DNA of 63,976 nucleotides, filler included, from Olpidium bornovanus S191 (lineage: Eukaryota; Fungi; Olpidiomycota), in NCBI GenBank assembly GCA_017911155.1. It is 30 parts of 30 records of this genome, joined end to end, with 100 filler letters (N's around TTAATTAATTAA, not from the genome) between each part and the next. Parts side by side here need not be neighbours in the genome. Positions count along the whole stretch, not along the records: positions 49,410 to 53,347 come from JAEFCI010008817.1; 29 more parts are not named here. One strand, written 5' to 3'. Every line of letters begins with the position of its first letter. Within the stretch, counting starts at the first letter, position 1. The notes beneath the pieces were generated by a model. That model worked only from the letters and a program-made list of their open reading frames with translations. It searched no databases and was not told where the DNA came from. This document shows positions 1 to 63,976 of this stretch, one piece after another. The position numbers and the translations under genes are program-made.

Positions 1-34
1 CCCCCCCCCCCCCCCCCCCTTTCGCCCCCCGTCC

Positions 35-69
<35 letters not shown>

Positions 70-149
70 ACTCCTCCCCCCCTTTCCGCCCTCGGCCCCT
101 TTTTCCGTCCTCCGCCCTCCGGGCCCTTCCCTTCCCCCCCCCCCGGACA

Positions 150-190
<41 letters not shown>

Positions 191-192
191 AC

Positions 193-264
<72 letters not shown>

Positions 265-344
265 GGAAAAAGGGGGGGGGGGGGGTGGGGGGGGCCGGGG
301 GGGGGGTATGTTGGTTGGCGGCGGCGGGGGACCAAATCTTTTAG

Positions 345-916
345 CGTGTTCGGGTGGCTGTCCAAGCTGTCAACAACGAAACCCGTCCCGTCCAAAACGC
401 GCCAGCCGACGCTGCCGCCCAAGGACCCGAAGGAAGAGAGGAAGCACCTCAACGAGTATCTCAAGCTGCAGAAGTCGGCCGCGGAGCTGGAGAAGAAGCG
501 GGAGGCCAAGCAGCGGCAGCAGCGCGAGGCCCGGGAGTCGCACATGCACAACACCCTGAACGTGTGGGAGAAGGAGATCATACCGAGCTGGCTGGCCAAG
601 TCGTCCTTTCCCTTCCAGTCGTCGCCGTCGGCAGGGACGCCCAAGGCGAAGCCGGCGTCGCCGTACTACGCCATCTCGCTGCGCACGCGGAAGCTGTGGT
701 ACCAGGGCATACCGCCGAAGTGCCGCGGCACGGTGTGGTGCCTGAGGGTGGGGAACGACGCGGGGGTCACGAAAGAGATGTACGACCTGTGCGCGGCCAA
801 CGCGAGGAACGTCGCCGAGCGCAACGGCTACCCGGGCAAGTTCGACGAGCTGCTGGCCGACGCGACGCCCACGGAGCCGGCGAGCCGCCGCTTCTCCCCC
901 AGCCGCGGCAGCGGCG

Positions 917-950
<34 letters not shown>

Positions 951-1317
951 GACCCGAACGAGCGCGGACGGCGGCGCGGGCTCCGCGGGCGCCGCCGGCG
1001 TCCCCGGGCCGGACCCCGCGTACGCCGGAATGTGCCACGAGATGGAGATGGACATACTCCGGACTTTCCCGTCGCTGAAGCTCTTCCAGGTGCGGAGGTG
1101 CCCGCCGCCGGGAGTTCCCCCATCTCCCGCTTTCTCCTTTCCCCCCCCCCCCCCCCCCCCCTTTTTTTTTTTTTTTTTTTTCGTTCCGGCGGCCTGGTTG
1201 GATCGACGATTATTTTTTTTTTCTGACCCGGGGAGTCTCCAGCCAGGAGGGCCGTTCTATCCGAAGCTGGTGGAGCTGCTGGAAACGTACATGTGCTGGG
1301 GGAACGACATAGGCTAC
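345..1317 (+). CDS. Rab-GAP TBC-domain protein, TBC1D12/TBC1D14-like (partial, spliced)
   Basis: Motifs LPPKDPKEERKH, NVWEKEIIPSW, KLWYQGIPPKCRGTVW, MDILRTFPSLKLFQ|PGGPF and DIGY| match the TBC1D14-type domain. Exons 345-1089 and 1243-1317, with a GT..AG intron at 1090-1242 (CTGAC branch site) and a GTAAGC donor at 1318. Confidence 0.85.
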
Positions 1318-1445
1318 GTAAGCGTGCTTTTTGCGTTGTTTCATCTTTTTCTCGTTTTTTTTTCTGCTTTGTTGGCGCTCCGCCGTCTTGTCGTGGGGAG
1401 GGGGGGGGGGGGGGGGGGGGGGTTTTGGGCCCCCCCCCCCCCCCC

Positions 1446-1545
1446 NNNNNNNNNNNNNNNNNNNNNNNNNNNNNNNNNNNNNNNNNNNNTTAATTAATTA
1501 ANNNNNNNNNNNNNNNNNNNNNNNNNNNNNNNNNNNNNNNNNNNN
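1446..1545. other. Artificial contig spacer (first of 29 identical copies)
   Basis: 44 N + TTAATTAATTAA (stops in all six frames) + 44 N. It recurs e.g. at 3705-3804, 4910-5009, 8036-8135 ... 62749-62848. Confidence 0.99.
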
Positions 1546-2699
1546 AGCCAGGTGGTCTTGTCAGCAAAATATGTCCTTTCGGTCGTGTCGAGATACCCGA
1601 GACGTCGATTAGAGCCGCGGAGGATGTCGTCTGGGTCTTCTTGCTCTTTCGGTTCGTCGATCCATGCGACGATTCGTTCAACCGTGACCTGGTTTCGTCG
1701 AAGCGCCGGAAGGCCTCCCGCAAGTCGGTTTTCGCCTCCGCCGACGAGCTCGCGCACCTGTTCATCGTAATCTTCGTGAACTGTTAGCTCAAACTGCTAG
1801 GCTGTTTCGGCGACGCCAAGCCGGAGTGACTTGACCGTTGCATAGCAGTACACAAAGCTGATAGCCGCGTCGGACCGGCGAAGGTAATTTCGGTCACATT
1901 GCGCCGTCCGAAATGGCACTCCGTTGCAGCGAACTGTTGGATCACGGCGCGGATCTCCGCGGTGCGCATTTGCGCGACAAGCCGCTCGAACCCGAGCTCC
2001 GCCATCATCACAGCGGCGAGCAAACGCGGTCGAAATGACAGGACGTGCCGTGTGCACCTTACACTGTTTGGTTATCGATACGCTTTTGTAGACCCGACGT
2101 CTGTCGAACCAGCTCTTGCCCGGGAGGGGCCAAATTGTCGTCTCTCCCAGGACCCGGGGGCGGCGGGGATCGACGGCAGGGCAGGGGTAGCCGGCTTTGG
2201 ACCCGCAGAGGACTCAGGTCCGGCGTAGGGTGCATCAGCACGTCACTTCACTCACCCGCGATTGAACGGGCAGCCGCGACCGAACCGACGCAGCCGGCGC
2301 CGCGATCGAAAGCAGAGCCGTCACCGCAACGGCCTGATACCAGCGCGGCGGCTGAAACTGCCGGTGGAGGCCGTTGATCGAAAACGAGGGAGCCCGCGCC
2401 CGACGGCCGGCGTTGGGCACAAAGCGCCTAGTTTATTTCTCGGGCGGGTTTTTCTTTTGGAAAAGAAGACGGGAAAGGTACGGAACGTGCTTGCACCCCT
2501 TTTTATACGCGCGCGCGCGCGAGGGGGGGGGGAGGGGTGGTCGAAATTAAAATTCAATCGAACGGGGCTTATTCCTTAGATCGCCGATATTTTCTCCTGC
2601 TTCGGTTGCATGCGGCACATCGATCCCAGTGAGCGCGACGGCCCTTCCTCCTTCGACACCGGCTGCAACAAGGCGGGAGTCTCGACCACGGAAATGCTT

Positions 2700-2965
2700 G
2701 CGCTTCACAATGGCGGACCAATATTATGGAAGTCAACGCGGCAGTCGTGTATAGCAGCATTGTTCCGCGAAGCCAGATTTGTCGCTGGTTCTGCCGTCGC
2801 ACAAGAAATCCGATGGCTGCGGTTGGTGCTCCGTCATTGGGATCCCGCTGCTCAAAACACATCAAGATAAAATATCACCATCTTCGATGGAGCATCGCGG
2901 AGGGCATCGGCAAAATCCAGCGCATCTCGGCGTTGCCAAACCCCGGCCGACACGTTCACGTAACC
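2700..2965 (+). mobile_element. Degenerate Ty1/copia RNase H fragment
   Basis: GGPILWKSTRQSCIAA..EARFVAGSAVAQEIRWLR, then after a deletion/frameshift KHIKIKYHHLRWSIAEGIGKIQRIS..ADTFT. These are copia RNase H motifs. Confidence 0.8.
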
Positions 2966-3194
2966 TCTGGAAAGGATCAGGTTTTGCAGCTTTTCGCGAC
3001 CATGCCGGAGTGCATCCCGTCAGTGAGGCGCGGGTGATGACGGGGACATGCGAGGATGACGAGTTTGACGAAGACTAGAGAGCGCAAGGGTAAACAAGAA
3101 ACCGCCTGGAGACAAATCTCCAGAGGTGAGTAGATGCAATTTGTGCACTTTATAGATGACCGTGGAGCCGGGTAGAGCGCTAGGTGAGGCGGGG

Positions 3195-3334
3195 TGTAGA
3201 AATTAAAGGGAGTTTTGGCAGGGCGACGCTACAGACACTATGCGCCCCAACCCCCTTTTCCCTTGGCGCGAATCCCTATCCAGCAGTCATATAAAAGTAG
3301 CCTGGCGTAGATAGCTTATATACAAACAAAAACA
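3195..3334 (+). mobile_element. Candidate ~140-bp 3' LTR of the upstream copia relic
   Basis: Purine run GAGGCGGGG, then TGTAGA...AAAAACA with an internal TATAAAA. It lies downstream of the RNase H relic. No second copy is available to confirm the boundaries. Confidence 0.4.
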
Positions 3335-3354
3335 GTTTCTCCATATGGCCTCTC

Positions 3355-3468
3355 TGTTGCGTTTATCCGTCCGTGAGGGCGGTGTATTCGGAAAGAAATT
3401 ACGCGTTATAGTAATACATAGATTCAGGGGTTCTGATCAGGGCGTCTTCTAACACTTCCCTCCTCTCC
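3355..3468 (-). mobile_element. 100-bp 3' LTR (3355-3454) with polypurine tract (3455-3468), short-LTR family B
   Basis: The minus strand reads GGAGAGGAGGGAAG then TGTTAG...GCAACA. It shares TCAGAACCCC and TACTATAACGCGTAA with the LTR at 26089-26187. Confidence 0.8.
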
Positions 3469-3874
3469 GTGACAAATGTCCGGTGGTGCCCCACCCCCCA
3501 ACAGGCATGCCACAGAGCGCATGCCCATGCCCAGATGGCCCTTCACCCCCCCCTACAGGCCTAGACGAGTCTGGTGGGCCATTAGGGTGCTAACCGTTAT
3601 TGAGCTGGCGCGTCAAAGAACTGCGCCGGATGCGATTAATGAGGCTCATTCTTCTATCAGCTGATTCCACCCCACACATATCAGCGCCGAGCAAGCAGCC
3701 GTCGNNNNNNNNNNNNNNNNNNNNNNNNNNNNNNNNNNNNNNNNNNNNTTAATTAATTAANNNNNNNNNNNNNNNNNNNNNNNNNNNNNNNNNNNNNNNN
3801 NNNNCCCTCTCCTCCTCAACCCTTCCCCCCTTTTTCCCTCTCCCCCACGTTCCCGGCGGCGCCGGAATCGCCAG

Positions 3875-4465
3875 AGATCGCGCAGTTCTGCTCCCTCAAC
3901 TACGGAGTCTCGTTCCCGATCATGAAGAAGGTCGACGTCAACGGGGACAACGCCCACCCCGTCTACCAGTTCCTCAAGTCCCAGAAGAAGCAGCTGTTGA
4001 TGGAGAGAATCAAGGTTCGAAAACCTTAGCCGGAAGAAGCAAACTTTTGGGTTTTTGTTTTGTGAAGAGAGGGAGGGACGGATTTTCGCGTCTGCAGAGG
4101 GAACATGGAACGCGCCTTATTTTTTTGTTTTTGCGCAACCGCTTTTATATACTTTCTGACACCGGTTTCGGTCACTCTTTGAACCGCTTCGGTCACGGTT
4201 CTCAGTGGAATTTTGAGGTGAGCACCAGCATCCTATTATTACCAAGCGCGTTTTCGTCGTTTTTGTGCATTGGTGAACAGACGAAATTTTGCTTCCGCCC
4301 GGCCGATCTCTGCAGCAACTAAAATCATATTGCTTTTTTTTTTTTCTTCCTCGTCAGAAATTCGTCGTCAACCGCAAGGGAGAGGGCGTCAACCGCTACG
4401 CGTCGACGACGGCCCCGGATTCCATGGCCGGCCCGATTGAGGAACTGCTGGCCGAAGCAGCTTGA
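3875..4465 (+). CDS. Glutathione/thioredoxin peroxidase (GPx family), 3' part
   Basis: Exons 3875-4014 (IAQFCSLNYGVSFPIMKKVDVNGDNAHPVYQFLK), 4206-4217 (WNFE) and 4358-4465 (KFVVNRKG...TGA). Both introns are GT-AG. Confidence 0.93.
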
Positions 4466-5019
4466 GAGGGGGTAGTTCCGCAGAAACGATGCAGCAGGAA
4501 ATTACGCGTTCCCATTGCCCCCCTTTTCTTCCGCCTTTCATTTTCTTCTTCACCTTTCATTTTCTTCTTAGTCGTCCTTTTCCCCCCGGCACGACATGTC
4601 GCCCCACCGGCGATTGAACGGCAAATCAGCGCCTTCACATTTATTTCAAGATTCACCGCCGAACAAAAACTTGTCTACTTTTTTCTATCGCTGCGGGCGA
4701 AGCGCGGGTTCGGCGCAGGATAATTGCCAGCAGTGAAGGGTCGAGGGTGTTAAGTCGTCTGATGAACTCTTGCAAAACATAACTCACGCATGGTGAATTT
4801 ATCTCCCTGGCAAATTGGTCTTTGCCGTTCCCCCGCTCTGTCTCCACCGCCCGCGAACCGGGGAGAACTGCGGCGGTTGCCGGAGTCAAGCGTGTTGGGC
4901 GTGGAATAGNNNNNNNNNNNNNNNNNNNNNNNNNNNNNNNNNNNNNNNNNNNNTTAATTAATTAANNNNNNNNNNNNNNNNNNNNNNNNNNNNNNNNNNN
5001 NNNNNNNNNGCGGAAAAAT

Positions 5020-5058
<39 letters not shown>

Positions 5059-5138
5059 CACCCCTGTGGCTCCGCTCCCCTCCCGCGTCCCTTTCCTCCC
5101 CGTGCCCACGCACTATATCCAAACGCCAAAACGCAGCG

Positions 5139-6189
5139 ATGAAGCAGTCCGCCGGTAAGAGTCGACGACGGCCGTGGCCACCTCTCCGCATCGCCAACCC
5201 CCAATCCCACTTTAACCTTATCCCGTAGTCCCTCGTGCTCGGGTCTGCCGCGCCGTGTAGTGCGTCCGCAACTGCGACCCGTGAGGAAGGGACGGCTGGA
5301 TACGTCGCATCCGGAGATTGATGTGCCGTCACGACGGTCATGTCACCAGAGCAGAGCCGCGGGCCAGTCGAAGGTCATGCTCCCAGAGCAAAGCATCTGC
5401 GGCCCCGTCGGGCTCGCGCCCGCGGGGAACAGGTTTTGATGCCAAGCGGGGAGCGCCGAACGCAACTTTTCTGCACAGCGTAGAAAGGACCGGACGTGAG
5501 ACGACTGGAACCCGCGGAAGTTGGCGCTTCCAAGTGACATGCGGGCTGCGCTTTTCATCGAAAGCTAGCGAAAAGGAGCGGGGCGGACGACGATATTTCT
5601 GCATATGTTGCGGAGACCTCCGCGCGGTTGTTCAATAAATGAAGTCACGCAAAGGATGACCTATACGGTCGGGCAGGTCTGATTTGCGTTCTCGCTGCGC
5701 TCGCGTTTGTTTGCTCTTAGATGTCAGCTCGCCCCGCCGCAAGAGCCGTAAGGCTCACTTCACCGCGCCGTCTGGACTGCGGCGCAAGATTATGAGCACC
5801 GCTCTCTCCAAAGAACTTCGGTCAAAGTATAACGTCCGGTCCATGCCCATTCGTAAGGATGACGAGGTCCTCGTCGTCCGTGGCTCCTCCAAGGGCCGGG
5901 AAGGACGTGTCGTCCAGGTGTACCGCAAGAAGTGGGTCATCCATATCGACCGTCTCACCCGTGAGAAGGTCAACGGTGAGTGCTTGCCAGGCATCGGCAG
6001 TTTGTAAACAGTGTTTGCAGACTCTGTTCTGACCACAACGCGGTGTTCTCAGGTGCCGCTGTCCCTGTCGGCATCCATCCTTCCAATTGTGTCATCACCA
6101 AACTCAAGCTCGACAAGGACCGCAAAAACATACTTGCGCGGAAAGACCGTAGCAAAAAGGTCAAGAAGACCGAGGAGGCAATGACTGAT
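5139..6189 (+). CDS. RPL26: 60S ribosomal protein L26 (uL24)
   Basis: Exons 5139-5154 (MKQSA), 5721-5975 ([18 protein letters not shown]...[11 protein letters not shown]...REKVN) and 6053 onward ([25 protein letters not shown]). The exact 3' end after 6189 is uncertain. Confidence 0.95.
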
Positions 6190-6948
6190 GTGTGTGTCGT
6201 TTGTCAGAGTGATGTGGTTTATTCAGAGCTGAACAGTGTGCTAATCAACTCCATTCCGCATGCGGGTTTCCGTGTATATACAGTAATGTCTCCGCCTACG
6301 TAGCCTGAAAAATTAACAGGTGTTTGACATCAAAATCTTTGTTTCACTTGCGGGCCGTGCAAGCTGCCCTGTCCGTGCTATGCACAAATTTGATGCTGTG
6401 ACTTGACGTTCTTGCATGGATGCGTTTGGTCTGTGTCAGCTTATTTGGAGCATCTTGCTTTTGGAACGTTGTCCGGCGAAAAACGTGGGGACGATTTCTG
6501 CAGTCCAACGATGATGGTGGAATTGCAACTTGTAGTGGCGGCGTGTTTGGCACAGCACACGTAACGGGAAGAACGGGGTTCGTTCCAGCAAACTCTTACT
6601 GCACGCCCTGTTGGTGAATCCAACATCAAATGCTAGAAACTTTGTGGAAGATAGATTATTTCCTGCGGCCAAGTTGTCCGCATTGTCATGCTCTTGCCAT
6701 TCCAACTGCCGTATAACCAAACTGTCAACTCCGAACGCAACTGCTTCTGTTGTCAATAGCGTGACAGGCAACGACGCTGTTGGAATTTTTTTTTTCGCGA
6801 AATTAAGGCGGTTGGGTACTACATGCGTTCTTTTACAGCTATCATCATTTTCAATCACCCGAGCTCGCTTCTCTTCAACTCCAGCTTGCTGTCTTACTTC
6901 CGCCTCCTGCCGGGATTGTCTTTTGAGTCGAAAGGAACGTGATCCTCC

Positions 6949-7341
6949 ACGCTGCCTGACCGGTTCACTGTTCACTCCTGTCGAAACTTGCCCATTCGGC
7001 CCTTGCACGTGCGCATCAAGTGCCAACCCTCAACTCCCTCCCGGTCCCGCAGTCGGAGGAACGAAGTTCGTACTATTTGGCCGAGCGATTCGTCCTTCCT
7101 TGATGATAACCAGGCCTGACGTATTGCGCTCGACAAATCACGGCACGCTGACTGACCGGTTCACCGTTCACTCCTGTCGAAACTTGCCCATTCGGGCCTT
7201 GCACGTGCGCATCAAGTGCCAACCATCAACTCCCTCCCGATCCCGCAGTCGGAGGAACGAAGTTCGCACCATTTGGCCAAGCGATTCGTCCTTCCTTGAT
7301 GACAACCAGGCCTGACGTATTGCGCTCGACAAATCACGGCA
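6949..7341. repeat. Tandem duplication, 2 x 196 bp, a few mismatches
   Basis: Anchors ACGCTG (6949/7145), GGAGGA (7055/7251) and CGACAAATCA (7131/7327) are all 196 bp apart. Confidence 0.95.
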
Positions 7342-7920
7342 GAGATCCTCTGAGTGACCAGTCTTATCACACCGCAGGCACCGCATCGTTGATATCCCCT
7401 GCGCATTTGTAACAACCGGTCCCATCGGCTGTGGCCCCTTCTTGCCAGCCACAAGGGTCGTCCGTGCACCCCCAACGGAGTGCATCCTATGAAATGATCC
7501 AAGATCCTTGACTAGTGACGCTTGGAAAACTCGCTACTGTAACGAGTGAGACACGTAATCTGCGCGTAGCGCGATCTGGAAATCCGTAAATCACCGAATT
7601 CTAGCTCTGGCGGATCCTGCGTTTGAATCTGCGTCTGAACTTGCGTGAATCTGTGCGTGAACGTTTTTCTGAATTTGCGTTGGATTCGGCGTTTGAATCT
7701 GTGTCATATGCTGCGTCTGAATCTGCCTCCTATTTTTTTGTCTGAATATTCTTCGGATTCTCCGTCTGAATTTGCGTCGGATTCTGCGTCTGAGCCTGCG
7801 TCATATTCTGCTTCTGAATTTGTGTGAGATTTTAGGCCTAAATCGGCGAAGAATTCTGCGTTTGAAACTGCGTCGGATTCTCCTTCTGAATCTTCTTCGG
7901 GTTTTGCGTCTGGAGCGGAG
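7145..7920 (-). mobile_element. Degenerate retrotransposon gag relic with CCHC zinc knuckle and acidic 12-bp repeat linker
   Basis: CLRCDKTGHSEDLC (CX2CX4HX4C) at 7339-7380. Upstream 12-bp units encode SDAESDANSDGESEEYSD. Stops and frameshifts are present. Confidence 0.6.
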
Positions 7921-8035
7921 CGGAACTACGACGCAAAACACCTTAGCCTAAGCCCTCCACCCCACCCCCTTCTTCGGGTTTTGCGTCTGGAGCGGAGCGG
8001 AACTACGACGCAAAACAACTTAACCTAAGCCCTCC
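7892..8035. repeat. 77-bp-period direct repeat, each unit containing a 9-bp hairpin
   Basis: CTTCTTCGGGTTTTGCGTC-19nt-GACGCAAAA...CCTAAGCCCTCC starts at 7892 and at 7969. Confidence 0.9.
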
Positions 8036-8135
8036 NNNNNNNNNNNNNNNNNNNNNNNNNNNNNNNNNNNNNNNNNNNNTTAATTAATTAANNNNNNNNN
8101 NNNNNNNNNNNNNNNNNNNNNNNNNNNNNNNNNNN

Positions 8136-9316
8136 CATGTAAAAAGAACGCAATCAGCGCGTCCGGAACCTTTGCTCGGAGCATCGACGGGGCGAGCAGC
8201 AAGTGGTAGTCGTGGATCCAAACTGGCGAACAGAAACAGGAAGCCAGGTCAACAAGGGCACGCCTCAACAACGCGGAGCCCGGCAACGGGGAGCCTTTCG
8301 GTACCAAGGTCGCCAGGCTGATATAGCTCAGCCAACGTGTCAGCAAATCTTTGGTTGAAAGAGGAATAGTGTTCCCAATTGCGTTCTTCCGTGCGCCCGT
8401 CCGTTACCGCGTCCCACAGGATGTAGTGGAAGAGGGGCCAAAGATCTGGTCGCGGCAGTTACTACGTGAGCAATACCACACGACCGCCGGAGCAAAACGC
8501 ACCTCCGGGGCGCGAGCAGAGCAAACTTGCCGTTCTTGCAGTATCCCTCATAGTGGCCGACAGCCTCGACTTCGGGAACGATGACGGGGATGCAGTTCTT
8601 CTCTTCCCTGAGCTGCGTTTTCAGCGCGTCCACGTACTCCGGACTGAGGCTGTCGAACGCGACGTAGTTCCCCTCCTGATCGTAAATGTCGCCGACGTAG
8701 CCGAGGCACAGCACGGTGTTGTCCTCCTGCAGGGACCGGACGCCGGCGAAGAGCGCGGAGTGGCCGCGCCGGTTCGTGAAGGTCCACAGGGGGGACCCTT
8801 TCTGCGCGGCGGCCCCGGGCTGGTCTTCGACCGATAGCGTGGGTGGAGTGAGCACGGCCCGGAGACCCTCAAAATTGTTTCCGGGGTTCGGGAAAGGGCT
8901 CAGCGGCTTCGACCGGCTTTCGGCTGCGGAGTCGGCGTAGCGCCCTACAACGATGCACGAGAACGGGAGGAAGTGGGTAACCTGCAAGGAAAGCCGGGGG
9001 GTATTGGGGGGGGGGGGAAGAGACCGCAGCACACCCGCCGTCCGGAGTCAGCCAGTTCCGACACGGGGAATCGCGGGTGCGACGCCCGGCGTTTTCCCTG
9101 CCGAACAAACCGATCTCGCCCCCTCGGTAAGTGGGTTCTCTTTCTGCCGGCGCCTCTTTGCTAACTCACCGAGAGCAGCCTCCCGTTCGACGCGGCGGTC
9201 CCCCCGCTGCAGGCGCCTCCAGCCGGCGCGGTCGGCGGCGGCGCGGCGAAGTGGGGGGGCCTGCCCGCAGGCGCAGTCGGCGGCGGTGCCGGCGCCGCTG
9301 CGGCGGGCGCGGGCAT
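8136..9316 (-). CDS. Trehalose-6-phosphate synthase/phosphatase complex subunit (Tps2/Tps3-like, GT20 domain), 5' part
   Basis: ATG at 9316. Motifs GRLLS|VTHFLPF, RGHSALFAGVRSL, GHYEGYCK, LWPLFHYILW and VWIHDYHLLLAPSMLR..IAFFLH. Truncated by the contig end. Confidence 0.92.
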
Positions 9317-9431
9317 GGTGGCGGCGCGGGGAAGGAGGGCTGTCTGGCCTCTTTTTTTTTTGGCAAAAGCGCGGGGAAAACTGAAAGTTATCCGGGGAAG
9401 AGCGGGAAGTCGCCTACCCCGCCCGCTTTCT

Positions 9432-9549
<118 letters not shown>

Positions 9550-10099
9550 NNNNNNNNNNNNNNNNNNNNNNNNNNNNNNNNNNNNNNNNNNNNTTAATTA
9601 ATTAANNNNNNNNNNNNNNNNNNNNNNNNNNNNNNNNNNNNNNNNNNNNCATGCGGTGTGAGGTTGAGTTTTGAACGGGGGTGGGGTGAATGCGCGAGTG
9701 GTTCGGAGCACGGGAAGAATTCTCGTACGAAAGGAGAAGGACTTTCAGGGAGGGGTTCGCAGCGCGTCCAACCGACCACGCGACGTGGAGGGGATAAGGG
9801 GACGGATTTCTACGCCTTTTCTTTGGATTTTGGTCGACGAATTTTCGAATCTCGTTGCTGGCCCCCCCCCCCCCCCCCCCTTCGTCCCTTCGTTCGTTTT
9901 CTTCACAACAGCGGGTCCTGTCGCTTCGGAGTCCTGGAGGCCGGACAGCCAGACCTGCTGCGCTGTATTTGCCGGATTAGGCGGATTTGCGAGATTCGAG
10001 GGCTTCGGTAGGATTGCGGGATTCGCGCTGCTTTTTTTTTTTTTTTTTTTTTTTGCGCGATTCGTGAGACCTCGACACAGATTCCAAAGGAGATTGCGT

Positions 10100-10528
10100 T
10101 TCTCACGGACGACATCGCAGAGGATAGCGCGGAGCACAGCGCGGAGCACAGCACGGACGACTGCGCGTTCGGATATTGGATAGTTCGGAACACAGCACGG
10201 ACGACTGCGCACTCGCGTGTCGGACATCGCGGAGGATGGCGTAGCCGCCAGTGCGGCCGACAGCGCGGCCGACAGTGGGGCAGACATTGCAAATAACAGC
10301 GGGGCCCATAGCGAAGCAGACCCCGCGGCAGACAGCGCTGATGGCAGCATGGATGACAGCGGACGACAGCACTTATGTCAGCGCGGACTACATCGTAAAG
10401 CCGAGGACCTCGAGGAAGACAGCACAGGCGGCAGCGCGGACGACAGCTTGGACCACAGCTCAGACAATGGGGCAGAGGACAGAGCTGACGTTAGTGCCGA
10501 TGACAGAGCCGACGACTTATCTAGGTGA
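10100..10528 (+). repeat. Degenerate 12-bp minisatellite (GACAGCGCGGCC-like) encoding Asp-Ser-Ala-x repeats
   Basis: Translation SAADSAADSGAD..AADSADGSMDDS..GSADDSLD shows a 4-residue period. Confidence 0.6.
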
Positions 10529-11346
10529 ACACATCATAAATCCCTTCAAGCAGAAAACACACCTCAACGCAAGCATCCAAATACAAGGCACTCCCATCTC
10601 ACACACTCGAGGTGAGGCTTTCCAAAATTTGAAGAAAGTTGCAGTTTGTCGTTGGATATAAAAAGGAGAAGCCCCGCCAAGTCTTTTTTTTTCCGTTTCA
10701 GTGAGATGGGCATGAGGCTGGTTGTTGTGGTCTAAAAGGAAGACTGCTCACCCGCTTGAGGAATTGGCCGTCGTTGTGTGGAAAGCTTTCCAAGCGCCAA
10801 TGAGGTGGCTGCGCCCGGCCGGGCGCGAAAATGGCAGTGCGCTATGGGACGGTTTTGCGCAGCGGGAAAAGCGCCTCCAAAACGGGGCGTGGGTCGACGC
10901 CAGTCCCGGAAACCACTGTGGCTTTCCATTCGCGGAGCCGCTGTGCGAAGAAAGGCCACGAAGAACGCAACAGGAGGCGCTTGTTCCAGGTTTGCAAAAG
11001 AACTAAAAGCCCATGAATCAACGCGCCACCGAAAGGATCCTTCCCTGGCACGCCGGAGGCAGGGCTGCATGCTCCCAAGCTGCGCGCGTTCGCTCTCCGT
11101 GCGGGGTAAACAGGCCGGACTGGCTGCTCGGATTTGAGTTACGCGGGGCGCCCGGCGCACGTGTCCTCGACTGCTGGTCACGTGACAACACTGGCCGAGG
11201 TCACAAGGAGCGGCCTCCCACCTCTCCTCCGGTATCCCTCCTCCCTCCTCAAAGGGGTGACTGGCCCGCCCCCCCCGCCGGCGCGCGACACCCGCCCCGA
11301 ACGGACTGAAACGACGGTGCGGTCGTTCGAACAGACAAGGAAAGGC

Positions 11347-12251
11347 ATGGTCGACTCGTCCTCTGCCTCGTCGTCGACGACGTGAGTAGGCGCCCAGCCG
11401 AGGGGGACGGAGAGCAAAGGGGAAGAGGCACAGAGAGAGAGAGACACGCACGCACGCACAGACTCACGCACGAAAGGGAAGAGGGAGGCGAAGTGACAGA
11501 CTGCCTCGGTTCAAAACGGTCCCCCTCCCGGCTTCCGGTTGTGTGTGCTTTCATCCAGAAGTAATTCTGGGTGGCTCTTTTGCGCGTTTGGCTTGCTTCC
11601 TTTTTTTTGCTTCTTCGCGAATACTTGCCGAGGGATTTTCCACCCTTGTTTTGCGCGCCATTTCCCGCGGAGCCGTGACCCCTTTTCTTGCGGAAGCTGA
11701 TGTTTTCACTCACCTTCTCACCGCAGGCGGAAACGCAAGTGGGATCTGGATGATTCCGGAAATGCGGCGGCCCACCGTCCGCCGCCGCCCCCTGGCGCTT
11801 CGCCGACGTCCCCGTTTTCTCGTGGGGACGTGGACGATAAGCCCACTGATGCCGCTGGTTAGTCAAAGCGAAATTGCGGCGCCGGCTGCTTGTCGTACGA
11901 GTTTTCTATAATCTGTGCATCCGGGATCCGACTGGTCACTAAAACATTTTTTACCATTATCTTTCCTCAGCGGCAGGCGCTGCAAAAATCAACGCGATGC
12001 TTGCGGCGAAGGGCGTGCCACTCAAAGCCGCGGAACCCGCCATTACGTTGCCCCCGCTGCCGCCCAGGAGAGACGTATGTCGCGCGTTTGCTCTGCGTCT
12101 TGGGCTGTTTTGTGGACAGGTTGTTAATAAGACGGCCTGAATACATTGGTAATTTGTGATTGTTTCTGTTAACAGGAAGGAAGGAAGGACTTGACTGCGG
12201 CCGAATTTGAGTTGGACATTGACATTAACGATTTGAAAAACCGATACATGC
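11347..12251 (+). CDS. KHDC4: KH-domain RNA-binding protein, KHDC4/RIK-like, 5' part
   Basis: Four in-phase GT-AG exons (11347-11381, 11727-11857, 11971-12074, 12176-end) give RKRKWD, AAGAAKINAMLAAKG and DIDINDLKNRYM, all characteristic of the family. Confidence 0.85.
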
Positions 12252-13214
12252 NNNNNNNNNNNNNNNNNNNNNNNNNNNNNNNNNNNNNNNNNNNNTTAAT
12301 TAATTAANNNNNNNNNNNNNNNNNNNNNNNNNNNNNNNNNNNNNNNNNNNNCCCCTTCTCTCTCCTTGCCGGGGGTTCGATCCCACCAGACGAGACCTGT
12401 CGTGCACAGCGTCGAGGGCTCTAAAACCCACAAACCAACACAATCACGTCCAACGATAGGCTCGCGCATGGCCCACGCTGCATGCGGCCACCTCCCCGGT
12501 GCGGGGGAGGGGGCAACCACGTGCCAGCCTCGCCCAGCTTGACTCCCGGGCATGGCACTCTGTTTTTCCGTTCCTTCTTGACGCGCCTCCTCCTCGCATC
12601 TCGAAAGGAAAATTGTGTAAACTAATATCCGCGGGGTCGGCATCCTAGCACGTTATGTCATGAGTAAAACGCGGGGGGAGGGGGGGGGGATTCAGAATGA
12701 AGAGGTAGGGGAGTGGTAAGCACTGTCAAATATTAAAAAAAGGAATGCAAGAACTCGTGGTAATGCGGGACGAAAAGGGAAAGGAGTATTGAAGCAACGA
12801 CAATAATTGTAAAGGTGGAAAAATTGAGGATTCATTTTTATTGCGAGAATATATCGATGAACGGGATTGGAATGACAAATGCATGGAAGGAACGGCCACA
12901 AATGTTAGGGGTGAACGGGGAAGTGAGGGCGGAATGAACCAAAATAACAATATGTATTGATGGACGGGAAACTGGCGGAAGTCAAGCGAAAAAAAGGAAA
13001 AAAAAAAAGGAAATCCGACAGTTGCATGCGGAAAGGGGGGTTCTCGAGCAGGGCAAGCCCGAGCCCACCTCCGGAGGATTGCGAAGCCCAGCCTGGGCGA
13101 ATCGCCCGCCCTCGCGCCGCCCTCTTGGCCGGCGGCTTCTTACGAAAGCGCGGGAAGCACGGGCTGCCACCTTCTTCCCCTCCTCCCCCCCGGAGCTTAT
13201 CCGTCAAGAAAAGC

Positions 13215-13399
13215 ACCAGACTTCCAGCTTGGACGCGCTGCCCCCGGACGAGCCGAGGTGTATGCCGCGGGCGAGGTCCATGACCGCCCGGAACAGCGAC
13301 TTGAGCGCGGCCTTGATCTCTTCTTGGCACGCGGACTGCGAGACGGCCCGCTCGAGGGCAGCCGCAGTCTCCAACCCCGTGACGGCCCTGAATTCCGGG
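13215..13399 (-). CDS. Unassigned probable coding exon (PEFRAVTGLETAAALERAV...SKLE)
   Basis: Open frame with the GC3-rich codon style of genuine exons in this window. No family recognised. Confidence 0.3.
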
Positions 13400-13499
13400 N
13401 NNNNNNNNNNNNNNNNNNNNNNNNNNNNNNNNNNNNNNNNNNNTTAATTAATTAANNNNNNNNNNNNNNNNNNNNNNNNNNNNNNNNNNNNNNNNNNNN

Positions 13500-14671
13500 G
13501 ACTTCTTGCTCCCGCCAAAGCTCCCGAACCTGCAAATAACCGGAATTTGTTGGCATTTCCAATGGCAAACTCGGCTAAAACCGCTCGCCTCGCCGAACAG
13601 CAGGAACGCACCCCATGGCCAGCATGGCCTCCTCGTCGTCGCCAAGCCCCTCCTTCTTCCGTTCTTCTTCGGCCTTGCGCCTCTCTTCCTCCTTCTTCAG
13701 CTTTTTGCGCTCTTTCTTCTGCCGCCGTTCCTCCTCCTCGGCGGCTTGCAGCTCCTGGACGCGTTCGTCGATATCTGAGGGGAATCGGTTTTGCAGGCAG
13801 ATGAGTGAAATTCGCCGGTAATAGGACAATTAATCCGCAGACGTACCGTAGGCTTTCGGGGGCCCTTCCTCCTTTTTCTTCTTCAGCGACTCCAGCTTCT
13901 CCTTTATCTGTTCGGCCGTGTTCCTTTCCACTCGCATGGACATGCCCAGCGCTCGGACGTCTGACATGGCGGGAAGAGGGGGGAGGGAGGGGGGGGGAGG
14001 GGCCACCACAAGTACCATCAATTCGAGCGCAATCCGCATGGCCACAAAGGCGGCTGGCCCGCTTGCGTCCGACAAACGTGGCTGGCCCCTCGGAAGTTTA
14101 ACAAACTCACGCTTCTTCCCATTGATGTGGTCAAGGTAGTTTTTGCTGTCCTTGAGCACGCAGTCGCACACCTGGCAGAAAAAGCCTGGCGTCTTGGACG
14201 CCACGCCTACTGCCTGCACCACCTCGGTCTTGTTGAGTTTCGTATCGAGAGCGACCTTCTCTGTGCGCGCCCTGAGCAGTTCCCGCGGCGGGTTCGGCGG
14301 TCCCCGCCGAGGCCGGGGCGGGAGGCCTGGGGCGCAAAAATGTACAGGACACAGGCCGTTTTAACTTGACGCGAGGCGGCAACGTAAACTGCGCCGAAAT
14401 CATTCTCTCCGCGGCCACTGGTTGATGCCTCGGACGAACGCCTGCCCAAAGCGTTTTTTCGATCAAGCCGGCGTTTTTTCCACCGACTAGGCCCTCTTTA
14501 CGCCCGCCCACCTTTCCTCTTTCTCTCCTCCTCATCTTCCTTCTCCCGCTCTTCCCTAGCCCTTTCCCTCGCCCTCCGCTCAAACTCCTCCCTGTCCCAG
14601 GTCCTCCGGAAGTTGGTGTCCTGCGCGGCAGTGCCGTAGGCGCCCGACTTAGCCGAAGAAGACGACGACAT
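13500..14671 (-). CDS. ZMAT2: U4/U6.U5 tri-snRNP zinc-finger protein Snu23/ZMAT2
   Basis: ATG at 14671. Motifs TNFRRTWDREEF, GFFCQVCDCVLKDSKNYLDHINGKK, RALGMSMRVER, DIDERVQEL and AMG|FGSFGGSKK across five exons. Confidence 0.93.
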
Positions 14672-15245
14672 TGCTAGCGACGCCGGGTTCGCAGGTCGGG
14701 CAGAGACCGTGCGTGTTACGGTAATTTCGTGGGTGGTTTTTTTTTTTTTTTAGACCGGGGGCGAGCATAACGCAGTCACGTGATTTCCGGCGGGCGGCGT
14801 GTGCGGGTTCACGCCCCGCCTCCAACAAGAAAAGGGTTGGTGTGTTTTGGGAAGGGGAGGATGACTTTCTCCTCGCATTCGCCCACTTTGCGCAATTCGG
14901 CCGCAAATGCATGAATCCGTTTGTCTTCTTCGGCCCGTCCAAACCACTCATGCAAAATCGCCAATCGCCATTTTGGCACGCGATTGAACGACGCATTATT
15001 GCCAGGCCTGGCCGAATTTCCCCCCCCGCCTCCGCCACTTTCCCCCTCCCCCTCTCCGCCCCGTCCGCCGCCCCGTCCGCCGCCCCGCAACCTTCCCTCC
15101 ACACTCCAAAGCGCGGGCGCCGCGGGAAAGTTCGTCGACGGAAANNNNNNNNNNNNNNNNNNNNNNNNNNNNNNNNNNNNNNNNNNNNTTAATTAATTAA
15201 NNNNNNNNNNNNNNNNNNNNNNNNNNNNNNNNNNNNNNNNNNNNC

Positions 15246-15827
15246 TTCGAAGGTGACAACTACTCGGCCGCGTGGAGGGAGGAGGCCGCGAAGCGCGGCC
15301 TGCTCAACATCAACAACTGTCCGGACGCGTTCGCGCAGCTGATGAACCCCGTCAACTTCGACATGCTGACGAGCCCGCGTTTCCAGCTCTTCTCACGGAA
15401 GGAGCTGCTGTCCCGGCACCACATCCTGCTCGAGAAGTACGTCAAGGACCTCCTCATCGAGGCCAACATGCTCAAGACCATGCTCAAGTCCCAGATCGTC
15501 CCTGCCGCCTTCGAATACCGCCGTTCGGTCGCCGAGGGCGCGGCCAATCTGATCGCGTGCGGCGGCGGCGCCGAACCCGAAGTCGCTGCCCTGAAGCGCA
15601 TCACTCCCATCCTCGCCGAGGTCCAGAAGGGCGTGGAGTACCTCGAGGCGGTGATCGTGGAGGTCAACGAATCAAAGGACAACGTCGAGAAGCACGCCTG
15701 CGCGGCCAACGCGCTCATTGTCCCTGCCATGGAAGCCGTCCGGGAGCACGTCGACCTCTTGGAGACCTTGGTCGGGGATTCGTACTGGCCTTTTCCCCGC
15801 TACCAGGAGCTCTTGTTCCAGATTTAA
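15246..15827 (+). CDS. Glutamine synthetase type III (GlnN/GlnA3 family), C-terminal part
   Basis: FEGDNYSAAWREEAAKRGLLN, ELLSRHHILLEKYVKDLLIEA and VREHVDLLETLVGDSYWPFPRYQELLF* match the GSIII-specific C-terminus. Confidence 0.9.
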   Translation, partial: FEGDNYSAAWREEAAKRGLLNINNCPDAFAQLMNPVNFDMLTSPRFQLFSRKELLSRHHILLEKYVKDLLIEANMLKTMLKSQIVPAAFEYRRSVAEGAANLIACGGGAEPEVAALKRITPILAEVQKGVEYLEAVIVEVNESKDNVEKHACAANALIVPAMEAVREHVDLLETLVGDSYWPFPRYQELLFQI

Positions 15828-16162
15828 AAATAATTCCCGCGTTTCAACACACCCGTGAATTTCCATCTAACGACCAAGCCCCTATCTATTTCCGCCAACG
15901 CGCTTTTCCCGTCTGTGCGTTTTCCTGCACCGCGTGGTTAAGCAGACCTCTCTCGTGGTTGATCAGAAACGGCCAGTCCGAAAACCGACGTGTGGCGATT
16001 GACGCCCCTCGGACACCAACCGCGGTTAGATCCTCTCAAAAAGAGGACCTGGGAAAACCCTAGTAGGTTTTACTAGGCTGGAGACGTTCCTTCCCGCGCG
16101 GCTTTCAGGGTGGACCGCGGACGTTTTCGTGGAGTGAGGATTTGTACATCTTGCTGGCACGG

Positions 16163-16193
<31 letters not shown>

Positions 16194-16567
16194 AAAGAAG
16201 GGGGGGGCCACCGAAAATGCACGCTTGACATCAGTGTTGATCGCCGTTTGGGAAACTACCGGTTGGGGATGGATCTCCCTCTTGGGTACCCCAACGGACC
16301 CCGTTTGGTCTGGGATGTGATGCGGCCGACTCTCTCATGACGCCCCCAAGTATGCCGGGGCAGCGGACCTTCCCCTCCCCTCTCTCCCCACCAACACGAA
16401 ACGTCGCGGCCGGCAGGGATCCTTGTTGCGCGGAGGCTAACCGCGACCGCCGTTTTCTCGGCGCGCGCGTCCCCGTCCGGGAGACGCGCAAGGGCAGACG
16501 GGGTGCGCTCCCTCCCTCCTCACGAGGTTCCCGGCAGAAAAAAGGATTCCAACTCCGGGCACACCGG

Positions 16568-16611
<44 letters not shown>

Positions 16612-16894
16612 GGGGGGGGGGGGGGGGCCGGGGGGGGGGGCGCNNNNNNNNNNNNNNNNNNNNNNNNNNNNNNNNNNNNNNNNNNNNTTAATTAATTAAN
16701 NNNNNNNNNNNNNNNNNNNNNNNNNNNNNNNNNNNNNNNNNNNGCGGAGCGCACTTGGTAAACGAATTTTTTTTTTAGTTCTGTGCGGTCACGGAAAACC
16801 AACGCCGCGGGGCCGACGGCCGCACGGCCGAGGTTCGTGCGAACGAGGCAAATTTGCGATCATGGGGTCTCACCACTTTCTTACGCGTCATCAG

Positions 16895-18109
16895 GACTCC
16901 GTGCCACTACGATGCCTGCCATACGATCGGCCACAACCTAATGTTGGACTGCGGTACAGGTCAGTATGTGTGTGTGTGACAGCGGGCACTCAAACCCTTG
17001 TCGTTCTGCCCGGCTGATCAGTGCGTCTTCTCGGTATGCAGACGCTTCTTCCTTGTGGTTCATGACGGCGAGCCAAGATAGCAAGGCGTTCAACGACTAC
17101 GTCGAGCGAGAGGGCGGGACTCGCGTCGATTTCGATAACAACGTCTTCCCGCTGTCCCTGCTGGAGCGGTCGCCGGTCCCGGTCTACGTTATCGAGCAGA
17201 AGCCGTGGGATTTTGTGATTATACCGCCGTCGTCCGCCCACCAAGTGCTGAACCGGGGGGAAGGGGTCAGCATTAAGGTTGCCTGGAACAGGTTGAGAGC
17301 GCAGGACACGGTCGCGTGTTTGGAAACGGAGCTGCCTCTACTATCATAGTACGTGCGACGGCTTGTTTTACCGCGAGGGGAACTTGTTTTGCCAATTCTT
17401 GAGGGGCCCGGCTTCTGATACGAAATCCTGTAGTATGTGCAAGCCGGCGATATACGACGCAAGAGCCATGATATTGGCGGGGTTTGACGTCTACGGCAGC
17501 ATGATCGATCCTGATAATTTCGACTTCGGTCCCGAGAAAGAAGGCGTGCTTCAATACGCGATTGCAGAACTTCGAGAGCTGATTATCGGCTTCAGCCGGA
17601 TCCTCCTGGACGAGCATGCCGGGGACTCGGCCGGGACGCCCGATGACTATCGCTTGGTCCTTCCGGCCTCCAGGGAGTCCGTGACATGCGACTTCTGCCA
17701 CGGCCACACGTTTAACAGGTGGTTCCACTGCGACAGCTGTCCGGAACCTGGCGTTGACATCTGCGTAGCCTGCGTGGCAGCCGGCCGAGGCTGCCGTCAC
17801 GGCCTGAGCACGCTTGTGCCGTGCCGGCGGGACGAGGACTCGACTTTGATCGAGAAGCTCGACGATGCCGTCTACCGACACAATACGTGCGTGACCCGGT
17901 TCGAGCTGCCGTTCTCGTTGTTGCCCGCCCCGGACATCGAGCGGTGCGTACTGCCTTCAATTTCCGCTCTCTTCGCAGTAAAAAAGCGAGCTGACTGTTG
18001 CCTTCCGGCGCGTTGGATACGCGCATCCAGCGAGGCCGCCGAGTCGTCTACACTTGGGTCTTTCGCGACCGCCAAACGACTAATAGCAATGGACCGAGTG
18101 GTACGGTGA
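16895..18109 (+). CDS. Fungal-type JmjC-domain protein with C-terminal ZZ-like zinc finger (partial)
   Basis: Motifs TPCHYDAC..GHNLM|DASSLWFMT, EQKPWDFVIIPPSSAHQVLN, KVAWNR and CDFCHGHTFNRWFHCDSC..DICVAC..GRGC. Introns at 16954-17041 and near 17350-17430. The 3' end is approximate. Confidence 0.8.
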
Positions 18110-19215
18110 TGTCTCCTCGTTTTGTTGTTGTTTATATTTTTTTATTTTTTTGTCTTTCCTTTTTTGTTCTTTTGTTTTTTTTTCTTTTTGCCCCCCCCCG
18201 CTTTTTTTTTTTTCCTTTCCCCCATTATTTCTATTTTTTTTATTGTTTTCTCTTTTTTTCCTTTTCTTTTCCGCCATTATTCCCGCTTTTTTTTTTCCTT
18301 TTTTTGCGGCCNNNNNNNNNNNNNNNNNNNNNNNNNNNNNNNNNNNNNNNNNNNNTTAATTAATTAANNNNNNNNNNNNNNNNNNNNNNNNNNNNNNNNN
18401 NNNNNNNNNNNCATGGAAACCTGCTTCGGCAAATCTCTCAGAAGTAGTACCGACATACCACCGCCTCTTCCCCCCGAAATAGCCGGGCTCACGACTGGGG
18501 TCCACTTCCCCGGCCCGCTTCCCGACGCCACATAAACGATTTCGATGCGGCGACGGTTGTTTTGAGTTTGGTGTTACAATAACGTCGATAGAAGCCCGGT
18601 GTGCCGTTCTCACTCTCACTCTTACACTCTCTTTTTCTCTCTCGGCTACGGCGCTTTCTAAACCGAGCAAGCTGTCCCCATTCCCAATTAAGTTGACTTG
18701 TTTTGACGACGTGAACGCCCTGTTTTATTTTTTTTGTTTTCGGTCAAACATTCCTCTAAACCGTCTTCCTCCCGCCGCCTTCCGACAAGTTCGCCTAATT
18801 TAGTTTGGAGAACTCCCCCGTCCGTTGCCCCCCGGACGAAAAGCGCGCCGGCGGTTATGCCCCCGGAACTTTTTATTAATGCACGCGCCGTCGCGGTCGA
18901 CCCCGGGGTTCGTCGACGTGGTGGGGAGGTGAGGCCGGGTGCCCGGCTTACGGCAAGAACCCTCTTCAAGCGCTCTTTCCCCTTCCTCCAGCCCCGTCAG
19001 GCCATTCTCGTTTCCGGCACCTCGCGAAATAAACAAAGAGGTATCTGCGCGTGCGCGGGGGCCGGGCTGGGGGGAGTTGCGAACCCTGTTTTCAGCTCGC
19101 CTTCTTTTTTTGCGAGAAAACGCGTTTTCTGCGCGTTTTCGAGGGGGGGGGGGGGGGGGGGGAAGGGGTTGTCTGTTATTTTAAGCCCCGGGGGGACGGG
19201 GATGCCTTCGTTTTT

Positions 19216-21125
19216 CTACGTGTCGTGCAATTCCAGTAATGTCCAGGCTTTTGTGTGTGCGGCGGAAAGAAATAACCGAAAACGTTTTTTTTAACGTTTC
19301 CCGCGTTTGGTAGGAAAAACGGGGTAAGGGGAGGGAAGCGCGAGGGGGTGGTGGGCGCAAAAACTTTTCTTTTCCTGAATGTTTTCACTTACTAGCCAGT
19401 TTCTGGAGCTCTTGGTGTTCTTTTAGATTTTCCTGCGAACGGGTCGCCGATTGGGAGCGGGGAGGGAGGGGAGTGATTTGGTGGTGTCAGGTTGCGGGGT
19501 TTTTTTCGCGCGTTTCGGCGTATTGTTAGTTTCCGCTTGCAATCATTGAAAAAAAAAGTAATTAGAAGAACCGGCCTCGGGGGGAATTTTCCGAACCTGC
19601 AGATTCTCCATCAGCTGGAAATACTTGAACAGCGTGTCCCTCGGCCACATGGTCTCCTCGTTCCTCGCCGCCAGCCCCTGCAGGGTTTCCGCGACTGTCT
19701 GCTCCCACCCTTTTGACCCGCCCTGAGAGTCCGTCAGCAGCTTCTGAATTTTATCGAACAGCTCATCCACCTGCATCTTTTGTCTGCGGGGTGGGTGGAA
19801 GGCGGCGGCGAAGATTGGTTCACCGGACGAAGAAGGAGGGCCGGCTGCCGACCCTTTTGCGACCCACCCCTCTTCCCCCCCCCTCTTCCGCCCACTCCTT
19901 TCCTGATTCTGCGCGCGTCGAGTTCCGCGGATCTCACTTTTCCAAGTCAGGCTCTCGGCCGGAAAGCTGCTGCTGGTGCATCTGCTCGTTTCCCGACTGG
20001 GCGAAAGGAACGCTTGACATCCGCCGCGACCGGCTCGCCGGTTCCGGTCCTTTGACGGAGGACAATTCTGTTTTCGCGGACGCCAACGATTTCCTGGGCG
20101 CGTCCTTTGCCTGGTTGATTCTGCATTATCGGGAGGGTTTTGTCGACAGCGTTTTTTGTCAGCACCGGCGGGCGGGCGGCGTGGGGAAGGGAGGAGCGGG
20201 AGGAAGGGCTGGGGGGGGGGGGTGGGGGGAAGGGGGAATTTGTGGTTTTCTCCCCGCAAAAACGCCGAGCCCCCTTAAAGAAGGAAAGAAAAGGAGAAAA
20301 AAAATACTCGACTGCATGCCACCCTACTCTTGGTTCAGCTCCGTCTTGAGTTTTCGCCGCATCCTTGACAGCTTCTTGGCTTTCATGTACTCCTTTTGCT
20401 TCTCTTTTAGCTCCTGGCTGATTTTGTCGAAATTGTTCACTGAAATCGGAAGTGGTTGGGAAGTTGGGGGGGGGGGATAGAGGGGAGGGCGGGCAACCGG
20501 GGGGGGGATGGCGGGGAGAGACGAGGGTCGGCGACGGGATTGTGTGCGAAACGCGTTGGCATAAATTCTCCTTTCCCTTCTGGACACAAAGAGTCGTTTG
20601 ACATTTCGTATTCTCGACCTCGTTATGTAATATTTTGTTTCGTGTCTTTTGTTTTTTTTTTTTTTTTTTTTTTACCCATGACGCCGACGAAGATGTTCCG
20701 GAATATAAACGCCCCCATCCACACCCAGGTGATAATGTAGAGGTATGTCGCCAGCGGCTGAGTGACCTTGATCAAGTCCCGGTTGAGGTCGTCCCACCGG
20801 TCCAGGGTGAGGAGTATAAAAAGCGTGATAAGCGAGTTGCCGAGGTTGCTGCAAAAAATTCGTTTTTTGGTTTTTTTTTTTTTTTTTTTTTTTTTTTAGG
20901 TTTTAGCAAACGGACAAAGGCCAACGAGAAAAAAAAAATCCGAAAGCTCACCCCGATAAAATTTACAAAGCCGGAAACACGACGAAAAAATAATTTTCTT
21001 CAAGTGCCCGGCAGAAAACAAATATCGAGCTTCCGCGAAAAGAAATTTCCCACCTGAAGGAATCTTTAAACTGCAGATCCGTGTTATTGGACTTCGAGTA
21101 GGACACGAATATATTCATTCCCATG
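19216..21125 (-). CDS. CATSPER2: CatSper cation channel alpha subunit, CatSper2-like (S5-pore-S6-C-terminus, 5'-truncated)
   Basis: Spliced exons give GMNIFVSYSKSNNTDLQFKDSF|SNLGNSLITLFILLTLDRWDDL..YIITWVWMGAFIFRNIFVGVM|VNNFDKISQEL, then WEQTVAETLQGL..EETMWPRDTLFKYFQLMENLQ|ENLKEHQELQKLA|TWTLLELHDT*. The TLDxW filter and WPRDxLFxYF tail are CatSper2 signatures. Confidence 0.9.
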
Positions 21126-21261
21126 NNNNNNNNNNNNNNNNNNNNNNNNNNNNNNNNNNNNNNNNNNNNTTAATTAATTAANNNNNNNNNNNNNNNNNNN
21201 NNNNNNNNNNNNNNNNNNNNNNNNNCCCGCCGCCGGGGGGGGGGGGGGGGGGGGGGGGCCT

Positions 21262-21296
<35 letters not shown>

Positions 21297-22406
21297 GTTG
21301 CGAGGGAAGGCGTGGCGGGCAGCGAGCGCGGCGGGTGTTGTTGGACGCCGCCTCTGGCGCGCGATTGATTTTCGCCCCCGGCTTTTCAACTCCCCGCCCC
21401 CTGATTCGATTTTTGGCATTTGTCAAAATGTCACATCACTCCTTGTCGTACTGAGTCTTGCAGTCATTAAAAACGGTCTGCAGCTTGTCACGCTCGAAAG
21501 TACAGTGGGCGGCAGACCGCGACGGTCAAGTCAGGACTCTCCCCTACCCAGAGAGGGATGACGCTCCTCCAATTGAGCCGTCCCGTTCGTTTTTCCGCCT
21601 GGCTTGCCGTTGGTCATCCGCGGAAGCCCGTTCTCAACACCCTCCTTGAGCCAGGCATCCAGTTATCCGGTTATCCAGCCGCCGGCTACAGGGCGTGGCT
21701 GCTGTCCAGGTTGAGCTTATAACCTGTTCGGACTAACCTTTTTCCTACCTGGAGGGATCCGCTCCGCCGCTAAGCTATCTACCCTATTTTGAACACGCGA
21801 GTTGTCCGGCTCACTGCCAGGAATACCGAAAAATGCATGCAACCCGTCACATTGTACTCCTTAGTATATTTGTCTGGCTGGTCCGGTTTTGCTCCAGCCT
21901 GCGAACCTAAAGACCCTACGTTTTCCTCAGGCTGCGGATCTCGTAATCGTAATAACTTCGCCCTCGACTCACTTGAGGGAACCTTAACGAACTTGTGCCC
22001 GACTAGAGTATCATTGTGCAGCGCAGCCCCGAAAACTTCGCTTCGTTTGCACCCCGCAGAGACACATGAGCCCAATGCCCATCTCAACTTCGATTGAGCC
22101 CTGCCGAGATTCGTCAGTTTCAAAAGAATTGTGCTAGTGCTTCCGTTGCCATGCAGAGCTGCGTTCCCACTGTGCAGTCCTGCTCACATGGCTTACCCCG
22201 CTTTAGTCGGGGTAGGGGGTGCAACGCGGATGAGCGACGGCTGACTGCGCAGCTCTTGCTTGGCTGCGGACCGGCTGCATCACGTTTTTCGCAAGCAGCA
22301 CCTCCANNNNNNNNNNNNNNNNNNNNNNNNNNNNNNNNNNNNNNNNNNNNTTAATTAATTAANNNNNNNNNNNNNNNNNNNNNNNNNNNNNNNNNNNNNN
22401 NNNNNN

Positions 22407-23370
22407 CGAGGCGCTGTCGAAAGTGGACGTGTCGCACGCGCTGGACGGCTTCCGGTTGCTGAGGCGAGCGAAAGCGCTGACGCAGCGGGAACTCGCCGCG
22501 CTCAGGTCGCTGGCGGCGGACCACATGGACCGCCTGCAGACGTCGCGGGACGGGGCGGCGCTGGCGCGGCGGCCCGACCACCGCGGGACGTTCCACGACC
22601 TGCAGGTCGCGACCCTGGCCGCGTTCACCGACGACGCGCGGACGTACCTCCGCGTGGTCCAGCGGGCGCGCATGCGGTTCGGGAGGCAGTTCACGCCTTC
22701 GGGCGACCAGCCGTCCGAAACCGAGTACGCCGAGAGCGCGGTGCGCCGCGAGCTCAGGTCGTTCGCCCGGGGGCATCCGGGCGGCGCGCACAATCGCCGC
22801 GGCGGCCCGGCCGGCGACGAGCTCGTCCGATGCCTCGTCTCCGCCGCCGGCGGGGGCGGGGGCGGGGGCGGGGGCGAGGGCGGGGGCGGGGGCGGGGGCG
22901 AGGGCGGAGGGCCCGCGCCCACCGCCGCGGCGGCGGCGGCGGCGGCCGCGCGGCGGTTCGCGGCGCTGACCCTCCGGTACTGGCTGCTCCTCGCGCGGGC
23001 CGTGCAAAACTCGGGCGGCGCCGCCGTCGGCGGCGACCTCTGGACTCACTCCACGCGCGACAGGCGCCGGCTCAGCACGGCGGTCGCCCGCCACGTCCTC
23101 GAGCCCCGCCGCCCCGGTGAGGACGATTCGGCGGCGCCGCCGCTGATCGCCGTCGCCCGGGCCGCGCGCCGCGCGGCCGTCCCGCGCGGCGGCGGCGGCG
23201 ACGGCGACGGCGACCGCCCGGGCGAATTTCCGGACGCGCTCGCCCCGGAGGACGGAGGAGGCATCGGCGCCGCCCTCCCGCGGGGCGGCGGCATCGGCGG
23301 CGGCGGAGCGTGCGGGGGTTTTTTCTTCGCCGGCCGCATGCCTCCCGGGTGGAACGTCGGGATCGCCTGA
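22407..23370 (+). CDS. Hypothetical protein (partial), no family recognised
   Basis: About 320 open codons from the contig start, with helical-looking composition in the first half. In such GC-rich DNA this may be partly spurious. Confidence 0.4.
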
Positions 23371-23520
23371 TTTTTCTTTCTTATTTCCCCCCCCCCCTTT
23401 TTTTTTGGTTTTCCCCCTCAGATTTTTGCTTTTGTTTGTTCCTCGCGACGCTCCGCCGCGCGCGCGCGCGCGGCGCAACGACCATTTCCAGGCCGCCTCC
23501 CCTTTCCCCCCCCCCCCCCC

Positions 23521-23572
<52 letters not shown>

Positions 23573-23692
23573 CCGCCTGACGGTCTCGTTTTTGTTTGAA
23601 TTTTTTTTTTCCCTCACCTCGACGCCGTGCGTTGTGAAACATGTGTACCTTTTCCCCCTCCCCCCCCCCCCCCCCCCCCCCCCCCCTTTTTG

Positions 23693-23731
<39 letters not shown>

Positions 23732-23945
23732 AAAGAGCAAACGGTATAGTATGCTAACTGGCACGCGCCTCACGCGTTCTTTTCCTGTGGAAAATAAACA
23801 TGGCTCCTGGCGGGGCGACGCTACGAACACTTCGCGCGCCAACCCNNNNNNNNNNNNNNNNNNNNNNNNNNNNNNNNNNNNNNNNNNNNTTAATTAATTA
23901 ANNNNNNNNNNNNNNNNNNNNNNNNNNNNNNNNNNNNNNNNNNNN

Positions 23946-24360
23946 ATGCTAAGTTGGGCGGGCCTACCATGGGAGGATGGCTGTACGACAGATGAGCTTA
24001 TTGCGTTGCGGCTCAGGCAGCTAGAAAGACGGGAAGTCGACCTTGAACGGGCTAAGGAGCGACTGGGGAAAGAACGGGAAAAAGCAAAGGTGATGGTGGA
24101 CTCAGCCCGAACGACACGAGAACAAACCATTGAACCCGGAGAATGGGTCTTAGTGCGGAATGATCGAATATTCAACGAGTTTTGGACAGAGCGGAAGCTC
24201 TTGCCTCGGTGGTTTGGGCCCTATGTTGTGGACGAAGTAAACCGAGACACTCGAACTTACGTCCTTCGTGAGCTGGATGGAACCCCGTTAAAGACTCGAT
24301 ATTTGGGATACGGATCTGGCTGTTCCGCCATCGAACTGGTGAGATGCGAACTGAACCGAC
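23946..24360 (+). mobile_element. Ty3/gypsy integrase C-terminal region (fungal non-chromoviral type)
   Basis: TTDELIALRLRQL, GEWVLVRNDRI, RKLLPRWFGPYVV and YVLRELDG. Frameshifted near 24300. Confidence 0.85.
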
Positions 24361-24918
24361 CTAACTGGAGGCGGAGCTCAGCGAAGAAGACGAGTTTGGA
24401 CATGACGAAGAAGAAGCAGACCTGCGCTCAAGAATGCACGATTAACACACAACAAGCGTATTTGAACTACGAATGCCCTGATTCCTCTCGAGGATACGTA
24501 GGCAGTCTATGAACCGCGGGAAACCTCGGGGAGATGCGGGAGAGAAAAATGATCGATACAAAATGTTGGATCACCGCATTGCAACACGAGATAATGGAGG
24601 ACACACTTGGGACGTTTTCGACAATCGAACGGGACGGGGGGAGGTGGCGCTCCAGCGCTCTGGTCTCCGTGGGACAGGACCAACGAGGAACGAGACCCCA
24701 CATTCTGAGCTGGGAAAGTAAAGGGGAACAATACCACTGGGAGAATATGATCCAAAACTGCCGGTTCAAATTCCTGATTTGGGCCCTGATATTCCATGTG
24801 ACGGGAGAACCGTCGTATGGTGAATACCTGCTTGCAAAACGATAGCGAGTGACGGGGGAACAAAAAAGGTGGAGGGCGGAACAATGACAGTTACTCAAGC
24901 AAAGGAAGAGGACGGCAT

Positions 24919-25362
24919 CTACAAACTAGTAGGAGGATCTTCCCTCGCGGAAGATGGGAGGTGCCTGGGAGTGGGCGGGACAAGCAGCGAACTGCCGGTG
25001 GCAGGATTGGGCAGTGTGGTTGAGGGCGCAGCCGAAAGCGAAGTCGTTGCCGGAACAGTCACGCCGGTTCTAGATGCAGACGTTCTGCCAGGAGTCGCGT
25101 TGGACGACGAGATGGCTGGTGCTTGGACTACCAACGGTTGGGAGGATCCGGAGCTGGGGGTACCTACCGTTGACGGAACAGAGGCAGCGGGTTGCCCGGG
25201 TTGTGCAACAAACGCAGAACTAGATTCAACAACCGTTGACGTTGAAGCCGCCGCAGTGCGAGGGCGGGTCATGCGTCCGGCGGGGGACGGATTATCGGGG
25301 GGAGCAACAGAGGAACCAGACGGCGGCGCGAGGGCAGAAACCGACACGGTGTACTGCGGCAA
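24919..25362 (-). CDS. Ser/Thr/Pro-rich antisense ORF in the 3' region of the gypsy element
   Basis: Open frame to about 25455 with no stops. An upstream minus-strand CATAAATA lies near 25512-25519. Function unknown. Confidence 0.35.
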   Translation of the reverse strand: MPQYTVSVSALAPPSGSSVAPPDNPSPAGRMTRPRTAAASTSTVVESSSAFVAQPGQPAASVPSTVGTPSSGSSQPLVVQAPAISSSNATPGRTSASRTGVTVPATTSLSAAPSTTLPNPATGSSLLVPPTPRHLPSSAREDPPTSL

Positions 25363-26075
25363 GGTTAAGCGTCTATTCCTCTTCCTCGTCAGGTCTGAGC
25401 AAGGTGCTACAGGTAAGGTGACGACGGCTGACAGTGCAGTCGAAAGGGGAAGGTTAAGCTAAGTTAAAGTCAGATAGGGTTGAAGTCGAGCTACGGAGTG
25501 GAAGGGACGCTATTTATGCTCGTCGACGTCAAGCGGAGGGCAGTTCGACGGCAAAAGCCGTCCCTCGATGTCGCGTCTGTCGACGAAATGCGTCCGGTCC
25601 CTTCCTGCGCGGTTACCACGCGGGGCTCCGAGCTCTCGCGTGCGGTGGGGTGCGGGGGTAGTCGGGGGGGTGGTTATGGTTGGCGGGGGTTCCCACGTGT
25701 GGCGCTGGGGGGGGAAGGGGGCAAGGAGGGAAGCTCTTCGAATGGCAGACTTCGAGGGGGGAAGGGGGGAAGCGCNNNNNNNNNNNNNNNNNNNNNNNNN
25801 NNNNNNNNNNNNNNNNNNNTTAATTAATTAANNNNNNNNNNNNNNNNNNNNNNNNNNNNNNNNNNNNNNNNNNNNCGGCGGAGAGCGGCGGCGGCGAAAG
25901 GCGGCGGCGGCGAGCGGCGGCGGCGAGGGCGGCGGATGGCAGCTGGGGGGATGGCAGCTGCGCGGACGGCGCTGCGGGGACGGCGGAGAGCGGCGGAGCG
26001 GCGGGGATGGCAGCTGCTGGGACGGCGCTGCGGGGACGGCGCTGCGGGTGACGGCGGCGGGTGTCAGAGTCCGCT

Positions 26076-26187
26076 TGGGCTCATAACCTGTTTGAGAGGT
26101 TTCGCCGCGGTGGTGCGGCCTTTATTCAAAAGGGTATTTTACGCGTTATAGTACAGAACAAACATCATGGGGTTCTGACCAATAACA
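26076..26187 (-). mobile_element. 99-bp 5' LTR (26089-26187) plus primer-binding site (26076-26088), short-LTR family B
   Basis: The minus strand reads TGTTATTGG...CTATAAC...GAATAAA...CAAACA then GGTTATGAGCCCA, followed by a CCG-rich leader to the contig end. Confidence 0.88.
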
Positions 26188-26329
26188 CGCGTAAAGGGAA
26201 AGAGAAGATAAAGTAGAAGATACACTTAACATCATGGGCACCCCCCAACGAGCTACGCTGCCTGGTCGCCTTCGAGTCCGAAGCTTTCTCCATCAACGGG
26301 GCCAACTCTCGCAACATCGCAAGTGTGGG

Positions 26330-26684
26330 ACAGGTGTCATCGACAGGCACCATCTCAAGCAACTGGACATCCAGGCAAAACAATATTTCGCCAGCAGCTG
26401 TCATTGCATCGCGAGACACACCACTTCCTCCAGCCACAATAAATTTCGTAACTACTTACCTAGCATGTGCAAAAGAAAAAACTATTTTCCGGTCCTTTAC
26501 GTTGGAAGTCACCAACAGAAATTCCCGAGCTGCTCGCAAGACTTCAGGGACATTTGTGGACTGATCCACTCGCGCAGTGGGCCGTTCCGTTATGTTCTTG
26601 TTTTGGTGGATGCTTCAGGCAAGCTGTCTCATGTTACACTGTCACCAACAACAAATCTTGCACGTCCATACCTGCTGATATGCC
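26330..26684 (+). mobile_element. Degenerate Bianca-like Ty1/copia GAG-pre-integrase/integrase fragment
   Basis: Across frameshifts: GHPGKTIFRQ, LACAKEK, EIPELLARLQG-DICGLIH..SGPFRYVLVLVDASGKLSHV. Compare the plant Bianca motif GDICGPIHPPCGPFRYFMVLIDASTRWSHV. Confidence 0.75.
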
Positions 26685-26840
26685 TGTTTGCATTGCGGCT
26701 TTCTAGGAGGAATGCGGAGGGTGCTTTAAGGTATCCTTTGGGACGTAGCTCTGAGTTGTGCAGGCCGGGCCAGAGGGCCTGCCGAACAGCTAGTAGTATT
26801 TAAGCACCCATAAGGCACTCGCGCTATTATAGATAGTTAT

Positions 26841-26936
26841 TCCCGAACCATTAGGTTAGGGTCTACAGGAGTTTTTTTCGCTTTTCGCTGTAGCGTCACG
26901 CCACGCGACCGTAACACCCACGACACGTGACCGTAA
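26841..26936 (-). repeat. Dispersed CACGTG-rich repeat, inverted copy of 47314-47455
   Basis: The reverse complement of 26888-26915 matches 47401-47428 at 27/28 nt. GGTTCGGGA is also shared. Confidence 0.85.
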
Positions 26937-27116
26937 GCGCCCGTCCTTCTGCTGGGGACTCTGCCTCATGGGCAGGTGAACTATCTTCCCCAGCTCAGAG
27001 AGGTGTGAAATCTTCCCGTCGTTCCCAACTTGTCAAGAAGCAACGGAGGGAGCTGGAAATTAAAAGGAGGACTGGGTCAGTATATATTCGCAGCAGCTTC
27101 CAGGAGATTTTTCTGA

Positions 27117-27260
27117 GTACGTTGTCTGAGCGTCGGGTGGTCGTCATGGGCGGTTTCGCGATTCACCTTGATGAAACTGTGGCTGCCGTGGCCGCCGTGG
27201 CGTACGTTGTTTGAGCGTCGGGTGGTCGTCATGGGCGGTTTCGTGATTCACCTTGATGAA
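27117..27260. repeat. 59-bp direct repeat, period 85
   Basis: GTACGTTGT..AGCGTCGGGTGGTCGTCATGGGCGGTTTCG.GATTCACCTTGATGAA at 27117 and 27202, with 2 mismatches. Confidence 0.9.
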
Positions 27261-27342
27261 GCCGTGACCGCCAGAGCCGCCGATCGGGTCATCATTGATG
27301 GAAGGTGAGGGGAGCTCTCTATCTCCGTTTTTATCACTCTCA

Positions 27343-27385
<43 letters not shown>

Positions 27386-28559
27386 CGGCCTCGCGCGCGG
27401 CTCCCTTCTTTCTTTTTTTTTTTGCGGTTCACTCTCTCTCTCTGTCTCTTTTTCCCCTCTCTCTTGGCGGTATCGAGCGCCACCCCATTTTGCGGCCACT
27501 GACATACCTTTTTTCTTCTCTCTCTCGCTCTCTCTCCCTCTCTCTCCACGCCTTTCCTGTCCGGCGGAACATTTGGTGGAAAGTTACCGGCGGTTGTGTC
27601 TGAGACACTGTCAAAGTTTTTCCACAAACTCTAAATTTGTCTAAAACACCCGGGTGAAAACGACAGGAATGGGGCAACTTTGGCCGCTGCGGGTATTTTC
27701 CCGAGAAAACTCTCTCGAAACGGGCAAAAATGGTCTGGCCGGAGCAACGCCGCTATTTTCTCTCCCTCCTTCCTCCGTTGGCGGCAATGTGCGTACTGTA
27801 CTCGCATTTTTTTTTTTTTTTTTTTGTTTTTTCTTTCTTTTTTTCGCGCAGTCCCGGGCGTCTCTTTCCCTTTCCTCCATTGGCGGCATTGCGTGCGCGC
27901 GCATTTTTTTTTTTTTTTTTTTTTTTTCCTTCCGAAGGAGCGATCCCCCCATTCCCCCCTGTTTATCCCAAAACCCCCCCGTACACAACCCCCACCCCCA
28001 ACCCCCCACCCCCCCCCCCNNNNNNNNNNNNNNNNNNNNNNNNNNNNNNNNNNNNNNNNNNNNTTAATTAATTAANNNNNNNNNNNNNNNNNNNNNNNNN
28101 NNNNNNNNNNNNNNNNNNNCATGTATCTCAACAGCTTTCAACACGGTTTGAACGAAATTTGGAATTCTTATGTGCAGGGCTTAGACCAGCGTTCTGAAAC
28201 TTTTACAATCGGTCGCGGCAGAACGTACGGCTCTGCTTCGCTTTGGCCCAGTTGCGCAATTTCCAATGATAACAGTGTCGTTACCCCGGACTTCGCGAAG
28301 TGCCTAACCACAGCAGCCCTCCCTTCCCTCCCTCGAGACGCGTCGGTTCAAACCTCTACCATAAGCAACCCGAGTGCAACAAGGCGCAACGGATAATTCT
28401 CCGCACATGCTCGCCGGAACAGGGACTTGGGGAACCGCAGCGACCCGACCGCTCCGGGTGCCTCCCAAAGACAATCACGCTCAGTTTCATGCGAGCAGTT
28501 GTCCCGGTATAAGTTCCAGACTCCAACGTGCGCTGCCGTTGCAATGCGCATTTTCATTT

Positions 28560-29213
28560 TCAGAAGAAGCTGATCTCAGCGTCCATGTCACCCCCTGCCG
28601 CCGGCGCATCCAGGTCCTCGTAACTTCGCACTGCTCGCGGGTCCAAGGTAGTGCCCTCTGGCGGCGGCGGCAGCGGCGGCAGCGGCAGCGGCGGCGCTCT
28701 GGGTACACGAATCCCAACGGCGTGAAATGGGAGACATGTTCGTCAGTGCGGAAGGCAGAAGAACGCGAAACGCGGGAAAAAAAACTACAACACTTACCCT
28801 TTCCCTTCCATGCCTATCCGCCTAGGAGGACCGATCACCATGTGTCGGCTGCCCCTCCGAGGGTTCTCAGGAATAGCGAAACCAATCCTTGGTATCTGGT
28901 CGTGAGGTGTACCCATGGCGGCCGCGGCGAACGGGAACGCGAACGCTGCTGTTCGGCGGGAAGACAACCCCAGCTCCAGTTTTAGCATCCCATTGCCAGA
29001 CACGACGGCCAGAAAGTTCTCCCGCAATCTGAACAAGCACCGAATTTCCTTACCAGGTGGGATCAGAGGTGGGTATGGCATGAACATGCCGGGCGCGGGT
29101 GGCGGAGGCATGAGCGGCATCGGCTGCGGCGGCAGATGCAGTGCGTTCGGGTTCGGCTGTATCGACGGTGTTAGGTGGTTTGGATCCCGAATGTAGTTAT
29201 TGAAGTACGTCAA
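28560..29213 (-). CDS. SRRT: ARS2/Serrate (Pir2) RNA effector, C-terminal exons
   Basis: TYFNNYIRDPN and the terminal DPRAVRSYEDLDAP..ISFF* (human SRRT ends [20 protein letters not shown]). Three GT-AG-bounded exons. Confidence 0.85.
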
Positions 29214-31782
29214 CTGACAATATGCAAAANNNNNNNNNNNNNNNNNNNNNNNNNNNNNNNNNNNNNNNNNNNNTTAATTAATTAANNNNNNNNNNNNNNN
29301 NNNNNNNNNNNNNNNNNNNNNNNNNNNNNATAAACCTTTTTCGGACTGCGTCCTGCAGAATGTAAATTCCGCCACCGTGTAGCATCCTTGGCAAGTTCGT
29401 GTTTCGGCTAGCAACGTTTTTCCCGCAAACGCTTTGTGCTGTTGTGCATGGTTCTTCGAGTAGATACGCGTAAGCTTTTCGTTCCGTCGAGTAACAAATC
29501 AACTGATCATGCAGCTGGTAATGCTCGTGAACTAATGGGCAGTGCTTTATGATCGTTGGTCAGAGGTTACTCGGAGCGGTCTTGTCAGTCTCATATTCGC
29601 AGTATTCTCATAGAGTCATCGCTTCTTCCGCTTGATAACCGCCAACATAATCGGCCTGACTTGGGGTAGCAGGCAAAAGCTCGATGTTATAACATTAACA
29701 ATAAATACCACTTCACTATCAGTTACTAACCGGAACAAACTTTGAGGGGATTTCTACCGTGGTCTTTACCAAGGATGATCCCATATATACTTGAACTGTT
29801 ACCACCAGAAACGTTAGACGCCAGCCAAGGTGGGCCACTGAGGTCGCTGAGGTCCACAGCTCAAACCGCTTATTTCTGCTATTGATGCCAAAAGCGTTGG
29901 CCGTACATTCTGGCTTCTCTCATCCCGTAATTCCGTGCAAGTTTGCACATCCTATGAAAATTCGCAAAATTATCTGCGGTGGGAAGGTGTGTTTGAGGGG
30001 TGATAGGAATGGGGGATGCCGGCCACAAGCACGAATAAAAGCAGAGTTGCCTGATTTTCAGTCTTATTTATGACATGCAACTCACCAGAGGGGTCAAACT
30101 TGGCCCTGTGAGATCTGCTCCTATAGTTGCCCAGGCCGCATCACGAGGAATTTGCAAGCGTTCCAGTTTTCACAAAAACCATCTTCGTCATCACCCTGTC
30201 GTTTTTCAAAAGAATTACTGGCAAGGTTTTCACAGATCTTGTTTCACTTCAACTTGTCCTGGCCTCCTGTCCCGTTTTCTGTAATGGTTTTGTCTCTCCG
30301 AGAACCTCCCTTCGTCATCACAATATCACCACCAAGGTCCTTCAAAGTGTTCCAAATTTCTGCTTTTCAGCTCCCACAACACCCCGTTCCCAAAGGCGAG
30401 GGTGGGGTAGCCCCCTCGGGCTCCCTGAAATTGGCAAACTTTCTCTCCCTTGAGCAGCTGTGCTGTTGCTTGGTGTGAAGCCTTTGTGGTTTGGGTCGGA
30501 GAGCGTTGTGTGTTTGTTGTTTATTTTTTATTTATTTTATCGAGCGCCGGTGCGGGTTTACGTACTTATCGATTGGTCACGTGCTTACATTACATCGAAG
30601 GGGAGCGACATCGAACGGGCGCCACGTGGCATCAGTATCGATGCAATGGGGGCCGGCGTCGAAGGGAACCCGCACGGTATCGATATGAAGAGGTATCGAT
30701 TTCGATAAAGGGCGATCGATCCACTACGGCCAGCATTGCTGATCGATATGGAAAACAACTAACTTGCAAAAAGAAGGAACCGGACTGCCAAGACATCTTC
30801 TCTGGCTTTTCTTGCTCCAGGCTCTGCTTTCAATTCTGATTTTTTGGGGAGTGGGCGATTTACTTTCATATCCAGGGCCGACTAAGCTTCAAAAGCTAAA
30901 AACGAAAAAAACTCAAATGTAAAAACGGAACAAGCTTTAAAACAAATCAAGCGGTTGTGGTAAACTTGGCGCTGAACCACAAAGGGGCCGCGGTTTACGA
31001 AAAGGCTGGCCCACACGGAGAACGACTCGCCGTTTTGGAGGCCCCGGATTCCCGGGGGGGCAACCCCACGTGCGTAAAAACCACAGCCCCGACCCCGACC
31101 CCGGCTCCGGGGCGGGGGGAGGCCGGGGGCGACCCGTTGTCAGCGGGCAGTGGGTTTTGTGCGCGGAAGGCGGCCGTGCCGGTGGGGGATGGCGGGGGGG
31201 GGAGGGGGGGGCTAAACGCCAGGCGAATGGCAGCCACACGCAGGAAACAGGAACGGGCAGCGCAGGGCGGCCGTTACCGATTAACCCCCCGGCGGGCTTG
31301 AAAATCTGGCACGGGAATATCCACGCACGCAACGCAAAACGTAAAGACCGTGGAGGCTCGAACGCGGCAAGGGGGTGACTTTCTCTCCTTCACTATCGCA
31401 CGCCTGGCGCTACTGTTTTGAGTGGAGAGATAAAGAGAGAGAGAGAGATAAACTGTCTGCAGGGGGCCCTGGCAGCGAAAACGATGTTTCTGCCCTTTTT
31501 CCGCGTCTGTAAAAAACTCCTTGCTGCGGCGGTGAAAAACAAAAACAAAAAAAAAANNNNNNNNNNNNNNNNNNNNNNNNNNNNNNNNNNNNNNNNNNNN
31601 TTAATTAATTAANNNNNNNNNNNNNNNNNNNNNNNNNNNNNNNNNNNNNNNNNNNNAAGGATCCGTCCACCGACCGAGGCCTTGTCGAGTCTATCACCTG
31701 CGCGTCGCGGAGAAGTTCATCGAGCCGGTCACGCTCGCGGTGCGCCCCGGGCGAAAAACGGGCCCGAAATCACATGCGACAG

Positions 31783-33245
31783 TTAAACAAATTCCGCCCG
31801 CCCCGAACGAACCTCGTGTGCCGCGAGGCTGAGGTAAGCGTCCAGACCGGCCATGGCGACCATGTCGCTGTTGAGAACGCCTCCCCAGTCGGCCAGGAGC
31901 ACGCTGTTTGGCTTGGCCACTCGTGCGTTGAGGTAGCACGCCACAATTTCTCTCAGGCCGTACTGGTCCGTCAGCGAGCTCCTTCCTGATCCTTTCCTTG
32001 TGCCGCCGACGCCGCCGCCGCCTCGTCCCCGGCCCCGGCCGCGGTTTCCGAGGGCTGGTGGCCGCGTGCTCCGTACGTCCTCGGACTCAGTTATCCGAGC
32101 GTGCCCGTTGTGCTGTGCACGAACACCAACATCTACCGTGCCGTGCAACTCTAGGCCAACTCCGGCCAGTAAACGAGCGTCGTGGGCGATGTTGAACCCG
32201 ACTTTCTGGATCTGGCGGCAGCACAACATCTTGACGAGAAGCGGCGGATGAGAACTTTTGTGAACCTCGTCGGTCTCCTTTAACCACCTCTGCGGATCGC
32301 ACAGCATCCAAACGCAATCGGTACGGTCACGGGGTGAAGCGCGGCGGCCGTATGGGGGCAACACGGAGTTACCGACAGTGGGAGAAAATCCCAGCACACC
32401 TTTGACCCGGAATTCGCCGAATCGGCCGCGGCGCATCCTCGAGATGCTCTCGCGGAAGAATGTTCTTTTGAAACCGGGACGACGTTGGAGATTTGGTAGA
32501 CGAGGCACGCGTTCTGGGAAGACAGCTGAAGGACGTGTGGTCCGGTGCCCTCGGTGTCGAGCCCGAAGACGCCAGTGACGGCTTCCAGCCCAAAATCCTC
32601 CAGGACGGCGAGGCCGGCGACGTCGGGACGCAAGCGACGGGCGTCCGCAGAACGACTTTGGACAGACCGGGAAGGGCGGAAGAAGTGCTTCTTGAGGAAC
32701 TGGTCGCAGGACGCGGCGTCGCGGGCGTAGAAGCATTCGAAGCCGGGCGGGAAGGCGGCCGGGGCGAGCGGCAGGAAGAGCCTGCCGCACTGCTTGGCGG
32801 CGAAGGCCTGTAGATTCTCGTAAAATCGATCCGCTTTGGGGTCAGCAGCGAACTTCCTTAAGCGCAGGCGCCGGATAGCCTCGGCCGCCTCTTCCGGCGG
32901 CACCGGCGCCTGCGGCGGGTTCGGGTCCGCCCAGTCGTCCGCCGGGTCCCTGAAGCAGTACCTGTCAGGGTGCAGGCGGACCGTTCCGCGGCCGGCCTCC
33001 TTGTCGACCTCGAACAGCATCGGGAACGCGCCGATGAAGTCGGACATCTTTACCCCCAGCTCCTTCCACGCCGACGCCGACGAGGCCGCGGTGGTGCTGG
33101 AATACAGGTCGCTGAGTTCGTTGTACGTGAGCCCGTTGTCGTGGCAGAACTGCTCGTTGAGGAACCCGGCCAGCCGCTGCGCGTCGCGCCTGGCGCGGTC
33201 GTTGATCGAAGTGCCGGCGCCGGCGTCGGCGGCCGGGCTCCTCAT
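31783..33245 (-). CDS. DEDDy 3'-5' exonuclease (WRN/EXD/mut-7-like) with N-terminal OST-HTH/LOTUS-like segment
   Basis: ExoI FGLDTEG..VLQLSS, ExoII KVGFNIAHDARLL, then GLREIVACYL and ExoIII DW..MVAMAGLDA. The N-terminus reads LTYNELSDLY..KELGVKMSDFIGAFPMLFEV. Both ends are approximate. Confidence 0.75.
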
Positions 33246-34656
33246 GGCCGACCGCCCTTGTTCTGCGTCGCGTGTGGGGGTTGCCGCCGAGTCCCGTGGT
33301 GGGTCTGTTGGCCCCGGCGGGGTGACGCGGGGACGAACCCGGCAGAGCACCCGGGGAATGGAGTTTCCGAAGCTGGGGGAGCCCGGCCACTCAGAAAGAC
33401 CGCGGGCCGACGGCCCCGCGCCACCCGGTCTCCGCACGGAGGAGCGGCGGCGCAACGGCGGAGCTTCGCGGGGTGCGGGGAGCGGGGAGGGGGGTAAGGG
33501 GTGATGGGGGGAGGGAAGGGCGGTGCGCGGAGGCCCTTGCTTGTCCTGTGCAGCCGGCAAGGAAATCGCCCTGCTGGGGCGGTGCACGAGGGCGAGCGCC
33601 GTCGGACTCCAAAGATAAGTCGATTTTTGAAACGACTTGCCTCCCGCCGACCGGGCCAAACCTCAGGGCGCACAGCCGCCGCCTCGAGAGCGCTTATCAC
33701 ACCGGGTAAGGACCTCGCGGAGAGGTGCCCTCGTTCGCCCAGGAGCCGGGCGGGGGGAGCTTCAAGCGTTCTCGTGTCGGGCCCGCCTTTTTCCCACCCT
33801 GTGCCGGAAGGGGGAGCCCAGAAGAATCTGGGCGCGTTCGAGTACGAGAACCGACCCCTCACGCGGGGGGACACCGCCGCGCCTGCCGATCAACGACGAT
33901 GCTCCGCTCCAGGGAAAAGCGGTCCTCGCCCAGCTAAGGCCGGCACGAAACGTTAAAGAAACGCGCGGAGTTGAAGACGCCGTCGACCGAACAGGCGCCG
34001 TGACCGTAAGAAGCCGCACGTCGTAGAAAAAATCCTTGCGATCCGAAGACAAACGCCGGGAATTCTCCGGACACAGGCAGCCGGCCCGCCCCCCCCCCCC
34101 CCCCCCCCCCGCCGTCCCGTCTCTAATTGCGCAGATCACCGAGCGATCGTGACGACAAGCGTTCGATCCCATTTTTCCGTGGTGGGCCTTGCGCAGGAAA
34201 ACAAAAAACCGCGCGCTTTTTCGGCGTTCGGGAAATGAAAATTTTCTCAGGGTCGGTGTGCTGGGTGAGCCCGTTAGGGTGAAACCCAGTGTCTGGCGTG
34301 AAAAACGTCTGTCCGTTTGTCATCGAGCTCAGCCAATCAGAACGTTCCCCCCTTCCCCCCCCCTCCTCCACCCCTCCCGGTGCTGGGTGAGGGCTCCGGC
34401 CGCCCAGGTTCCGAAATTGAGGCTAGGATTCGCCTGCGGCTCACCACCAGTGCTGGGTGAGTCCACGCTTGATAGAATGGTTTCTGCGCTTCCGTCCGGT
34501 AGCAAAAAGACTAAAATTTTTTTGAATGTTTTGTATTCATGNNNNNNNNNNNNNNNNNNNNNNNNNNNNNNNNNNNNNNNNNNNNTTAATTAATTAANNN
34601 NNNNNNNNNNNNNNNNNNNNNNNNNNNNNNNNNNNNNNNNNCGGCATAAACACCAG

Positions 34657-35358
34657 CCACCCAATAGCCCTCATATTCCATTGCGCCTTCCGTCTGGCGG
34701 CCATACTTTTCTACCTGCTTGGCTCACTAATTATTAGCAATGACGTCTTCATCTTCGTCATGGTCGTCCTGCTGGTGGCATTCGACTTTTGGACCGTCAA
34801 AAACGTCACAGGCCGGCTGCTCGTCGGCCTTCGGTACTGGAACGACGTGAAAGAGGACGGGAACAGCGAATGGGTGTTTGAGAGTCGGGAGGTTGGTATT
34901 GCGAGGTCTTTGGCCGGCGTCCTGTGTTTGAACGACGATCCGTGGTCTCTGTTTCTTTACCCTCGCTGACATGCACAACCGTCGTTTATTAGCCGGGTCG
35001 CCCCTTGAATGCTGTTGATTCGCGCATTTTCTGGACGGTGCTTTATACCACCCCCGTCGTGTGGGCGGTCTTTGCTGTCTTCGCGTTCATAAAGTTCCAT
35101 GTCTTTTGGCTCCCCACCGTCGCCATCGCCCTGGCGCTGAGCTCGGCCAACCTCATCGGTTTCATGAAATGCGACCGCGACGCCAAGGCCAAGTGGGCAG
35201 GCCTCGCGGCCAACGCCGTCGGCGGGTCCGCCGCGGGCGGCGGCATCATGGGCACGATTTTCAGGACCGGCGTGTCCAACGCGTTGTCTGGATTCACCGG
35301 AGCAGGAGGAGGAGGAGGAGGGGGCGGTGCCCCGACGAACGCCGGCCCGGTGCGATGA
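34657..35358 (+). CDS. TVP23: Golgi membrane protein Tvp23 (partial)
   Basis: HPIALIFH, AFDFWTVKNVTGRLLVGLRYWN, EWVFESRE|, DSRIFW and ANLIGFMKCDRDAK. Intron 34892-34992. Confidence 0.95.
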
Positions 35359-35866
35359 GTCCGAACGATTGCCACTGTTTGGCAAATTCCTTGCGCATAC
35401 AAGTAATCGCGTTTACTTTCCAAGGTCTTTTTTTGGGGATGGGGGCCCAGTTGAGGGGGGCTGGGCGGATCATGCGAGTTGCAATCCTGTCTTAACCGAA
35501 CAAATTTTTGGCCGCGTGGAGTTCACCCCACCATTTGTCCTCAAAAAACGAGCAGTCTGTCACGCATGGCGCGCTCTGCTGCAACGCAGGCGCTTCTATG
35601 CCGCCCACAGCGCCCCCCGGTCATGACAGACCGATCCACACGGGTCATGATGGCATAAACTGGCGCCGGAATCCTGTTTGCTCGTCAAATCTTGACGGCG
35701 CGAGAGGAAAATAACAGCATTGGCAAGAAAAGGCCGTTCGCCCCCCCGAGGCAAGCAACCTTAGTANNNNNNNNNNNNNNNNNNNNNNNNNNNNNNNNNN
35801 NNNNNNNNNNTTAATTAATTAANNNNNNNNNNNNNNNNNNNNNNNNNNNNNNNNNNNNNNNNNNNN

Positions 35867-36005
35867 GCCGTGTCTGTCGTGGAGCAAGGGATCAGGGTCA
35901 GATATTTCCTCAATCGATCAACGACGAGGAGCACTGAGTCGAAGCCATGGCTCTTCGAAGGGGGCGCGAAGAAGTCCATGGCGAGGTCGGTGAAGCGCTG
36001 CTCCG
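35867..36005 (-). mobile_element. Ty3/gypsy integrase core fragment
   Basis: QRFTDLAMDFFAP.SKSHGFDSVLLVVDRLRKYLTLIPCSTTDT is a chromovirus-type rve N-terminus. Confidence 0.8.
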
Positions 36006-36257
36006 GTGGGGAGAAAAATGGTAGAAGGTGGGAGGGTGGATGCGCGGGGCAGTTGTTGCGCGCCAGAACGCGTCCGGCAAACTGTCCCCACGTCGCGCAG
36101 CACCACCATTAAAACCTTAACCCCCTCCCTTTCCCAAACCAACATACTGTCCGAAACGGGATGTATGACGACAGCTCCCCAGAGCACGATAAACGAGGCC
36201 CGCACAAAATAAAAAAACAAGAGCTGCCCGGCTTTTTTTTTTTTTTTTTTTTTTTTT

Positions 36258-38549
36258 TCACGGCAGAGTCGCTATTCTACACTTCGCCTCCGGTTCCGCG
36301 CTCAGTGGGCCGACCGTTCGGTTTGCCTCCTCGCGTTCAAGCTGTGCGACAGTGATCCACTCCAGGGGCTCCACCGCGAGCCACACGGCCGGCGGTGGCG
36401 GCGGCGGCGGGGCCGCAGGAAACGCCGCCCGGTGTTGCGCGGGAATCGGCTGGGCGGGTGCGACCGCGACCGTGGCGGCGGCAGCGGCGGCGTTGTTAGC
36501 CTTGCGCATCATGGCCAGGCGCTCTTGGTACATCATGTGACGGTGCCGCTCAACTTCCCGCTTCTCGCTCTCCACCACGGCCTCCAGCTGCTCGAAGTGG
36601 TGCAGGCGCAGCTCGAGCTTGCGCACCTGCGCCTCCACCGCCGCCGTCAGCACCTCGCGCGCCGTCCGCTCCTCCTCCTCGGCTAGCAGCCGGGTTTTGG
36701 CGGCCGCGGCGCTCAACGCTTCCACGCACGCTGACTCAGCCCGCCGAAGGCAGTCGGTCGGCTCGCTCCCGTCCACTTCTCGAGAGACGGTCTCCCCGCC
36801 GTTCTCACGGCCTGGTCCGCCCCGCTTGCCCGCGTCCAGTGTCGAAGCCGACCCGCCCGGACGACCCTCGGCGAGCGTGTCGACGTCTTCTTTTCCGGCC
36901 GTCCCGTCTGACGGCGGCGGAGTTGACGGTCCTCGCGCGCTGTCGGTTTTCTCCTCCGCTGCAGCTGCCGAGTTCTCGATATTCCGTCGCTTCGTTGCCC
37001 GACTGGACGGTTCCTCGGCACCGCGTTTCGCAAACCTTGCCGCTGTGGCCGCGACGGCGGGATTGACCATGGAGGCGATGAACGCCACAGCGGACATGAC
37101 CGGATCATGTGTTCGGCTGTACGGCGTCCGATCGTACTGGAGCGCACCGAGCTGGTTCTGGGTGCAACGGAGGTGCGGGTCCGCGGCGGGCAGGTGCAGG
37201 AAGTGTAACACGCACTGCTCGCGTGTCCGCTTGCCGACGTGGGCTGCAACCTTGTCCCAGTCATCTTGGAACATTTCAACGCCTTCCAGCAGAAGAAGCG
37301 ATTCCTGGTCCGTCCACTCGCTTTGAAGGTCGGAGTCGGCTTTGTCCGGGTCTTTTAAACCTGCTTTACCGCCGGCACCGTCCTCCTCGTCGGCCGCCAC
37401 CTCTTTCACAAAGTCCCCTCGGCTCATGGTCGTGGGAAAGGTTCCCCCCAAGAAGCACTTTGCGCACAATTGGTACTCCTTCTTCTTCCAGTTGTAATAC
37501 CGCGTCAACCGGCAATCAGCGCGGCAGACCGCACACTGACTCTTGAGGGCGTTCATATTGTAATCCAATGACGCGACGCTCTTTCCATTCGGTTCGGCGC
37601 TTTCCCGCGCGCCGGTAGTTGCGGTCAGGTATATGGCCTTGCGCGCCGGGAGGTTGTAGTCGGTCGTTTTCTTCATGCTGGAATCGGCCGCTCTTGGCTT
37701 GACAATCTGGGAAACAGGGATGTTCGGCTCAAAAGGCTGCAAACCCCGTGGCGTATCGGCCGTCACTCGGTAGTGGCCTGTAAACGGAGGTCCGACAGCT
37801 GACGGCCTTGTCGCAGGGTCGGCCTGGCAAGGGCACGGGTAATAAGAAGGAGAAGAAGAAGAATAAGAGAAGAAAAACGTCGGGTCGGTGACAGCCTGTT
37901 CGCAAACGCGCTGAGACGGCGCAAAAAACGGCCCGGGCTAATGTAAAAAGTCTACTTGTAAGGCGCCAGATTCACGTCCTACCTGGTAATTTATCAGTCC
38001 CCACTGTTCCAAGAAGGCGTGAACTCTGATAATGGCACACACGTCGCCCGCAAGGTGCCGCCTGCACGCGGTGATAGTGAGGTACTCCCGCGGGTTGAGC
38101 CTGTACGTGTTTATGATGAAGTCGCGATAATCCTTGTATATCTGGGGGTTCTTGCTACGGTTCCTGCCGTTGAAGAACTCTGGCAACGCTTTCCGTTCCG
38201 TGTCCGCCAAACGGTCGAACGAGAACCACGCCGCCGTGTACGGAGGTATCACAGCTCCCGACTCCGCCGCCGCCTTCGCCAGAAGACCGCAGGATTCCGC
38301 CTTGGCCTCCGACAAGTCCGCCCGCAACTGCGGCATGCTCGTCGAGGCGGAGGCATCGCCAGCCTCCGTCGGCGCGTTTGGCTTGTGCGGGGACTGCTGG
38401 CACCGGCCGACCTCTTCCGGAGAAGTTCCCGCCTGCGCAGGTCCTCGGTTGCCACCCGAGCCCGGGTGTTCCGCTGGCACGGCGGCGTCGACGGCGCCCG
38501 GCGATTTCCAGTCGATCTCCATTCTTCGTCCTCCCGCAATGTCGCGCAT
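36258..38549 (-). CDS. SWI/SNF-RSC subunit, Rsc8/Swi3/SMARCC family (SWIRM, ZZ, SANT, coiled coil)
   Basis: [86 protein letters not shown] and [13 protein letters not shown]. The start codon is tentative. Confidence 0.95.
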
Positions 38550-38805
38550 GGTGGCGTGAGGCGGGAGGGAGCCCAGCACTTCTTCCTGGCGCGGGCCACG
38601 CAACACCTCGATGTGACCTGGCGCGGCGGGGCGGTGTTTATCCTGAAGGGCCTCGGTTTGTTCGCGCGCGCGCGCCCGGCGGGAGAGAGAGGGCGAAAGA
38701 GAGAGAGAATGAGAGAGGGGGTGGCGGGGCGTTCCGTCCGGCGTCGCGGCGGATGCGTTGCGCGGGGTGCGGGGTGCGTGCGGTGGGTCCGTGTGCGGCC
38801 GCCCG

Positions 38806-38844
<39 letters not shown>

Positions 38845-39007
38845 CCCTTTTTTTTTTTTTTTCCCCCGGGGGGGGGGGGGGGGGGGATTTGGGGGGGGGG
38901 AAAAAAANNNNNNNNNNNNNNNNNNNNNNNNNNNNNNNNNNNNNNNNNNNNTTAATTAATTAANNNNNNNNNNNNNNNNNNNNNNNNNNNNNNNNNNNNN
39001 NNNNNNN

Positions 39008-41502
39008 ACGACTTCCACGGGTATTGAAGCGGTCGACTGGAACGAATACACGGATGTATTTATACGCTTGCACGGGATGATGTATACGAAAATAGGGTAT
39101 GCTTCCCTGCTGTGGGGCGCGGCGCATGCGCCTGTTTTTCGTATTCTAATATGCCGCTTTACTGCGTGGTTCCCGCCCGCCAGCTTGGACACGATTGACA
39201 CGGTACTTTCGCCTTTTCTTCGAGCGTGGCCCACGTTGTCGAGCGGCCCACCCCTAGCTCCCGTGTCCTTCTACTTCCAAGCCGCCGTCATAAATTTATG
39301 CGCACTGAACGGTTACGGGCAAGCTGCCCGCGGGCTCTCCGACCTCTGGCAGGCGGATTCGCTCCGAGCCTCGTCGCAATCGTCCGATGGCGGTCGTGGA
39401 AGCGAGGAGCCGCTCTCGTCCGCTTTCACCGGGACAGACCAGGAAGAAGAGGGGTTTGACCCTGTCCAGTTGGACGGCGCCCCGAAAGTGACTTTTGGAA
39501 TGATGGCGGCGGCGATGAGGCAGTACCTGGACGCTCTTGCTGGCGATGGTAAATCCATCACCGAAGGTCTGCTGGTGTACGTTGAAGTCATCCTGACCTG
39601 GCTTGTGGGGAGTGGGGTGTTACACGCGTGTGCCGGAGATAGCGTCTGGGACAAACGTTATTCGTACGAGGAGCTGGTGAGCGGCTGTTTTCATCGTTTT
39701 TCTACACTCGCGCGTGACTTTCGGCTCTTGGACATCGTAAAGAGCTGACTGGCCAAACTTTAATGTCAACAGGTCGGCAATGCGTTTTGGTCTACCCTTG
39801 CAAACTTCCTTACGTGTGTAACTCAGCAAGTATCCGCGGAAACGCGAGCGCATATTGCGGACTTTGTCAAGTCGGCAGACCATCCGTCAGCCAGGGCGGC
39901 AAATGAAGGCGGCTCTGCAAACCAGTCATCGCTTAAACTGATGTCGCCGCCGAACCCGGAGGACTGGGCTCTGCGTGGGCTGGGGTTCTTTTCACACACC
40001 CACGGCACACGCGAGACAGGCTTTTGGGACTTCGCGGCCTATGTCAGGGCTTTTGAGAGCTCCGACTGTCCCGACGAGCCTCCCGTCCTGGCAGGCACCG
40101 ATGGCGGTTTGTGGTCGTTAGAAGCGGAGGAAGATGCTCGTGACGGCAGGCGGCGGAGAGTTGTTGAGCTTGGAGCATGGATAAGTCGAGTACGTCGATA
40201 TGGCTGGAAACATAGGTGCAACTGGAATTGGAGCCCATCATGTTGTGGAAGCCTTTGCTCATCAATTCACTTCTTTCCGTTGTGGCCACAGCTCGTTAAG
40301 GGTTTCCGATTTGACGAAGAGAGCGGCACGTTTTCTGCGGATGACTCGCTGGCGGTTACCAAGACTCGTGTTTGCCAAAAAGTACGGGACCACAGGGTAG
40401 CATCCGAAGAGGATAACGACAACGCGTCGAAAGAGGATAACGAGAACGCGTTGACCGAGATCGTTGTGGACGAAGACTCCCCGGAAGCCGACGAGGGGAA
40501 CGATTCGGAAGAAGACAGTATAAGAGCTCTGAAGGTTAGTTTGGTGGACTTGTCTCTTGCCTGGTGATGCGTGACTCGTTTGTGATTGATTTGTAACTTC
40601 CTTTTTGTGGCGTGAAAGGCTCGCCGCGCGCAATTGAAACAGCTTCTCTGCGTCTCCCGCGCCCGGGGCAGCAACACCGCAGCCGACAACGGGTTCCGAC
40701 GTTCCGAGTCGGAGTTTGGCGTCTTAGCAGAGGGACGTTCCGTGCTGGTCATTGACACGAACTGCTTTGCGGGAGATCTATTCCTAGTCAAAAAAATTTT
40801 CGGCATGGCCCGCATCCCTATCGTCGTACCGCTTGTCGGTACGTCTTTGGCGTGTGGCCCCCTTGCCTGCCGTGTACATTGCGACCTCTCAACGGCCAAC
40901 CCAACTAACGATCGGAGAGCCATTCTTTTTACATCGCAGTTGTGACTGAACTTGACGGGCTCCAGAAAAAGAAGAGCCCTCTGGGTGCCGCCGCCGCGGA
41001 AGCACTCAAATTCCTCGACAGTTTCATCAAGAACGGACCAAAGTTGCTGGCGACTCAAAACACTCGCCCGTTGCGCATTGTGACCAGCAAGGGCAACGCC
41101 GTGCCTGGCCTCGGCTTCCGCGAGGCTTTCGTTCTCAACAAGACGGACGGCATGCACGAGGAAGACGACAGTGAAGACGGATCGGACGGCGGCGACCGGG
41201 ACTCTCCCACCGCCGGGATCGGCTGGAACGGCGCAGCTGCCGCCCCGCACCACCACCGCCGCAAAGCGGAGCATCAAGGCGGGCCACAGCAGAAGCTGCG
41301 CAACTTGGATGACCTTATCCTTGAGACGTGCGTCGCCCTCCAGCGGCCGGCCGGAGCGGCGGGAACGGCCTGCTCCGGCGCCGTAGCTCCTATTTTGGTC
41401 ACGGATGACGCAAACCTGCGCATCAAGGCCCGCACCCGTGATGTCGCCACCGCCAACGGAGGAAACATCGTCCGCCAGGCCAAAAGGCAGGGGTGGCTTT
41501 AA
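39008..41502 (+). CDS. SMG6: SMG6/EST1A-like NMD endonuclease (EST1 domain + PIN), 5'-truncated, multi-exon
   Basis: FIRLHGMMYTKI, EDWALRGLGF, and the PIN motifs VLVIDTN, VTELDGL, RNLDDLIL and LVTDDANLRIKA with the acidic residues present. Confidence 0.85.
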
Positions 41503-43833
41503 AGCCGGTGCCCACGGGGTGCCTGGAACCGGGTGGGCCCGACGCTCCCACCCCGGCCTATCAGGTTTTCCCGTCCGGGTTTCGGCGTGCTCGTTAGCTG
41601 ACCGTGTTACACCCTTTTCGGCAAGAGACCCAACAGCGACTGCGAGGCGCCGTCTTCTCCTCACCCTCACCCCCCACCCACCGTTTCCGCCTCAGCAAGC
41701 GAGAGGCCCACCGGCCAGGTTGAATTGTTTTTTTTTTCCTCGCCGCAATTCCCCTCCTGGACGGTCCACTTCGCCACGTTCGCTCATTCGAAATGGGCGC
41801 GTGTTTCTCTCTCTGCTCTGATGATCAGGCCTCGACACCCCAATCCCCAACGGTGCCAAGGAAAAGAACGGGTTCGCATACAGGAGGCTTGATCATGTAG
41901 GTTTGTATACGCGCACGCGGGGGGGGGGGGGGGGGGGGATAGATCCAGAACCAGCATGAATATAAATTTTGCCACGTCCACTTCCCCCGAAACCGGGGCG
42001 TTTTTTCTGTTTTTTTTCATCCGCCTCCCTGCAGGAATTCGGATGTTCTGTGTCCGGGGGTTTTCGTGTAATGCGCACGGGCGAAAGGGATCGGGATGGG
42101 GGCACGGCAAAGGCGAATCCGCCTGCGGCGGACGGAAAAGGGGCGGCAGGGGGCATTTCGCGTGGGACATTTTTTTTGGAGTTTCTTGTTTCTCGCGTTC
42201 TACTTCTTCCCTGGGGCAGAAGGCAACGCAGAGCAGGGGCGGGTCTTTGGAGAGGAGAGAAGAGAAAAGAAGAGGCAACGATGGAGATGCCGCAGGCTCC
42301 CGGACGCCTCCTATGGTTGAATTCTTCCTTTTGTATTGTAAAAGAAGGCGGGTGAGGAGGACGAGCACGTGGAGCTATTTTAGGATACAGAGATGGTCAC
42401 GTGCTCTACGAATCCGCTTGACACGTTTCCCCTCCCCCCCGGCCCCCCTTGGCACGGGCGCACGTGAAGTAGAAAAAAAAAGCGAAATAACTGAAAAAAC
42501 CGGGGCGAATTGTGAAATCACGAGGCGAAAAGCAAAAAGTGACAAAACGGAAAACGAGAAAAAGAGAAAAAGAGAAAAAGTTCAGTAAACGAAGGGTAGA
42601 AAGTTAATTTGATCTGACGTGAGCCGGCCCGCTCCACTTTGTCTCGGCCTTGGCCCTCAACCCTCGTCCTGCCATGATGAAAACGAGGAAGAAACGAAGA
42701 AAAAGAGACAACGTAATTGGCCCTTGTGTGAAGTCGGTCGCTTCAAGATCGACGAGCACAACTTTGGCGGCTTCGCGGCGTGAATCATGGACATTGACGA
42801 CGTCGATTGCTTTCTCGAAAACCGGGCGAAGTCCGGGGGGGCGGGAAAAGTCCCTTTCAAGAACCCATCCGCCGGATTTTCCCTGCGAGGGCGACACCGA
42901 AGACTCGTTACTTTTGCCGGCGTCTTTGAACCTTCTCGAAACCGTACAGTTCACGGAAGTTCCCCACTGTGCTTCGGACCGTTTTCGATAAAGTTTCCGT
43001 GTTTGTCTCTGGCGGTTGTTCGCTGCTTCCTCGGTCGCCGATGTGGAGGGGAAGCGGACCCGTTGCCCGTCGAGGAAGCGCACTCGCGGAGTTGTCGATA
43101 CCAGGTGCATTTTCTCTGCAGGCATCCGACGTGACTTCCGACTTCCGCTGAACTGTGGGCGATGCGAGCTTTGGCGTCCCCGCTCTTTCCGTCCTCCGCT
43201 TCTGCCGCTTGAGGGACATGCTCGCCCTCCATAATTGGCGAGAATGATATTAAAAAGTAAATTTAGAGCAGACGCTCAACAGATGAAGAAGAAGACACAT
43301 ACCAAAAACGGATCCATTTTGCAGTCTTCATTTCGCNNNNNNNNNNNNNNNNNNNNNNNNNNNNNNNNNNNNNNNNNNNNTTAATTAATTAANNNNNNNN
43401 NNNNNNNNNNNNNNNNNNNNNNNNNNNNNNNNNNNNCATGCACAATGCCAACAGGCTCTCCCAATTTTTTGATGTGTGGGCGGAATCACCCGGTGTGTGA
43501 TACGAAGTTAGGAAAAGATCTGGTGCGTAGACTTGTCCGTAGCCGTGTTGGCCTCACGGCAAAATCTTCAAATTGCCTTTCTGCTTCTGTTCAAACTGCG
43601 GGTTATCCAGAACACCGGGCAGCTCGTCTGCGCACGGTGACGAACGGTTTGAGGCCAGTTGGCATTGCCAGTTGAAGTATATTTCCCCGCCCCCCCCCAC
43701 CCGGGTGGGGGGCGGGGGGGGGAGGGTATGTCAGACGAAGGGCGCTTGACATAAAAAAAAAAGAAAAAAAAACCGCGGCGGGCTCTCTCTCCTTCGGGCA
43801 AGTGGTTTACTGGGAACACCCGCCGCGCGCACC

Positions 43834-44154
43834 TTCCAACCCCCCACCCCGCCCTTTCCCCGGCCCACGCCGAACCCGCCGAGCCGTCCGCGATCGTGAT
43901 CGGCGGTCAAGTCCCTTCCACCGCGCCGCCGCACGCGGGCTTCTCCTACCCGCGGAGGTCGCGTCTCCGAGCGTTTCCACTCCCCACCCCGCCGTTTCCC
44001 CGGCCCCCGCCGAAACCGCCGAGCTGCCCGCGATCGTGATCGGGGGTCAAGTCCTTCCACCGCGCCACCCCCGCGGCGGCACGGGGCAGCGCGCGGCGGC
44101 CGCGGGCTGTCAAGCCGCCGCTCTGAGACGCGACCTCCGTGGGTAGGGAAAAGC
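43834..44154. repeat. ~95-bp imperfect direct repeat (period ~140) interleaved with a ~35-bp inverted repeat
   Basis: Direct units at 43834-43928 and 43975-44066. Inverted arms at 43939-43973 and 44119-44154 (core CTACCCGCGGAGGTCGCGTCTC, 21/22 match). Confidence 0.8.
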
Positions 44155-44957
44155 TCGGCGTGTGCCGCGGCCGAAGTCTTCTTCTTTTTTTTTTTTTTTT
44201 TTTCACAGCGGCAGCCGGGCGGTTTTTCCCGCCCCCGTCTGCCGGGAACCACTTCCGCGTTTGCTTGGCGACTCAGACGAAGCGACAGCGACTGACCGCT
44301 CCCGCCGTCGCCCCGGCCCCCGAGTCGAAAGGCTTTTGTCGCAAAGCATCTGATCTTGCGGGGGGAGGGGGGGAAGGGCAGAAAAGGACCGGGACCCGGA
44401 CGCCGTTTTCGCCGTCGGTAAGCCCGTTCGGCGCGACTGGCCCGCTTTTCTCCGACGCCGCCCCCGGGCGACGAGAGCGCGCGGGTAACCCGGCGAACGG
44501 NNNNNNNNNNNNNNNNNNNNNNNNNNNNNNNNNNNNNNNNNNNNTTAATTAATTAANNNNNNNNNNNNNNNNNNNNNNNNNNNNNNNNNNNNNNNNNNNN
44601 CCCCCTTGGCCGCCGTCGTGGTCACGCGGCCGCCGCCGCGGCCGCTCCATGGTCACGCGGGCCCTGCTTCGGAAGGTGTCTCGGAGGTCTCGGAGGTCTC
44701 GGAGGTCTCGGAGGAAGGGAGGTCTCGGAGGAAGGGAGGTCTCGGAGGAGGGAGAGGTTCTGCCCGCGTGGCCCGCCGAGGCGGTTTTTCTGGGGAAGCG
44801 TCCGTGTGGCGTCGTCCCCCCTTTTTTTTTTTTTTTTTTTTTTTTCTTTCCCGGCGCAAAATCGCCGCCCGGCGCCCGGCGCCCGGCGGAAAAACGCCGC
44901 CAGCGTTGGGCTGCAGGCAATGGCGACTTCTTCTTCTTAATTAGTTCGTCCTTGGCT

Positions 44958-45305
44958 TCAACGTCGTCCGACGACGCGTTCGACCTCGTAGTTATCCCCT
45001 TCCACGTCGATGGTGTTGGGTCGTGGGATGATACGGGGGACCGGGATCTCCGCGGGATTTCGGTAGGGTCGGAGGACGCTGGTGTGAAAAACGGGGTGCA
45101 ACCGCATCCCCGTCAGCAGGTCCAACCGGTAATTGTCGTTTGCCAGTACCTCCTCGACCCGGTAGGGGCCGAGGTAGCAGGCTCGGTACTTGGCGGCCAG
45201 TGTCGTGTTCCGGAGGTCGATCCCGCTACGGCGACCATCACGGAGTCCCCGCGTCGAAAGGCCTGCTCTCGACGCGGTCGGTTATATTGCTTGGCCTGCG
45301 CGTCT
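44958..45305 (-). mobile_element. Ty3/gypsy chromovirus integrase C-terminus and truncated chromodomain
   Basis: KQYNRPRR..FRRGDSVMV (frameshift) YLGPYRVEEVL..YRLDL..RLHPVFHTSVLRPY..DNYEVERVVGRR*. Confidence 0.85.
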
Positions 45306-45809
45306 TGTGGTTTGGTTATGTTTGGTTTATTTTTGGGGTCGGGCGGTAACTACTTTGAGGGCAGTGAGGGCTTGAGTACCAACACCCCCCCGCAAGTCCG
45401 AGTCCACAGAACAGGAAGGGAGAAAAGATGTCTCAAGCAAAAAGGAAAGAAAAAAAAAAGTGTAGGATTCGGCGGTAAAAGAAAGGGGAGAAGAAATTGC
45501 GGAAATTTCTGCAGTACTTTCAGTTCGTATCATGTTTGACAAAGAAAAAGAAGGAAGGGGAAGAGAGAAAAGAAAAGAAAAGGGAACAGTTTGGTGGTGC
45601 TCCAGCTCGTGTCTCGCGTGACGGAACCTTGTCGATGACGGAACCTCACGTGGTCTTGTTGTATGGTGCGGGGGCGACCCCGATGGCCAGTCGATGGCGC
45701 TCAAAGTCGGGGCGTGGGAGACCCTTAGTGAACAAATCGGCGACGTTGTCTTTTGACGTGATGGCGATTGGAAGGATTTTCCCATCTGATGCGGCTTCAC
45801 CGACATAAA
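45306..45809 (-). mobile_element. 3' end of Ty1/copia element: RNase H end, PPT, 79-bp LTR (45306-45384), short-LTR family A
   Basis: YVGEAASDGKILPIAITSKDNVADLFTKGLPRPDFERHRLAIGV, then PPT GCGGGGGGG, then TGTTGGTACTCAAGCCCTC...AATAAACC...CAAACCACA, which is homologous to 49489-49581. Confidence 0.9.
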
Positions 45810-47327
45810 NNNNNNNNNNNNNNNNNNNNNNNNNNNNNNNNNNNNNNNNNNNNTTAATTAATTAANNNNNNNNNNNNNNNNNNNNNNNNNNNNNNNNNNN
45901 NNNNNNNNNCATGGCACCGGATGGACAAAGGCGCACCTTGAGATCCGTAGGATCCGGAAACTGATCTCAATTCGCTACGGTTCCCCGCCTGTCCAGCCCT
46001 TCTGCCGCTAAAAGTTGTTTGTACGCCATGTCGAGTGTGGCGAGGAACTCCTTCCGCGTGTCCGAGTCCAACGGGCTCAGGTGAGCAGGATGGCGGGCGC
46101 GGCTCAGCATGGTGGTCGGCATCAGCATGCTGCACAGGGCAGTTTTGGGTTAAAACAGGATCAGTTCCCGCCTCAAAAATACTGACCGGGAGTTTCGGCA
46201 GATTCGAGTCTCCCAAAATTTGACCGGGTGGTATGCGTTTGATCTTCCGCTGCGACAGCGACACCGCCAAGCTCACCGCGGCCGCGCCGGCGGCCGCCCG
46301 GCGTCTTTCAAAGAATGCACCGAATGTCGGGAAGGGCTAGCCCTTCCCGTTTGTTCCGCGGCCGTCTTCGCCGTATCCTGCGCGATAACACCTCGCGGTG
46401 CGGCCGCCGTCGCCGACGGCGGCCCAACAGAGAACCGGGACGCGGGCCGAACGCTGCACCCAGACGACGGCGTCGCCTGGTTCCGCAGCGTAGGAGGTCG
46501 ACCCCGCGACGTAGGCGACTTGACCGCCGTGGGCACGCCACGCCCTGCGGTGCGCTTTGTATTTAGAGGGCTGAATCCTGATCTCGATCGGTCACCGTGC
46601 TGGACCAACGTTCAGACAAAGCAGGAACCGTCAAGCAAAATTTCGAGACTGACAGGCACGCCGCACCGCAAACGACCGCCATAACGTCGGTCAACACAGA
46701 GAAAGGGCAATGTTTGAAAACCAGCTCCTCGCCTGCCGATACCTCGGCTCTTATCCGTTTGATTTGGGCCCGTATCTCTTTCAGCTTACGCTTGCACTGC
46801 CTGTTGGGCGTTCGAAGTGTCGTCCTTTCGTTGGCGACTGACGCACACCGGCGAGGCGCGTCAGCCGCAGCCAGGCCCTCGCAAAGGCGCAGTCGCTGGG
46901 GATCAGTCCGCGACGTTGGTCTCACCTCCTGCAGGCTTGTCGTCCTCTGCCGACACATGGTGCTTTTTCTCCGCGCTTTCCCGCGCCGCAGGCGGGTCTG
47001 TCCGGCTGGCGCCGTTCGGCCTGCTCTGCAGCAGCCGGCGCAGGCCGGGGGACCGCACGAAGCTGAGGGACGGCGGTCGCGCCGGAACGGAACGCCTGAC
47101 AGACGACAGGCGGCGGCCCTCGCTCCGACGCGCCGCCTTCGCCTCCGGGGAGCCCGGCGTGCCGCCGCAGCCGCGCGGGACACGGTGCTGTCCGCCTGCG
47201 GGCGACATCGGCGCGCTCGCGAATTTTTTTTTTTTTTTTTTTTTTTTACAAAATACTGTAACTATGAAGGAGTAAGCCGACTTCGCGGCGGACCCGAACC
47301 GCTATGTACTGGTGGTTACGGCCACGT

Positions 47328-47455
47328 GGGTGAGGGTTACGATCACGTGGCGTTACGCTACAGTCAAGAACTTAATTTAGCGGTTCGGGATTGGGTAAGG
47401 GTTACGGTCACGTGGCGTGACGCTACAGACAAGAACTTAATTTAACGGTTCGGGA
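47328..47455 (+). repeat. 2 x ~63-bp tandem repeat (period 65) with CACGTG cores
   Basis: GGGT.AGGGTTACG.TCACGTGGCGT.ACGCTACAG.CAAGAACTTAATTTA.CGGTTCGGGA at 47328 and 47393. Confidence 0.92.
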
Positions 47456-47879
47456 ATTAATTTTGTATTGAGTGGGGTTTCCATCGATGCGCAAGTGACA
47501 CACCATGTGAGTCACGAATCAATTGCGGGATCCGCAATTGTGCCCGCCAGTGCAGCTCGCCCCGAACCGACCGCGACTACACGGGTCCGCGGTCCTGATC
47601 TTGCGCCCCGGAAACGAAGAACCCGGGCGGAGATCACCGCCGACAATGCAGCCGCGGCTGCAGTGCGGGTTTCCGCGGAAACCCCGCACCGGCAACCTCA
47701 GGAGGGGACCCAAGCATCCGATGCGCCGCCGGCGCCGATGCCGGAATCGCCCAGCATGGACCCTCCTACGGTTTGTCCGCCATCAATGCCGGTGCCTAGC
47801 GCGGATCGCCCCATTGCGAACGTTGCTCGTTCTGCCTCTGATTCGCCCCCTTCTGCGACTTCAAACGCCAAAGCCTCTG

Positions 47880-49066
47880 TACTTTATGTGGTGACTGGGG
47901 AAATTTGGGACCGCAGTACCACCGTGGTTGACGATGCGTTCGCCTTCCTTGTCGCCGAAGCAATTTCATCACAGGAGACATCCGACCCGGAACCAGGCAG
48001 CATAGCTGAGGCTTTGCGCCGTAAAGACTGGGATCTCTGGAAAGCCGCCATCGGCGAAGAAATCCAATCCTTGATGTGCCGCGGTGTCTTCGGGGATATC
48101 GCCGACCTCCTCATCCATCAAACCGGTGGGATACAAATGGGTACTCGTTCGAAAACGGGATGCTAAGAGTAATGTCATCAGGTACAAAGCGAGGCTTGTG
48201 GCACAGGGATTTTCCCAGCGCCCGGGCACCGACTTTGATCAGACGTACAGCCCGATCATGGATGCTGTTACCTTCCGTTTCCTGATTGGCTTGGCGGTTA
48301 CTCATGGCCTCGAGATCCGCCTGATGGACGTCGTAGCTGCTTACCTCTACGGTTTACTCGATGTCGACTTCTACATGAAGGTCCCGCCGGTGCTCGAAGC
48401 TGCGCGCTCGAGCACCCCCATTTGTGCACAGAGTGGACACCGCGGTGTCCTGCTCATGAGAGCCATTTATGGCCTCAAGCAGTCGGGAAGGATGTGGTAC
48501 CAGCATCTCCGCGACTTCTTGGTTGCCAATGGCTATGCCTATGACCAGCTAAGTCCCTGCCTCTTCATCAAACGTACCTATCCGACCCACACAACACTAA
48601 GTCGCAATCCGGTTATGTCTTCATGCGGAATGAAGCTGCATTTTCATGGAAGTCCGCGAAACAGACCCTGACCGCGACTTCGACGAATCACGCAGAAATC
48701 CTAGCCCTCCACGAAGCGTCCAAGGAAGCCGTGTGGCTCCGCTCCCTCGCTCAGCACATACAGAATGCTTGCGGGCTACCTGTTGAAACACGGCCTATGA
48801 CCCTCTATGAGGACAACTCGGCATGCATTGTGCAGATGAAGGCCGGCTTCATCAAAGGAGACAGGACGAAACACATCTTGACGAAGTTTCACTTTACTCA
48901 CGAGATCATGGGCAAGGAGATTGATCTACAGCGCTTGAAGTCTGCGGACAACTGCGCAGATCTCTTCACCAAGGCACTGCCTGTGCTGGCCCATGAGAGG
49001 ATGTACAAAATGATCGGCCTGAGAAGACTCTCCTGCCTGCTTAGAGAGGAGGAGATGGAGATCTAG
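47880..49066 (+). mobile_element. Bianca-like Ty1/copia RT-RNase H relic with internal deletion
   Basis: DPEPGSIAEA..DWDLWKAAI, KPVGYKWVLVRKR..RYKARLVAQGFSQRPG..YSPIMDAVTFRFLI..MDVVAAYLYG, then YLSDPH..SQSGYVF..SWKSAKQT..TSTNHAEI..YEDNSAC..GDRTKHI..ADLFTK. The YVDD-containing RT segment is deleted near 48580. Confidence 0.88.
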
Positions 49067-49488
49067 ATGGTTTGCCTCATGCGTGAGGAAACGTCCCTCT
49101 GAGGAGGAGCAAGCTGGTGAACACCCGACACCAACTACAAGTTGGACGTGACGCCTGCGGGCAGCTCTGGCCATGGGTTTTCCCCAGACATGCTCTGGTT
49201 TTACCATTGCCTTATGTGAGCTAAACTTCTCCGATGACGTTTGTTGTCTTCGTTGCTCAGGGCACGTCCCTTCGAGCGAGGAGGAGTGTTGTGAACTGGA
49301 AGAGTGCGCNNNNNNNNNNNNNNNNNNNNNNNNNNNNNNNNNNNNNNNNNNNNTTAATTAATTAANNNNNNNNNNNNNNNNNNNNNNNNNNNNNNNNNNN
49401 NNNNNNNNNCATGCTTTTCAGTAGTTCGGGCATTAGTAGTAGTGCCTTTTCCAACTCAGCAGGTAGGGCTGACCTGTATGCGCACTAA

Positions 49489-52400
49489 TGTTGATACTCA
49501 AGCCCTCTTCCCGCTACCCTCCGAAAGTAGTTACCACAACCTGAACCGAGAATAAACCAAACACAACATAACCAAACCACAGGTTATGAGCCCAACTGCG
49601 CCTTGCCCGTGAACCCACGAACGCTCCCGACGAGCGCAACCTCCGCTGCAGAAGAGCGTGAACACCATCCTACCATCCTCCCGTGAATGCTCCCGATGAG
49701 CCTTCCTCTGCGCTCCCGAAGAGCCTTCCTTCTTGCGCTCCCGAAGAGCGCAACCACCTCCTCCTTCCTCCTTGCGCTCCCGAAGAGCGCAGCAACCATC
49801 CCTGCGCCGCTGCGCAGCGACCACCGCCGCGCGCCCACCGTCGCTGCACGCCCGCCGCCGCTGCGCGCCCGCCGCCAACGCCGCTGCGCGCTTGCCGCCG
49901 CGCCCTCGCCGCCGCGCCCTCGCCGCCGCGCGCTCGCCGCCGCGCGCTCGCCGCCGCGCACTCGCCGCCGCGCGCTCGCCGCCGCGCTGTCGCCGTAGCG
50001 CAACCGCCAACCGCCATTTGCGCAACCGCCATCCTCTGCGCCGCCGCGCACCTGCGCCGCCCCGCAGCGACCGCCTCGCACCATCCCAACGCCCACCGCG
50101 CGCCCGCCGCGCCCGCCGCGCCCGCCGCGCCTGCCGCGCCGCGCCCGCAACCGCCATCCTCTGCACCGCCGCGCAGCAACCATCCTTGCGCCGCTGCGCC
50201 GCAGCTCTCTGCACTCCTTCGGAAAAATGCGCCATCCAAGCAAAGAAGCACCCAAAAAGAATGACCAGAACGCCGCCACTGCAGAACGCGGAAAGCTCCG
50301 GACAAGCAACTGCTGAAACTGCTGGGCAGCACATCCCCAGGGCCGGGGAAGACTCAAAGGTAAGAAGCCAGCGCGGAACATTCTCCGAAACGTTGGATGC
50401 AAGGGAACGCGCCCTCCGCGCGCAACAACAGGACGTGGAACGCCAGGAAACGGAACTCCGCATGCAAAAGGAACAGCTAGAACGGGAACGCGCCGAACGC
50501 AGTGCCGAACGCAACGCAAACAGGCGTGAGCTCGTTGACCTCCATGCAAAGTTCGACCAAGTACTTTCGTTTCTCCAGCGGCAGCAACAGCAACAGCAAC
50601 CGCAACCTCTGGCCCCCCCGCCGCCGTCGCCGTCAAGGCATTAGTATCGCAATTTCAAAGAAGAACTCGACGATGAGGTGCGTTCTGTAACCACCAGACC
50701 CGGGGGGGCCTCACTCCGCAATGCTACTCCTTTATGCGCCGCTCCTCCTGTTCGAGCCCCATCCGTTATTTCAGACGCAAGCAGGTTGCCCAAAAAACAG
50801 AAACTCGCGTATTCCATGGTGAAATTACTGCTTGTCGACGTACCGGGGTTCGATGGAACCGGTGGTGCGATGAGACTCGAGACCTTTATCTCAAAGTTAA
50901 ACGGGTATGCCGAGTTTGCCAACGGAATCGTCCCCGATAAAATACAGCTTATGCAAGCAGCAGGAAAACTCGACAAATCCGTGTCTTTGTATTTCCAAAC
51001 TAATCAATGCCGAAGTTCTCCATGGCAAGCATGGCCAGAACTGCGTTCCGCTCTTCATGCACGCTTCTTTCCCGGTGACCACATTAAAAACGTCTGGGAA
51101 TGATTAATGCTATTCGACTTCCAACGCTTCTCTTCCATTCAGGGATATAACGACAGTTTCAACAACCTACTAAATCAACTCGACGAAGGAGAAATGGAAT
51201 CCGAAACGTGGAAGGTCACCTATCAACGCGGACTTCCATGCAAGTACAAAGCTCACCTTCTTGTCAAAGACCCGCAAAGTCTTTGAGACATGCAAAATGC
51301 AACACAACCATTTTCTTCCATTCAGAAGTGGCCATGGTCGACACAGGTCAATTTTTCAACTGCGAAAAATTCCGGCAAACGTGATACTAAACAGAGGAAG
51401 AATACCCCGCAAAATTCCCCCAAAAATAATTCCTCTTCGAAAATTCCAAACCAGGACTTCAATCCACGCACGCATTTCCGAACAAAAGCTGGGCAACTAA
51501 TTACCTGGTCCAAAGTAATTTGCAGGCATTTCAAACGAAAGGGTCACCTCGGAACACGTTGTCCCGGCACAACCGAAGCACAAAAGAGGGGTAATCCACC
51601 TCGCCCACGGGCGAATAACATTAACGCAAACACCGAACCAGAATGCGCGCCCAACCCGCCGGCTGATGCCGTTCTGTTGAACACTGTCGTGAATCGGGTA
51701 GATCGAGTGCGCATAAACGGCCGCACGCAGATCCTTCTCGACTGCATTGCTACTGATCACAGTTCTCCAGACATTTCGCGTTTCAGCTCCCTAGACACCT
51801 CACAAACGACCAAGCTCTACACGGCCAATGCCGACGATGAGGGTTCCTCGACCGCTGGAATCAGCACCATCCACGTACACGGTTCCGAGCGTCCCCTCAA
51901 GGTACGTAATGTCCTATACGCGCCTAACCTTCGACATACCCTTTTGTCGCTAGGCAAAACCACTCGGCAGGGAATCTGTAGCACCTTTGAGCCAAACGGC
52001 ACTATGTTTTTTTACAAGACCGGTGCCATCATCGCCGGCGGCCACCGCACACCGCAAGATCTCTTCGTCCTAGACGAGGTTCCCTCTTCGGACACGGACG
52101 CCGTTGCGAACGCTGATGCAGACGGCGCCGGAGAGGAGGCACAGCTGGACCGGGTCGCCCTGGTCGTCAGCCAGCCCGACGTCGATATCTCGCACTGGCG
52201 TTTCTGTCACCTAGGACTTAAAAATCTTCAGCGCGTCCAGACTATGGTGCAAGGTATGCCAAAAATTCACTTTCCTCCCGACAATACTAATCACTGCGAA
52301 GATTGTATACTCGCAAAACACACCAGACACCCCCATCCTGCCAGCACCACCATTTTTTCCAAAGCCGAACTCGTCCATTCGGATGTCGTCGGACCGCTCA

Positions 52401-53347
52401 GGCTCGGTCACGACGACTCCAAGTACATCGTAACATACATCGAGCATTCCGCACACTACGCAAAATCGTTCACAATTCCCTCCCACGACGCCTGGATTTT
52501 ACTTACCGCATTCAAACTTTTTCAAGCCCTTATTGAGCGCGTCACAGGGCAGAAAATTAAAATCCATCGTACGGACCGGGGGGGGGGGGGAATATATGTC
52601 CGGAGAATATACTGACTATCTGAACGCGTGCGGTATCCGTTCACAGCTGACTATACGCGATACTCCCGAGCAAAATGGCGTCGCAGAACGATTTAACCGA
52701 ACCATTGAAGAACGCACCCGCGCGACCTTGTTTTCCTCCAGGTTACCCATCCGCCTGTGGCCCGAAATTTGGAAATCCGTAGTCCGCGTTTATAATCTGT
52801 CCCCCCACCGTGCCACTAACGCCGTTCCGCTCAGTGTCATTGATGCGCCTCGGATTCCAGACGTCTCCCGTCTGCGAATCATTAGTTTCTATGCATTTTC
52901 TCATGTTCTTCCCACACAGCGCGACCACAAATTCTCTCCTACCGCAGAAAAACTCGTTTTCGTCGGGTATAACAAAACCAGCAAGGGCTACTGGCTATGG
53001 AATTCAGTAACCGATGCAATCGTCGAGCGCTTCGACGTTACCATCGACGAGTCACGCCCTTTCGATCCAGCACTTCACGCTCGGCACCAGCACCGCGCTC
53101 GATGACCCCGACATTCCGCTTGACGCACACGACGCCTATTCCGACGCTCAATAATGAGTACGTCGTCGAGCGCGTCGTCGGCCACCGCTACGACTCCGTC
53201 GAAGACACTTGGTATTTCCATATCAAATGGAAAGGGTACCCGCCGTCCGCAAATTCTTGGGAACCTTCCGATAACTTAAATTGCACTGACCGTATCCGTC
53301 AATATTTCCATCGAAAGCGCCTCCTAATCCCGCCGCACTTCGCCATG
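49489..53347 (+). mobile_element. Ty1/copia element, 5' two-thirds: 93-bp LTR, PBS, gag, protease, integrase, chromodomain (family A; degenerate, cut by contig end)
   Basis: LTR 49489-49581, PBS GGTTATGAGCCCA 49582-49594, and one gag-pol frame from ATG 50261 with three stops. Protease LLDCIATDH..VLYAPNLRHTLLSLG; pre-integrase HWRFCHLG..CEDC; core ELVHSDVVGP..KIHRTDRGG-EY..PEQNGVAERFNRT; SH3-like KLVFVGY..KGY..DVTIDE. Frameshifts at the G-run near 52580 and near 53100. Confidence 0.93.
53156..53315 (+). other. Chromodomain with complete aromatic cage, directly after the copia integrase
   Basis: EYVVERVVGHRYDSVEDTWYFHIKWKGYPPSANSWEPSDNLNCTDRIRQYF, with cage residues Y (EYVVE), W and Y (KWKGY) and the SWEP..NL motif. 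Confidence 0.93.
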
Positions 53348-54604
53348 NNNNNNNNNNNNNNNNNNNNNNNNNNNNNNNNNNNNNNNNNNNNTTAATTAAT
53401 TAANNNNNNNNNNNNNNNNNNNNNNNNNNNNNNNNNNNNNNNNNNNNACAGCTGCGCCGTCGTCGCCAGCGCGCGTCGATCAAGAACCCGACAACCAAGA
53501 ACTCGGCAGCGGGGGCCCCACCTGATGCGCTGTGCCTCAGGGTGCGAACGACGTAGTCGAGATCCATGGCGGCGGCCTGGCGCCCGCCGTTTCCGCGGTG
53601 CTGTCGCCCTTTCCGCCTTGCTGTTTGCCCTGCCCCTCGCCTCGCACGACTGCGGAAAGTCGCGGGTGAGGAGTGGGTGCGCGTTCCGTTACGAGAGTGG
53701 ACGGTGAGAGAGTAGGGCGGCGCGCCGACGCGGAGCACGGGGGCAAGCACGTGACCGCCCATTCAAAAAGGGCGGGGTTTCCATCGGAGCCCACTATCAC
53801 GTGCGCCGCCCTGCACTCCACATGTTCACTCCCCGGCTCTGGCGCCCTCGCGCCAAGACGCGTTTGACATCACCGAGACGACCAAAATTCGCCGGGCCGT
53901 GGGAGTAAACAAACATTTATCCAATGTTCGAATGTTTTTTTCGAAGAAAAACGGCCCTCAAAGTCTCGTGGTTCGCCATCCAGCCGGATCCCGAGCGGGT
54001 CGAGTTCTTGGCCGCACAAGCTCCACATCCTGTTAGTCCTGGGCCTGACCGTAGTGTACAGTTCAAAGCTGAAAATAAAGATCCCTGACAAGGTAGGTTT
54101 TATCGAGCAATGAGAGCGGCTTCAGCTGATGAACTCCGAAGCCTGCCAGATCATATCCGCCGACTTGCAGACGAGGTGCCCAAGTAGTTGTGAGGAATCA
54201 TGCAATTTATAAGGAACCGGTTTGTGAAGAATGGGGGAAAAATAAGCACATCAAACCCATACTTGTATTTGGCAGTGGGGCAACTTTGCAGCAGAGGCAT
54301 ACGGGTCTTCCGCTGCTGGACATGACAAGCTACTTGTCCTTGATGCCACGATACGGTTTGGTGCTCAGTTGCTATGTAGCATGTCATGACGGATTTCAGC
54401 GGCAAGAGGCCACCCGCAAAAGGTGCAGCGTTTCCCTTCCATCAGGCCTATAGTCGGGCAGCGCATCTGCTCAGACTTGGCTCAAGTCGGCGTCCGTCTG
54501 CCGCNNNNNNNNNNNNNNNNNNNNNNNNNNNNNNNNNNNNNNNNNNNNTTAATTAATTAANNNNNNNNNNNNNNNNNNNNNNNNNNNNNNNNNNNNNNNN
54601 NNNN

Positions 54605-54722
54605 GATAGGCCTCCGCTGCTTCCCAACATCGTACACGCGGACCTGGCCGTATCCGGTTCCAACGACGAGCCCATTCCCGTCTTCCGTAAACCTGAAGTC
54701 GGTATTCCACACAGGAACGCGC
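54605..54722 (-). CDS. WDR74/Nsa1-like ribosome biogenesis WD40 protein, fragment
   Basis: RVPVWNTDFRF..LVVGTGYGQVRVYDVGKQRRPI resembles WDR74 (RVPIWDQDIQF..TCTGYHQVRVYD..QRRPV). The upstream exons were not resolved. Confidence 0.6.
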
Positions 54723-56244
54723 ATGAAAGAGAAAAAAAGAAATCGAAGGGACTTGACACTCGGGCACCAGGTGACTGTGCCAGCCGCGATTCCGACGTGC
54801 CAGCTGACTCTTCGGCAGCTGGGGTCTCGATCGCGGCGGGTCATCGTCGGCAACGCCCGCATAGAGTCAGGTGTGATGTCTTTCTACACTCGACGCAGGC
54901 GTGTTCGCCTCGTCTTCAAAGATCGGACTGCGCATCGGGGTGCGATGGCCAAATCTTAGTTATGTATCTAAATAGATTACTATAGATTTAAACTTAAGAT
55001 ATTAATTATTATGCTATTACACCAATTATTGGATATCATACCTTTTATCTCGAGTTGAACCATTTGCTGTCTAACCAGAGTGGCCTCCGTGGGGATCGTT
55101 CCCGCTGCAGTCTGACACGAATTGAATTGACCTCCAGGACGCTCTGCGTTGTGCTGCGCCTGTAGAGAGTTCCGCCTTGGCGGCATCAGCTGCCCTTGCG
55201 GAGCCCTACGTGTTTCATTGTGAACGACGATGCGCTCCCCGCTCCTGAGCTCCATCTGTCCAATGTGAACAGCTATGTGCCCTCACCGTTGCTGAAATCC
55301 CTGTGGGCGGGGATGTGCTCATCCTGGAGCAGACGGGGAAGGAACGTGCGTCCATTTGAATGCGCGAGTCAAGCTGAACACGATTTCGAAGTACAAAACA
55401 GCGTTCTGAGGCGTGCTGGAGGCATAAGCCAGACCTGCAACCACTCTAACCGGGATTATGGCATTCGCCATACATGACCGGCGTTTGCGATCCCTTATTC
55501 CGGGTTCCTCTCGACGGATGGGGCGTAAAAGGGGAGAATGCAGGGGCCCGCGCGAGGAGACGGCAGCCCGTGCTTTGCAGTATCAATGTGAATCCCCTCC
55601 GTGTGCGTTTGATCCCGGGTTTTCCCACAAACAAGCAAGGTGCATCGGGGTACCTTACAACTTCCGACACCAAACTAAGAAACGAGGACACCGTTTTTGT
55701 TCATAATAACGTATTTACTTCAAAATCTTTCGAAGACCGCAAAAACAATTACATGCTGGCACGTGGGAGAGGGGGGGGGGGTTAAAGGGGATACTTGACG
55801 TCGAGAGGAAAGTGGGATCATCTGGTGACTGCCCCGATGTTATCCGATCCGATACATACCCAAGGTTCGCTGATCCAATAGTAACTTTTATTTCTCACGA
55901 CGAAAACGCTATTTTCTGCGGCGGACGCGGCACTCTTGAAACCTGCGACGGTATCGAAGCCTATACCCCTGCACGCTTGCGTAGCGAGGGTGTGCATTAC
56001 GCCGCGTCCCGCCCGAGGGCAGGTTTAAAGGGCAAAGTCCAAGGCGGCGTCAAACTCCGCCAAGTCACTTTCCCCCGCTCTTGGTTGTCCCCTCTCCGTT
56101 TTATCGTCCCCCCCGTCCCATTTCCCCCGCCACCCTCCCCCCTTCCCCTCCCCCCCTCCCCCGCGCCCGGCGCGTTGTCGCGCGCTCGCGCCCCTCGCGC
56201 TCCTTCCCCACTCTTCTCCCCCCCCTTTCGAAACCGGAAAAAAT

Positions 56245-56284
<40 letters not shown>

Positions 56285-56404
56285 AAAAAAAAAAAACACA
56301 AAAANNNNNNNNNNNNNNNNNNNNNNNNNNNNNNNNNNNNNNNNNNNNTTAATTAATTAANNNNNNNNNNNNNNNNNNNNNNNNNNNNNNNNNNNNNNNN
56401 NNNN

Positions 56405-59166
56405 CATGCTGTCCGATGTCTCGTCGGACACCTTCTTCGTCAACACGCCCCAGGCGTTGCGTCGCAGGGCACAGATGGCAGTGACTATCTCGTCGTTAGA
56501 GGCATCGAAATCTGGAGAAGGCGAGTTTGCGATCTGAGGGGCCCAGCTGGCAAGAGGACCAGCGGCACCGGATAACAGATGTTTTCACGTCAAAACACCA
56601 ACCGCTCTTGGCCCGTCTAATCAGCTTCTCCTTCGCGCGGTCGTACGCGGCTTTGTAGTCCTCTATAACCCGTGCCCACATCGTTGACGACGGCTCGTTC
56701 AAGTGCTTACTCAAGGGCTCGGAAATGTCTCGGATGAAGGTTCGCTAATTCGAGTTGACATCAGCAGAAAAATAAGTCTTACGCCGAAACTGAATGCATG
56801 CGCGAGTAGAAAATGGGTAGCAAAACTTCCAATACCTCAAGGCTTGCCACCATCTTTGACACTTCCTCTCCCCGTCGCCGGGTAGCAACCTCGTCTATCT
56901 CTTCCCACAGCTGAGAAAGCTGTTCAGCATACGACCATTCCGTGTCTCGCAAGCAAATGGCTGCCGAACATCTTGTTACGCAGGTTCTGCTGCACCTTTC
57001 ATTTCGAGGGGACTCCTACGGCCGATGCTTCGTGCACTGCAGATACAAAAAGTCTCGACCACGCTTACCTTCTGCTTGCAAGATAAAATACTTCCCGGCC
57101 AATTCCCGCGCGCACTTGACATGTTCGAGAAAGCTCCCGTTGAGCGACCCAAGGGAGCCTATAGTGTCGTTCAGCCGTTCGTTTAGATCTTTTGAAAAAT
57201 CCGACAGCGCTTTCTTCCCCAGGTTCTTCAGTTGACCCAAGTAGAACGTCGCGAGCGTGGTGTTCGCCGCGCGCATCAACTCCGCCCTCTTGCGCTTGTA
57301 CACAAGGGCGTGATAACGGCTGGCATCCCTGTCAAACGTCGCCATGAGCTCGTCGCGCGCACGCGCGATGGCCGGGCCGAGGCCATCAACAATCCGGCCG
57401 CCCTCAATGGGCGACCTGTACGGCATGACAGCATCCGTGAACAACCCCAGCGCCACCGACGCGATCTCATCGCAGCGGTACTGTGCCAGCAGCTCTTGCT
57501 GTGTTGGGAGGTCAAGATCCTTGTTTGACACGATTTTAGCCCAGATAGACTCGGCGTAGTGAGGGAAGCCGTCTGCCGGGATTCGCTTATGGTAGATTGG
57601 TCGGAAGACGTAGTCCTTATCGGATTTAACAGTGAACCTGCGTTGGACCCGTTTCGAGATTGCAAGCAAGAGAGTGGGCGACAGAAAACAGGCACGACGA
57701 GGACAGCAAACACACCCGATTCCGGCTCTTACCGCCTGCGCAACTCGTTCGCAGCCGTGTCAAATTTGTCGGGCATGAGGATCTTGTGGGGCAGGCTGGT
57801 AAACATCATGTCAAAAAAGTCTGTGACGACCGATGTCTCGATCCCTTTTGGCTGCACAGAAAGGTCAGCCATGGGGCGAGGTCAGAATCGGGAATACCCC
57901 CAGGTTTCCTGCACTACTAATGTAAGATTCGGGGGCTGAAAACTTACTTTAGTAAGAGAACCCCATATGACCTCCAAATCCGTCATAAGCGTCTTGGACA
58001 AGTTCTCTAGTGGCGTATGTCCAATATGATCCCGGATGACGAACAGCAGGAGCGTCTTCGTCCGCCTGTGACAACACCGAGGTCGTCAGCCAGACTACAC
58101 TGAATGGTATGTGCTTCAACGTTGGTCCGCGGCACAAAACAATCGTCTCCGATACCTTTCGACAGTATCCTTTTCCTTGTCCTGGTTGCCGTGAAACAAC
58201 TGGAGGTTGACCTCAAAAACCGTCTTCAGGAGCCCCATGTTCGCACCGTTGTACAGGCCGACCATGTGTTCCCACATATTGACGATTATGACCTGTGCTA
58301 CGGCGACAGAGAAGAGCGCGCTCTTGCGCTCAAAGTCCTGGTCTTCCCCCCTCTCTCGGCCGTCTGTGCCCTCAACATCCATGACCAGCACGGAGTTCGG
58401 GACGAGTTCTCCGCCCTGATCGTGTGTCCGAGCCTCGGACATCCATATACCCTTTGTCGTTTGACGCCGGGCAGACTCGGACATGACGTCAAAGGTCGTG
58501 GAAAAGAGTTTGTTGAGGAGAGTGCCTAACCGAGGCCGGGACGAGTCGACTGTCAAACGCGTCGTGGATTATAGGAAATACAGAGGAACGCCAGCGACAG
58601 CATACTCTTCCCGGTGCTCTGCGACCCGAACACCGCCACCAAGTTGTAGTCGAAGCCCGCGTCCCAAAGTTTCCACACGTCTTTCATGTAACCCGGCAAT
58701 TCTTTGCTTGCGGAGGGGCAAAACCAGGATGAGCGAGCCGGTGCGAGAAAGCGCGGTGATCATGTCAGCTGAGACGAGCTGACGGCAAATCCAGGCGTTG
58801 AATCTCTGCCGACAGGTGCCGGAACGGCGAGACCGCCGAGCATCACGGAAACCAGAGCGTTTCGTCCTGGACCGACGGCAGTGTGGCAGCCGGGCGTCTA
58901 AAGACGGGGCAGGACTCGGCGGAGGGCAAGCGTTCTCGGAACGAATTTCGGACAGAACAACAGCCGCCGCCGCCTCTCCGTCATCCTCTTCCGCGTCTCA
59001 AGGCGGAAAGGGATGCCGCGCCGTCTCCCTCGAACGCGCGGTGCGGCCGGGTGGAAGGGAGGTAGGGGAGGAGCTGGAGTACCCACGTAAACTGCTGGTC
59101 CTCGGCGACGATCTGGAGGCAGGGAACCGACGGTGCGGGGCGCTCGTTCTCGTCGCCTTCGGCCAT
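56405..59166 (-). CDS. SEY1: Sey1/RHD3 dynamin-like ER-fusion GTPase, 3'-truncated, multi-exon
   Basis: ATG at 59166. Motifs [29 protein letters not shown]|[61 protein letters not shown] and [10 protein letters not shown]. Confidence 0.97.
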
Positions 59167-60538
59167 GGCGGTGTTCGGCTCGACGTTTCCGGCCGGCTCT
59201 CTCGTTCGCTCTGAGTGTACTCGCTTCCGCCCGGCGAGGAAGTGGCGAGGGGGAGGGCAGCGGGGGTCCGAGGGCTTTTTCTCCGCTCTGAAATTTAATC
59301 GAGCGTGGGGTTAGCTTTTAAATATTGGAAATCCAAAAATAACACAAAAAACGGGGCATTCCCTACGTATTTTGCATTTTCCACACCCCTGTCCCTTGCA
59401 CTTCGATCCCAATTTTAAAAGTTATCTGGACGTGCAAACCGGCTCAAGATTAATGAATTTCCCAAAATTTTAGCATAACCGTCGACCATACTAGTAACTT
59501 ATAAAATTGGGAAATTTATTAATAATGGTGAAAATTGGAGAAGAATACGCAAAAAATAAAAGAAGCACCGGTGGCATAAAAAAAAATTGTGTGCCAAAAA
59601 AGATGTGGCTCGCTGTGCTCCAGCGAGATGAGAAGATTGTGGCAGCCGCTCGGCGAGAAGCCGAGGTACTCGCTCAGAAGGGGCGGGAGCGGCAGGCTGC
59701 CATTGATGCGGCGGCCGCTGACGGTCTACGCCAGCTAGAGGCTGAATGAGACCGCGTGTTCACGCAGTTGCGTGAACAGGAGCGACAGCTCCTTGCCCAG
59801 GTGGAAGGGGACCGGGAAGCGACACAACGCGCACACAGCGTAGCCGTCGCATCGCCGGGGGCACTTTTTTCCTATGCGCGGTGTCGGCAATAGATTTGCG
59901 CCGTCCCGTTTCGATTTGTAAACCCCTCGCCCACCGTCGATTCGGGTAGCGATCGGGCGCGTCCCTCTCAATAGCGCACGTGACCCGGTGTGCCCTATAA
60001 GAGACGCGCGCAATGCGAACCGATTCTGAGATTGCGTGTTGTCGGGGTCGAAAAGTCTCTGAAGCTTCCTCAATGTCGACGTTATAGAGGGCGGAGGAGG
60101 GTCGACAAGACAGAGGATAGGATGACAGGTAGCGGACCCGCGCCCACCAGGGGCTTGTGCTTTTGAAAGGAAAAGGCGCGGAAAGGGAGGGGACGAGACG
60201 GAGGGAAAGCAAGACGCTCCCACAGAGACACAGTAGACGATCGCGAAGTCGACGCGCAGGCAGATGCTCTGCTCCTGGCCCGACTGCAAAGAGGGCATGT
60301 GCTGTAGCACGGCCCTCGAACCGCCGTCTTTGACCAACGCCACGGCGGGCGAAAGGCGGCGGGCGAGGGGCGGCGGGCGAAGGGCGCAGAGCAAAGGACG
60401 AGAGGCGGTCGAAGGGCANNNNNNNNNNNNNNNNNNNNNNNNNNNNNNNNNNNNNNNNNNNNTTAATTAATTAANNNNNNNNNNNNNNNNNNNNNNNNNN
60501 NNNNNNNNNNNNNNNNNNCAAGGGGCCCCCCCCCCCCG

Positions 60539-60578
<40 letters not shown>

Positions 60579-60710
60579 CCGGGCCCGGGGCCCCCGGCCC
60601 CCGGGGGGGGGCGAATTTTTCGGCGGGGGGGGAGAAAGGGGGGGGGGGGGGGGGGGGGGGTAGGCCGTTTGCGACACGCGCGCGATTCTTCTTTTGCGCC
60701 ATTAGCCCGG

Positions 60711-60906
60711 CCAATCCACGTTCCGCTTTTCGCTGCATATTGGGGGCGGGGGCGCGCCCCCCTGGCAATCGCGAGAAAGGGGCGCGAGAAAACCGGGCGC
60801 AAAAACGCGGCGTTTTGCCGCGGCGCGGGCCGGAACGCGCTTTGCGGGGGCGCGGCCCAATGGTCCGCGCCCTCCCCGAACCAATAACCGGCCGGGTTTG
60901 GCCAAT
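60711..60906. promoter_or_regulatory. Cluster of five CCAAT boxes in GC-rich DNA (possible promoter)
   Basis: CCAAT at 60711, 60857, 60881 and 60902, and ATTGG at 60739. No linked gene was identified. Confidence 0.35.
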
Positions 60907-61548
60907 CAGAGGAGGGGGTACGCGAACCGCCCTGGGGGCAAAGGGTCCTTTCGCGGGGTGAGTGAGAAGGGGGCGCCCTTCGCAGCCGGCAAAACAAAAA
61001 AACAAAACAGAAAAAAAAAAAAAAAAAAAAGGAAAAGAAACGTGCGGGCGGGCCATAGCGCTCGCGCCGCAAGCCGGCCGGCGTCCCGCCCCCGTCTCGA
61101 GAGAATTCGTCGCCCGAACGCTCTTCCCCCCGCGACCCAACCCCCCGATCCTCCTATCTGCAAAAAAAAAAAAACAAAAAAACAAAAAAAAGCTCCGTCG
61201 CGCAAACCGTGGCGTAGTCCCCCCCCCTCCCCCCCTCACCCATGGAGGAAAAAAGAAAGCCGTGATCCGGCCGAATTCGCTACCGTAGCCGCGCGGAAAG
61301 TCGCAAAACACGCCCGACGGGTCGACGAACCGCGCTTCTCTACGAGTTTCGACTCCGGGACTTCCCGAACGTGCTTCCCTTGGTGGCCCCCGTTCGATAC
61401 GATGACGGTTGACGCGGAAGCGCAACATCCCCATACCCTTTTTTTTTGGCCGCGATCGCCCGTTTGCGCCGGTCGTGAAGGGGCTGAACGTTCCGCCGTT
61501 GCTGCAAGTCGGCGGCCGGGGGAAGAAGGAGGGGATATCAGGAGGGGA

Positions 61549-61769
61549 GGAATCGGCACGGACGGGGCAGACTGGGGGCCCCCGTCAAGCAGCAGCAGTT
61601 CCGCAGTGGCCACTGACCAAAATCTTTTTACTTTTCCTCCCGTCGAGAGGCCCGGGAATCGGCACGGACGGGGCAGACTGGGGGCCCCCGTCAAGCAGCA
61701 GCAGTTCCGCAGTGGCCACTGACCAAAATCTTTTTACTTTTCCTCCCGTCGAGAGGCCCGGGAATCGGC
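61549..61769. repeat. Perfect 106-bp tandem duplication
   Basis: GGAATCGGC recurs at 61549, 61655 and 61761, and the two full units appear identical. Confidence 0.92.
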
Positions 61770-62652
61770 TTCCGGAACCCCTGCTTCCGTAAAACGCCCC
61801 TCGGGTGATCTCCCCGACGGCGAGCGTCTTGCTCTGTGGTTTCCCGGTTCGGCTTGTGCCCCCCGCACCGCCGCTGTTCAAACCCCCGGCAAAAGTTGCG
61901 CGGGTTTGAACACCCGCTGTTCAAACCCCGGATTTTTCAAACCAGGCGGACCCAAGAGCTCCGTGGTGCTCCCTTGCCGGAGCAGAGCTTTTGCGTCGGC
62001 AGACACGGCGGGTTCGGGGCAGGAAGAGCGCGGCGCCGAGATCCGCGCGCGTAGATTGCGGCGGGCGGGCGGTTTTCAGGGTGAAAAAAAAAAATAATGG
62101 TTGGAAAAGGAGGGGGGGGGGAAGTGGGGTGAGGAGGACATCGGGTGTGCTCTTAAGCTCTTGTGAGAGCCTCCAGAGGCGCATCGTAAAATTACGGGTG
62201 TCCTGAGCGATTTACGGGCATCCGTAGCAACCAGCAGAGGATGTCCGTAGCCCATTCGTGAGGACGCCCGGAAATTCCTTTTAGAACCGGTGTTAGTGTA
62301 ACCCCCCCCCCTCCCCTCCTCCTTTTCCTTCCCCCGTGTGGATTGGTAAATTCTCGGGGAAAAAAAGAAATGACGTTTGAATCTGCGGTTCTTCACGTGG
62401 CAGAGACACGTTTCGCAAGTAAACCGCGACTGGCAAGGCTTTTATGTATATATATATATTCCCGCTTAAAAGTTTGAGAGAGGGTTGGGGGGCCCCGTTT
62501 CGTTCTCTATCGCAGAAACGTCCCTCCCCTCGTTCCGCCCGAATCCACCCCAGCCCCCCGCAAAGCGTGAAATGGCCGGCCTCGTGGGCGAACGTTAAGC
62601 CGATATCCCCGAGGTACGCGGCGGAGATAAGCTGCGCGCTGCTGGGACGGGG

Positions 62653-62748
<96 letters not shown>

Positions 62749-63707
62749 NNNNNNNNNNNNNNNNNNNNNNNNNNNNNNNNNNNNNNNNNNNNTTAATTAA
62801 TTAANNNNNNNNNNNNNNNNNNNNNNNNNNNNNNNNNNNNNNNNNNNNCAAAAAACCCCCCGCCCCCCCCCCCCCCCCCCCCCGGGGCCGGGGGGGGGGG
62901 GGGGGGGGGGGAAGAGGGGGAAGGAGGGGTGTGGGTGTCAAGCGACCTCTTCTGCACGCGGCTGCGAAACTTCCGAGAGCATTCGCCACGGAGCATCAGG
63001 GTCCCGGACGCGGGGGATGGATCCCGGGGGAACCGGGCTGTGCAATATTCGCAGATAAATTACACCTGGATCATTGGCCGCTGTCTCCTTCCCTTCCCTC
63101 CGCCTCTCCGGATCCGTTATCTGTTTTTCCTTTCCCGCGGGTTGTCTGCGGACGGACCCCAACACCCCTGAGCGGGGTAGAAAGACACGCCCCCCACCCG
63201 CGGGGAAGGGGGGGTTTTTTCTTTGACGGTTTTTTTTCTTCGCCCATTTTTTTTCTTCGCCCACAACGCGGCGGTGAGAGGAGGAAAAGAGGGAGAGAAA
63301 AAAAAAACCGTGTGGCAATCGACCCCGCGCACGCCGGACAGGCAGAGTAGAACTGTTATCCCCCACCACACACACAACCCCCATCTGCCCGTCAGCGAGT
63401 TTCCTCATAAATTGTAAACGGCAGCCAATGCGCCCGCAGGACGCCTTTTGCTGGACCGAGTCGTCGTGGACGCCTCCACTACGTCGATGTCAAACGACCC
63501 ATCGATTAGCCCAATAAGCATCTATGGGCCTCCGGTCAACAGGGGGACCCAAGTACGTAAAACCCTATCCGGCGCCTTTTGTAATAAAATACCAACGTCC
63601 TCCGAACTCGCACCACAACACGACCCGCAATCGCATCCAAGCCCCCCCCCCCCCCCCCCCGTGTTTCCGATCCGGGGGCTCCGTTTAACCGAAAAACACA
63701 TTAACAA

Positions 63708-63874
63708 TCAGTGCGAAGCGGCGGCAGCCGTTTTTTTCTGGTTGTACTCCGCCTTGGCCGCCACTAGCTGCTCCTCCAGCGCACGCACCCTTTCTCTGAC
63801 GGCGCGCTCCTCGGCGAGGGCTTTCTTCCGAATCTCCTCAATCTTGTCCATAGTGTCCTCCTCGGATTGCGCGG
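63708..63874 (-). CDS. Terminal exon of an unidentified coiled-coil protein
   Basis: CAG acceptor, then AQSEEDTMDKIEEIRKKALAEERAVRERVRALEEQLVAAKAEYNQKK..SH*. Confidence 0.45.
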
Positions 63875-63976
63875 CTGCGCGCGGGAATGCAAAAAAAAAC
63901 GATTGTCAGGTTCGACTGCTCGCCTCAACTGGGACAACAGGGGAGGTGGGGGGGGGGGGGGGGGGGGGGGGGGGGG

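Follow-up and report, generated by a model that had tools for sequence, protein, structure and literature searches.

A fungal Ty1/copia retrotransposon lineage with a predicted HP1-type chromodomain between integrase and reverse transcriptase

Chromodomains fused to integrases are the textbook case of retrotransposons reading chromatin marks to find safe insertion sites, and they define the chromoviruses of the Ty3/gypsy group. In a 63,976-nucleotide stretch of DNA from the fungus Olpidium bornovanus S191 (assembly GCA_017911155.1; 30 parts of 30 records joined end to end, hereafter the window), a first-pass annotation made from the sequence alone had reported such a domain about 100 bp downstream of the integrase core and SH3-like tail of a Ty1/copia element. 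The question raised by this locus is whether the chromodomain is a genuine part of the copia element or a neighbor that came to lie beside it and, if it is a part, what it might do there and where it might have come from.

The element lies in the piece spanning positions 49410 to 53347 of the window (record JAEFCI010008817.1), where we recognized the following features.

49601..50230, + strand: GC-rich block (75% G+C) of short tandem repeats, with units of 9, 14, 17, 23 and 25 nt
50231..51286, + strand: gag-like region read in frame 2, with a capsid-like part after a coiled-coil stretch (from ORFs; Ty3_capsid match weak, E 0.006)
51521..51562, + strand: remnant of a CCHC zinc knuckle, C-x2-F-x4-H-x4-C, with F replacing the second cysteine (from the translation of ORF 51290-52612)
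51734..51973, + strand: Pol_BBD, the protease-region beta-barrel domain of copia Pol (Pfam E 5.1e-09)
52163..52321, + strand: gag_pre-integrs, the N-terminal zinc-binding region of integrase, copia type (Pfam E 4.9e-07)
52322..52853, + strand: integrase catalytic core, HSD ... TDRGGEY ... PEQNG (from motifs; rve_3 E 0.0014)
52854..53063, + strand: SH3_retrovirus, the SH3-like C-terminal domain of copia integrase, in frame 0 (Pfam E 1.4e-17)
53064..53152, + strand: linker of ~30 codons with the family motif D-x-P-L-D-x-x-D-A (from alignment with L001, a second O. bornovanus copy, and soil contigs)
53153..53314, + strand: frame-2 chromodomain; its cage residues are the Y of NEY, the W of KWK and the Y of KGY (from Pfam, alignment with PDB 1KNA and a fold model)
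53315..53347, + strand: basic tail after the chromodomain, HRKRLLIPPHFAM, up to the end of the piece at 53347

The piece contains one long frame-2 reading, from ~49733 to a run of G at 52578-52590, which is interrupted in its gag part by three in-frame stops, at 50642 (TAG), 51101 (TGA) and 51284 (TGA). The 630-bp repeat block at 49601-50230 lies directly 5' of the gag-like region and within this same reading; if it belongs to the element, it may be a 5' UTR or a low-complexity N-terminus of gag. Further downstream, ORF 51290-52612 holds Pol_BBD and gag_pre-integrs, and ORF 52533-53102 holds SH3_retrovirus at residues 108-177. The two copia-specific flanks of the integrase, gag_pre-integrs and SH3_retrovirus, both exceed their Pfam cut-offs, as does the chromodomain (Chromo, PF00385; E 2.3e-14; score 53.5 bits, cut-off 25.1), which is matched over residues 55-106 (nucleotides 53159-53314) in the frame of 52997-53347. 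The first-pass description of a copia integrase core and SH3-like tail followed about 100 bp later by a chromodomain with three cage aromatics was therefore correct, the distance between the two Pfam matches being 95 bp. It had also held that no insertion boundary separates the two domains and, in agreement with this, a search of these 95 bp for GPY/F, HPVFH, an LTR-like repeat or an inverted repeat found none of them.

The order of the domains is that of copia elements (PR-IN-RT). The window supplies the protease region, pre-integrase, core and SH3 tail, and the copia-type reverse transcriptase RVT_2 follows the integrase tail in two relatives described below (L001 and L018). The chromovirus order, RT-RH-IN with GPY/F ahead of a terminal chromodomain, is not what we found, since RVT_2 comes after the chromodomain in L018. 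The piece stops at 53347, only 33 bp past the chromodomain, so that the reverse transcriptase is visible in the relatives only. Within 49410-53347 we found no LTR or long direct repeat, no primer-binding site for initiator tRNA and no target-site duplication, and both ends of the element probably lie outside the piece. Judged by its sequence, this Ty1/copia LTR retrotransposon copy has mutated and is non-autonomous.

As for the chromodomain itself, the nearest solved structure by sequence is the Drosophila HP1 chromodomain with H3K9me2/3 (PDB 1KNA; E 2e-11, 42% identity), and in this alignment the Y, W and Y of the window copy fall on the HP1 cage residues Y24, W45 and Y48. An AlphaFold2 model (pLDDT 93.2) places strands at residues 5-14, 19-26 and 35-38 and a C-terminal helix at residues 45-54, which predicts an HP1-type fold with a three-stranded sheet packed on the helix. 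When this model was searched with Foldseek, the best fold match was HP1 with H3K9me2 (1KNA; TM 0.88, rmsd 1.2 Å), and the top ranks were held by methyl-lysine peptide complexes of HP1, CBX5, CBX1 and CDYL2 (TM 0.83-0.90 by target, rmsd 1.2-1.4 Å). HP1 and CBX1, 3 and 5 (PDB 1KNA, 3FDT and 6D07), which have identical cage residues and are the best sequence and fold matches, are however cellular proteins with a chromoshadow domain, whereas the domain described here sits inside a retrotransposon polyprotein.

In the window copy, the reading moves from frame 0 (integrase core and tail) to frame 1 in the linker and to frame 2 in the chromodomain. The first-pass annotation had noted that the chromodomain is in another frame and that the copy carries further frameshifts, and the latter include one at a run of 13 G (52578-52590). 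Comparison with L001 and with contigs from soil metagenomes indicates that all three frame changes are private to this copy. L001 (O. bornovanus JAEFCI010002080.1) is the closest database copy, with 90% identity to window positions 52724-53347, and the copies on the soil contigs, which come from four runs of two studies, differ from the window copy by ~1 base in 10 (runs X1-X8, two studies, were compared over 51290-53347). The first extra base in the linker, at ~53081-53085 (frame 0 to 1), is absent in L001 and in all four soil runs, and the second, at ~53152-53154 (frame 1 to 2), is absent in L001 and in runs X1, X2 and X5. The frame also changes at the 13-G run, which lies inside the TDRGGEY motif and has four extra G relative to X1, X2 and X3, the three soil contigs that cover it. 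Since the extra bases absent from the soil contigs sit exactly at the three frame changes of the window, protease to chromodomain is one frame in those copies. The 13-G run could be a real slippage mutation or an assembly homopolymer error; more generally, the three extra-base sites of the window are either mutations or homopolymer-type assembly errors.

The junction between the SH3 tail and the chromodomain is spanned by three of the soil contigs, X1 (over 52157-53347), X5 (52916-53329) and X2 (52968-53347). In L001, a single frame (ORF 5-511) runs from the SH3 tail through the linker and on into the chromodomain, of which it covers the first half; this copy has its own, separate one-base loss within the chromodomain. 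Past the position at which the window piece ends, the L001 reading goes on to a copia-type RVT_2 (gene model P0080, predicted from L001; E 4e-11). Once RVT_2 has started, L001 (over 1150-2223) turns into a G+C-rich stretch, beyond which an ORF similar to copia RNase H runs on the opposite strand (1457-2137); L001 is either rearranged or nested with another element. The differences in the soil copies are mostly transitions (in X1, C>T 56, T>C 43, A>G 38 and G>A 25). The exact stretch of the window was absent from every sequencing run searched (shares 0.05-0.07), and the diverged soil copies suggest that Olpidium-like fungi bearing this element are common in soils.

The copies fall into three families, A (the window copy and L001), B (L019) and C (L002 and L018). 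L001 was reached via P0080 and L019 via P0153, a second O. bornovanus gene model, while L002 and L018 were reached via P0115 and P0157, from two JGI metagenomes. In family B, ORF 357-1877 of L019 (O. bornovanus JAEFCI010006255.1) encodes SH3_retrovirus (E 1.4e-21) and Chromo (E 1.8e-14) in an uninterrupted frame. In family C, one ORF covering L018:2-922 encodes SH3_retrovirus, Chromo (E 1.9e-11) and RVT_2 (E 1.9e-23), the chromodomain sitting ~75 residues upstream of RVT_2, and SH3_retrovirus and Chromo also share one frame in L002. The latter fragment (L002:1-1940; JGI 3300025900, Ga0207710_10025756) begins abruptly within the C-terminal region of the integrase and adjoins ORFs on the other strand with TauE, EVE and weak ZapA Pfam matches; it is either a cut-off copy with unrelated neighboring genes or part of a chimeric metagenome contig. 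None of the copies recovered, in any family, is both intact and full-length.

All three families have in common the linker motif D-x-P-L-D-x-x-D-A, the three cage aromatics and a chromodomain tail of the form C-x-x-x-[LI]-x-x-Y-F-[HR]-[RK]-K, which is followed by L-P in B and C. Between families, the SH3 tails are 52-58% identical and the chromodomains 47-55%, and these similar values indicate that both domains diverged together. From these sequence comparisons, we conclude that the chromodomain has been inherited with the copia element and was acquired once before families A, B and C split. This agrees with the first-pass annotation, which had placed the domain at the integrase C-terminus of the element and had proposed to look in other copies for integrase, chromodomain and reverse transcriptase in one frame, as they are in L018, with SH3 and Chromo in frame in L019. 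It had also listed family members lacking the domain, an unspanned 53050-53160 interval and a separate gypsy fragment as findings that would speak against it. What we found is that the other members carry the domain, that independent contigs span 53050-53160, and that the junction is shared across families, with RVT_2 in frame in L018.

The public gene models give a different picture of these loci. Introns have been drawn across the chromodomain, so that the P0153 model of L019 splices it out and the P0080 model of L001 cuts it short, even though a complete chromodomain is encoded in L019 DNA. As a result, the precomputed domain list for P0153 shows no chromodomain. Since the public O. bornovanus models drop or shorten the domain, surveys of annotated proteins miss such elements.

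Selection can be gauged within two of the families. Between L018 and L002 of family C, dN/dS is 0.074 in the chromodomain and 0.093 in the SH3 tail plus linker; the former value points to purifying selection on the chromodomain during the diversification of family C. Between the window copy and L001 of family A, dN/dS is 0.51 in the chromodomain and 0.42 in the integrase C-terminus, which is as expected for two decayed copies under partly neutral decay.

Together, we consider it highly likely that the gag-pol of this family is one reading frame made up of gag, PR, IN, a ~30-residue linker, an HP1-type chromodomain and a copia RT, with the chromodomain tethering the integrase to heterochromatin. 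The chromodomain would be kept on the integrase's C-terminal end once the protease has cut the polyprotein, its aromatic cage would grip histone H3 at a methylated lysine (H3K9me2/3 being the likeliest mark), and the integration complex would thereby be tethered to heterochromatin, as Ty3/gypsy chromoviruses do. We infer chromatin-directed integration from the predicted fold and the cage residues and, by analogy with chromoviruses, the chromodomain probably tethers the integrase to methylated histone H3.

A chromodomain that belongs to the element could also serve something other than integration targeting. Being so close to RVT_2, it could remain N-terminal on the reverse transcriptase once the polyprotein is cleaved, and among the fold matches the same cage reads varied marks (H3K9me3, H3K27me3 and DNMT3A K47me2). 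Possible variants are that the domain ends up on the reverse transcriptase, that it binds a non-histone methyl-lysine or RNA, or that it acts in nuclear retention or in evasion of silencing. We regard such other roles as unlikely, because the closest matches in both sequence and fold are H3K9me readers of the HP1 and CBX1-3-5 type. The location of the domain argues in the same direction. In the Ty1 and Ty5 integrases, targeting peptides are located right after the SH3-like domain, and the short conserved linker described here lies at that site, past the SH3 tail. Ty5 targets heterochromatin, and the partners of the Ty5 and Ty1 peptides are Sir4 or AC40, a subunit of Pol III. These Saccharomyces elements therefore resemble the one described here in having a copia integrase tail with a determinant past the SH3-like domain, but their determinants are short peptides rather than a folded histone-reader domain. 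Targeting by a chromodomain has its precedent in the chromoviruses, whose integrase C-terminal chromodomains direct integration to heterochromatin according to Gao et al. 2008, as cited in PMC5348765 and PMC11541908.

Another reading would make the chromodomain a separately inserted fragment of a Ty3/gypsy chromovirus that happens to abut the copia integrase. Such an insertion would fit the out-of-frame chromodomain of the window, its N-terminal NEY-V-E motif, which is like that of fungal chromoviruses, and the gypsy chromodomain found nearest to it in the tree described below. It is nevertheless very improbable, because the two extra bases at the junction of the window are absent from other copies, the junction and the linker motif are common to families that are only 52-58% identical, and a copia-type RVT_2 lies downstream in the same frame in L018. 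Moreover, the chromodomain is not preceded by GPY/F or HPVFH, in contrast to most of the gypsy loci compared. These are 15 ordinary Ty3/gypsy chromovirus loci (L003-L017) from a metagenome scan with the pattern NEY[VE]V[ED][RQ][VI][VL]; among those with a reading that reaches upstream of the chromodomain, most have an HPVFH-type motif ~25-40 residues before it, and one of the 15, L010, has an open pol frame of 1276 aa. No further chromo-copia turned up in the metagenome scan with chromodomain patterns, all 15 of the 15 loci being gypsy. Least probable of all, with virtually no chance of being right, is that the junction is an assembly chimera or the one-off capture of a host exon by a dead copy: the source contig is short, the frameshifts lie at a homopolymer run and the exact stretch is in no sequencing run, but the junction is spanned independently by one NCBI contig and contigs of three soil-metagenome runs that lack the extra bases, which excludes a chimera or one-off junction, and the chromodomain is present in three diverged families and under purifying selection in family C. 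The other copies, the sister families and the in-frame RVT_2 thus led us to reject all of these readings, whether a gypsy fragment nested in the element, a chimeric assembly or a passenger exon captured once.

Accepting that the chromodomain was inherited with the copia element, we looked at its possible source, which the first-pass annotation had suggested might be a resident chromovirus. Compared with the chromodomain of the window, the other copia chromodomains reach 62-71 bits, the best of 419 others reaches 60 bits and six gypsy chromodomains reach at most 48 bits, and the pairwise scores of cellular HP1-like domains are at least as high as those of the gypsy chromodomains. In a maximum-likelihood tree, which is indicative only since it rests on just 55 alignment columns, the four copia chromodomains cluster together (support 88/80) and the nearest outgroup is a single gypsy chromodomain, L012 (support 84/88, not starred). 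The spacing before the conserved cysteine is HP1-like in the copia domains, and there is an extra residue in four of the six gypsy domains aligned. On these sequences, a chromovirus as donor of the copia chromodomain is neither supported nor excluded. The tree also contains P0070, a protein of 545 aa from the Leptophrys vorax transcriptome (EukProt) that has two chromodomains but lacks any retroelement domain. Its C-terminal chromodomain is nested among the copia chromodomains; this nesting is probably noise of the 55-column alignment but may lead to a cellular relative.

Database searches for additional elements of this kind returned little. In a representative library searched with the chromodomain, cellular multi-chromodomain proteins, favored by summed scores, dominate the best 150 matches listed, among which only P0080 and P0115 are relevant. 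Word-based protein searches, in a length window that left out full-length polyproteins, recovered very few relatives, and a tblastn search of plasmids gave only two copia matches, which are contaminant-like. In a feature search of the ESM Atlas, no large cluster joins Chromo with RVT_2 or SH3_retrovirus. The same search returned a diatom cluster at scores of 0.83-0.85, which we take as a lead only.

How the Olpidium element relates to known chromodomain elements determines how new it is. The first-pass annotation had considered a chromodomain to be non-standard in copia elements. This stands for fungi, for which we found no report, but not for diatoms, in which such elements have already been catalogued as CoDi-A, also named CoDi-I, so that the novelty is narrower than first assumed. 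Llorens et al. 2009 described copia integrases of diatom CoDi-A elements with a putative C-terminal chromodomain and, in their account, no other copia element had one (PMC2774666). According to Ustyantsev et al. 2017 and a 2024 Ectocarpus paper, LTR elements with chromodomains occur in four groups only, namely chromoviruses, Chronos, ECR-1-like elements and diatom CoDi-like copia (PMC5348765, PMC11541908), and a survey of fungal LTR elements mentions chromodomains for gypsy elements only (PMC3248453). A literature search on Olpidium together with copia retrotransposons found no report. The design of a copia element with a chromodomain is thus known from diatoms, and its occurrence in a fungus appears to be unreported.

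Compared by description, the CoDi-A (CoDi-I) elements of Phaeodactylum tricornutum are, like the element described here, Ty1/copia with a chromodomain between integrase and reverse transcriptase. The host of CoDi-A is however a diatom rather than a fungus (Olpidium and its soil relatives), and CoDi-A is tabulated without a CCHC array (supplement of Llorens et al., PMC2774666), whereas there is one degenerate remnant here, at 51521-51562 of a single decayed copy. Chromoviruses (in fungi, for example MAGGY, Tf1-related and Tcn1-like elements) share with the Olpidium element an integrase C-terminal chromodomain with three cage aromatics (group I type) and, on the proposal made here, the presumed tethering to H3K9-methylated chromatin. 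In contrast to the PR-IN-chromodomain-RT order of the Olpidium element, with its RVT_2, SH3_retrovirus tail and absence of GPY/F, they have the order RT-RH-IN with an RVT_1-type reverse transcriptase, and GPY/F and HPVFH precede a chromodomain that forms the end of the polyprotein. Chronos of oomycetes and ECR-1 of Ectocarpus also have an integrase-fused chromodomain outside the chromovirus clade (PMC5348765, PMC11541908) but, unlike the copia element here, they are Ty3/gypsy elements (Metaviridae) of stramenopiles.

Whether this fungal Ty1/copia lineage gained its HP1-like chromodomain independently of CoDi-A and of the chromoviruses is, in our judgment, evenly balanced. If it did, this would be one more invention of histone-mark-guided integration in LTR retrotransposons, and the first chromo-copia reported in a fungus. 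Integrase chromodomains on the copia side had previously been reported for one diatom clade only, and a fungal copia lineage under purifying selection is a further case of the integrase-chromodomain design. With copia and gypsy integrases carrying the same reader domain, one host phylum offers a natural comparison between the two.
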